From a virus (Duplodnaviria; Caudoviricetes), in IMG/VR virus record IMGVR_UViG_3300017978_000121, positions 1-28,163 of that record: a stretch of DNA of 28,163 bases; one strand, given 5' to 3'. Both the position numbers and the translations under genes were made by a program. Positions 1 to 28,163 of the stretch are shown piece by piece (within the stretch, counting starts at the first letter, position 1; every line of letters starts with the position of its first letter). Under the pieces are notes generated by a model. It had not been told where the DNA came from. It saw nothing but the letters and a program-made list of their open reading frames with translations, and searched no databases.

Positions 1-111
1 CGCGTTGTTCGTCAGTACGACATCAACAACGACCGTATGCCTTGCCGTATTGACGTTCTGTATGGCTACAGCACGATCCGTCCGCAAATGGCCGTCCGGA
101 TGTGGGGCTAA
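1..111 (+). CDS. Major capsid protein, C-terminal fragment (P22 gp5-like coat)
   Basis: Frame 1 reads RVVRQYDINNDRMPCRIDVLYGYSTIRPQMAVRMWG*, matching the P22-type coat C-terminal pattern R.DVLYG....RP..A.R..G. Followed by a hairpin. Confidence 0.75.
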   Translation, partial: RVVRQYDINNDRMPCRIDVLYGYSTIRPQMAVRMWG

Positions 112-120
112 GTTAAACAC

Positions 121-151
121 GGCCTCCGGTTCGCCGGAGGCCAAACTTTTT
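121..151 (+). terminator. Terminator-like hairpin after capsid gene
   Basis: GGCCTCCGG-TTCG-CCGGAGGCC, perfect 9-bp stem with UUCG loop, then AAACTTTTT. Confidence 0.7.
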
Positions 152-165
152 AAAGGATTTATATC

Positions 166-573
166 ATGGCTATTCTACCTAATGGCGCCGGCGGTTATCA
201 AGTTGGCGACGGCAACCTCGGCGAAGTCACGCTGGGCGTATCCGCAATCCCTACCGCGTACACCGCAGGCGTTACGCTGACCACTGCTGATCTGTCTGGC
301 GGCCTTGTCGTTTACACGTCAAGCAGCACTGCTGACCTCGCGCTTCCTGCCGTTGCTGGCGTTGGCGGCGTAAACGCTGACATCAGCAGCGCAAAGGTTA
401 ACTCAGCATTTGAGTTTTCTTTGGTTGCTACCAGCACCGGCGTACCTACCATCACCGCTGGCACAGGCTGGACGTTGGTTGGTTCCGGCGCAGGCGTTGC
501 GTCCAAGAGCGTATTGTTCCGTGCCGTTAAAACTGGCGCTGAAACATACAATCTGTATCGTATCGCTGGCTAA
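166..573 (+). CDS. Putative capsid decoration/minor virion protein
   Basis: 135 aa, G/A/T/S/V-rich. AAAGGA RBS. Directly after the capsid gene. Confidence 0.6.
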   Translation: MAILPNGAGGYQVGDGNLGEVTLGVSAIPTAYTAGVTLTTADLSGGLVVYTSSSTADLALPAVAGVGGVNADISSAKVNSAFEFSLVATSTGVPTITAGTGWTLVGSGAGVASKSVLFRAVKTGAETYNLYRIAG

Positions 574-580
574 TAGGTTT

Positions 581-608
581 GCCCCGGCTACGGTCGGGGC
601 ATCCTTTT
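581..608 (+). terminator. Terminator-like hairpin
   Basis: GCCCCGGC-TACG-GTCGGGGC (cUACGg tetraloop, one G-U pair), then ATCCTTTT. Confidence 0.65.
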
Positions 609-621
609 CAGGAGAACAATC

Positions 622-906
622 ATGCCTAATACTAAAGCAGTAGGCGTAGCATACGCCGACCCTGAGTTTGAAAGCGTTTCCGTTACTGGTGCGATGAGCG
701 CCGGTTCGGTCGTTTCAACCGCGTCAAGCGGCGCTGTAGCCAGCAACGCAAGTGCAGGCGTCTATATCCTTAGCACTGCAATCACCGCTAACTCGACCAC
801 CACTTCGGCACCTGTCGGTTCGCTTGGTATCACAACCAATGCAACTGGCCGTGGCAAGCTGTTCTACGCAGACGGCACTAAGTGGCAGTTTATGGCGATC
901 AGTTAA
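622..906 (+). CDS. Putative small virion protein
   Basis: 94 aa, S/T/A-rich, ending GKLFYADGTKW. GGAGA RBS. Confidence 0.55.
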   Translation: MPNTKAVGVAYADPEFESVSVTGAMSAGSVVSTASSGAVASNASAGVYILSTAITANSTTTSAPVGSLGITTNATGRGKLFYADGTKWQFMAIS

Positions 907-912
907 TTAATC

Positions 913-938
913 TGGGCGGCTTTCGGGCCGTCCATTTT
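913..938 (+). terminator. Terminator-like hairpin
   Basis: TGGGCGGCT-TTCG-GGCCGTCCA followed by TTTT. Confidence 0.65.
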
Positions 939-949
939 ACGGAGTTTTT

Positions 950-1129
950 ATGGCGGTTATCTACCTTGTTCACGACGTCCACGGCGCAAAAGTTGCTATC
1001 TCAGAAGAGGAAGCGCGCTGCGACGAAGAGTTTGGTTGGGAACGCTTTTACCCTGACGCCCCTGTAGCGGCGCCCGTTAACGAAATGTCGGCAGGCAGCA
1101 AACGCCGCCGCGCAACGCAGGAAGACTAA
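950..1129 (+). CDS. Hypothetical 59-aa protein (not in ORF track)
   Basis: GGAG RBS. MAVIYLVHDVHGAKVAISEEEARCDEEFGWERFYPDAPVAAPVNEMSAGSKRRRATQED* fills the gap exactly. Confidence 0.75.
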   Translation: MAVIYLVHDVHGAKVAISEEEARCDEEFGWERFYPDAPVAAPVNEMSAGSKRRRATQED

Positions 1130-1132
1130 CCA

Positions 1133-1843
1133 ATGGAAACGGCTGGGGACATAATTAACGGTTCGCTTAGGCTTCTAGGCGTTCTGGCAGAGGGTGAAGT
1201 TCCATCGGCTGAAACGTCGCAAGACGCACTGCGCGCCATGAACCAGATGATTGATAGCTGGAACACTGAGCGCCTCGCGGTCTACGCAACGCAAGACCAG
1301 ATATTCATGTGGCCTGCCGGCCAGTTGTCGCGCACGCTTGGCCCTTCCGGCGACTTCGTCGGCAACCGCCCTGTTCTGCTTGAGGACTCGACATACTTCC
1401 GCGACCCCGGCACTGGCGTCAGCTACGGCATCAAATTCATTAACCAGCAGCAGTATAATGGCATCGCGGTCAAGACCGTGACGTCCACCTACCCGCAGGT
1501 TATCTTCGTCAACATGACGTTTCCCGACATCGAAATGTACATCTACCCGCGCCCTACGCGCGAACTGGAATGGCACTTTATTTCGGTTGAAGAACTGACG
1601 CAGCCTGCAACGCTGGCGACCACACTGCATTTCCCGCCCGGCTATCTGCGTGCGTTCCGTTACAACTTGGCGTGCGAGATGGCGCCTGAGTTTGGCGTAG
1701 AGCCGTCACCGCAAGTGTCGCGTCTGGCTATGGCGTCGAAGCGTAACCTGAAGCGCATCAACAACCCTGACGACATCATGTCCATGCCGTACAGCATCGT
1801 GGCGACGCGTCAGCGGTTCAACATCTTCGCGGGTAACTATTAA
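1133..1843 (+). CDS. Head-to-tail adaptor, P22 gp4-like
   Basis: TAGDIINGSLRLLGVLA...DALRAMNQMIDSW and RYNLACEMAPEFG motifs. Precedes the gp10-like gene. Confidence 0.8.
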   Translation: METAGDIINGSLRLLGVLAEGEVPSAETSQDALRAMNQMIDSWNTERLAVYATQDQIFMWPAGQLSRTLGPSGDFVGNRPVLLEDSTYFRDPGTGVSYGIKFINQQQYNGIAVKTVTSTYPQVIFVNMTFPDIEMYIYPRPTRELEWHFISVEELTQPATLATTLHFPPGYLRAFRYNLACEMAPEFGVEPSPQVSRLAMASKRNLKRINNPDDIMSMPYSIVATRQRFNIFAGNY

Positions 1844-3273
1844 TGAAGACGCCGATCCTTGGGTCGGCGTATGTCGCCAGAAGCGTCAACGCCGCAGACA
1901 ACCGTATGGTCAACCTCTTTCCGGAAATCGTACCGGAAGGCGGCAAAGAACCAGCCTTTCTCCAGCGCGCGCCGGGGCTAACCCGTCTGGCTACGGTCGG
2001 CATCGGGCCTATCCGCGGGATGTGGCAGTTCGGCGATTACGGCTACGCCGTGTCTGGCCCCACGCTGTTCCAGATTGACAGCAACTGGAACGCGGTCGCC
2101 AAAGGCACCGTAGGCGGCACTGGCCCTGTCAGCATGGCCGACAACGGCACGCAGCTATTCATCGCCGCTAACCCGCAGGGCTACATCTACAACTCCAGCA
2201 CGGACGCGTTCCAGCAGATCACCGACCCTGACTTCCCCGGTGCAGGCACGGTCGGCTACATCGACGGCTATTTCGTGTTCAACGAACCCGGCACGCAGAA
2301 GATTTGGGTGACATCGCTGCTCGACGGCACTGCTGTCGATCCGCTGGAGTTTGCCAGCGCCGAAGGCAATCCAGACAATGTGGTCGCGGTCTTTGTGGAC
2401 CACCGCGAAGTCTGGGTGTTCGGCACCAACTCGACCGAAGTCTGGTACGACGCTGGGCTGCTCGACTTCCCGCTGACGCGTATCCAAGGTGCGTTCAACG
2501 AACTGGGCTGCGCGGCACCGTATTCCGTCGCCAAGATGGACAACCAAGTCTACTGGCTGGGCAAGGACGCCCGCGGTCAGGGTATCGTCTACCGCGCTGC
2601 TGGCTACATCGGTCAGCGCGTGTCAACGCACGCTATCGAATGGCAGATGCAAGAGTATGCCGACATCTCGGACGCCACAGGCTACACATACCAGCAGGAC
2701 GGCCACAGCTTCTACGTGCTGAACTTCCCGACCGCTGACACCACATGGGTGTATGACGTCGCCACCGGCGCATGGCATGAGCGTGCGTCGTTTGCCAACG
2801 GCGAGTTTAACCGTCACCGCGCCAGCAGCCAGATGTTCTTCAACTCTACCACTGTTGTCGGCGATTACCAGAACGGCAAGATTTACGAGTTTGACCTGAA
2901 CGAGTATTCCGACGACGGCAGCCCGCAGAAATGGCTGCGGTCGTGGCGGGCGCTCCCGACAGGCGCTAACAATCTGGCCCGTACTATCCAGCACTCCATG
3001 CAGCTTGACTGCGAGACAGGCGTCGGCCTCAACACCGGCCAAGGCGACAACCCGCAAGTCATGCTGCGCTGGTCTGACGATGGCGGCCACACATGGTCGA
3101 ACGAACACTGGAAGTCGATGGGGCGCATTGGCCGGTCTGGCTTCCGCACGATCTGGCGCCGCCTTGGTGCGACGATGAAGATACGCGACCGCGTCTACGA
3201 GGCGTCAGGGACCGACCCTGTCCGCATCTACATCATGGGTGCTGAACTGCTGCTGTCAGGAACGCGGGCCTAG
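1843..3273 (+). CDS. Packaged-DNA stabilization/tail hub protein, P22 gp10-like
   Basis: 476 aa. VNLFPE, ADNGTQL, GCAAPYS, WVYDVATGAWHER and LRWSDDGGHTWS...WRRLG motifs typical of gp10. Confidence 0.9.
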   Translation: MKTPILGSAYVARSVNAADNRMVNLFPEIVPEGGKEPAFLQRAPGLTRLATVGIGPIRGMWQFGDYGYAVSGPTLFQIDSNWNAVAKGTVGGTGPVSMADNGTQLFIAANPQGYIYNSSTDAFQQITDPDFPGAGTVGYIDGYFVFNEPGTQKIWVTSLLDGTAVDPLEFASAEGNPDNVVAVFVDHREVWVFGTNSTEVWYDAGLLDFPLTRIQGAFNELGCAAPYSVAKMDNQVYWLGKDARGQGIVYRAAGYIGQRVSTHAIEWQMQEYADISDATGYTYQQDGHSFYVLNFPTADTTWVYDVATGAWHERASFANGEFNRHRASSQMFFNSTTVVGDYQNGKIYEFDLNEYSDDGSPQKWLRSWRALPTGANNLARTIQHSMQLDCETGVGLNTGQGDNPQVMLRWSDDGGHTWSNEHWKSMGRIGRSGFRTIWRRLGATMKIRDRVYEASGTDPVRIYIMGAELLLSGTRA

Positions 3274-4121
3274 TGGCGTACAATCCAATCAACCCTACGC
3301 AGTTAACGCCGCCGCGCGTCGATCTGATCGACCCGCGGTCTGGCGCGATTAGCCGTGAATGGTATCGGTTCTTTCTATCGCTGTTGACTGCGACGCAGAC
3401 CAACCAAGATGAAGTCGAGTTAGCGCCTGACGCTACGTCGCTGATAGCGTCCTATGACGCCATGCTGGAGTCGCTGGCGCAGACGACAGAGAGCGCGCCT
3501 GACTGTTGCAGCGCAACGGCAGATGTGGACGCTAAGGTAAACAGCCTCGCGCAAGCTACCGCCAGCGCACCGCCTGCCGCGTCGGAAAGCGAAATCGCGG
3601 TCATTCAGTCACAGCTTCAGGCGTTGGCACTGTCGCCGCCCCCAAAAGAATTTATCTCGCCGCGCTACGGCTCGTTCTACGACACGACCGATCAGACCGC
3701 CGCTGTCATCAACACGGCCTATGCCATGACGTTCAATACGACCGACCTGTCGTTTGGCGTCACAGTTGGCACACCAACGTCGCGCATTTACGTTGACCGG
3801 CCTAACATTTACAACATACAGTTTTCCTCGCAGTTTATTAACACCGGCGGCAGCGCCCACCGCGCTTGGATTTGGCTGCGTAAAAACGGCACCGACGTGC
3901 CTGACAGCGCAACCGTGCTACGCTTTCAGGGAAACAACACTGAGGATGTCGCAGCGTGGAACTTTCTGCTACAGATGAACGCAGGAGATTATTTTGAGTT
4001 GATGTGGGAAGTAGACAACACCGGCGTGTCGCTGCACGCAGACCCTGCCACGGCTGTTCACCCAGCCGTCCCATCAATTATTTTGACCGTGACTGACAAC
4101 GTGAGTTCCTTGGAGGTATAA
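3273..4121 (+). CDS. Putative tail needle (gp26-like position) with helical shaft and C1q/TNF-like C-terminal knob
   Basis: Follows gp10. Helical A/S/Q-rich middle with SLAQ.T.SAP repeat. Beta-rich C-terminus (YNIQFSSQF, IWLRKNG, AGDYFELMW). GTG start. Confidence 0.55.
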   Translation: MAYNPINPTQLTPPRVDLIDPRSGAISREWYRFFLSLLTATQTNQDEVELAPDATSLIASYDAMLESLAQTTESAPDCCSATADVDAKVNSLAQATASAPPAASESEIAVIQSQLQALALSPPPKEFISPRYGSFYDTTDQTAAVINTAYAMTFNTTDLSFGVTVGTPTSRIYVDRPNIYNIQFSSQFINTGGSAHRAWIWLRKNGTDVPDSATVLRFQGNNTEDVAAWNFLLQMNAGDYFELMWEVDNTGVSLHADPATAVHPAVPSIILTVTDNVSSLEV

Positions 4122-4457
4122 ATGGCCGTATCAATTAGTAACATCATCCCCGCCAAGACAGCGGAGAACAGCCAGACGACGCAGTACACGTCGAATGGCG
4201 TACAGACGATCATCGACAAGTTTACCGCGACGAATTACAGCGTCTCGGCTGCGACGATCAGCGTCAACCTTGTCACGGCTGCGGGCAGCGCCGGCAACGA
4301 TAACTTGATTGTCAAGACCAAAACGCTCCAGCCGTCTGAGACTTACACCTTTCCTGAACTGGTCGGCCATGTGCTGCCTAACAATGGCTTCATCAGCACA
4401 ATCGCTGGCACGGCGTCGGCAATCAAAATCCGCGCGTCAGGCCGTCTGGTTAGCTAA
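4122..4457 (+). CDS. Hypothetical beta-rich virion protein
   Basis: GGAGG RBS. 111 aa, T/S/I/V-rich, within the tail module. Confidence 0.65.
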   Translation: MAVSISNIIPAKTAENSQTTQYTSNGVQTIIDKFTATNYSVSAATISVNLVTAAGSAGNDNLIVKTKTLQPSETYTFPELVGHVLPNNGFISTIAGTASAIKIRASGRLVS

Positions 4458-4999
4458 TGCAGCACTTTCTATGTCTGGCTGATAACATTGATGTCATTCC
4501 CGTTATGCGGGAGTTGGCAACGCAGCCAGACCTATGGGACCAGAACCCGCTGCGGACGCAACACCCCGATACGGCCCATGCTGATGTCAGCGACATCTGG
4601 CTTTGGTTCAACGAGATACCGGAAGACCCGACCGCCGTCATCAATGACATCCAGACTGTGCCGTATCCTGCATGGACGCAGTTGCCGTCGCTACGCCGCT
4701 TGGTGCTAGACCTTATGCACCGCGTCAACGGTGTGCAGTTGGGCCGCTGCATCGTAACTAAGCTGCCGCCCGGCGGTCAGATAACGCCGCACGTCGATCA
4801 CGGCGCACCGGCTGAGTTTTACACCCGCTATCAGATTGCGCTTCAATCGCTACCCGGCGCGCTGTTCCATTGCGATGACGAAACGGCAGGTTTTCGCACC
4901 GGCGAAGTCTGGTGGGTAAACAATCGTGTAAAACATTCTGTTGTAAATAACAGCGCCGATGATAGGATTGTCTGCATAGTGGACATCAGGAGCGCATAA
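4457..4999 (+). CDS. Aspartyl/asparaginyl beta-hydroxylase-like 2OG-Fe(II) oxygenase
   Basis: LPPGGQITPHVD (HxD), GEVWWVNNRVKHSVVN (distal His) and DRIVCIVD (Arg). Confidence 0.85.
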   Translation: MQHFLCLADNIDVIPVMRELATQPDLWDQNPLRTQHPDTAHADVSDIWLWFNEIPEDPTAVINDIQTVPYPAWTQLPSLRRLVLDLMHRVNGVQLGRCIVTKLPPGGQITPHVDHGAPAEFYTRYQIALQSLPGALFHCDDETAGFRTGEVWWVNNRVKHSVVNNSADDRIVCIVDIRSA

Positions 5000-5454
5000 T
5001 GATTACGGCACAAGTCGAGCCTTACAAAGATTGCCTACCAGAGTTAATGGCGTGTTACGACCATCATTGGGAAGAGTTGGCACTGAACAAAGATAAGGTT
5101 CCGCTTGCGCCGCAGTACGATGTATACGAAGCGCGCGACGACGCAGGGCAACTGTTGCTCGTTACGCTGCGCGAAGCTGGCCGATTGGTCGGCTATTTTA
5201 TTGGTTTTATTGCGCCGGGGCTACACTATAAGACGTGCCTGACGTTGACGATGGACATCTTCTGGACGCACCCAGATGTGCGTGGTGGATTTGCTGGCGT
5301 GAAACTCTTTCGCGCCGTTGAAAAAGATGCTAGAAGGCGCGGCGTACACAGAATTTTTTACGGCTCCAAAATGCATAAAGACGCATCTAGGCTGTTTGAG
5401 TTTTTAAAGATGGAACCTGTAGAGATGTACTACACGAAATGGATCGGAGACTGA
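4999..5454 (+). CDS. GNAT-fold acetyltransferase (P22 gp14-like position)
   Basis: GRLVGYFIG and FWTHPDVRGGFAGVKLFRAVEKDARRRG, an acetyl-CoA motif A-like segment. Confidence 0.8.
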   Translation: MITAQVEPYKDCLPELMACYDHHWEELALNKDKVPLAPQYDVYEARDDAGQLLLVTLREAGRLVGYFIGFIAPGLHYKTCLTLTMDIFWTHPDVRGGFAGVKLFRAVEKDARRRGVHRIFYGSKMHKDASRLFEFLKMEPVEMYYTKWIGD

Positions 5455-5455
5455 C

Positions 5456-6220
5456 ATGGTCGCAGCAGCAGTAACCGCAGCAGCCGCAGTTGGCGGCGCT
5501 GTAATCTCTAGCAAAGCGTCTAAAAAGGCGTCAAAGGCGCAAGTCCAAGCGGCGCAAGATGCTAACGCTGCACAGGAGCGTATGTTCCAGCGGCAAGTTG
5601 AATTGCAAGAGCCATTTCGTCAGGGTGGTATTACCGCGCAAGACCAGATCATGCAATTGCTGGGCATCGGCGGTGACAAGACCGCCGCTGGCTACGGCAG
5701 CATGGCGAAAGCCTTTGGCACGGATCAATTCCAGCAAGACCCCGGCTATGCGTTCCGCCAAGCGGAAGGTATGAAGGCGCTGGAACGGTCGGCAGCAGCG
5801 CGCGGCAATCTCATGTCGGGCAGCACTCTGAAGGGCATCCAGCGTTTCGGTCAGGACTTGGCAAGCCAAGAGTACCAAAACGCATTTAACCGCTATCAGG
5901 TCGAGCGGTCGGCGCGCCTTAATCCGCTTCAGTCGTTGATGGGTGCTGGTCAGTCCGCAACCAACGTAATGACTAGCGCCGCAGGGCAGATGGGTCAGAA
6001 CCAAGCATCCAACCTGTACAACGCAGGGCAAGCCCGCGCATCTGGCTATATTGGATCGGCCAACGCACTAACAAACGCTTTAGGCCAGATAGGGGGTTAC
6101 GCCTCTAACGCACCTATGAACAAGGCAATAATGGGCTACTACAACCGCGGTTCCGCCGGCGGTAGCCGCGGCGGTCCTTACGATACGCCGCCATATATAC
6201 CACCATCAGACGACGGATAA
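5456..6220 (+). CDS. DNA ejection protein 1 (P22 gp7-like)
   Basis: Hydrophobic Ala-rich N-terminus. DPGYAFRQAEG..ALERSAAARG...SGSTLK motif. Q/A/G-rich. Confidence 0.8.
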   Translation: MVAAAVTAAAAVGGAVISSKASKKASKAQVQAAQDANAAQERMFQRQVELQEPFRQGGITAQDQIMQLLGIGGDKTAAGYGSMAKAFGTDQFQQDPGYAFRQAEGMKALERSAAARGNLMSGSTLKGIQRFGQDLASQEYQNAFNRYQVERSARLNPLQSLMGAGQSATNVMTSAAGQMGQNQASNLYNAGQARASGYIGSANALTNALGQIGGYASNAPMNKAIMGYYNRGSAGGSRGGPYDTPPYIPPSDDG

Positions 6221-6225
6221 TAGAT

Positions 6226-8037
6226 ATGCCAAACCAGATGATAGCTTTGCAAGCACGCAGCCCGCAGCTTCCCGACCCGTCGCGGCGCACGGCGCAGTTT
6301 GTCAACATGATGAACATGGCGCGCCAGCAGGAAGCGGCGCAACGTCAAGCGGAGTTGGCGCAGCAGACGATGGACATCAACAAAGCGCAAGAAGCGCGTG
6401 CAGCGGCATTGCAAGGGCCAGCGTTAACAAAAGCGCAGCAAGATAATATAGTTCAGGCGTTAGGTATATTCCGCGAAGCCGTTGGAGATATAGCGGAAGG
6501 CGACATTGCCGCCGCAGAAGCGGTGCGCGCCGACTTAGTGTCGCGTGTGCCGGGCTACGATAAATTTATTCCGCCTGCATCGCAGTGGACGGGCGACACG
6601 ATACGTAAGTTAATGCTTACGTCCGAAAAAGAAATCGAAAAAACTATCGCAACGCCCGTAGCTAGTTTGGAAGTTTCTACATCCGGCGCGCCTAGGTCAG
6701 TCACTGTCGGCGGTTTTCGTCCCGGACAACAAGGCGTATACGACATACCGGAAACGCCGACTGCTGCGCCGCGAGCAACACCAACTTCAACCGCAGGCGC
6801 CGGTACATCCGCGGATATGCGCGCAACGGGCGGCGCTAACACAACACCGCAAGACCTTATAGATCAGGGAATGGACCCCGCGTTTATCCCTTCGGGCAAC
6901 CCTACGTCGCGTCCAGTGTCATTTAACCAAAGCGATATGGGCGGCGCGGGCGCCGTGCAGATGACGCCTGAAGTAATGTCCCGCATTGTGGACTCTGCGT
7001 TTCAAACAGGTGTTATGGCGCAAGTGGACTTTGACCAGCTTTTAGCGTCCCAGCCGCAGCAGAATAAGCAGGCCCTTGTGGACTCTTTCCGTCGGGCCAA
7101 CATTACTCTGCAAGCCGATGCACCGTCGTTGGCAGCCAGCGCGATGGGCCAGCCTCAGTATGACGGCCAAACGCCGCAGTCGCAGTTTGCTGTCTACCGC
7201 GGCGCCCCGATGCAATCGCAAAACGCTGGTTTGCGCGGCGCACCGCCAATGGAACAGACGCTGGCACAAACCCGTACATCTACGCCGCTCCAGCAGCGCA
7301 ACCCGAATGTACCGTTGGCGCCCGGATCATCTGTGGTACCTTTATCGCGGCTTGGCGCAGAAAAAACAACAGAAGCGCAGGCTGCCGCGGACGTAAATTT
7401 GCGAATGGCGCCGGCGATTGCGGAGGCGACTAAGAAAGCAGAACGCGCTGTCGAGCTAAAATCAAACGCGACAAAAGCAAAATATGCTACTGAAGGTATA
7501 CTTAGCGAGGTAGCTGACCGCATCAACACCATAGATGAGTTGTTGCGTAACCCGAACCGTTTTTCAATCGTCGGGCCGATTGAAGGTAACTTACCGCGGC
7601 TTTTGCAGACCGGCGCGCGCGCTGACGCACAGGCTGCTTTTGATAAGATTAAAAATACTGCTACGCTTACGTCGTTGATTGATATGCGTAAGTCTACCGA
7701 AACTGGCGCATCGCCGGTCGGCGCTAACCCGACCGATAAGGACGCCAAGATTGTAGAACAAGCAGCCAGCAAACTAATTCAAACAGGTGAACCAGCTACG
7801 TTCGACGCTGAATTGATAGATATGCGCCGGAAACTATACCGCACATACCAAAGCGCCCAGCGCGAATATGACGGCGTGTACGCTGATGTGCTGAAGGACA
7901 ACCCGCGGCTGCGGTTAGTAGTGCCAAAGGTTTCAGACCGGTATCTCAGCACAAAAGACTTACCCAAGCAAAAAACGCAGGCCAAGACGCCGACCAGCAG
8001 GCTTTCAGCGGAAACCCGCGCAAAATACGGACTATAA
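6226..8037 (+). CDS. DNA ejection protein 2 (gp20-like position)
   Basis: 603 aa, Q/A-rich, helical and low-complexity. Second of three large genes after the GNAT. Confidence 0.6.
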   Translation: MPNQMIALQARSPQLPDPSRRTAQFVNMMNMARQQEAAQRQAELAQQTMDINKAQEARAAALQGPALTKAQQDNIVQALGIFREAVGDIAEGDIAAAEAVRADLVSRVPGYDKFIPPASQWTGDTIRKLMLTSEKEIEKTIATPVASLEVSTSGAPRSVTVGGFRPGQQGVYDIPETPTAAPRATPTSTAGAGTSADMRATGGANTTPQDLIDQGMDPAFIPSGNPTSRPVSFNQSDMGGAGAVQMTPEVMSRIVDSAFQTGVMAQVDFDQLLASQPQQNKQALVDSFRRANITLQADAPSLAASAMGQPQYDGQTPQSQFAVYRGAPMQSQNAGLRGAPPMEQTLAQTRTSTPLQQRNPNVPLAPGSSVVPLSRLGAEKTTEAQAAADVNLRMAPAIAEATKKAERAVELKSNATKAKYATEGILSEVADRINTIDELLRNPNRFSIVGPIEGNLPRLLQTGARADAQAAFDKIKNTATLTSLIDMRKSTETGASPVGANPTDKDAKIVEQAASKLIQTGEPATFDAELIDMRRKLYRTYQSAQREYDGVYADVLKDNPRLRLVVPKVSDRYLSTKDLPKQKTQAKTPTSRLSAETRAKYGL

Positions 8038-8040
8038 AAC

Positions 8041-10404
8041 ATGGCGACTGTAGCGCAATTAGAAGACGCTTTGATGAAAGCAGATGCCGCTGGCGATGAT
8101 GTTGCGGCGCGTGAAATTGCGGCGGAGATCAAACGTACTCGCGTTAAGGAAACACCTAAACAACGCTACGCAAGGCAGCAAGCGAAACAGCGTGCGGATG
8201 AGAAGAGCGCATTGCGCGCCACTGGCAGTAAGATTGCGTCTGCCGTATCTGGTTTTGAGCGCGGACTGAAACCGATTGCTGAAAAGTTAAGTTACCTTGA
8301 CCCTTTTTCATACGCTAAAGGGCCAAAATATAAAGCTAGAGAAGCGCAAACTGAAAAACGGCTGGCGAAATACGCCGCTGAACGGCAGCAGGCTAACCCC
8401 AAGACCTTTGCGGGCGGTAAACTTGGCGGTGAAATTGTAGGCACGGCGCCGCTAGCCATAGCCGGCGGCGGCGCAATACAGCTAGGCGGCAAGGCGCTTA
8501 CCAAGGTCTTGCCGCGCGCAGGCGCAGTGGTACAAAATATTGGCCGGGCTGTAACATCTGGCGGCACGCGTGTGGCTGCGCCGACAAGGGCCGCTGTAAA
8601 AGAAGGTAAGATTATAGCTGGCTCACGCAAGGCGCGGGTCGGCCTTCGTGCTGCTGGCGGTTCTATCTCAAGCCTCATAGCTGCTGCCGCTACCGATCAA
8701 GATTTGACCGATGCTGCATTGGCTGGCGCTACTGTACCTGTCCTCGGACATATGCTCAAGTTTGGCGCAGGTAAAACTTATGATATTTTAGCTGGCCGCG
8801 CTGGAGCAGTAGAAGCCGCTCGAATTTTGCGTGAGGTAATTGACCAGAACGCCACCAAAATTGAAAAGGCGCTGCGAAACGCACCGAAGAACATCAAAGC
8901 CAACACGGCTGAGTTTCTGGCGTCGCGCGGTTTGCTCACGCCAGAACTGGCCGCAGCCACTAAGATTGCAAGCGCGAGCGAAGAAGCCGCGCCGCTTCTC
9001 CGCGTAGCGCAACAGCGCGCCGCAGGGCAGAACCGTATGCGTGAAGTTATCGCAGGCGGTAAAACCCAGACGGAAGCCGTAAGCAATATAGCAGAAACTA
9101 AGAAAGCGTTGCAGGATGTAACCGGCCCAATGCGTGAACGGACATTAGGCGCTGCCGATATTGGCCGGACGCAAATCGCGCCCGCTGAACAAAGGGCCGC
9201 GCAGGCCCGTGCGGCGTTACAAAGGGAACTTGATACCGCCGCGCGGTATATGGATGACCCGAACTTTGACCCCCGCATAAGCCAGTATCTGGAAGACGCG
9301 CGCTCCGCCGAAGAAGTTGCGGCTAATTTGCGCGCGCAAGGTCTCGCGCCGTTGGACATTTCGGCTGTGGTGCGTAATTTACGCGCTGAAGCCGACAAGG
9401 CCGAATTTGTAAGCCCTGACCGTTTTAAGATATTGTCGCAATTTGCGGACAATCTCCAGCGGCGCGCAGCTAAAACTGGTGGGTATATAGACGCCCAAGG
9501 GCTTAACTTAGCCCGCCGCGAAATGGGCGCGTTTGTGTCCAGCATCTTAGGCACGACAGACCCTAAAGCGTTGCGGGCAGGAACGTCGCAACTTATCGCC
9601 GCCGCTCAAAAACCTATCGACGATGCGATTGAAGCCGCTGGCGGCGCTGGCTGGCGCAACTACTTGAATACTTTTGCCGAAGGTATGAAAGGTATTGAGC
9701 GTCAGCAATTCCAGCGGGAACTTGCCAAGCTGCCCGAAGCAAGGTTTGCTAAGGTGATGAAAGGTGAAGACCCTGACTTTGTCGAAAGCAAGTTAGGTCC
9801 GGGGCGCTACGACATCAACGCAGAAATGCAGGGTGCCGATCTAGCTACTGCTAACAAGCTGGGCCGCGATATTGAAGCGCAGCGTGCCGTAGCGCAGACA
9901 GGTCTTGAGGAATTGTCGCCGTCGCAAAAATTAAACTTTCCTCAAGGCGTCACCGCTAAGGTCAGCGGTATGTTGGAGCCGACCGTGCCAAACATATTCA
10001 CCGCCGCCGCCCGCGTAGCAGGCGGGCTGCCGCACGTTTACGGCGGCGGCATAGCTGCTCAGGAAGCGGGCGTTAAGGCGGCGCAAAAGGCGTCGGAGAA
10101 CACTATGCGTAATTTAGTGCCTGCGCTGGCGTCGCCACGTCAAGCGGGCGAATTGCTACGGGTGCGTGCTGCCGAAGATTACGTGAACAAACTTTTGTAT
10201 GGTTCGCAGGCACCGTCTGCCGCCAGACAGCAAGCCGTGGTGCAAACAGGTGTGGCAGGTATGACGCCGCAGACGATGGGTGAACAATTTAACTTCCCTG
10301 ACTTCGATCCTGAAACTGGTGAGCCGCTGATAAACATTGACTATTCCGAAGGCTACGCTGTGCCTATATACGGCAGAATATCACGCAACAGTATGAGACG
10401 CTAA
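8041..10404 (+). CDS. DNA ejection protein 3 (gp16-like position)
   Basis: 787 aa, Ala-rich. N-terminal LEDALMKADAAGDDVAAREIA motif and Gly/Ala hydrophobic stretches. Confidence 0.6.
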   Translation: MATVAQLEDALMKADAAGDDVAAREIAAEIKRTRVKETPKQRYARQQAKQRADEKSALRATGSKIASAVSGFERGLKPIAEKLSYLDPFSYAKGPKYKAREAQTEKRLAKYAAERQQANPKTFAGGKLGGEIVGTAPLAIAGGGAIQLGGKALTKVLPRAGAVVQNIGRAVTSGGTRVAAPTRAAVKEGKIIAGSRKARVGLRAAGGSISSLIAAAATDQDLTDAALAGATVPVLGHMLKFGAGKTYDILAGRAGAVEAARILREVIDQNATKIEKALRNAPKNIKANTAEFLASRGLLTPELAAATKIASASEEAAPLLRVAQQRAAGQNRMREVIAGGKTQTEAVSNIAETKKALQDVTGPMRERTLGAADIGRTQIAPAEQRAAQARAALQRELDTAARYMDDPNFDPRISQYLEDARSAEEVAANLRAQGLAPLDISAVVRNLRAEADKAEFVSPDRFKILSQFADNLQRRAAKTGGYIDAQGLNLARREMGAFVSSILGTTDPKALRAGTSQLIAAAQKPIDDAIEAAGGAGWRNYLNTFAEGMKGIERQQFQRELAKLPEARFAKVMKGEDPDFVESKLGPGRYDINAEMQGADLATANKLGRDIEAQRAVAQTGLEELSPSQKLNFPQGVTAKVSGMLEPTVPNIFTAAARVAGGLPHVYGGGIAAQEAGVKAAQKASENTMRNLVPALASPRQAGELLRVRAAEDYVNKLLYGSQAPSAARQQAVVQTGVAGMTPQTMGEQFNFPDFDPETGEPLINIDYSEGYAVPIYGRISRNSMRR

Positions 10405-10407
10405 CCC

Positions 10408-10578
10408 ATGACTTCTATTGACCAGACCCAAGCACAACTCAACACGCACGAACAGGTCTGCGCGTTCCGGTACGAAAGTATCTGTGCGCGGTTGAAGCGC
10501 CTTGAAACCATAGGTATGTCTGTGGCCGGCACAATCATTCTGCTGCTGGTTGGCATACTGATAAAGGCTGGCGCGTGA
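10408..10578 (+). CDS. Small membrane protein, holin/XhlA-like (not in ORF track)
   Basis: MTSIDQTQAQLNTHEQVCAFRYESICARLKRLETIGMSVAGTIILLLVGILIKAGA*: coiled coil plus C-terminal TM. GTGA overlap with the endolysin. Confidence 0.7.
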   Translation: MTSIDQTQAQLNTHEQVCAFRYESICARLKRLETIGMSVAGTIILLLVGILIKAGA

Positions 10579-10967
10579 GTATCATCCTCGGCGCGCGGTC
10601 ACTGTCACGCCTTGAGGGTGTACATCCAGACCTTGTCCGCGTCGTCAAGAAGGCCGCTGCAATGTCTGACCTCGACTTCACGGTGCTGGAAGGCTTGCGT
10701 ACCGTCGTGCGCCAGACGCAGTTGGTCAAGCAGGGCGCGTCAAAGACAATGAACTCACGTCACATTACAGGACACGCTGTCGATTTAGCGCCGCTGATCG
10801 ACGGTAAAGTATCTTGGGACTGGCCGCTCTACCATCGGTTAGCCAAGATTGTGAAGGCCGCTGCGGCGGCTGAAAAAGTGCCGCTCCAGTGGGGCGGCGA
10901 TTGGCGGACGTTCAAGGATGGCCCGCATTGGGAACTGCCTTGGAAGTCCTACCCGAAAGGAAACTAA
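10575..10967 (+). CDS. Endolysin, M15-family L-Ala-D-Glu peptidase
   Basis: LEGVHPDL, EGLRT, SRHITGHAVD, WGGDW and DGPHWEL zinc-peptidase motifs. Confidence 0.92.
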   Translation: MSIILGARSLSRLEGVHPDLVRVVKKAAAMSDLDFTVLEGLRTVVRQTQLVKQGASKTMNSRHITGHAVDLAPLIDGKVSWDWPLYHRLAKIVKAAAAAEKVPLQWGGDWRTFKDGPHWELPWKSYPKGN

Positions 10968-10968
10968 T

Positions 10969-11127
10969 ATGCTTAAAGGTTATCGCACATACGTTCTGGC
11001 TGCGCTGGGCGTTCTCTCCGCCGCCGCCAGCTATCTGGTCGGCGACACAGACCTACTGACGGCGGCTAACGCTGCCTTTACCGCAGGCGCTCTAGCGTTC
11101 CTACGCGCGAGTGTTCCTCGCCTGTAA
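10969..11127 (+). CDS. Putative holin (52 aa, two hydrophobic segments)
   Basis: AAGGA RBS, then ATG at 10969: MLKGYRTYVLAALGVLSAAASYLVG...AAFTAGALAFLRAS. Confidence 0.65.
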   Translation: MLKGYRTYVLAALGVLSAAASYLVGDTDLLTAANAAFTAGALAFLRASVPRL

Positions 11128-11370
11128 CCAACGCTCACCGTACCAAATAGCTTTACGCATCTCTTGAGCCGCTTCGTCCTTATGGCCTAAGCGGCTCAAG
11201 TATTTCAGCATATTGCCGCGGCAGTAGCCGGCAAACTCTTCCGGCGACAGCTTGGCCTGAACGTAGTCGATAGCTTCAATCCCGCCGCGCTTGTAATGGT
11301 CGGGGTTGACGGCGTCCTTGAACGCCATCGCTTCTGCCCACGACCCAGCATCGCTCTTGTCGTCTATCAT
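11101..11370 (-). CDS. DUF3310 (T7 gp1.7 nucleotide kinase/SaV-like) protein
   Basis: VNPDHYKRGGIEAIDY...YCRGNMLKYLSR..HK....EMRKAIWY signature. Confidence 0.85.
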   Translation of the reverse strand: MIDDKSDAGSWAEAMAFKDAVNPDHYKRGGIEAIDYVQAKLSPEEFAGYCRGNMLKYLSRLGHKDEAAQEMRKAIWYGERWLQARNTRA

Positions 11371-11558
11371 TTCTTCAGTCCCTTCAAAAGTTCGACGCGC
11401 TCCCGCGCCGTCCGCATCGCGGAGTATCTTTGGTGCAGCCGCCGTGCGATGGCAGGGCGCTTGTGCGTCTTCAGTTCAACGTCCAGCGCGTCCTTTAGCT
11501 GCTCTTCCGTAAGGTCGGACAGCACCGCGATCATCGACCGCCAGTTTAGCTTACTCAT
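11367..11558 (-). CDS. Hypothetical protein
   Basis: 63 aa, overlapping both neighbours in operon fashion. Confidence 0.7.
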   Translation of the reverse strand: MSKLNWRSMIAVLSDLTEEQLKDALDVELKTHKRPAIARRLHQRYSAMRTARERVELLKGLKK

Positions 11559-12864
11559 TTTTCAATTCCTCTAAGGCTATGTCGGACACCGCACGCTTGT
11601 CGTGCAGCGCCGCCCATATACGTTCGTCAATACTCTTTTCGGTCAGCATCACATAGACCCAGACATCCTTTGTCTGGCCGCTGCGGTGCAGGCGTCCGAC
11701 TGTCTGTTCGTACAACTCCAGCGACCACGGCAACGACAGGAATACCATGTGGCATCCGCCATGCTGTAGGTTCAGGCCGTGGCCTGCCGACTTAGGGTGG
11801 GCCAACAGCAATTCGACCTGCCCTGCGTTCCAGTGTTCGATGACGTTGTCGTCGTCCATTGTCTTTGCGTGCGGGAAGCGGCGCTTCAGTTCCGCCAACT
11901 CTTCCTGATATGTGTACGCGACGATGGTGTTCGCCCGCTGGTTCTCCGCCAGCAGTTCTTCCAGCCGGTCGAACTTGTGGCTGCTGAACCAGATGGACGG
12001 CGTGCCAGCGTCGCGGTTGTAGACAAAGCCTGACGCCATCTGTTGCAGCTTGGTTGTCACCGACGCGGCGTTCTGCGCTACGATCTGGTCGTCGCCAAAG
12101 CGCACGACATATTCGCGCTTCATCTTTTCGTATGGCTTGCGGTCGTCCAGCGCGACGCGCACCTCCGTGACGTGGCATGGCGGCAGCTTGTCCTTATACT
12201 CGCCCGGCTCCAGCACGAACGTCGCAGGGCGGATGCGCTGCATGACTTGCTCCAGCGCGCCGGCTGCGGGAACCCACTGGCCGAAGTCGCGGTTGGTGCA
12301 GATGAAATACTGCTGCATGAACGCACCCTTGGCACGGCCCAGCAGCCCTTGGTCAATGATCTTGCACTGACCAAAGACATCCTCAAGGCCGTTCGACGTG
12401 AACGATCCGGTCAGACCCCAGCGCACCTTGACGTTAGCCAGCAGCTTGTCCAGTGCCTTAAAGCGTTTGCCGCTGGGGTTCTTCAGCCGTGTCAGTTCGT
12501 CGAATACAATTCCGTCGAAGCCAGATAAATCCTCTAGCTTATCTAGGTTATCATAGTTAATGACGACGACACTGGCGTCGCTCCGCAACGCATCCACCCT
12601 TTGCGCTGGCGTGCCGACAGCCAGCGCAGGAGCGACGCCAGACCATTTCGGTGCTTCGACAGGCCACACATCCGTACAGACGCGCTTCGGCGCTACCACC
12701 AGCCAGCGTTTGACATGGCCGTCGCGCAGCATCTCGTCCATCGCCGTCAGGGTGATGGCGGTCTTGCCCGCGCCGACAGGCGCAAGGATCATGGCGCGGT
12801 CGCGCTCGTACAGGAACGTCGCCGCCTGCTGCTGGTACGGCCTTAGCTGAAGCGTTTGAGCCAT
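11551..12864 (-). CDS. SNF2-like SF2 helicase
   Basis: LRPYQ, GAGKT (Walker A), VFDELT (Walker B), LTGS, SAGHGLNLQ and QTVGRLHRSGQ. Confidence 0.93.
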   Translation of the reverse strand: MAQTLQLRPYQQQAATFLYERDRAMILAPVGAGKTAITLTAMDEMLRDGHVKRWLVVAPKRVCTDVWPVEAPKWSGVAPALAVGTPAQRVDALRSDASVVVINYDNLDKLEDLSGFDGIVFDELTRLKNPSGKRFKALDKLLANVKVRWGLTGSFTSNGLEDVFGQCKIIDQGLLGRAKGAFMQQYFICTNRDFGQWVPAAGALEQVMQRIRPATFVLEPGEYKDKLPPCHVTEVRVALDDRKPYEKMKREYVVRFGDDQIVAQNAASVTTKLQQMASGFVYNRDAGTPSIWFSSHKFDRLEELLAENQRANTIVAYTYQEELAELKRRFPHAKTMDDDNVIEHWNAGQVELLLAHPKSAGHGLNLQHGGCHMVFLSLPWSLELYEQTVGRLHRSGQTKDVWVYVMLTEKSIDERIWAALHDKRAVSDIALEELKNE

Positions 12865-13118
12865 GCGTCCACATCCTCTTTAGACCACAGGCAGGCGTAG
12901 TGCTGCTTGGTGTGCGTCATCTCATCAGAAAAGATACGCTGCAACGCAGACAGCCTACCGTTAGGCTGCTTCAGTTCCACGAACCATGCCTCACCGTTGG
13001 GCATACAGGCGATGCGGTCGGCGACGCCGATCTGCGTAATGCTGCGGAACTTATAGGCGTAGCCGCCCACCGCCCGCACGCGTTTACAGAAATACCGCTC
13101 TATCTCTTTCTCAGTCAT
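12843..13118 (-). CDS. VRR-NUC domain nuclease
   Basis: MTEKEIE...GVADRI...FVELKQPNGRLSALQ, a PD-(D/E)XK pattern. Confidence 0.9.
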   Translation of the reverse strand: MTEKEIERYFCKRVRAVGGYAYKFRSITQIGVADRIACMPNGEAWFVELKQPNGRLSALQRIFSDEMTHTKQHYACLWSKEDVDAWLKRFS

Positions 13119-13124
13119 GCGAGG

Positions 13125-13153
13125 GGGCTACTACAAAATTTTTTGCATTTCAA
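13125..13153 (-). promoter_or_regulatory. Leftward sigma70-like promoter, probably leaderless
   Basis: TTGAAA-N17-TAGCCC on the minus strand, 6 nt before the VRR-NUC ATG. No SD. Confidence 0.5.
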
Positions 13154-13156
13154 GGG

Positions 13157-13184
13157 TTGCATCAAATTTTGTTGTATGTATTAT
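13157..13184 (+). promoter_or_regulatory. Rightward sigma70-like promoter of the replication operon
   Basis: TTGCAT-N16-TATTAT in the AT-rich divergent gap. Confidence 0.55.
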
Positions 13185-13214
13185 GGCCGTTCAAACAGTA
13201 GAGTGAGGTACGAT

Positions 13215-14336
13215 ATGCAACACAGTAAGATTGTCGGCGGTTCGACCGCCAAACGCGTCATCGCCTGCCCCGGCAGCGTTGCGCTGGTGGACAGCGTTCC
13301 GCCAAAGCCCAGCAGCAGCTACGCCGACGAAGGCACGCTTCTGCATGACACTATAGCATCTATATTAGAGCGTGACCTTGACCCGTACAGCATGGTCGGC
13401 ACGACTTATGAAAAGACCGTGCTGACTGAAGCACTGGTCGATGACAAGCTGATACCTGCGCTGCGTGCGCTGGACGAGATAGACCCCAAGGGGGAGATGG
13501 AATATGCGGTTGAAAGCCGGGTTGGTTTTGGTGATTTTCTGCCTGACGTTTTTGGTTCTACCGATCTTCTTGGTCGCCTTGGTGATCGAGCGGTCGTTCT
13601 GGATTGGAAGTTCGGCGATGGCGTGGCTGTCGAAGTCGAGGAAAACAGCCAGCTACTCTTCTACGCTGCGGCGGCTAAACGCACGGCGGATACGGCTTGG
13701 GCTTTTGAAGGCGCAAAAGAAGTCGAACTGATTATTGTACAGCCTCCTTACGTCAAGCGTTGGGTGACAGACCTTGCCCGCGTTGACGCGTTCGAGAAAG
13801 AACTTGCCGCTGCCGTCAAGATTGCGATGCGTCCCGATGCGCCGTTGGCGTCAGGCGACCATTGCAAGTGGTGCGCGGCCAAGCCCATCTGCCCTGTGAT
13901 GACAGGCGCTGTAGACCGCGCACTGAAAGCCAAGATTGACGCGCTGCCGATTGACCAGATTGCACACTATCTGGAACAAGCGCCGCTGATTGAAGCGTTC
14001 CTCAAAGACGTGCAGCAGATGGCGCATGGGCTTCTGGAAGAGGGTCGTAAAGTCCCCGGCTTCAAGCTGGTCAACAAACGCGCCACAAGACAGTGGATAA
14101 ATGAGGATAAGGCTGTAGCCTTCCTGACCAGCGTTGGTGTAGAGGCATGGGGCGAACCCAAGCCGCTATCGCCAGCCCAAGCGGAAAAGGCTTTGAAGAA
14201 AGCCAAAATAGAATTGCCAGCGGACTTAGTCGTCGCTGTCTCCACAGGCTCTACCCTTGCGCCGGAAAATGATCCCCGGCCAGCGGTTTTGCAAATCGGA
14301 CAGACGCTTACCAAAGCTATGTCTAAAATCCAGTAA
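13215..14336 (+). CDS. DUF2800/Cas4-like PD-(D/E)XK exonuclease
   Basis: Start at ATG 13215 after GAGTGAGG. HS..GGSTAKRVIACPGS, EGTLLH, FGSTD, VLDWKFG, QLLFYA and HCKWCAAKPICP. Confidence 0.9.
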   Translation: MQHSKIVGGSTAKRVIACPGSVALVDSVPPKPSSSYADEGTLLHDTIASILERDLDPYSMVGTTYEKTVLTEALVDDKLIPALRALDEIDPKGEMEYAVESRVGFGDFLPDVFGSTDLLGRLGDRAVVLDWKFGDGVAVEVEENSQLLFYAAAAKRTADTAWAFEGAKEVELIIVQPPYVKRWVTDLARVDAFEKELAAAVKIAMRPDAPLASGDHCKWCAAKPICPVMTGAVDRALKAKIDALPIDQIAHYLEQAPLIEAFLKDVQQMAHGLLEEGRKVPGFKLVNKRATRQWINEDKAVAFLTSVGVEAWGEPKPLSPAQAEKALKKAKIELPADLVVAVSTGSTLAPENDPRPAVLQIGQTLTKAMSKIQ

Positions 14337-14354
14337 AAGAAAAGGTACAATACA

Positions 14355-15017
14355 ATGTCGAATATCACAACTTTTGGTGGCGCTAACTTGCCGTCCGTTC
14401 AGTCTCTCTCTGGCGCGCTGCGCTCCATCCAGTCCGAAGTCGGGCCGGGCGGCACAGTCATCCTGAAGATGGACAAGACAGGCCATTGGGTTTTCGGTGC
14501 TGACCAGACCGAAGTAGAAGACGGCAGCCTGTGGGCAGCCAATCCGTTCTCGTTCGTTCACGGCTATATTGCGTGGGGTAACGGCGAAGTGCTGGCTGAG
14601 AAGCTGGTTCCGGTGTCAGAGCCGCTGCCAGAGTTAGAGCCAGCGCCATCAGGCGCAACGCGCGGATGGGAAATGCAGGTCGGCATGATGCTGGTTTGCA
14701 CGAACGGAGAAGACAAGGATATGCAGGCGCGCTTCACGGCTACATCAGTCGGCGGCAAGCGCGCAGTGCAGGCGTTAGCTGTTGCTATCGCCGATCAGGT
14801 CGAGAAAGACCAGACTAAGCCTGTGCCAATGATCGAACTGAAGTCTGAGCATTACCAGCACAAGACCTATGGTCGTATCTATACGCCTATCTTTGATATT
14901 GTCGATTGGGTGTCGATGGACACCGCTTCGGCTGAAGAAGCAGATGATGCGGAGTTGGAAGTCGCCGCTGAAGCTGAAGCCGCTGATGGTGCGCGTCGTC
15001 GTCGTCGCGTAGTATAA
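14355..15017 (+). CDS. Putative single-stranded DNA-binding protein
   Basis: Lies between exonuclease and PolA. Aromatic beta-rich core, YQHKTYGRIYTP and an acidic tail ending RRRRRVV. Confidence 0.65.
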   Translation: MSNITTFGGANLPSVQSLSGALRSIQSEVGPGGTVILKMDKTGHWVFGADQTEVEDGSLWAANPFSFVHGYIAWGNGEVLAEKLVPVSEPLPELEPAPSGATRGWEMQVGMMLVCTNGEDKDMQARFTATSVGGKRAVQALAVAIADQVEKDQTKPVPMIELKSEHYQHKTYGRIYTPIFDIVDWVSMDTASAEEADDAELEVAAEAEAADGARRRRRVV

Positions 15018-15029
15018 CAGGGCGCGAAA

Positions 15030-15054
15030 GCCGGGGCGTGTTGGGCGTCCCGGC
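15030..15054 (+). other. Intergenic RNA hairpin without U-tract
   Basis: GCCGGGGCG-TGTTGGG-CGTCCCGGC, 9 bp including one G-U. Confidence 0.5.
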
Positions 15055-15079
15055 AAGTAGCGGAAGAGTGAGAACTATC

Positions 15080-15505
15080 ATGGAAATTTGGAAAGACATA
15101 CCCGGCTATGAACGGTGCTACCAAGTTAGCAACGAAGGCCGCGTCAGATCGTTAGACCGCGCCATTACGCAGATGTCGCGCTGGGGCGCATTATACACGA
15201 AATTTGTCGGCGGCGTTGACCTTCGCCCCGGGCGTATGCCTGCGGGCCATTTGTCCGTATCTTTGGGGCGAAATAACTCCCATTGTGTGCATAAGCTGGT
15301 CTTATTGGCGTTTGTCGGCCCCGCGCCGGAAGGGCATGAATGTCTACATCAAAACGGCGATCCGTCAGATAATAGGCTTGAGAACCTTCGCTGGGGTACG
15401 CGCGGCGACAACATCCGCGACGCAATTCGTCACGGCACTTGGTTGACGCCAGCGCGTTTGGCCGCGCTTGATAAAGGCCGGGCAACGCGATGGGGGCATA
15501 AATGA
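15080..15505 (+). CDS. Free-standing NUMOD4-HNH homing endonuclease
   Basis: EIWKDIPGYE..YQVSNEGRVRS (NUMOD4) and VHKLVLLAF...CLHQNGDPSDNRLENLRWGT...N (HNH). RBS before ATG 15080. Confidence 0.92.
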   Translation: MEIWKDIPGYERCYQVSNEGRVRSLDRAITQMSRWGALYTKFVGGVDLRPGRMPAGHLSVSLGRNNSHCVHKLVLLAFVGPAPEGHECLHQNGDPSDNRLENLRWGTRGDNIRDAIRHGTWLTPARLAALDKGRATRWGHK

Positions 15506-17457
15506 CTATTTTATATTGTGATTTCGAAACACGGAGCCGGTGCGACCTTCGCAGCCGCGGCGTGTATAACTACGCGCAGGACGCCAGCACCGACGTGCTG
15601 TGTATGTCCTACGCATTTGATGACGAAGACGTGCGGACGTGGCTACCCAGTGAACCTTTCCCGCAAGCCGTGCGTGACCACAAGGGGCTGGTGTACGCGC
15701 ACAACGCAGCGTTCGAGCGCCTGATATTCTGGTATGTCCTTCAGGTCGATTTTAAGCTGGAGCAGTTCTACTGCACCGCAGCGCAGGCCCGCGCCAACTG
15801 CGCGCCGGGTAGCCTTGAGGATGTGGGCCGCTTCGCTGGCGCCACCATGAAGAAAGACCATCGCGGCGGACAACTGATCCGCGCGCTGTCCATCCCGCAG
15901 TCCGACGGCACATTCCGCGAGGACGCCGCGCTAATGCAAGAGATGGTTGACTATTGCGAACAGGATGTCCGTGCCATGCGTGCTATCGCGCAGGCGCAGC
16001 GTCCGCTGTCGGCTGATGAGTTGGCTGACTATCACACCAACGAGCGCATCAACGACCGCGGCGTCCTGCTTGACAGGCCGCTGGCGCTGGCGGCTGTGCG
16101 CTACGCTGAAACTGAACTAGCAGAGATACAGTCCATCGTCGCAGAGGTGACGCAGGGCGAGATAACATCCGTCCGCAGCCCCAAGATGAAGAAGTGGGTG
16201 CTGGACCGCGTAGGGCCGCAGGCCGTAGCCGTGGCGACCGTGATGAAGGACGGCGTCGAGAAGCTGTCCATTGACAAGAACGTGCGCGCCAACTTACTCG
16301 TGCTGGCAGAGGAGAACCCAGATGAAGTGCCATCGGAAGTCGCGGAAGTCATCCAGTGCGCGGACGATCTGTGGGCATCGTCCGTTGCAAAGTTCCAACG
16401 TGCGGCGGCGCTTGCTGATGAGGAAGATTTTCGCGTTAGAGGAGCGTTCGTATTTGCTGGAGGCAGTGCTACTGGACGCGCTTCATCGTTTGGGCTTCAG
16501 GTCCACAATTTCCCCCGCAAGTGCGCCGCCGACCCTGCATTAGTGCGGCAGGCTATGGTGCGCGGCCACCAGATTGTTCCTGAGTATGGCCGCCGCGTGA
16601 CGGACGTGCTGAAGGGTATGCTACGCCCTGCGCTGATGGCCGACACAGGCAAGCGGCTGGTCGTTGCCGATTGGGCCGCCATCGAAGCGCGCGTCACGCC
16701 GTGGGCGTCCAACAGCATCTTTGGCGCGAACAAGCTGGACATCTTTGCCAAGGGTGAGGACGTCTACAAGCACAACGCTATGGCGACCTTCCATGTCGGC
16801 TATGACGAAGTCGATAAAGACCAGCGCCAAATCGGTAAGGTTCAAGAGTTGGCGTGTGGCTTTGCAGGCGGCGTCGGCGCGTTCGCCAGCATGGGCCGCA
16901 TCTACGGCCTGATGATGTCGGAGAGCGACGCGAAGCGCATGGTGGACGCATGGCGCAGGGCTAACAAGTGGGCCGTGCCTTACTGGTCTGGCCTTGAGGA
17001 AACCTATATGCGCGCCATGCGGAACAAGGGCCGCGAGTTTACCATCGGGCGCGTCACATATTTATTTGACGGGCTGCATCTTTGGTATGCTCTTCCGTCT
17101 GGCCGTGTGCTATGTTATCCTTTCGCCCGTTTCGACGAGGAAGGCAATCTGACCTATGCCAAGGCTTCATGGAAGCCAGCCGCAGACGCTAAGGAATGGC
17201 CTAGAGCGCGGCTGTGGCGCGGTCTGGCGTGTGAGAATATCACGCAGGCTGTCGCTAACGACCTGCTGCGCTACGCCTTGCGTCGGTTGGATGACGTGAT
17301 TTTACACTGCCACGATGAAATCGTCTTGGAAGTGCCAGAAGAAGATGCAGAGGCCGCCGCAAAGCGGCTGGAGCAGATTATGTGTGAGCCGCCACCTTGG
17401 GCGTCGGGTTTACCCCTGAACGCAGAAGTGGCAATTATGAGTAGGTATGGCAAGTAG
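15502..17457 (+). CDS. Family A DNA polymerase (APSE/SPO2-like) with 3'-5' exonuclease
   Basis: DFET, AHNAAFE, YCEQD, TGR...QVHNFP. Motif A DWAAIEAR, motif B RQIGKVQELACGF, motif C HDEIV. Confidence 0.95.
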   Translation: MTILYCDFETRSRCDLRSRGVYNYAQDASTDVLCMSYAFDDEDVRTWLPSEPFPQAVRDHKGLVYAHNAAFERLIFWYVLQVDFKLEQFYCTAAQARANCAPGSLEDVGRFAGATMKKDHRGGQLIRALSIPQSDGTFREDAALMQEMVDYCEQDVRAMRAIAQAQRPLSADELADYHTNERINDRGVLLDRPLALAAVRYAETELAEIQSIVAEVTQGEITSVRSPKMKKWVLDRVGPQAVAVATVMKDGVEKLSIDKNVRANLLVLAEENPDEVPSEVAEVIQCADDLWASSVAKFQRAAALADEEDFRVRGAFVFAGGSATGRASSFGLQVHNFPRKCAADPALVRQAMVRGHQIVPEYGRRVTDVLKGMLRPALMADTGKRLVVADWAAIEARVTPWASNSIFGANKLDIFAKGEDVYKHNAMATFHVGYDEVDKDQRQIGKVQELACGFAGGVGAFASMGRIYGLMMSESDAKRMVDAWRRANKWAVPYWSGLEETYMRAMRNKGREFTIGRVTYLFDGLHLWYALPSGRVLCYPFARFDEEGNLTYAKASWKPAADAKEWPRARLWRGLACENITQAVANDLLRYALRRLDDVILHCHDEIVLEVPEEDAEAAAKRLEQIMCEPPPWASGLPLNAEVAIMSRYGK

Positions 17458-17468
17458 AGGAGCAAGCG

Positions 17469-19814
17469 ATGAGTGAGGATCGCACGAAGTTCATAGAGTA
17501 TATAACGGGATTGGCGACGGACAATGTGGGCGAGACAGCCCTTGTTGTGCGTCAGAAGCCGCAGCACGATAGCGACGGCAACATGATATTCCACGCAGAC
17601 GGCGCACCGAAGGCGACCTTCCCTGCGTTCCTGCCAGAAAAGACCCGCATGAAAGAAGGCGAGGCATGGTATGTCAACACAGGCTCGTTCATCGTTGACC
17701 GCTTTGTAGACGGCAAGCCAGCCGCCAAGTCGAGCAACGTCGAGTATGTGCTGTTCATGATGCTGGACGACGTTGGCACGAAGTCGAAAGAGCCGCCGCT
17801 AGAGCCGACATGGGTATTGGAAACCAGCGAAGGTTCGTTCCAGTGGGGCTACGCGTTCAGCGAACAGCCAAAGAAGGGTGACTTCTGCGCGGCCATCAAG
17901 GCGATTGCCGATGCTGGCTACACTGATCCCGGCGCGACTAACGCCGTCCGCAACTGCCGCATCCCCGGCAGCGTCAACCTGAAGCAAGGACGCAACAACT
18001 TTCCTGCGCGGCTGGTATCGTTCGACCCTGAGCGTGAATACACGCTGGATGAGATATGCAAGGCGCTGGACGTTACGCCAGAGGAAGGCGACACAGCCGA
18101 ATATAAAGCCGTGCAGTTGCGCGACACTGGGCTTGACAACGTCTTGACATGGCTTGCCGAAAAGAACCTAGTCCTAAGCACGCCCAACAATGATGGATGG
18201 TGCGGCATCGTCTGCCCTAACCATCAGGAACACAGCGACGGCATGATAGAGGCGCGCTACAAGCCGCTCGACCGCTCGTTCTGCTGCTATCATGGGCATT
18301 GCCAAGACTTAGATAGTCGCACCTTTCTTGATTGGGTAGCCAATGAAGGCGGCCCGAAGGTAACGCCGGGCTTGCGTGACGAACTAATCGCTGAACGTCT
18401 GGCGTCGATGTATGAGAAAATCTCACCGACCGAAGCGTTCCCTGATGAAGCCGCAGCGCGTGTGCGTGAAGTCGAAAAGAAAGAAGCAGGACGGCTGGAA
18501 CAAAGCGAGTGGTTCGAGCGTTTCGCCTATATACAGTCCGATGACTGCTATTTTGACATGGTGACGCGTCAAGAGATAGCGCGTAACGTCTTCAACGCCT
18601 TGTTCCGTCACGTTGACTGCCGCTCTATCCACAAGAAAACGCAGCGCGTGCAGTCGTCCATCTATTTTGACGAGCGCCGTCAGGATCGCGGTGCGCCTGC
18701 ACTGGCTGCCGTGACGTTCGCCGCTGGCGATGATACTTTGGTGACGCGCGACGGGCTGGTCTACGGCAACCGCTGGGTGGACGGACGCCCTGACGTGTCG
18801 GACAGCGACAAGATCGCAGACCATGACGTTGAGCCGTGGCTTCAGCATTGCCGCGATCTGGTAGCGGACGATGAGGAGTTAGACCACATCTTTGACGCTA
18901 TGGCGTTTAAGATACAGCATCCTAACGTCAAGATTAACCATGCCATCCTGATTGGCGGCGATGAAGGCGTCGGTAAGGACAGTATGTTCCAGCCGTTCCT
19001 GTGGGCGCTGGGCGGTCAGCACTGGCGCAATCGGTCAGTCATTGAGGCTGGCGGCTTGGACAGCCAGTGGGGTTATGCGCTTGAGGCTGAAGTTGTCATC
19101 CTGAACGAGTTAAAGGAACCAGAGGCGCGCGAACGTCGCGCTATGGCTAACAAACTAAAGCCGCTGATTGCTGCGCCGCCTGAAACGCTGACAGTCAACC
19201 GCAAGGGTATGCATCCCTATGAGTTGGTCAACCGCCTGATGGTGATTGCATACACGAACGATCCGCTGCCTATCACGCTGCCGACACAGGACAGGCGTTG
19301 GTTCTGCGTGTGGACGCACGCGCAGCGTATGGCGCCAGCCGCAGCAGACAAGCTGTGGAACTGGTATAAGAACGGCGGATACGAGAAGTGCGCCGCATGG
19401 CTGTGGCAGCGTGACGTATCGCGGTTCAACCCTGCCGCTGCGCCGCCTGTCACCGAATGGAAGCTGAACATGGTCGAGCATGGCATGAGCGTAGCGGAAA
19501 GCTATCTTGTGGATATGATGCGCGAGAAGGCGGGCGTGTTTGCCAATGGCGTCATCGGTGGGCCTTTCCACCGCGTCTGTGACGCGCTGGCGGTCAACGT
19601 GCCGGCTGGCGTGAAGATACCACAGGCGGCGCTGCTACACGCGCTCAAAGAGGCTGGCTGGATTGATATGGGCCGGATTGGTTCAACTGACTACCCGACT
19701 AAGAAACACATCTTTGTCTCGCCTGACGTGAAGAAACGGAACAAGTCCGACTTGCGCCGCTTGGCGGAAGACTTGCCCAAGTCGAGCATCATGCCAAACA
19801 TAGGCAAGAATTGA
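17469..19814 (+). CDS. Primase-helicase fusion (RepB-like primase, Zn finger, SF3/DUF5906-like helicase)
   Basis: LDDVG, ETSEGSFQWGY, RIPGSVN; CPNHQEH...CYHGHC; Walker A GDEGVGKD; VILNE; YTN...DRRW. Confidence 0.88.
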   Translation: MSEDRTKFIEYITGLATDNVGETALVVRQKPQHDSDGNMIFHADGAPKATFPAFLPEKTRMKEGEAWYVNTGSFIVDRFVDGKPAAKSSNVEYVLFMMLDDVGTKSKEPPLEPTWVLETSEGSFQWGYAFSEQPKKGDFCAAIKAIADAGYTDPGATNAVRNCRIPGSVNLKQGRNNFPARLVSFDPEREYTLDEICKALDVTPEEGDTAEYKAVQLRDTGLDNVLTWLAEKNLVLSTPNNDGWCGIVCPNHQEHSDGMIEARYKPLDRSFCCYHGHCQDLDSRTFLDWVANEGGPKVTPGLRDELIAERLASMYEKISPTEAFPDEAAARVREVEKKEAGRLEQSEWFERFAYIQSDDCYFDMVTRQEIARNVFNALFRHVDCRSIHKKTQRVQSSIYFDERRQDRGAPALAAVTFAAGDDTLVTRDGLVYGNRWVDGRPDVSDSDKIADHDVEPWLQHCRDLVADDEELDHIFDAMAFKIQHPNVKINHAILIGGDEGVGKDSMFQPFLWALGGQHWRNRSVIEAGGLDSQWGYALEAEVVILNELKEPEARERRAMANKLKPLIAAPPETLTVNRKGMHPYELVNRLMVIAYTNDPLPITLPTQDRRWFCVWTHAQRMAPAAADKLWNWYKNGGYEKCAAWLWQRDVSRFNPAAAPPVTEWKLNMVEHGMSVAESYLVDMMREKAGVFANGVIGGPFHRVCDALAVNVPAGVKIPQAALLHALKEAGWIDMGRIGSTDYPTKKHIFVSPDVKKRNKSDLRRLAEDLPKSSIMPNIGKN

Positions 19815-19840
19815 CATGGGATAACGTGCAATGATATAGG
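19811..19840 (+). promoter_or_regulatory. Sigma70-like promoter with no downstream ORF
   Basis: Perfect TTGACA overlapping the primase stop codon, N18, then TG-A-TATAGG (extended -10). Confidence 0.65.
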
Positions 19841-19844
19841 TTCA

Positions 19845-19911
19845 AGGTCGGTGTTGCTCCGCTGGCCTGATTAAACCCCCGGCGTCCTCACTCCGCCGGG
19901 GGTTTTTATTT
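19845..19911 (+). ncRNA. Putative two-hairpin antisense small RNA
   Basis: Hairpin 1 AGGTCGGTG-TTGCTC-CGCTGGCCT. Hairpin 2 AAACCCCCGGCG-TCCTCACTC-CGCCGGGGGTTT. Both loops are complementary to phage RBS regions. Confidence 0.65.
19873..19911. terminator. Bidirectional intrinsic terminator between convergent operons
   Basis: 12-bp stem with TTTTTATTT on + and TTTAAT on -. Confidence 0.85.
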
Positions 19912-20085
19912 GTCTGCTGTTGCAGACCTTTTCTTCAGTTTCCTATAGCGGCCTTCAACAGAGGCAATCGTCAGCCCCATTCGCTCGGCCATGTAGGCTG
20001 GCCTTAAGCCGTGCTCGTAATAACTTATCAATTCTGCATCCATTTCAGGTGTCCAAATGCGCCTAGTCCGTTTTACTATTGGCAT
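19906..20085 (-). CDS. GcrA-N/Myb-like HTH protein, 59 aa (not in ORF track)
   Basis: MPIVKRTRRIWTPEMDAELISYYEHGLRPAYMAERMGLTIASVEGRYRKLKKRSATADK*. AGGAG RBS. Confidence 0.7.
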   Translation of the reverse strand: MPIVKRTRRIWTPEMDAELISYYEHGLRPAYMAERMGLTIASVEGRYRKLKKRSATADK

Positions 20086-20246
20086 TTGCTTTGCTCCTGT
20101 AGTGCTGCGATGGCGGCGTCTGCCAATTTAAAGCAGCCATCCCTCTCTCTGGGTGAAACATACATTTGGTTGTCAATGTCCTCATTATACTGCGCATGGC
20201 ATATCTTGTTAGCTATCGCCTCACGCTCATTCTCAACGTCCTGCAT
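20076..20246 (-). CDS. Hypothetical protein
   Basis: GGAGG RBS before ATG 20246. Ends LADAAIAALQEQ. Confidence 0.6.
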   Translation of the reverse strand: MQDVENEREAIANKICHAQYNEDIDNQMYVSPRERDGCFKLADAAIAALQEQSKCQ

Positions 20247-20418
20247 TGCTTGCCTCCTGTGCGAGTAGGGCTTCAAGTTCGTCTTGAGCCAGCTTCATGG
20301 CGTAATCAAACGAGCTTCCTGTGCCTTCGGCGTATGCGAGTGCAAACTGTAGTGTAATCCGCAGTCGCTCACGCAGCCGCTCGTTCTCCTCCTCCAGCTT
20401 TTTGATTAGGTCAGTCAT
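20233..20418 (-). CDS. Hypothetical coiled-coil protein
   Basis: MTDLIKKLEEENERLRERL; tight operon packing. Confidence 0.65.
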   Translation of the reverse strand: MTDLIKKLEEENERLRERLRITLQFALAYAEGTGSSFDYAMKLAQDELEALLAQEASNAGR

Positions 20419-20430
20419 CGTTCTTTTCCC

Positions 20431-20610
20431 TTATTCGTCCTTTAATGCGGCTTCTGCATCCTCGATCAATTCAATGGGCGGGTAGCGCAGATAGTTTACA
20501 TGGTCGGCGGTTATCACGCCAAGAAACTCCAGATACTCCATCAAGCGGTAGGCCAAGGTAGCCTCGGCTCGTTCAGTGTAGCGTTCGGGCAGTGCGTCAT
20601 CTTCGGTCAT
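20431..20610 (-). CDS. Hypothetical protein
   Basis: ATGA overlap with the upstream gene at 20607-20610. Confidence 0.6.
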   Translation of the reverse strand: MTEDDALPERYTERAEATLAYRLMEYLEFLGVITADHVNYLRYPPIELIEDAEAALKDE

Positions 20611-20873
20611 GCTGCTTTCCAATCTTTAGGATAGGGGACTGTCCGATAGCTGGTCATGTGCAGCCGGCCATCTTCGCCCCAATGTTCAGTTATGGTGGTT
20701 CCGTCATCGTTCAGGATAACCGCAAGGTCGCCATGAATACGCAACGGCTGGCCTGTCTTGGGGTCAATGCGGTAGCGTATGTCAGCGGGGTCTATGAACC
20801 CGCCAACAGGCCAAGGCTCGTCCCGCCGCACAGGCCGTGCGGCGTGTATGAGGACTGGTATTTTGTCAGTCAT
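20607..20873 (-). CDS. Hypothetical protein
   Basis: 88 aa, ATGA-coupled on both sides. Confidence 0.65.
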   Translation of the reverse strand: MTDKIPVLIHAARPVRRDEPWPVGGFIDPADIRYRIDPKTGQPLRIHGDLAVILNDDGTTITEHWGEDGRLHMTSYRTVPYPKDWKAA

Positions 20874-21106
20874 TTGCGCTCAACCTTGCGATAGGTAGTG
20901 GTAACACCTCGGTTCAGGTCTATTTTGCTATCCCCGCCGAATATGTAACACCCAGTTACTTCGCCCACCCATTCAACAGTGCAGCTTGTGTCGTTACCAA
21001 GTATTATCCCGCGCTGCCCCTCCATAAAAGCCAGCGTTGCGCTGTGCGCGTCTATTTTCAACGCAGACTTGGCTAAATACCGCGCTAACTTGCGTTTCCA
21101 TTGCAT
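20870..21106 (-). CDS. Hypothetical protein
   Basis: ATG 21106 lies just after the upstream stop. Lower GC than flanks by eye. Confidence 0.55.
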   Translation of the reverse strand: MQWKRKLARYLAKSALKIDAHSATLAFMEGQRGIILGNDTSCTVEWVGEVTGCYIFGGDSKIDLNRGVTTTYRKVERK

Positions 21107-21108
21107 AA

Positions 21109-21294
21109 CTAAACTAGCCTTGTGATGAAGGTGACGCCGTTCACAGTGCGGCATTTAAAAGTCTTGCCGTTGCGGATGCCGTATTGCGAGACGTTGCGGC
21201 TGGTGCGCTTGGCATCGCCGCGCTTAGTGGCTGGCATGGTGACAACCTCGCCTACGGATATGTCGCCCATCGGGTAAATCATTGGTCTTGGCAT
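21109..21294 (-). CDS. Small basic putative DNA-binding protein
   Basis: MPRPMIYPMGDISVGE...GKTFKCRTVNGVTFITRL. TAATG coupling. Confidence 0.6.
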   Translation of the reverse strand: MPRPMIYPMGDISVGEVVTMPATKRGDAKRTSRNVSQYGIRNGKTFKCRTVNGVTFITRLV

Positions 21295-21500
21295 TACATC
21301 AACCCCCGCGCTACGCACGCTTGGCGCAGATGCTCAGGACGCACGCCCCATAGCTTGAAGACGTTGGCATAGTCGCGGCTAACGTCTGACAAATGCGCCT
21401 CTTGCGCCTTTAACGCTGCCTTTAGCTTGTCAAACTCTTGTAAGGCGTTTGCTGCGCGTAGCAGGACTAGTGCCTGTTCGTCGGTGTATGTGTTTATCAT
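21294..21500 (-). CDS. Hypothetical protein
   Basis: AAGGA RBS, 68 aa. Confidence 0.65.
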   Translation of the reverse strand: MINTYTDEQALVLLRAANALQEFDKLKAALKAQEAHLSDVSRDYANVFKLWGVRPEHLRQACVARGLM

Positions 21501-21509
21501 GGTAATCCT

Positions 21510-21845
21510 TTACAGTTCGATTGTTGTTTCTGGTTTGGCGCGTTTGTCATTCAGTCGTGCCAGCCAGTATGCTTGTTCAGGGCCGAACGTCCGCGCTGCA
21601 TGGTATTTGAACAACGCTAGGGCTAGGTCGTCATATCCTTTGCGCTTGTGCGTGACGATTAGCGGTGAAGGCGTCATGGCTTCAATGTTAGGGCGTAGGC
21701 CGCGCTCGCGCTTTGCACAGGCGTCTTCTATATCGCGCAGCGTCAGGTTTAGGTTCCGCTCCCTGTTGATGTATTGCATCACTGCCGTTTTGTCGGTGAT
21801 GTAGCTGCTCAGGTGGCGTATCTTGGCGCGTAGGTTCCTATCCAT
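21510..21845 (-). CDS. Hypothetical protein
   Basis: ATG 21845 in TGATG overlap; MDRNLRAKIRHL... Confidence 0.65.
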   Translation of the reverse strand: MDRNLRAKIRHLSSYITDKTAVMQYINRERNLNLTLRDIEDACAKRERGLRPNIEAMTPSPLIVTHKRKGYDDLALALFKYHAARTFGPEQAYWLARLNDKRAKPETTIEL

Positions 21846-22045
21846 CAGCGCTTGTCCTTTTTGCGATATTTGCCTGTTAATGGGTCGCGCAGGATGCCGT
21901 TGCGTTTCCAGTAAAGCAGTTCGGCACTGTCGCGTGTCCATGCGGCTTGCCATGCATCGCCGCGCTTGACTGCTTCCCATAGCAGAAAGGCGGTGAACAG
22001 TTGCGCGGCTAACATTAGCGCAATGATGATTTGATATTGTGTCAT
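21845..22045 (-). CDS. Small membrane-anchored protein
   Basis: GAGGA RBS. N-terminal TM IIIALMLAAQLFTAFLLW, basic tail RDPLTGKYRK. Confidence 0.65.
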   Translation of the reverse strand: MTQYQIIIALMLAAQLFTAFLLWEAVKRGDAWQAAWTRDSAELLYWKRNGILRDPLTGKYRKKDKR

Positions 22046-22048
22046 AGG

Positions 22049-22108
22049 TCAGTCCTCTAATAATAAGGTCAATAGGAATAGGGCGGCTCCAGCCAATAGG
22101 GCTGTCAT
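22049..22108 (-). CDS. Putative 19-aa hydrophobic micropeptide
   Basis: MTALLAGAALFLLTLLLED*. ATGA overlap with the upstream gene, GAGG RBS, fills the gap exactly. Confidence 0.5.
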   Translation of the reverse strand: MTALLAGAALFLLTLLLED

Positions 22109-22335
22109 TTGGCCTCTAGTTGCGCTTGCAACATGGCAGCTTCGGCTTTCCATAGGTCGCAGCGAGCGTTCAACTCGACAACCTCATTTTTTAAGGCCTC
22201 TAGTTGCTCTTGTGCGACCTGCAATTCGTCAAGGCGGTCTGCCAGCACAATTGCCAGTTCGTCCATGCTGTCGCGGCCTTCATTGATTAGGCTGTCATTA
22301 TCCAACATTCGGTAATAGTTGCGGTCGTTTTTCAT
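22105..22335 (-). CDS. Hypothetical coiled-coil protein
   Basis: AAGGA RBS, heptad-rich C-terminal half. Confidence 0.7.
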   Translation of the reverse strand: MKNDRNYYRMLDNDSLINEGRDSMDELAIVLADRLDELQVAQEQLEALKNEVVELNARCDLWKAEAAMLQAQLEAK

Positions 22336-22427
22336 TGGTCATTTCCTTTCAATGTGTGAATGATTGACCATATCGCCAGTGCGCCAGCGCCAGCGAATAG
22401 GGTTAGGGCGGCAATATGGGCGATCAT
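22332..22427 (-). CDS. Putative 31-aa single-TM peptide
   Basis: MIAHIAALTLFAGAGALAIWSIIHTLKGNDQ*. ATGA overlaps at both ends, GGGAG RBS. Confidence 0.6.
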   Translation of the reverse strand: MIAHIAALTLFAGAGALAIWSIIHTLKGNDQ

Positions 22428-22582
22428 TCGAAACGCTCCCATCCTTTGTTGTCGCTAAACCAATAGGTCTGGCCAACTTCCAGATCGCGCAGCGGCTCAA
22501 TAATTTGATCGTCTGTCCGCTTGATCTGTCCGACAAAATAATTCTCGCTGTTAGCGTCTATTAGATAGAATTTCTTTTCCAT
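22424..22582 (-). CDS. Hypothetical 52-aa protein (not in ORF track)
   Basis: MEKKFYLIDANSENYFVGQIKRTDDQIIEPLRDLEVGQTYWFSDNKGWERFE*. Starts 1 nt after the upstream stop. Confidence 0.65.
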   Translation of the reverse strand: MEKKFYLIDANSENYFVGQIKRTDDQIIEPLRDLEVGQTYWFSDNKGWERFE

Positions 22583-22583
22583 G

Positions 22584-22835
22584 TTACGCGCATTCCACGT
22601 TTACGAAATAGTAACCGCCATCGCCCTTGGCGTTACCGCCTTGGGCGTAGGTGCCAGTCCAACCCATTTTAGCGATTAGAGCGTCCGCAGCGGCCTTGTG
22701 GGCGTCCTGTGCGTCCAGCGCATAGGGATAGCCGATGGTGACGCTGCCAGCCCATGCGGTCGCTTTGATACGTCCGCCCTTGGTGTTGGTTGGGCCAAGG
22801 TAACGTGTTTCGATTGCTTGTGTAATGAATGTCAT
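22584..22835 (-). CDS. Conserved-type phage early hypothetical protein
   Basis: QAIETRYLGPTNTKGGRIKA motif. AGGAG RBS. Confidence 0.75.
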   Translation of the reverse strand: MTFITQAIETRYLGPTNTKGGRIKATAWAGSVTIGYPYALDAQDAHKAAADALIAKMGWTGTYAQGGNAKGDGGYYFVNVECA

Positions 22836-22874
22836 AGTTTCTCACTCCTATAATTGGCACTAGCGCCATCCTCG

Positions 22875-22892
22875 CGGCGGATTGCTCCGCCG
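22875..22892 (-). promoter_or_regulatory. GNRA-capped leader hairpin carrying an sRNA seed match
   Basis: Minus strand CGGCGGA-GCAA-TCCGCCG, which contains GCGGAGCAA. Confidence 0.5.
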
Positions 22893-22902
22893 TCCGGTGG
22901 TG

Positions 22903-23589
22903 TTAGTTTTTCAAGAATGTGTCTGTCAGCGTCGTAGCTACATACTCTTCGGCATATGTCCGCATAGGCATAAGGACGGCAAGGCAATCACTACGCGGTG
23001 CACGCGTGTCGTTTCGGTTCTCCATAGGGCGCGGGAAGGTCACAAGCGCCGGTTGGTCGCCGTTCTGGTGCAAGCGAAACTGGCAAGCTGCATCCTTCTT
23101 ACCGTCGCGCAATGCTTGTGCGATTTTACCAAGCGCAGCGATATATTGAGGCTGATAGTGGCCAGCCACAAGCGTGTCAGGCGCAGTCGGGATAATGCGC
23201 GTCCATTCGGGGAATGCACCGTCAACCGGTGCAAAGTGAATGCGTGCATTACCGTATAATATCCACCACAAGCCTTGCGCGTCGCGTTCGACGACATAGT
23301 AAAGACCTTTCGACCGTCCTGCAGCCTTGCCAGCTTGCGCGATAGCGTCAGACGGCACGATAACACCTGCAAGGTTCTGCGCGTGAACGTCGTAAGCTGG
23401 CCGAACGTCCTGCAGCTTGAATGCGTCGTTGCAACGTCCAGCGAATGCCATGTGACCGTTGGTTGCCACGACGAACCCACGAGCGTCCAGAAAAACACCT
23501 TTAAGGTAGTGGCGCGTCTCTTCTTTTGATACGCATTGCATAGCCGCGTCAACAAAACCGGCGTCGATTGAGATAGAGATAAGTGTCAT
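22903..23589 (-). CDS. DNA polymerase III beta-clamp-like protein (two-domain)
   Basis: SKEETRHYLKGVFL, VATNGH, DGAFPEWTRIIP and VLMPMR parallel DnaN domains 2-3. Confidence 0.8.
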   Translation of the reverse strand: MTLISISIDAGFVDAAMQCVSKEETRHYLKGVFLDARGFVVATNGHMAFAGRCNDAFKLQDVRPAYDVHAQNLAGVIVPSDAIAQAGKAAGRSKGLYYVVERDAQGLWWILYGNARIHFAPVDGAFPEWTRIIPTAPDTLVAGHYQPQYIAALGKIAQALRDGKKDAACQFRLHQNGDQPALVTFPRPMENRNDTRAPRSDCLAVLMPMRTYAEEYVATTLTDTFLKN

Positions 23590-23614
23590 AGTGAATTGTC
23601 CTTTACTTTACTGT

Positions 23615-23648
23615 GATTGTCACCGGGTGACGGGATTGTCACCCGGTG
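23615..23648. repeat. Overlapping direct and inverted repeat
   Basis: GATTGTCACC(G/C)GGTG at 23615 and 23634. Perfect 11-bp stem 23621-23631/23638-23648. Confidence 0.8.
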
Positions 23649-23654
23649 GAGTGA

Positions 23655-23837
23655 TTAGAGCTTGCGCGCTTGCATCGCAGCGTTAACTTGTGCCCACGCT
23701 GCTAAGTCACGTGGCGAAGCGTCAGCGTCGCTATCGCGGCCATATAAATACCAATAGCCTTTCAGCGCGTCGTTAGAGATCCGCTCGAACTTGTCAGCGT
23801 AAAATTGCGACCATTTGTTGAAGGTGTCGTTGTCCAT
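23655..23837 (-). CDS. Hypothetical early protein
   Basis: AGGAG RBS, 60 aa. Confidence 0.7.
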   Translation of the reverse strand: MDNDTFNKWSQFYADKFERISNDALKGYWYLYGRDSDADASPRDLAAWAQVNAAMQARKL

Positions 23838-23855
23838 TTTAGTATACTCCTATTG

Positions 23856-24071
23856 TTAAAGGTGGATAATGCCAGTGTCGGCCATAAGCGTTGCGTAGTG
23901 AATAGGGCGCTCGTATCGACCGGTGGTGCCGTCGCGGTAAACTGAAATCCACCGGCCAGCGTATGCTAAGCCGACCGTCGCGCCATAAGGCACGCTAGCG
24001 TGAATAGGCCAGTGATTGATAAGACCTTCAGCGTCCAGCGCGTCGTTCAGCGTTTCAAAATAGTTTTGCAT
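23856..24071 (-). CDS. Hypothetical early protein (first of leftward operon)
   Basis: GGAG RBS, 71 aa. Confidence 0.7.
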   Translation of the reverse strand: MQNYFETLNDALDAEGLINHWPIHASVPYGATVGLAYAGRWISVYRDGTTGRYERPIHYATLMADTGIIHL

Positions 24072-24104
24072 TTCGTTTACTCCATTGCGTTGTTGATGCC
24101 CTCT

Positions 24105-24131
24105 TATCTACCCTCTTTCGCATAGTGTCAA
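24105..24131 (-). promoter_or_regulatory. Leftward early promoter
   Basis: Minus strand TTGACAC-N12-GGTAGATA, resembling the Caulobacter-type TTGAC...GCTANAWC consensus. AT-rich upstream. Confidence 0.55.
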
Positions 24132-24169
24132 CAACAAAATGTGTTGCACTAAAAAAAGTTTTAAAGGTA

Positions 24170-24600
24170 ATTTCTAGGCAATTTGGCGTGAAAAAACCGC
24201 CCAACTAATAGCCCAGAAAGTTGCCTAGTTTTTGCGCGGGTGAAATGTTGGGTAATTGTTAGGCAATCGACATGGGCGAAATAGTCATTTGTTGGGTCAT
24301 GAAAATGGCCTAAATTGCCTAGCGAAAAGTGACGGATTTCTGCGTGTCTGCGAGGAAACTAGGCGTTCTGGGTAATGGATTGTATAGTCAGTAACAAAAA
24401 AGTATATAATTAACCTATATGGTTAGAATGTATGTATTCTAGCCACGACTGCCAAATCCATTGCCTAGAACGCCCATGTAGTCGACTAATACAGTTTGAG
24501 GGTTGCAGTTTGTTCTCCTGCTTGACGTTAACGTAAAGCAGTCATGACCACGCAATCATGACACGCAATCGCATGACCCAGAACGCCCATGTTGCAGTGC
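24170..24600. repeat. Iteron-like repeats and long inverted repeat (candidate origin or terminus/packaging region)
   Basis: TAGGCAA/TTGCCTA x5, 20-nt inverted repeat 24362-24381/24455-24474, AGAACGCCCATGT x2 and CATGAC(C)ACGCAAT x2. Confidence 0.7.
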
Positions 24601-24876
24601 AGCATAGCTAGCCGATGTGTTTTTTACTGACAGTCGTGTAAGCAGACAGTGAAAGGCCACGCTCAATCCACGCGATAGAACATAACTAGAACGCTGGCTG
24701 GCAGGAGGGGGGAGGGGTGGGGCCTTGGGCCGCGTGACTGTCACGGGCACCTATCGCAAACAATTTTTATTTTTTTAAAAATATGATATGCCAGCAAACA
24801 GAACCCCGCACGCCTCTCGATGTGAACGGTTACGCGAGCCTAGTAGTGAAGCGCATCACGCGGGGTCACTTTATTT

Positions 24877-24905
24877 TTGCAATCCGGTTTGCAACACACT
24901 ATAGT
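24877..24905 (+). promoter_or_regulatory. Sigma70-like promoter for the terminase operon, probably leaderless
   Basis: TTGCAA-N17-TATAGT, with ATG 7 nt downstream and no SD. Confidence 0.6.
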
Positions 24906-24912
24906 ACGCCCA

Positions 24913-25413
24913 ATGACTTTCTACTCACTACCCTTCACACCAGAACGGACGCAGGCCACAGAGGCGCGGCTAGAGGCAATCTATGAAGCTGCGCGCTACG
25001 GCCTAAAGGGTGACAGCCTTGCGATGGCCGCAGGTCTAACCCCACGCCAATACCGCGTGCTGGCCGACGCTGACCCGCTGGTGGAGATGGCTGAGATCAA
25101 AGGTCGCAGCGACGGCGAGTTCACCGCGGCTAAGACGATGTACGAAGCAGCGCGCGATGGCGACAGTAAAGCTGCGTTGGAAATACTCAAGCATCAGCAC
25201 GGCTGGGTAGCCAAGCAGCAGATTGACGTGAACATCGACCAGCAGATCAGCATTACAGGCGCGCTCGAAAAGGCACAACAGCGCGTCATCGAAGGGACGT
25301 ATCTTGAGATACCCCAGCTAGAGGATAACACACCAAATGCAGCAGCCGATTTACAGCGCATCGGAAGAAATGGAATTGATGTCGCGGCTATGGTCGCCGG
25401 CGATCAAGGATGA
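24913..25413 (+). CDS. Putative terminase small subunit
   Basis: Directly upstream of TerL. HTH-like N-terminus, GDSKAALEILK..HGW, then QIDVNI strand. Confidence 0.7.
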   Translation: MTFYSLPFTPERTQATEARLEAIYEAARYGLKGDSLAMAAGLTPRQYRVLADADPLVEMAEIKGRSDGEFTAAKTMYEAARDGDSKAALEILKHQHGWVAKQQIDVNIDQQISITGALEKAQQRVIEGTYLEIPQLEDNTPNAAADLQRIGRNGIDVAAMVAGDQG

Positions 25414-26863
25414 CCCACTAGCTTTTGTATTGCTGACATTCCCGTGGGGCGAAAAGGGTACGCCGCTGGAGCATTTCCAAGGACCGCGTAAATGGCAGCG
25501 CGAAGTGCTAGGGACGCTACGCGACCACATCAAGCAGAACAACGGCAAGATAGACTATGACACCATGCGGCTGGCGATTGCGTCAGGGCGCGGTATTGGC
25601 AAGTCAGCCTTAGTAAGCTGGCTGACGATATGGATGCTGAGTACCCGCATCGGCAGCACGACCATCGTGTCGGCAAACTCTGAGGCGCAGTTGCGGTCGG
25701 TGACATGGGCAGAAATTACCAAGTGGCTGGCGATGTCGCTGAACAGTCACTGGTTCGAGATAGCCGCCACACGCATCATGCCTGCCAAGTGGCTGACGGA
25801 ACTGGTCGAGCGCGACCTGAAGAAAGGCACGCGCTACTGGTCCGTAGAAGGCCGGCTGTGGTCAGAAGAGAACCCTGACGCCTACGCAGGGGTGCACAAT
25901 TTCGACGGTGTGCTGCTGATCTTCGACGAAGCCAGCGGTATTCCAGATAGCATCTGGTCCGTGTCCGATGGTTTCTTTACAGAGAACACGCCGCACCGCT
26001 TTCATGTCGCCTTTTCCAACCCGCGGCGTAACACGGGCTATTTCTACGAGACATTCCACAGCAAGCGGGCGTTCTGGCAGACGCGCAACATCGACGCGCG
26101 CGAAGTCGAGGGTACAGACAAAAACCTGTACCAGCGCATTATCGACGAATATGGGCCAGACAGCTACCAAGCGCACGTCGAAGTCTTCGGTAAATTCCCC
26201 AGCGAAGGCGATGATCAGTTCATCGGCGTCAATCTGGTGGACGACGCAATGGCACGGCCCAAGTATAAGGACGAAACGGCACCAATTGCTATCGGTGTTG
26301 ACCCTGCACGCTTCGGCGCTGACGCTACCGTCATCGCTGTGCGGCAGGGCCGCGACTTGATCGCCATCAAGCGGCTAAAGGGCGCTGACACGATGGAAGT
26401 GGTCGGCCATGTCATCGAAGCGATAGAGGAATACAAGCCCGCGCTGGTCGTCATCGACGAAGGCGGGCTAGGCGCAGGCATCGTAGACCGGCTGAAAGAG
26501 CAGCGGTACAAGATACGCGGCGTGAACTTCGGCAATAAGGCCATGAAGCAAATGATGTACGGTAACAAACGCGCAGAGATGTGGGGCGCCATGCGAGATT
26601 GGCTGAAGACGGCGCACATACCCAACGACAGGTTCCTGAAAACGGACCTGATAAGCCCGAAGATAAAGCCTGACAGCAAGGGGACGATCTTCCTTGAAAG
26701 CAAGAAGGACATGAAGTCGCGCGGGCTGGCCTCACCAGACGCTGCGGACGCTATTGCGGTGACGTTTGCATTTCCTATCGCACACCGCGAAGCACGCGTT
26801 GACAAGCGACGCATGAGCAGTTATTCTCCGCAAGGAATTTCTACAAGCTGGATGGGTTCGTAA
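25337..26863 (+). CDS. Terminase large subunit
   Basis: Walker A SGRGIGKS, Walker B LLIFDEAS, SNP coupling motif, nuclease IGVDPARFGAD and SPDAADA. GAGGA RBS. Confidence 0.95.
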   Translation: MQQPIYSASEEMELMSRLWSPAIKDDPLAFVLLTFPWGEKGTPLEHFQGPRKWQREVLGTLRDHIKQNNGKIDYDTMRLAIASGRGIGKSALVSWLTIWMLSTRIGSTTIVSANSEAQLRSVTWAEITKWLAMSLNSHWFEIAATRIMPAKWLTELVERDLKKGTRYWSVEGRLWSEENPDAYAGVHNFDGVLLIFDEASGIPDSIWSVSDGFFTENTPHRFHVAFSNPRRNTGYFYETFHSKRAFWQTRNIDAREVEGTDKNLYQRIIDEYGPDSYQAHVEVFGKFPSEGDDQFIGVNLVDDAMARPKYKDETAPIAIGVDPARFGADATVIAVRQGRDLIAIKRLKGADTMEVVGHVIEAIEEYKPALVVIDEGGLGAGIVDRLKEQRYKIRGVNFGNKAMKQMMYGNKRAEMWGAMRDWLKTAHIPNDRFLKTDLISPKIKPDSKGTIFLESKKDMKSRGLASPDAADAIAVTFAFPIAHREARVDKRRMSSYSPQGISTSWMGS

Positions 26864-26865
26864 GA

Positions 26866-27132
26866 ATGGCGGACAAGAAAAAGTCTGTGTCGCTGTCAGT
26901 TGGCCGTGGGGAGAAGCTGTCCGCTGCCAAAGGCGCGGGACTGACTGCCAAGGGCCGTGCGAAGTACAACGCTGCGACAGGCTCGAAGCTAAAAGCGCCA
27001 GCGCCCAACCCGAAGACAAAGGCCGACGCAGGCCGCAAAGCGTCATTTTGTGCCCGCATGGGCGCTGTAGCAGCCAAGGCTAAGGACGGCACCCGCGCCA
27101 AGGCTAGTTTGAAAAGGTGGAATTGCTCATGA
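26866..27132 (+). CDS. Small basic protein (DUF6321-like)
   Basis: GLTAKGRAKYN...RKASFCARM...SLKRWNC, Lys/Ala-rich. Confidence 0.75.
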   Translation: MADKKKSVSLSVGRGEKLSAAKGAGLTAKGRAKYNAATGSKLKAPAPNPKTKADAGRKASFCARMGAVAAKAKDGTRAKASLKRWNCS

Positions 27133-27290
27133 AGCCCGGTCTGTATGCAAATATTCACGCTAAGAAGGCTCGCATAGCGGCTGGATCAGGCGAAAAGATG
27201 CGTAAACCCGGCGCTAAAGGCGCACCAACAGCCAAAGCGTTCAAAGAGAGCGCCAAGACAGCCAAAAAACCATCTAAGAAGGGTAAATAA
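27129..27290 (+). CDS. Small basic protein, 53 aa (not in ORF track)
   Basis: MKPGLYANIHAKKARIAAGSGEKMRKPGAKGAPTAKAFKESAKTAKKPSKKGK*. ATGA overlap. Confidence 0.8.
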   Translation: MKPGLYANIHAKKARIAAGSGEKMRKPGAKGAPTAKAFKESAKTAKKPSKKGK

Positions 27291-27291
27291 T

Positions 27292-27522
27292 ATGCCAGCC
27301 AACAAATTCACCAAAGCATTGTACAAGTCTGGTACTATTAAGGCTGAAAAAGCCGCTATGGCTAACCGCGACCCAGCCCGCGCACGCCGCGCAATGGAAA
27401 GCGTAGCGCGTGAAGGCACGACAAGCGCCGCCGGTGGACGTGCGGCAGTCAAAATGCCAAAGCCAGTGCAAGTCATCCGTACAACGACGATGATGAAGCC
27501 AACACCGACAAAGAAGAAATAA
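27292..27522 (+). CDS. Small basic protein, 76 aa
   Basis: K/R/A/T-rich, ends KKK, tight packing. Confidence 0.7.
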   Translation: MPANKFTKALYKSGTIKAEKAAMANRDPARARRAMESVAREGTTSAAGGRAAVKMPKPVQVIRTTTMMKPTPTKKK

Positions 27523-27524
27523 TC

Positions 27525-27665
27525 ATGCCGCTCGTCAAATCGACAGGCAAAGCCGCGTTTCGCAAGAACATCAAGGCTGAAGTAAAGGCTGGCAAGCCTG
27601 TGAAGCAGGCGGTCGCTATTGCGTACAGCGTCAAGCGGGAAGCCGCTAAAAAGGGCAAGAAATAG
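27525..27665 (+). CDS. Small basic protein, 46 aa (KQAVAIA type; not in ORF track)
   Basis: MPLVKSTGKAAFRKNIKAEVKAGKPVKQAVAIAYSVKREAAKKGKK*. Confidence 0.8.
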   Translation: MPLVKSTGKAAFRKNIKAEVKAGKPVKQAVAIAYSVKREAAKKGKK

Positions 27666-27668
27666 CAC

Positions 27669-28163
27669 ATGGCTGATCCTACAGGCATCAATACGGCAGG
27701 CAAAGTCGCCAACGTAGGCTCTAACGCGCCAAAAACGACCGGCGACGACCATGACAAGATGGCAACCATGCGGTCGCGCCTGCAAATGGCGCAGGCTGCG
27801 TACTCGGACAGCCGTGAAGACGAACTGGACGACCTGCGGTTTATGGCAGGCAGCCCTGACAACCAGTGGCAGTGGCCTGCTGACGTGTTGGCGACCCGCG
27901 GAAGCGTCCAAGGGCAGACAATTAACGCGCGTCCATGCTTGACAATTAACAAATTGCCGCAGCACGTCCGTCAAGTTACCAACGAACAGCGTCAAAACCG
28001 CCCTAGCGGTAAGGTCATCCCAGCCGACGACAATGCTGACGTGCAAGTGGCAGAGATTTTCAACGGTGTGGTGCGCCACATCGAATATATGTCAGACGCC
28101 GACGTTGCATATGACACCGCCTGCGACAACCAAGTCACCTACGGCGAAGGTTATATCCGCCTG
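27669..28163 (+). CDS. Portal protein, P22-like (partial, runs off window)
   Basis: DDLRFMAG...QW, RPCLTINKLPQHVRQVTNEQRQNRP and ADVAYDTA......GEGYIR. Confidence 0.92.
   Translation, partial: MADPTGINTAGKVANVGSNAPKTTGDDHDKMATMRSRLQMAQAAYSDSREDELDDLRFMAGSPDNQWQWPADVLATRGSVQGQTINARPCLTINKLPQHVRQVTNEQRQNRPSGKVIPADDNADVQVAEIFNGVVRHIEYMSDADVAYDTACDNQVTYGEGYIRL

Follow-up and report, generated by a model that had tools for sequence, protein, structure and literature searches.

The primase start and the hairpins behind the primase gene

The window, that is the whole stretch of 28,163 nucleotides analysed, contains a primase-helicase gene that is preceded by the polymerase stop codon and followed by a predicted small RNA (sRNA) with two hairpins. 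The features at this locus and related sites at other starts are listed below; loop-1 and loop-2 sites refer to the loops of sRNA hairpins 1 and 2, respectively.

13201..13208, + strand: loop-2 site GAGTGAGG, preceding the exonuclease gene (DUF2800), which starts at 13215; in 30 of 55 distinct leaders
15066..15073, + strand: loop-2 site GAGTGAGA of the DNA polymerase leader, which lies here before an HNH gene (ATG at 15080)
17455-57: polymerase stop codon, read directly from the sequence
17459..17465, + strand: loop-1 site GGAGCAA, overlapping the primase Shine-Dalgarno sequence; optional across the family
17466..17483, + strand: predicted target hairpin, GCGAU / loop GAGUGAGG / AUCGC, 0.895 of the ensemble
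17469-71, + strand: primase ATG
17469..19814, + strand: primase-helicase gene, 781 aa, with a RepB-type primase domain and a DUF5906/VapE-like domain
17471-79, + strand: loop-2 site GAGTGAGGA, spanning the last ATG base and early primase codons
19811..19840, + strand: predicted sRNA promoter, TTGACA overlapping the primase stop, 18 nt, extended −10 TGn-TATAGG
about 19846-19907, + strand: predicted two-hairpin sRNA, ~62 nt
19846..19868, + strand: sRNA hairpin 1, loop (G)UUGCUCC; two-sided changes in 7 of its 8 pairs
19873..19907, + strand: sRNA hairpin 2, terminator-like, with a U tract; loop UCCUCACUC at 19885-19893
20091..20097, − strand: loop-1 site GGAGCAA before a D5-like regulator ORF (ATG at 20085)
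22832..22853, − strand: loop-2 site, held in a predicted hairpin that spans the start of a small leftward gene (22835)

The region 17455-17484 reads TAGAGGAGCAAGCGATGAGTGAGGATCGCA. Two segments of it are exactly complementary to the loops of the two hairpins 3′ of the primase stop (19814): GGAGCAA (17459-65) matches TTGCTCC (19854-60) in hairpin 1, and GAGTGAGGA (17471-79) matches TCCTCACTC (19885-93) in hairpin 2. The latter confirms the perfect nine-nucleotide complement at the ATG and codons 2-4 that the first-pass annotation had described. The one-bulge extension claimed there was likewise borne out, since the extended site GAGTGAGGA(t)CGC forms 12 pairs with GCGTCCTCACTC at −19.1 kcal/mol, compared to −14.4 kcal/mol for the 9-mer alone. 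That both seeds lie at the primase start is true of the window and, for loop 2, of 71 of the 72 distinct primase leaders, but the loop-1 site proved optional (41/72), with one-sided changes. GAGTGAGGA is present twice in the window (expected 0.11), as the primase site and as the reverse complement of the loop itself; two or more copies were seen in 0 of 100 shuffles, a test for which the pattern was picked after the fact.

The loop of the predicted target hairpin (17471-78) is the loop-2 site, while its stem hides the AU of the start codon. This arrangement, overlooked in the first reading, would hide the AUG and expose the seed, as in a loop-loop design. The ninth base, A17479, is located in the stem, and a loop-loop contact would thus comprise 8 nt. 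The stem is weak (−5.3 kcal/mol) and is kept through changed pairs in L032, L116, L108 and L261. GTGAG sites lie inside hairpin loops in 61 of 198 cases versus 14-16 in controls; loop-1 sites are not displayed in hairpins (8/152 versus 4-5, control maxima 10-12).

A simple consensus promoter scan missed the sRNA promoter because its −10 element lacks the last T. The layout is constant across the 61 distinct elements parsed (a TTG-type hexamer, 15 nt, and a TGn-type, same-spaced −10), and in deeper lineages a promoter-like element is found within the last primase codons. Sequence comparison showed that the stems of both hairpins covary, and G-U versus A-C cells (51:4) favour the + strand; the minus strand of the locus folds too (−30.7 kcal/mol). 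CUCA is kept in every loop-2 variant but L202, with a YUNR match alone being common by chance. An own promoter-like element, an intrinsic terminator and a conserved structure, features of trans-encoded sRNAs, are thus all found at the sequence level. No sequencing run contained half of the query words. Contigs of one metatranscriptome cover relatives of the primase and the hairpins but do not reveal transcript ends, strand or level; the profile was similar in a comparison run whose type is unrecorded.

Conservation, covariation and further marked genes

Of 58 non-redundant relatives, 55 share primase codons 2-5 (AGT GAG GAT CGC) without change. No other 12-nt stretch tested in the gene is as well conserved; none of the other four-codon runs exceeded 40/58 (631 tested). 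In four other genes, codons 2-5 are common to just 12/38, 15/43, 16/49 and 12/39. Free synonymous variation at codons 2-4 with an unchanged loop 2, named in the first-pass annotation as a refutation, was not seen, and the coding-sequence site is tied to loop 2 by a constraint at the nucleotide level, as had been suggested.

In L261/L262 loop 2 changed from CUCACU to CUCAAU, and both the primase site and the loop in the polymerase leader changed from AGUGAG to AUUGAG, a compensatory core change at three sites; the exonuclease leader did not switch with them. This core covariation comes from one lineage, represented by two near-identical contigs, and a search for further L261-like phages found none. 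Changes at the edge of the loop-2/site pair were found in L032 and L120. Loop 2 and the codon constraint were lost jointly in L296/L297, which are nested within the clade and have a new 8-nt match between loop 1 and the primase Shine-Dalgarno sequence. Altogether, 238 loci included none with the loop but no site and none with the site but no loop; the system has a single origin on the tree, so that presence versus absence counts as one event. Some loop-2 pairs are imperfect: L117 has the loop CCUCACC, and L082 and L211 form just 6 Watson-Crick pairs. Where the loop is UCUCACUC, the target still has GG at 10 of 11 loci, requiring a G-U pair. Several lineages alter one side of the loop-1 pair alone, and in L003, L058 and L224 loop 1 is altered without a matching change in the primase site. 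In a lineage with a replaced loop 1, GGAGCA is found at 6 of 336 starts versus 154 of 1673, while AGTGAG stays.

Both seeds also mark the exonuclease, the polymerase and many leftward small-gene starts, but virion and packaging genes are almost free of them. The complements of both loops come first in an unbiased k-mer ranking, and the sites concentrate at −18 to +3 of start codons on the coding strand; at genes other than the primase, the seed overlaps the Shine-Dalgarno sequence itself (sites −18 to −9). The polymerase-leader site is a hairpin loop with exchanged stems in relatives, and at the small leftward gene start (22835) relatives have GGAGTGAG or GGAGCAA. The D5-like regulator has its loop-1 site in 2 of the 11 leaders listed for the gene. 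A short seed with several start-site targets that covary with the loops is a further feature of trans-encoded sRNAs, and as a pattern in the DNA the regulon exists. For GGAAACG, the start tag of lineage B, no mirrored hairpin loop was found in the available DNA, which indicates that a start tag here need not have a visible antisense partner.

A sister lineage with its own loop-target pair (L122/L132) was considered and dropped as unsupported, with just 3-5 nt matches to codons 1-5. The sRNA model gave no clear match in 57 sister-lineage loci (≤21.7 bits); positive controls scored 34-60 bits in 7 of 8 cases, and L153, with a long insert, scored 20.1.

Probable pairing at the primase start and alternative explanations

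Loop and site sequences change together and vanish together in relatives, and the RNA therefore likely pairs at the primase start and likely damps translation of DNA-replication genes. We consider it quite probable that the predicted terminator loop of the sRNA binds its exact complement, the loop of the predicted hairpin at the primase start, loop to loop and likely blocks translation initiation. The ~62-nt RNA, a putative translational repressor, would be transcribed separately from a host sigma-70 promoter. Loop 2, with the YUNR-type core CUCA, would pair first with GAGUGAGG; the pairing may extend into the 3′ arm of the target, then covering codons 1-5, and loop 1 would be an optional second contact on the Shine-Dalgarno sequence. 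With rising genome copies the sRNA would accumulate and damp replication and early genes, which might serve as negative feedback or mark the switch from replication to packaging, and might also act against a relative that superinfects. The two loops have the same 5′-3′ order as their sites, so that one RNA cannot hold both as a simple nested duplex. A nested solution from RNAcofold, which cannot model kissing loops, was set aside; it gains just 4.3 kcal/mol by opening hairpin 1. Repression from within the five-codon window is established according to the accessible part of PMC9486967.

Pairing might instead occur in cis, the exonuclease-polymerase-primase mRNA ending in the terminator and its 3′ loop folding back onto its own starts, with no free sRNA. 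The three best-conserved sites do precede the terminator on its own strand, in an apparent single operon. This explanation is nevertheless unlikely, since the lineages examined retain a promoter-like element right before hairpin 1, even where it falls within primase codons, and since the opposite-strand sites (106 for loop 2 and 130 for loop 1 among 1024 starts) are reachable in trans alone.

Activation through the same loop, with pairing of the 3′ arm opening the stem that hides the start codon, is quite improbable. Extended pairing would engage the 3′ arm, but the bound RNA would cover the G of the AUG and codons 2-5, the stem to be opened is weak, and elsewhere the seed overlaps the Shine-Dalgarno sequence.

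It is very improbable that a protein reads the motif, be it a phage repressor of translation that binds GUGAG loops, a minus-strand transcript serving as its decoy, or the RepB-type primase, acting on ssDNA hairpin priming sites. Altered protein specificity would likewise shift all sites together, the minus strand does fold, the RepB primase domain is present (PF16793, 25.3 bits, cut-off 24.3), and RepB′ of RSF1010 reportedly primes at DNA hairpins. However, the promoter, the U tract and the G-U pairs all indicate the + strand, and each of two unrelated motifs follows the loop that it matches. A minus-strand decoy is disfavoured by lineage B, where the gene 3′ of the hairpin is on the + strand, so that no leftward transcript would end there. 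RepB′-type ssDNA initiation sites lie at the origin, independent of start codons; here the cognate primase is present but an origin-type, start-independent placement is not seen, and DNA priming sites would have no reason to cluster at starts. Chance, combined with Shine-Dalgarno bias and a favoured Met-Ser-Glu start, is hardly credible: both motifs contain GGAG or GAGG and the first pattern was chosen post hoc, but sister phages have an equal share of start GGAG (221/740 versus 487/1673) and AGTGAG at just 4/740, and codon invariance, three-site covariation, joint loss and the 0/238 discordant loci largely refute it.

If translational repression by the sRNA is taken further, a widespread phage clade may have an RNA-only master repressor, in which one ~62-nt RNA, dosed by copy number, turns off early genes along with those for primase, polymerase and exonuclease through kissing contacts with hairpins made for the purpose, one of which is encoded in the first five codons of the primase; we put this forward tentatively, as somewhat less than an even chance. 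The N-terminal MSEDR tail of the primase would then exist for its RNA, and a loop variant like CUCAAU would set up a new exclusion group, much as loop mutations in plasmids give rise to incompatibility groups.

Comparison with known antisense RNAs

Plasmid antisense RNAs include CopA of R1 and RNAI of ColE1. Replication-control RNAs of this kind, among them those of R1, ColE1, pIP501 and pMV158 (RNAII), are described in the accessible text of PMC4485353, and share with the phage sRNA the predicted loop-loop recognition with a YUNR-type CUCA in one loop. Both are short hairpin RNAs directed against a replication gene, with a target that is in its own hairpin (predicted here). The phage sRNA differs in being encoded on the same strand, 2.4 kb downstream, and not transcribed across its target; it is not fully complementary, pairing through seeds of 6-13 nt, and marks several replication genes and many small genes. 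The proposal of a plasmid-style copy-control unit behind the gene therefore stands for recognition mode and target class, in which the sRNA resembles plasmid antisense control, but it is not a member: short seeds found at the starts of many replication genes and small leftward genes exclude a cis-encoded plasmid-type antisense RNA. Integrase, resolvase, ParA-type ATPase and HTH_3 (PF00589, PF00239, PF13614, PF01381) had no matches in the five complete relatives.

Among phage RNAs, C4, with two-loop pairing, and the P4 CI RNA are comparable. C4 is a structured phage RNA on the same strand as its targets and acts via short exposed segments, all of which is predicted of the sRNA described here. 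However, the latter lies downstream of its targets with an own predicted promoter. In P1 and P7 the operon that C4 represses is that of the antirepressor, icd-ant, according to the accessible part of PMC8198154, whereas the genes marked here are those for primase, polymerase and exonuclease together with small leftward genes. No antirepressor was among the best PHROG families listed for 46 window proteins, and an Rfam scan of the window gave no C4 match; the sole match was NsiR1, weak and terminator-like (28 bits, gathering score 39).

Trans-encoded seed-pairing bacterial sRNAs, as far as PMC9486967 is accessible, likewise have a promoter and terminator, a short seed and many targets, and cover the Shine-Dalgarno sequence, start codon or first codons (predicted here). 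In contrast to these, the terminator loop serves as the seed here, and the target genes belong to the phage itself and carry matched hairpins, one within primase codons 1-5. Phage sRNAs reviewed in 2025 (OOP, sar, aQ, PreS, VpdS and STnc6030; PMC12197685) are also base-pairing RNAs steering replication, lysogeny or superinfection exclusion, but in the accessible text they are cis-antisense to one gene or mainly host-directed, and none described there is a multi-gene regulator of the phage's own replication genes. The wider accessible literature likewise presents known phage antisense RNAs as mostly single-gene or host-directed. Here one sRNA appears to address the whole replication and early-gene set of its own phage, through target hairpins apparently made to suit it, and some protein-coding codons would be fixed for the sake of RNA pairing. 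Rfam and literature searches gave no match for the two-hairpin sRNA.

The phage family carrying the system is uncultured. By blastn the sRNA was found in none of the cultured phages searched, and MW202483 (53%), the only full-length primase relative above 50% among these, has neither loop nor site. In prokaryote genomes two short metagenome-bin contigs match, one of 1.4 kb titled Roseomonas, too weak for naming a host. The natural variants L261, L296 and lineage B provide ready compensatory and loss alleles, which makes the model testable with reporters without culturing the phage.

The predicted small RNA downstream of the primase gene

Downstream of the stop codon of the primase-helicase gene (17469-19814, + strand; here primase), the window carries in order TTGACA, 18 nt, TGn-TATAGG, two hairpins and a U tract, and the fold of this region has a z of -4.75. 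Altogether, 61 distinct elements were parsed with identical promoter spacing; the pattern missed L117-119, L120 and lineage B (an RNA-bearing group, as is lineage A); in lineage B, TTGATA is found with the same spacing. Of 20 RNA base pairs in an alignment of 28 elements chosen by hand, 14 changed on both sides, a count inflated by the kinship of the sequences, and 92% of the cells pair; in slid-alignment controls pairing was down to 32-59%. There are 51 G-U cells against 4 A-C cells, which favours a small RNA on the + strand. An Rfam search returned no family for it. Extra middle hairpins (loop GCTTT or GCTCT), giving three-hairpin RNA forms, follow the primase in L029, L033, L050, L065 and L071.

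The last T of the -10 box is missing from 47 of the 61 distinct predicted promoters, a trait that PMC8407463 reports for Alphaproteobacteria; this gives a hint, and only a hint, of an alphaproteobacterial host. Palindromic spacers are frequent in this promoter (19811-19834 in the window; same place in L002, L012 and L041) and vary between phages, for example CAACCA-TT-TGGTTG and CTGATATCAG. A palindrome is also present in the endonuclease promoter near 13140. Such spacers could be operators timing the RNA.

Sisters, the related phages without the RNA, carry other elements behind the primase: L177, L180, L181 and L198 have short direct repeats of the AAAAAACGGGAGCGTTTGCCTGC type, possibly origin iterons. 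Another conserved terminator loop (GTGTTCCGATC / GTGTACCAATC) lies downstream of the primase in L122, L123, L132, L136 and L260; in L132, GGAACAC before the start matches the phage's own terminator loop over 7 nt, and other members match less.

The primase start site

The first-pass annotation had proposed that the sequence around the primase start codon is complementary to both loops of the small RNA. Both complements were confirmed base by base in the window, and the observation is real; 0.11 matches to the loop-2 9-mer are expected by chance.

Features at the primase start
17459-65, + strand: loop-1 site GGAGCAA, complement of the loop at 19854-60
17466-70 and 17479-83, + strand: arms GCGAU (5') and AUCGC (3') of a predicted start hairpin with loop GAGUGAGG
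17469, + strand: primase ATG
17471-79, + strand: loop-2 site GAGTGAGGA, complement of the loop at 19885-93

The two sites do not have the same standing: the loop-2 site held, whereas the loop-1 site is optional (41 of 72 primase leaders), and its coupling to loop 1 is sometimes lost. Since loops and sites run in the same order, an RNA bound at both would have to form side-by-side helices, or else two RNAs would be required.

Nucleotide conservation of the primase 5' end, which had been suggested as a check, was found. In a first scan, 68 relatives had a 5' end, and 67 of these read ATG AGT GAG GAT CGC. From 101 full-length genes, 58 representatives under 95% identity were taken (2 more, with internal stops, were skipped); AGT and GAG are invariant among them, and 55 agree at every one of the 12 nt in codons 2-5. 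No other four-codon run in the gene exceeds 40 of 58 (631 tested), and one codon is kept at 97% in just 20 of the 428 sites with conserved residues elsewhere. Gene 5' ends in general do not behave this way: in four other genes from the same representatives, codons 2-5 vary (common to 12/38, 15/43, 16/49 and 12/39). In the endonuclease, 36 of 39 preserve the peptide TEKE, with eight spellings. The MSEDR tail is wholly absent from the primases of the sister lineages.

The start hairpin, which the first-pass annotation did not contain, is added here and makes up 0.895 of the predicted ensemble. It takes in codon 5 as well as the three bases preceding the ATG, which explains why they are also frozen. 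The stem is kept in variants: with G-U pairs in L032 and L116, as AUGAU/AUCGU in L261, and in L108 with shifted register and a GUG start. The polymerase-leader hairpin has the same design, with invariant AGUGAG between exchanged stems (GGAUG/CAUCC, GGUUG/CAACC, UGAAG/CUUCA, AGAAG/CUUCU, GGUG/CACC, AGGU/ACCU); three leaders that precede another gene, those of L048, L087 and the window, have it in weakened or broken form.

Coupled changes and proposed mode of action

Two contigs, L261 and L262 (49 differences in 8,600 nt), have loop 2 CUCAAU in place of CUCACU, their primase begins ATG ATT GAG GAT CGT and AUUGAG stands in their polymerase-leader loop; AGUGAG persists in the exonuclease leader. 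For the L261 loop, pairing energies are -9.5 kcal/mol at its own site and -5.6 at that of the window; for the window loop they are -15.8 at its own and -9.6 at the L261 site. Matched edge changes of loop 2 and site occur in L032 and L120. L296/L297 retain the promoter and both hairpins and have lost CUCAC from loop 2; their primase begins ATG AAC GAC GAG AGC, and no AGTGAG was found at any start within their available sequence. Their loop 1 (UUUCCCCU) has gained 8 nt of match to the primase Shine-Dalgarno (AGGGGAAA).

Among the 238 of 301 loci that have both ends (duplicates included), 179 carry both loop and site, 2 have the changed pair, 1 has a G-U variant and 56 lack loop and site alike; none is discordant. 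In some loci loop-2 pairing is just 6 nt or depends on G-U. A primase tree was built from 67 sequences; of 68 picked, L202 was left out because of an internal stop. It groups the RNA-bearing phages in a single clade (50 rows, SH-aLRT 99), with L261 and L296 nested within it. Judged from these sequence comparisons, the system has one origin and one core-seed switch.

The most probable reading is a free RNA that would kiss the loop of the target hairpin, may extend into its 3' arm, and would block initiation by lying over codons 1-5. In this scheme loop-loop contact would come first, pairing might then grow into the arm, and the bound RNA would cover the primase codons. Pairing over codons 1-5 is a known repressive window (PMC9486967), and in plasmid systems a loop-loop start with YUNR motifs is the rule (PMC4485353). 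A rival reading, 5'-3' pairing in cis, we regard as unlikely; that the small RNA activates its target is less likely again, and a protein reading the motif is slightly less likely still. Chance is very improbable. The preferred system, antisense control by base pairing, would have a form not previously described in the searched literature: a full-text search, judged by title and abstract start and with most subscription papers outside its coverage, found no published account of such a small-RNA/primase system.

Seeds at other starts

The 28 kb of the window come from a tailed phage whose relatives are uncultured. Its order is virion genes, lysis, leftward helicase operon, rightward replication run (13215-19814: exonuclease, the 14355 gene, HNH, polymerase, primase), leftward small-gene block, and terminase with portal. 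Starts were surveyed with heuristic gene calls; of 200 loci, 7 were omitted as truncated, 138 carry the RNA and 55 belong to sisters. The top enriched words in the RNA-bearing set were AGTGAG (62/468 vs 4/298 families) and GAGCAA, and the top 7-mers GGAGCAA, GAGTGAG and GGAGTGA, with P values inflated by kinship.

Seed sites by gene region
Replication run: 154 loop-2 and 43 loop-1 sites per 324 starts
Leftward small-gene block: 106 loop-2 and 130 loop-1 sites per 1024 starts
Virion or lysis genes: 2 loop-2 and 5 loop-1 sites per 277 starts
Helicase operon: 1 loop-2 and 6 loop-1 sites per 271 starts
Terminase-portal side: 0 loop-2 and 0 loop-1 sites per 346 starts

From the layout, the small-gene block would comprise early genes. 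Five complete relatives were found to have no integrase, resolvase, ParA-type or HTH_3 genes, which would favour feedback or timing within a lytic cycle over lysogeny control.

Of 198 distinct start sites with GTGAG, 61 lie in hairpin loops; two controls gave 14-16, with maxima of 21 and 28. Once the families of primase, polymerase and exonuclease are set aside, 21 of 129 sites do so, and the controls give about 8, with maxima of 18 and 16. Shine-Dalgarno words of the ordinary kind lie in hairpin loops less often than their own controls.

In lineage B loop 1 is replaced. GGAGCA stands at 6/336 starts there, 154/1673 in lineage A and 22/740 in sisters (8 loci with other loops excluded), and AGTGAG is retained at 29/336 lineage-B starts. 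Lineage B (L087-L105 and related loci) has a second start tag, GGAAACG (16/129 families vs 0/298 in sisters), at gene starts that precede the primase stop by 6-10 kb; no mirrored hairpin loop for it was found in the available lineage-B sequence. The lineage-B exonuclease leader resembles loop 1 of this lineage in the same sense (ACCCACCCAAAC vs CACCCCAAAC), and the small-gene block is rearranged onto the + strand.

In the polymerase leader of the window (15030-15080), a strong GC-rich hairpin is followed by conserved GTAGCGG and the seed hairpin. This leader, which may be an attenuator or processing site, holds its position though HNH and other genes intervene before the polymerase. Between polymerase and primase, L200 has an inserted gene (near 2120-2140) whose beginning repeats the primase leader (GGAGCAAGCG ATG AGT GAG G); it thus bears both seeds.

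Follow-up and report, generated by a model that had tools for sequence, protein, structure and literature searches.

A likely phage-encoded small RNA with two loops complementary to the translation starts of early and replication genes

The window, that is, the whole 28,163-nt stretch of phage DNA analyzed here, carries behind its primase-helicase gene a short element that likely encodes a phage small RNA, whose loops would base-pair at the translation starts of early and replication genes of the same phage and would likely keep these genes from being translated. The element itself is real, and the evidence for it is stronger than what is visible from the window alone; the transcription, pairing, repression and timing of the RNA are what we infer from sequence. 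The initial annotation had read a two-seed antisense RNA here, and the element coordinates, promoter boxes, hairpins, U-tract and all loop complements that it gave are present in the sequence. Its central claim, an RNA directed at the phage's own replication and early starts, held in the comparative analyses described below, and of the roles that it offered, lysogenic copy control or immunity is the least supported.

The window is a podophage-like record with late genes, a helicase operon, a replication operon (DUF2800 exonuclease, SSB-like gene, HNH, PolA and primase-helicase) and a minus-strand early operon. The label of the SSB-like gene is an inference from its position; PHROGs calls it a nucleotidyltransferase, and Pfam gives no match. 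The element sits between the convergent primase and early genes. On one side is the 781-aa primase-helicase (17469..19814, plus strand; RepB-type primase, DUF5906/VapE-like), and on the other a 59-aa HTH protein (19906-20085, minus strand), the stop of which overlaps the U-tract of the element. The latter had been called GcrA-like, and the complement GGAGCAA assigned to it is indeed present, but the likeness is weak: GcrA falls below the Pfam cut-off in two of five scanned homologues and is not listed for the window protein. It is solely this sub-threshold likeness that may suggest an alphaproteobacterial host.

The predicted unit comprises about 63 nt (19846..19908, plus strand), with a start placed by its spacing from the -10 box, and is supported by its fold and by two-sided changes of paired bases. 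Hairpin 1 (19846..19867) has a G-U-rich stem and a loop, UUGCUC plus a closing C, that contains seed 1 with the core UGCUCC. Hairpin 2 (19873..19911, stem-loop to 19905) displays the 9-nt loop UCCUCACUC (19885-19893), which contains seed 2 with the invariant core CUCAC, and it is a predicted intrinsic terminator, given that a GC-rich stem is followed on the transcribed strand by a U-tract (from 19903). The unit would also form the 3' terminus of the mRNA from the replication operon. The folding energy of the element is -34.8 kcal/mol (z = -5.3), and none of 200 shuffled sequences was equally stable. Hairpin 2 also folds on the minus strand, where its loop displays GAGUGAGGA, and hairpin 1 folds well on the plus strand only.

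Among the 80 closest primase loci, all 79 that extend past the stop codon carry the unit behind the primase gene, and two further scans added divergent subclades and an outgroup. When unique primase genes with both ends were counted, a terminator loop with CUCAC together with GTGAG at the primase start was found in 80 of 80 genes with at least 65% identity, all of which also have hairpin 1, whereas both the loop and the primase site are absent in 77 of 77 genes below 65% identity. The loops and their targets are therefore co-conserved in related phages, as the earlier reading had predicted. One relative (L252) was the sole script miss among the 80; its loop stands in a bulged stem. The phages with at least 65% identity fall on a single branch (SH-aLRT 100) in a tree of 47 representatives and 16 outgroup rows, so that the co-presence of RNA and targets counts as a single event. 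Since there is one origin, and since each change of loop 1 concerns one clade, the independent events are few and the P values given below are overstated.

When 37 of the 47 representatives were aligned, leaving out the three-hairpin and subclade B forms, two-sided changes were found in 14 of 19 pairs and 92.6% of the cells pair, although the structure was drawn from the same sequences, which favors it over controls. Hairpin 1 showed two-sided changes in all seven of its pairs. The loop cores CUC and CUCAC are invariant in this alignment, whereas the stems covary. Beyond it, some relatives carry a third hairpin, and the hairpin 1 loop is replaced in subclade B and altered to GCUCU in one subclade. 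Among 65 unique versions of hairpin 2, the plus-strand reading gives 10 G-U against 1 A-C, and the stem is followed by a mean of 6.2 T on the plus strand compared with 2.0 on the minus strand. This wobble polarity and T-tract bias indicate that the functional strand of hairpin 2 is the plus strand; G-U pairs place both the RNA hairpins and the target hairpins on the sense strand. A covariance model matched the plus strand in all 11 in-clade sources given, and in the other 52 sources only weak minus-strand matches of at most 27 bits were found. Finally, a scan for the 18-mer of the primase-start hairpin returned 120 stretches, of which one was an unrelated match and 44 were too short to judge. 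Of the 75 stretches that have a long reading frame and downstream DNA, 74 show the loop hairpin within 170 nt; in the remaining one, a frameshifted copy, the element lies further on.

The unit is preceded by a predicted sigma70-type promoter with an extended -10 element (19811..19840, plus strand; TTGACA, 15 nt, TG-N-TATAGG), with TTGACA at 19811-19816, TG at 19832-33 and TATAGG at 19835-19840, and its -35 box overlaps the primase stop codon TGA. It is not listed in a strict promoter scan of the window, because the rule demands a T at the last -10 position, which is lacking here. The pattern TTGnnn-N15-TGnTA was found ahead of the unit in 87 of the 89 in-clade regions, compared with 2 of the 78 from the outgroup (background, 0.3% per 60 nt), where the in-clade count is not independent, since the pattern was derived from the in-clade sequences themselves. 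For 13 of the 15 divergent representatives, the boxes fall within the coding sequence of primase and, without exception, on NTT and NTA codons, which account for 10% and 1.9% of comparable codons, respectively, and the amino acids at the boxes vary. Boxes kept on rare codons inside a coding sequence are the pattern expected from selection on a DNA signal, which favors a separately transcribed RNA, and the promoter looks dependent on the host polymerase.

These observations bear on the possibility that the pairing is real but takes place in cis or from the operon 3' end, through the terminator loop or a processed 3' fragment with no separate RNA. The element is always directly behind the primase gene and is likely the terminator of that operon, and it shares its transcript with the two targets that are most conserved. 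We consider this explanation unlikely, given that the promoter-like pattern is kept at a fixed spacing even inside the coding sequence, and it is further weakened because the early targets sit on the opposite-strand transcript, which could be reached only in trans.

We next turn to the seeds. Besides the element, GAGTGAG occurs four times in the window, each time at a translation start, and GGAGCAA occurs four times, twice at Shine-Dalgarno (SD) sequences, once in a leader and once inside a coding sequence. Watson-Crick loop matches of at least 7 nt are found at 5 of 46 called starts, all of them belonging to early or replication genes, compared with a mean of 0.75 starts when 3000 decoy loop pairs with the anti-SD core retained were used (P = 0.002). 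The loop-1 match at 12247-12253 was rejected as a target; it lies inside the helicase coding sequence.

At the primase start, the complement of loop 2 is itself displayed in a hairpin (17466..17483, plus strand), in which a 5-bp stem over the start codon closes the loop GAGUGAGG (17471-17478), predicted to be unpaired with a probability of 1.0, and the AUG lies partly inside the stem. Codons 2-5 of the primase gene are synonymously invariant where conserved (46 of 46, 46 of 46, 44 of 44 and 46 of 46 among the 47 representatives), compared with a mean modal-codon share of 0.73 and with only 10 fully invariant columns among 437 other conserved primase columns. SD function cannot explain these frozen codons, because the primase site lies inside the coding sequence. 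In the variants L032, L285 and L277, the stem of this hairpin is kept by G-U or shifted pairs.

The second complement of this kind follows the SSB-like gene (15066..15073, plus strand), at what is the PolA start in most relatives and in the window is occupied by an inserted HNH gene, and here the hairpin stem is degenerate. The earlier assignment of 15066-15072 to HNH and PolA stands for HNH (start 15080), but PolA (start 15502) has no match of at least 7 nt of its own in the window. In 40 of the 42 in-clade regions, AGTGAG lies no more than 85 nt from the SSB-like stop; in the other two it is further on. It keeps its place when another gene inserts before PolA, as in the window. Around the fixed AGTGAG, the two sides of the stem covary (GGATG/CATCC, AGAAG/CTTCT, GGTTG/CAACC and TGAAG/CTTCA), and stems of at least 5 bp are found in 68% of 37 sites, compared with 11% when the flanks are shuffled; 5 of 42 pattern matches had no core and were excluded before this count. 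That the main targets, primase and PolA, are themselves hairpin loops had been missed in the initial annotation. The display of the loop-2 complement in hairpin loops at both starts suggests loop-loop kissing.

Hairpins at these starts might also be operators bound by a protein, as with T4 gp43, with the terminator loop serving as a decoy, through the same motif on the minus-strand early transcript, or as a DNA signal such as a priming site. Passages of PMC3014915 describe a conserved-loop hairpin near the DNA polymerase start of T4 gene 43 that is bound by the polymerase itself, so that such operators are known. Hairpin 2 also folds on the minus strand, towards which the early genes are transcribed. 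However, the wobbles of 10 G-U to 1 A-C speak for the plus strand, on which alone hairpin 1 folds well, and the operator explanation leaves both the match of loop 1 to early SDs and the plus-strand promoter-like pattern unexplained; we regard it as quite improbable. Under the preferred reading of an RNA that pairs with these loops, the arrangement is like that of T4 in having a hairpin with a conserved loop near the phage DNA polymerase start, but it differs in that a complementary RNA loop is kept at another place in the genome and that primase has this target loop as well.

Loop 2 also has complements outside hairpins. One lies in the SD of the DUF2800 exonuclease gene (13201..13208, plus strand; start 13215) and is a facultative target, being found in 21 of 40 in-clade sequences, absent in the other 19 and found in 0 of 36 outgroup sequences. 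Another is the SD GGAGTGAG of the early ORF 22835 (22841..22848, minus strand), an 8-nt complement of loop 2 plus its closing C. In 15 unique versions of the leader module of this ORF, GGAGTGAG occurs in nine, GGAGCAAA in two and neither in four, so that one leader module bears either loop address in different genomes. A further match in this leader, 22882-22890, had also been proposed, and this part of the claim did not hold up: it falls for the most part in the stem of a hairpin with a GCAA tetraloop, located some 50 nt ahead of the start, is replaced in 7 of the 15 versions and is probably not a target. When counted by gene family at in-clade starts, AGTGAG occurs in primase (37 of 41), PolA (24 of 40), exonuclease (17 of 34) and SSB-like genes (0 of 36); no terminase, portal, capsid or tail family listed has it, and in outgroup orthologues the counts are 0/32, 0/41 and 0/35. 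Similarly, GGAGTGAG is present at 23 early and no late starts in subclades A and C.

Base-for-base covariation between loop 2 and its targets is modest overall. There are single compensations: in L032, the loop UCUCACUC occurs together with the primase site GAGUGAGA, and in L289 the loop CCUCACUUC occurs with a site shifted to the SD position (11 nt including two stem bases). Cognate loop and target matches are slightly above permuted ones at PolA (7.39 vs 7.12, P = 0.0035) and at primase (8.34 vs 8.26, P = 0.025). The invariant core that is shared is only 5-6 nt, and some members, L251 and L286, would pair with primase over 6 bp.

Loop 1 is complementary to the SD GGAGCAA of primase-helicase (17459..17465, plus strand) and to that of the 59-aa HTH gene (20091..20097, minus strand). 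Of 41 unique in-clade primase starts, 19 have GGAGCA, compared with 0 of 32 from the outgroup. Among GGAG-bearing starts, with subclades A and C as the in-clade set, it occurs in 82 of 224 early, 2 of 103 late and 5 of 126 outgroup early starts, and among all starts in 82 of 486, 2 of 573 and 5 of 377, respectively. Early leaders are repeated modules, which may inflate such counts, and the gene starts came from a purpose-made caller whose score rewards SD-like sequence. When counted by gene family, the proportions are 55/129 early, 2/20 late and 5/84 outgroup, and the signal is spread over 55 gene families. In early SDs, GGAG is most often extended by CAA (68) and TGA (26), which are the two loop complements. 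With the decoy loops, these counts bear out the statements that the seeds at starts exceed an SD-matched background and that the ribosome-binding sites of structural genes lack the complements.

Early GGAGCA also drops to background where loop 1 differs, to 2/41 in the AUGCUCU class (compared with 44/136) and to 1/19 in subclade B (compared with 45/129), which are two events of one clade each. No base-level covariation was found for loop 1: genomes with AUGCUCC still favor GGAGCAA (36 vs 7), those with GCUCU gained no AGAGCA (1 of 114 starts) and retain GGAGCAA at primase, and the AAACUCC class retains GGAGCA in 3 of 7. For the loop 1 of subclade B, no phage target was enriched, each of the motifs tried occurring at 0-3 of 339 starts. 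Given this enrichment with no base-level compensation, loop 1 is backed by enrichment and less by covariation.

The simplest alternative is an ordinary terminator between convergent genes, with the complementarity arising from SD composition and shared ancestry. The convergent location, the canonical terminator shape and the single evolutionary origin all suit it, but outgroup terminators at the same place, where found, have short variable loops, whereas here the loop core is fixed and the stems change. Moreover, neither the SD-matched and decoy controls nor the frozen in-frame codons are explained in this way, and we consider such a coincidence highly improbable.

As to the mode of action of the proposed small RNA, its own promoter would yield a transcript of about 63 nt acting in trans. 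Loop 2 would kiss the 7-8-nt hairpin loops at the PolA and primase starts, covering the SD in the former and nucleotides +3 to +11 in the latter, and would also pair with GGAGUGAG SDs, while loop 1 (UGCUCC) would pair with the GGAGCA(A) SDs of primase and of numerous early genes. Before loop strain is counted, the predicted energies of the loop helices are about -10 to -14 kcal/mol. Thermodynamic cofolding of the RNA with its targets gave no usable structure, because it cannot model kissing. Since every site is on an SD or on the first codons, pairing would block initiation by clamping or melting the target stem. Conversely, the RNA might activate its targets by straining open the 5-bp start hairpins, or might mainly hit host mRNAs or ribosomes as an anti-SD mimic. 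The position of the primase AUG partly in a stem, the pyrimidine-rich, anti-SD-like loops and the loop 1 of subclade B, which has no phage target, are compatible with this. However, SDs and first codons are within the ribosome footprint, and the loop extensions beyond CUCC match phage-specific SD extensions, so that activation or a host target seems unlikely and repression remains the preferred reading.

If the promoter is served by the host polymerase, the RNA would rise with time and genome copy number. Its accumulation would then act as negative feedback, a brake on the replication proteins and a shut-off of early genes, and the late genes would be spared, since they have no sites. The two ribosome-binding-site addresses GGAGCAA and GGAGUGAG would mark dozens of unrelated early genes, forming a trans-encoded, multi-target kissing-loop regulon. 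The most specific form of this model, to which we give an even chance, is that in a repressor-free virulent lineage one RNA of about 63 nt serves as both early-to-late switch and replication brake by means of two SD addresses and kissing receptor hairpins. To our knowledge, how small phages with neither an RNA polymerase nor a repressor of their own shut off early genes and replication is largely open.

The lifestyle of these phages is relevant here. The earlier remark that no CI is visible is borne out, in that no integrase, CI-like repressor, antirepressor or ParA was found among the 44 ORFs of the window or among 101 accessory proteins (at least 85 aa, from 17 near-complete relatives; best five families each). 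No prophage was found among species-representative genomes, in which context only two short binned contigs appeared, both ending before the primase end. The phages are thus apparently non-integrating, which makes a role in immunity less likely, and there may be a carrier state.

Next, we compared the element with known systems. The c4 RNA of P1 and P7 has two short seeds, and the P4 CI RNA is an analogous system. As described in parts of PMC8546580, c4 of P1 is a trans-acting phage RNA directed at phage mRNA. The proposed RNA would resemble it as a small trans-acting RNA against the phage's own genes, with short single-stranded seeds complementary to its own mRNA, here by complementarity alone. 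It differs in that it has its own predicted promoter and terminator, the conserved promoter-like pattern suggesting a primary transcript where c4 is processed from a leader, in that it lies behind primase and not in an immunity operon controlling an antirepressor, and in that its putative targets, dozens of unrelated early genes along with PolA and primase, have hairpin loops as their core members. The c4 Rfam model gave no match up to E 5 in the window and none at the gathering score in seven relatives. The analogy drawn by the initial annotation is therefore apt for the mode of action and fails for membership, by model and by context. With Rfam as a whole, the element gave only sub-threshold scores (NsiR1, 28 against a gathering score of 39 bits; anti-hemB, 19 against 49.5 bits).

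ColE1 RNAI and R1 CopA are cis-encoded, fully complementary to one target, and limit replication by kissing loops. The element would share with them loop-loop recognition that limits replication, with a dose tied to copy number, but it is trans-encoded and would pair over 6-9 nt with many targets. The cuckoo RNAs of Alphaproteobacteria, as excerpts of PMC4615179 present them, are built of two to four neighboring hairpins, in which the stems vary and the pyrimidine-rich loops are fixed; every loop of a cuckoo RNA carries CCUCCUCCC. The element shares the row of hairpins with changing stems, with a third hairpin in some relatives, but its loops (UUGCUC and UCCUCACUC) differ from each other and do not contain CCUCCUCCC, and the element is phage-encoded, with matched phage targets. 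In cluster K mycobacteriophages, the start-associated sequences (SAS) are extended repeats at SD positions of non-structural genes only, and the portions of PMC3203893 consulted leave open whether RNA or protein binds them; the present repeats differ in sequence and host group, and a candidate binding RNA with complementary loops is identified. The self-regulating phage RNAs sar, OOP, aQ and 24B_1 act on single lysis-lysogeny genes and are mostly antisense, according to sections of a 2025 review (PMC12197685), and the 2010 T4 review, in the passages available (PMC3014915), reports no small trans-acting regulatory RNA characterized in T4. Full-text literature searches found no description of the element. 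Its motifs were not found in four supplements of the IMG/VR structured-RNA catalogue (PMC10690425, in the parts available) and may be among the 10,006 candidates of that catalogue.

Since the element provides a putative regulator, a ranking of its targets and natural variants, reporters in a laboratory strain would suffice for tests, with no need to culture the phage. If the proposal is true, the start-associated repeats of other phages, which lack an explanation, would have a concrete model, and a compact design for a loop-loop riboregulator would be at hand. A search of sequencing runs returned 12 runs, none with half of the query words. Contigs from seven sequencing runs span both ends of the element; they may be DNA and are hence neutral with respect to a transcript. 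The phages of this group are uncultured and aquatic. The closest annotated phage, also uncultured, has 53% primase identity and shows another promoter-hairpin-gene layout behind primase, without the loops.

The promoter spacer of the predicted two-hairpin sRNA (19815-19831 in the window) forms a palindrome in many related phages, though not in the window itself, and this palindrome is possibly an operator to which a small DNA-binding protein, for example the product of the adjacent HTH gene, would bind. Nine related loci (L029, L033, L050, L051, L056, L060, L065, L068 and L071) also carry a third hairpin inserted between hairpins 1 and 2, which appears to have arisen by duplication of hairpin 1 and subsequent divergence.

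The site complementary to loop 2, which lies in the regulatory hairpin at the PolA site, has been taken over in the window by an inserted NUMOD4-HNH endonuclease gene (15080-15505, + strand), located between this hairpin and PolA. The same insertion point is occupied by other genes in other relatives. Between the stop codon of the SSB-like gene and the PolA-site hairpin lies a conserved structured element (15024-15061, + strand), composed in the window and its relatives of a variable GC-rich stem closed by GAAA and (G/A/U)AGUA strands, an arrangement that resembles a bulged-G/loop E motif. Some outgroup phages (L375, L345 and L335) have a similar element, and a search of Rfam returned no match. 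We suggest that it is possibly a protein-binding or processing site.

We also compared 15 unique versions of a conserved early-gene leader module (22850-22905, - strand), which precedes unrelated genes and consists of two hairpins, the first long and variable, the second short, fixed and immediately 5' of the SD. In the related locus L074, an Rfam match to the hammerhead type II ribozyme (16249-16320, - strand; 38.9 bits against a gathering score of 37 bits) immediately precedes an early gene whose SD is GGAGCAA. In addition, some relatives encode a GroES-like co-chaperonin (L296, 13022-13291; L236, 10249-10515).
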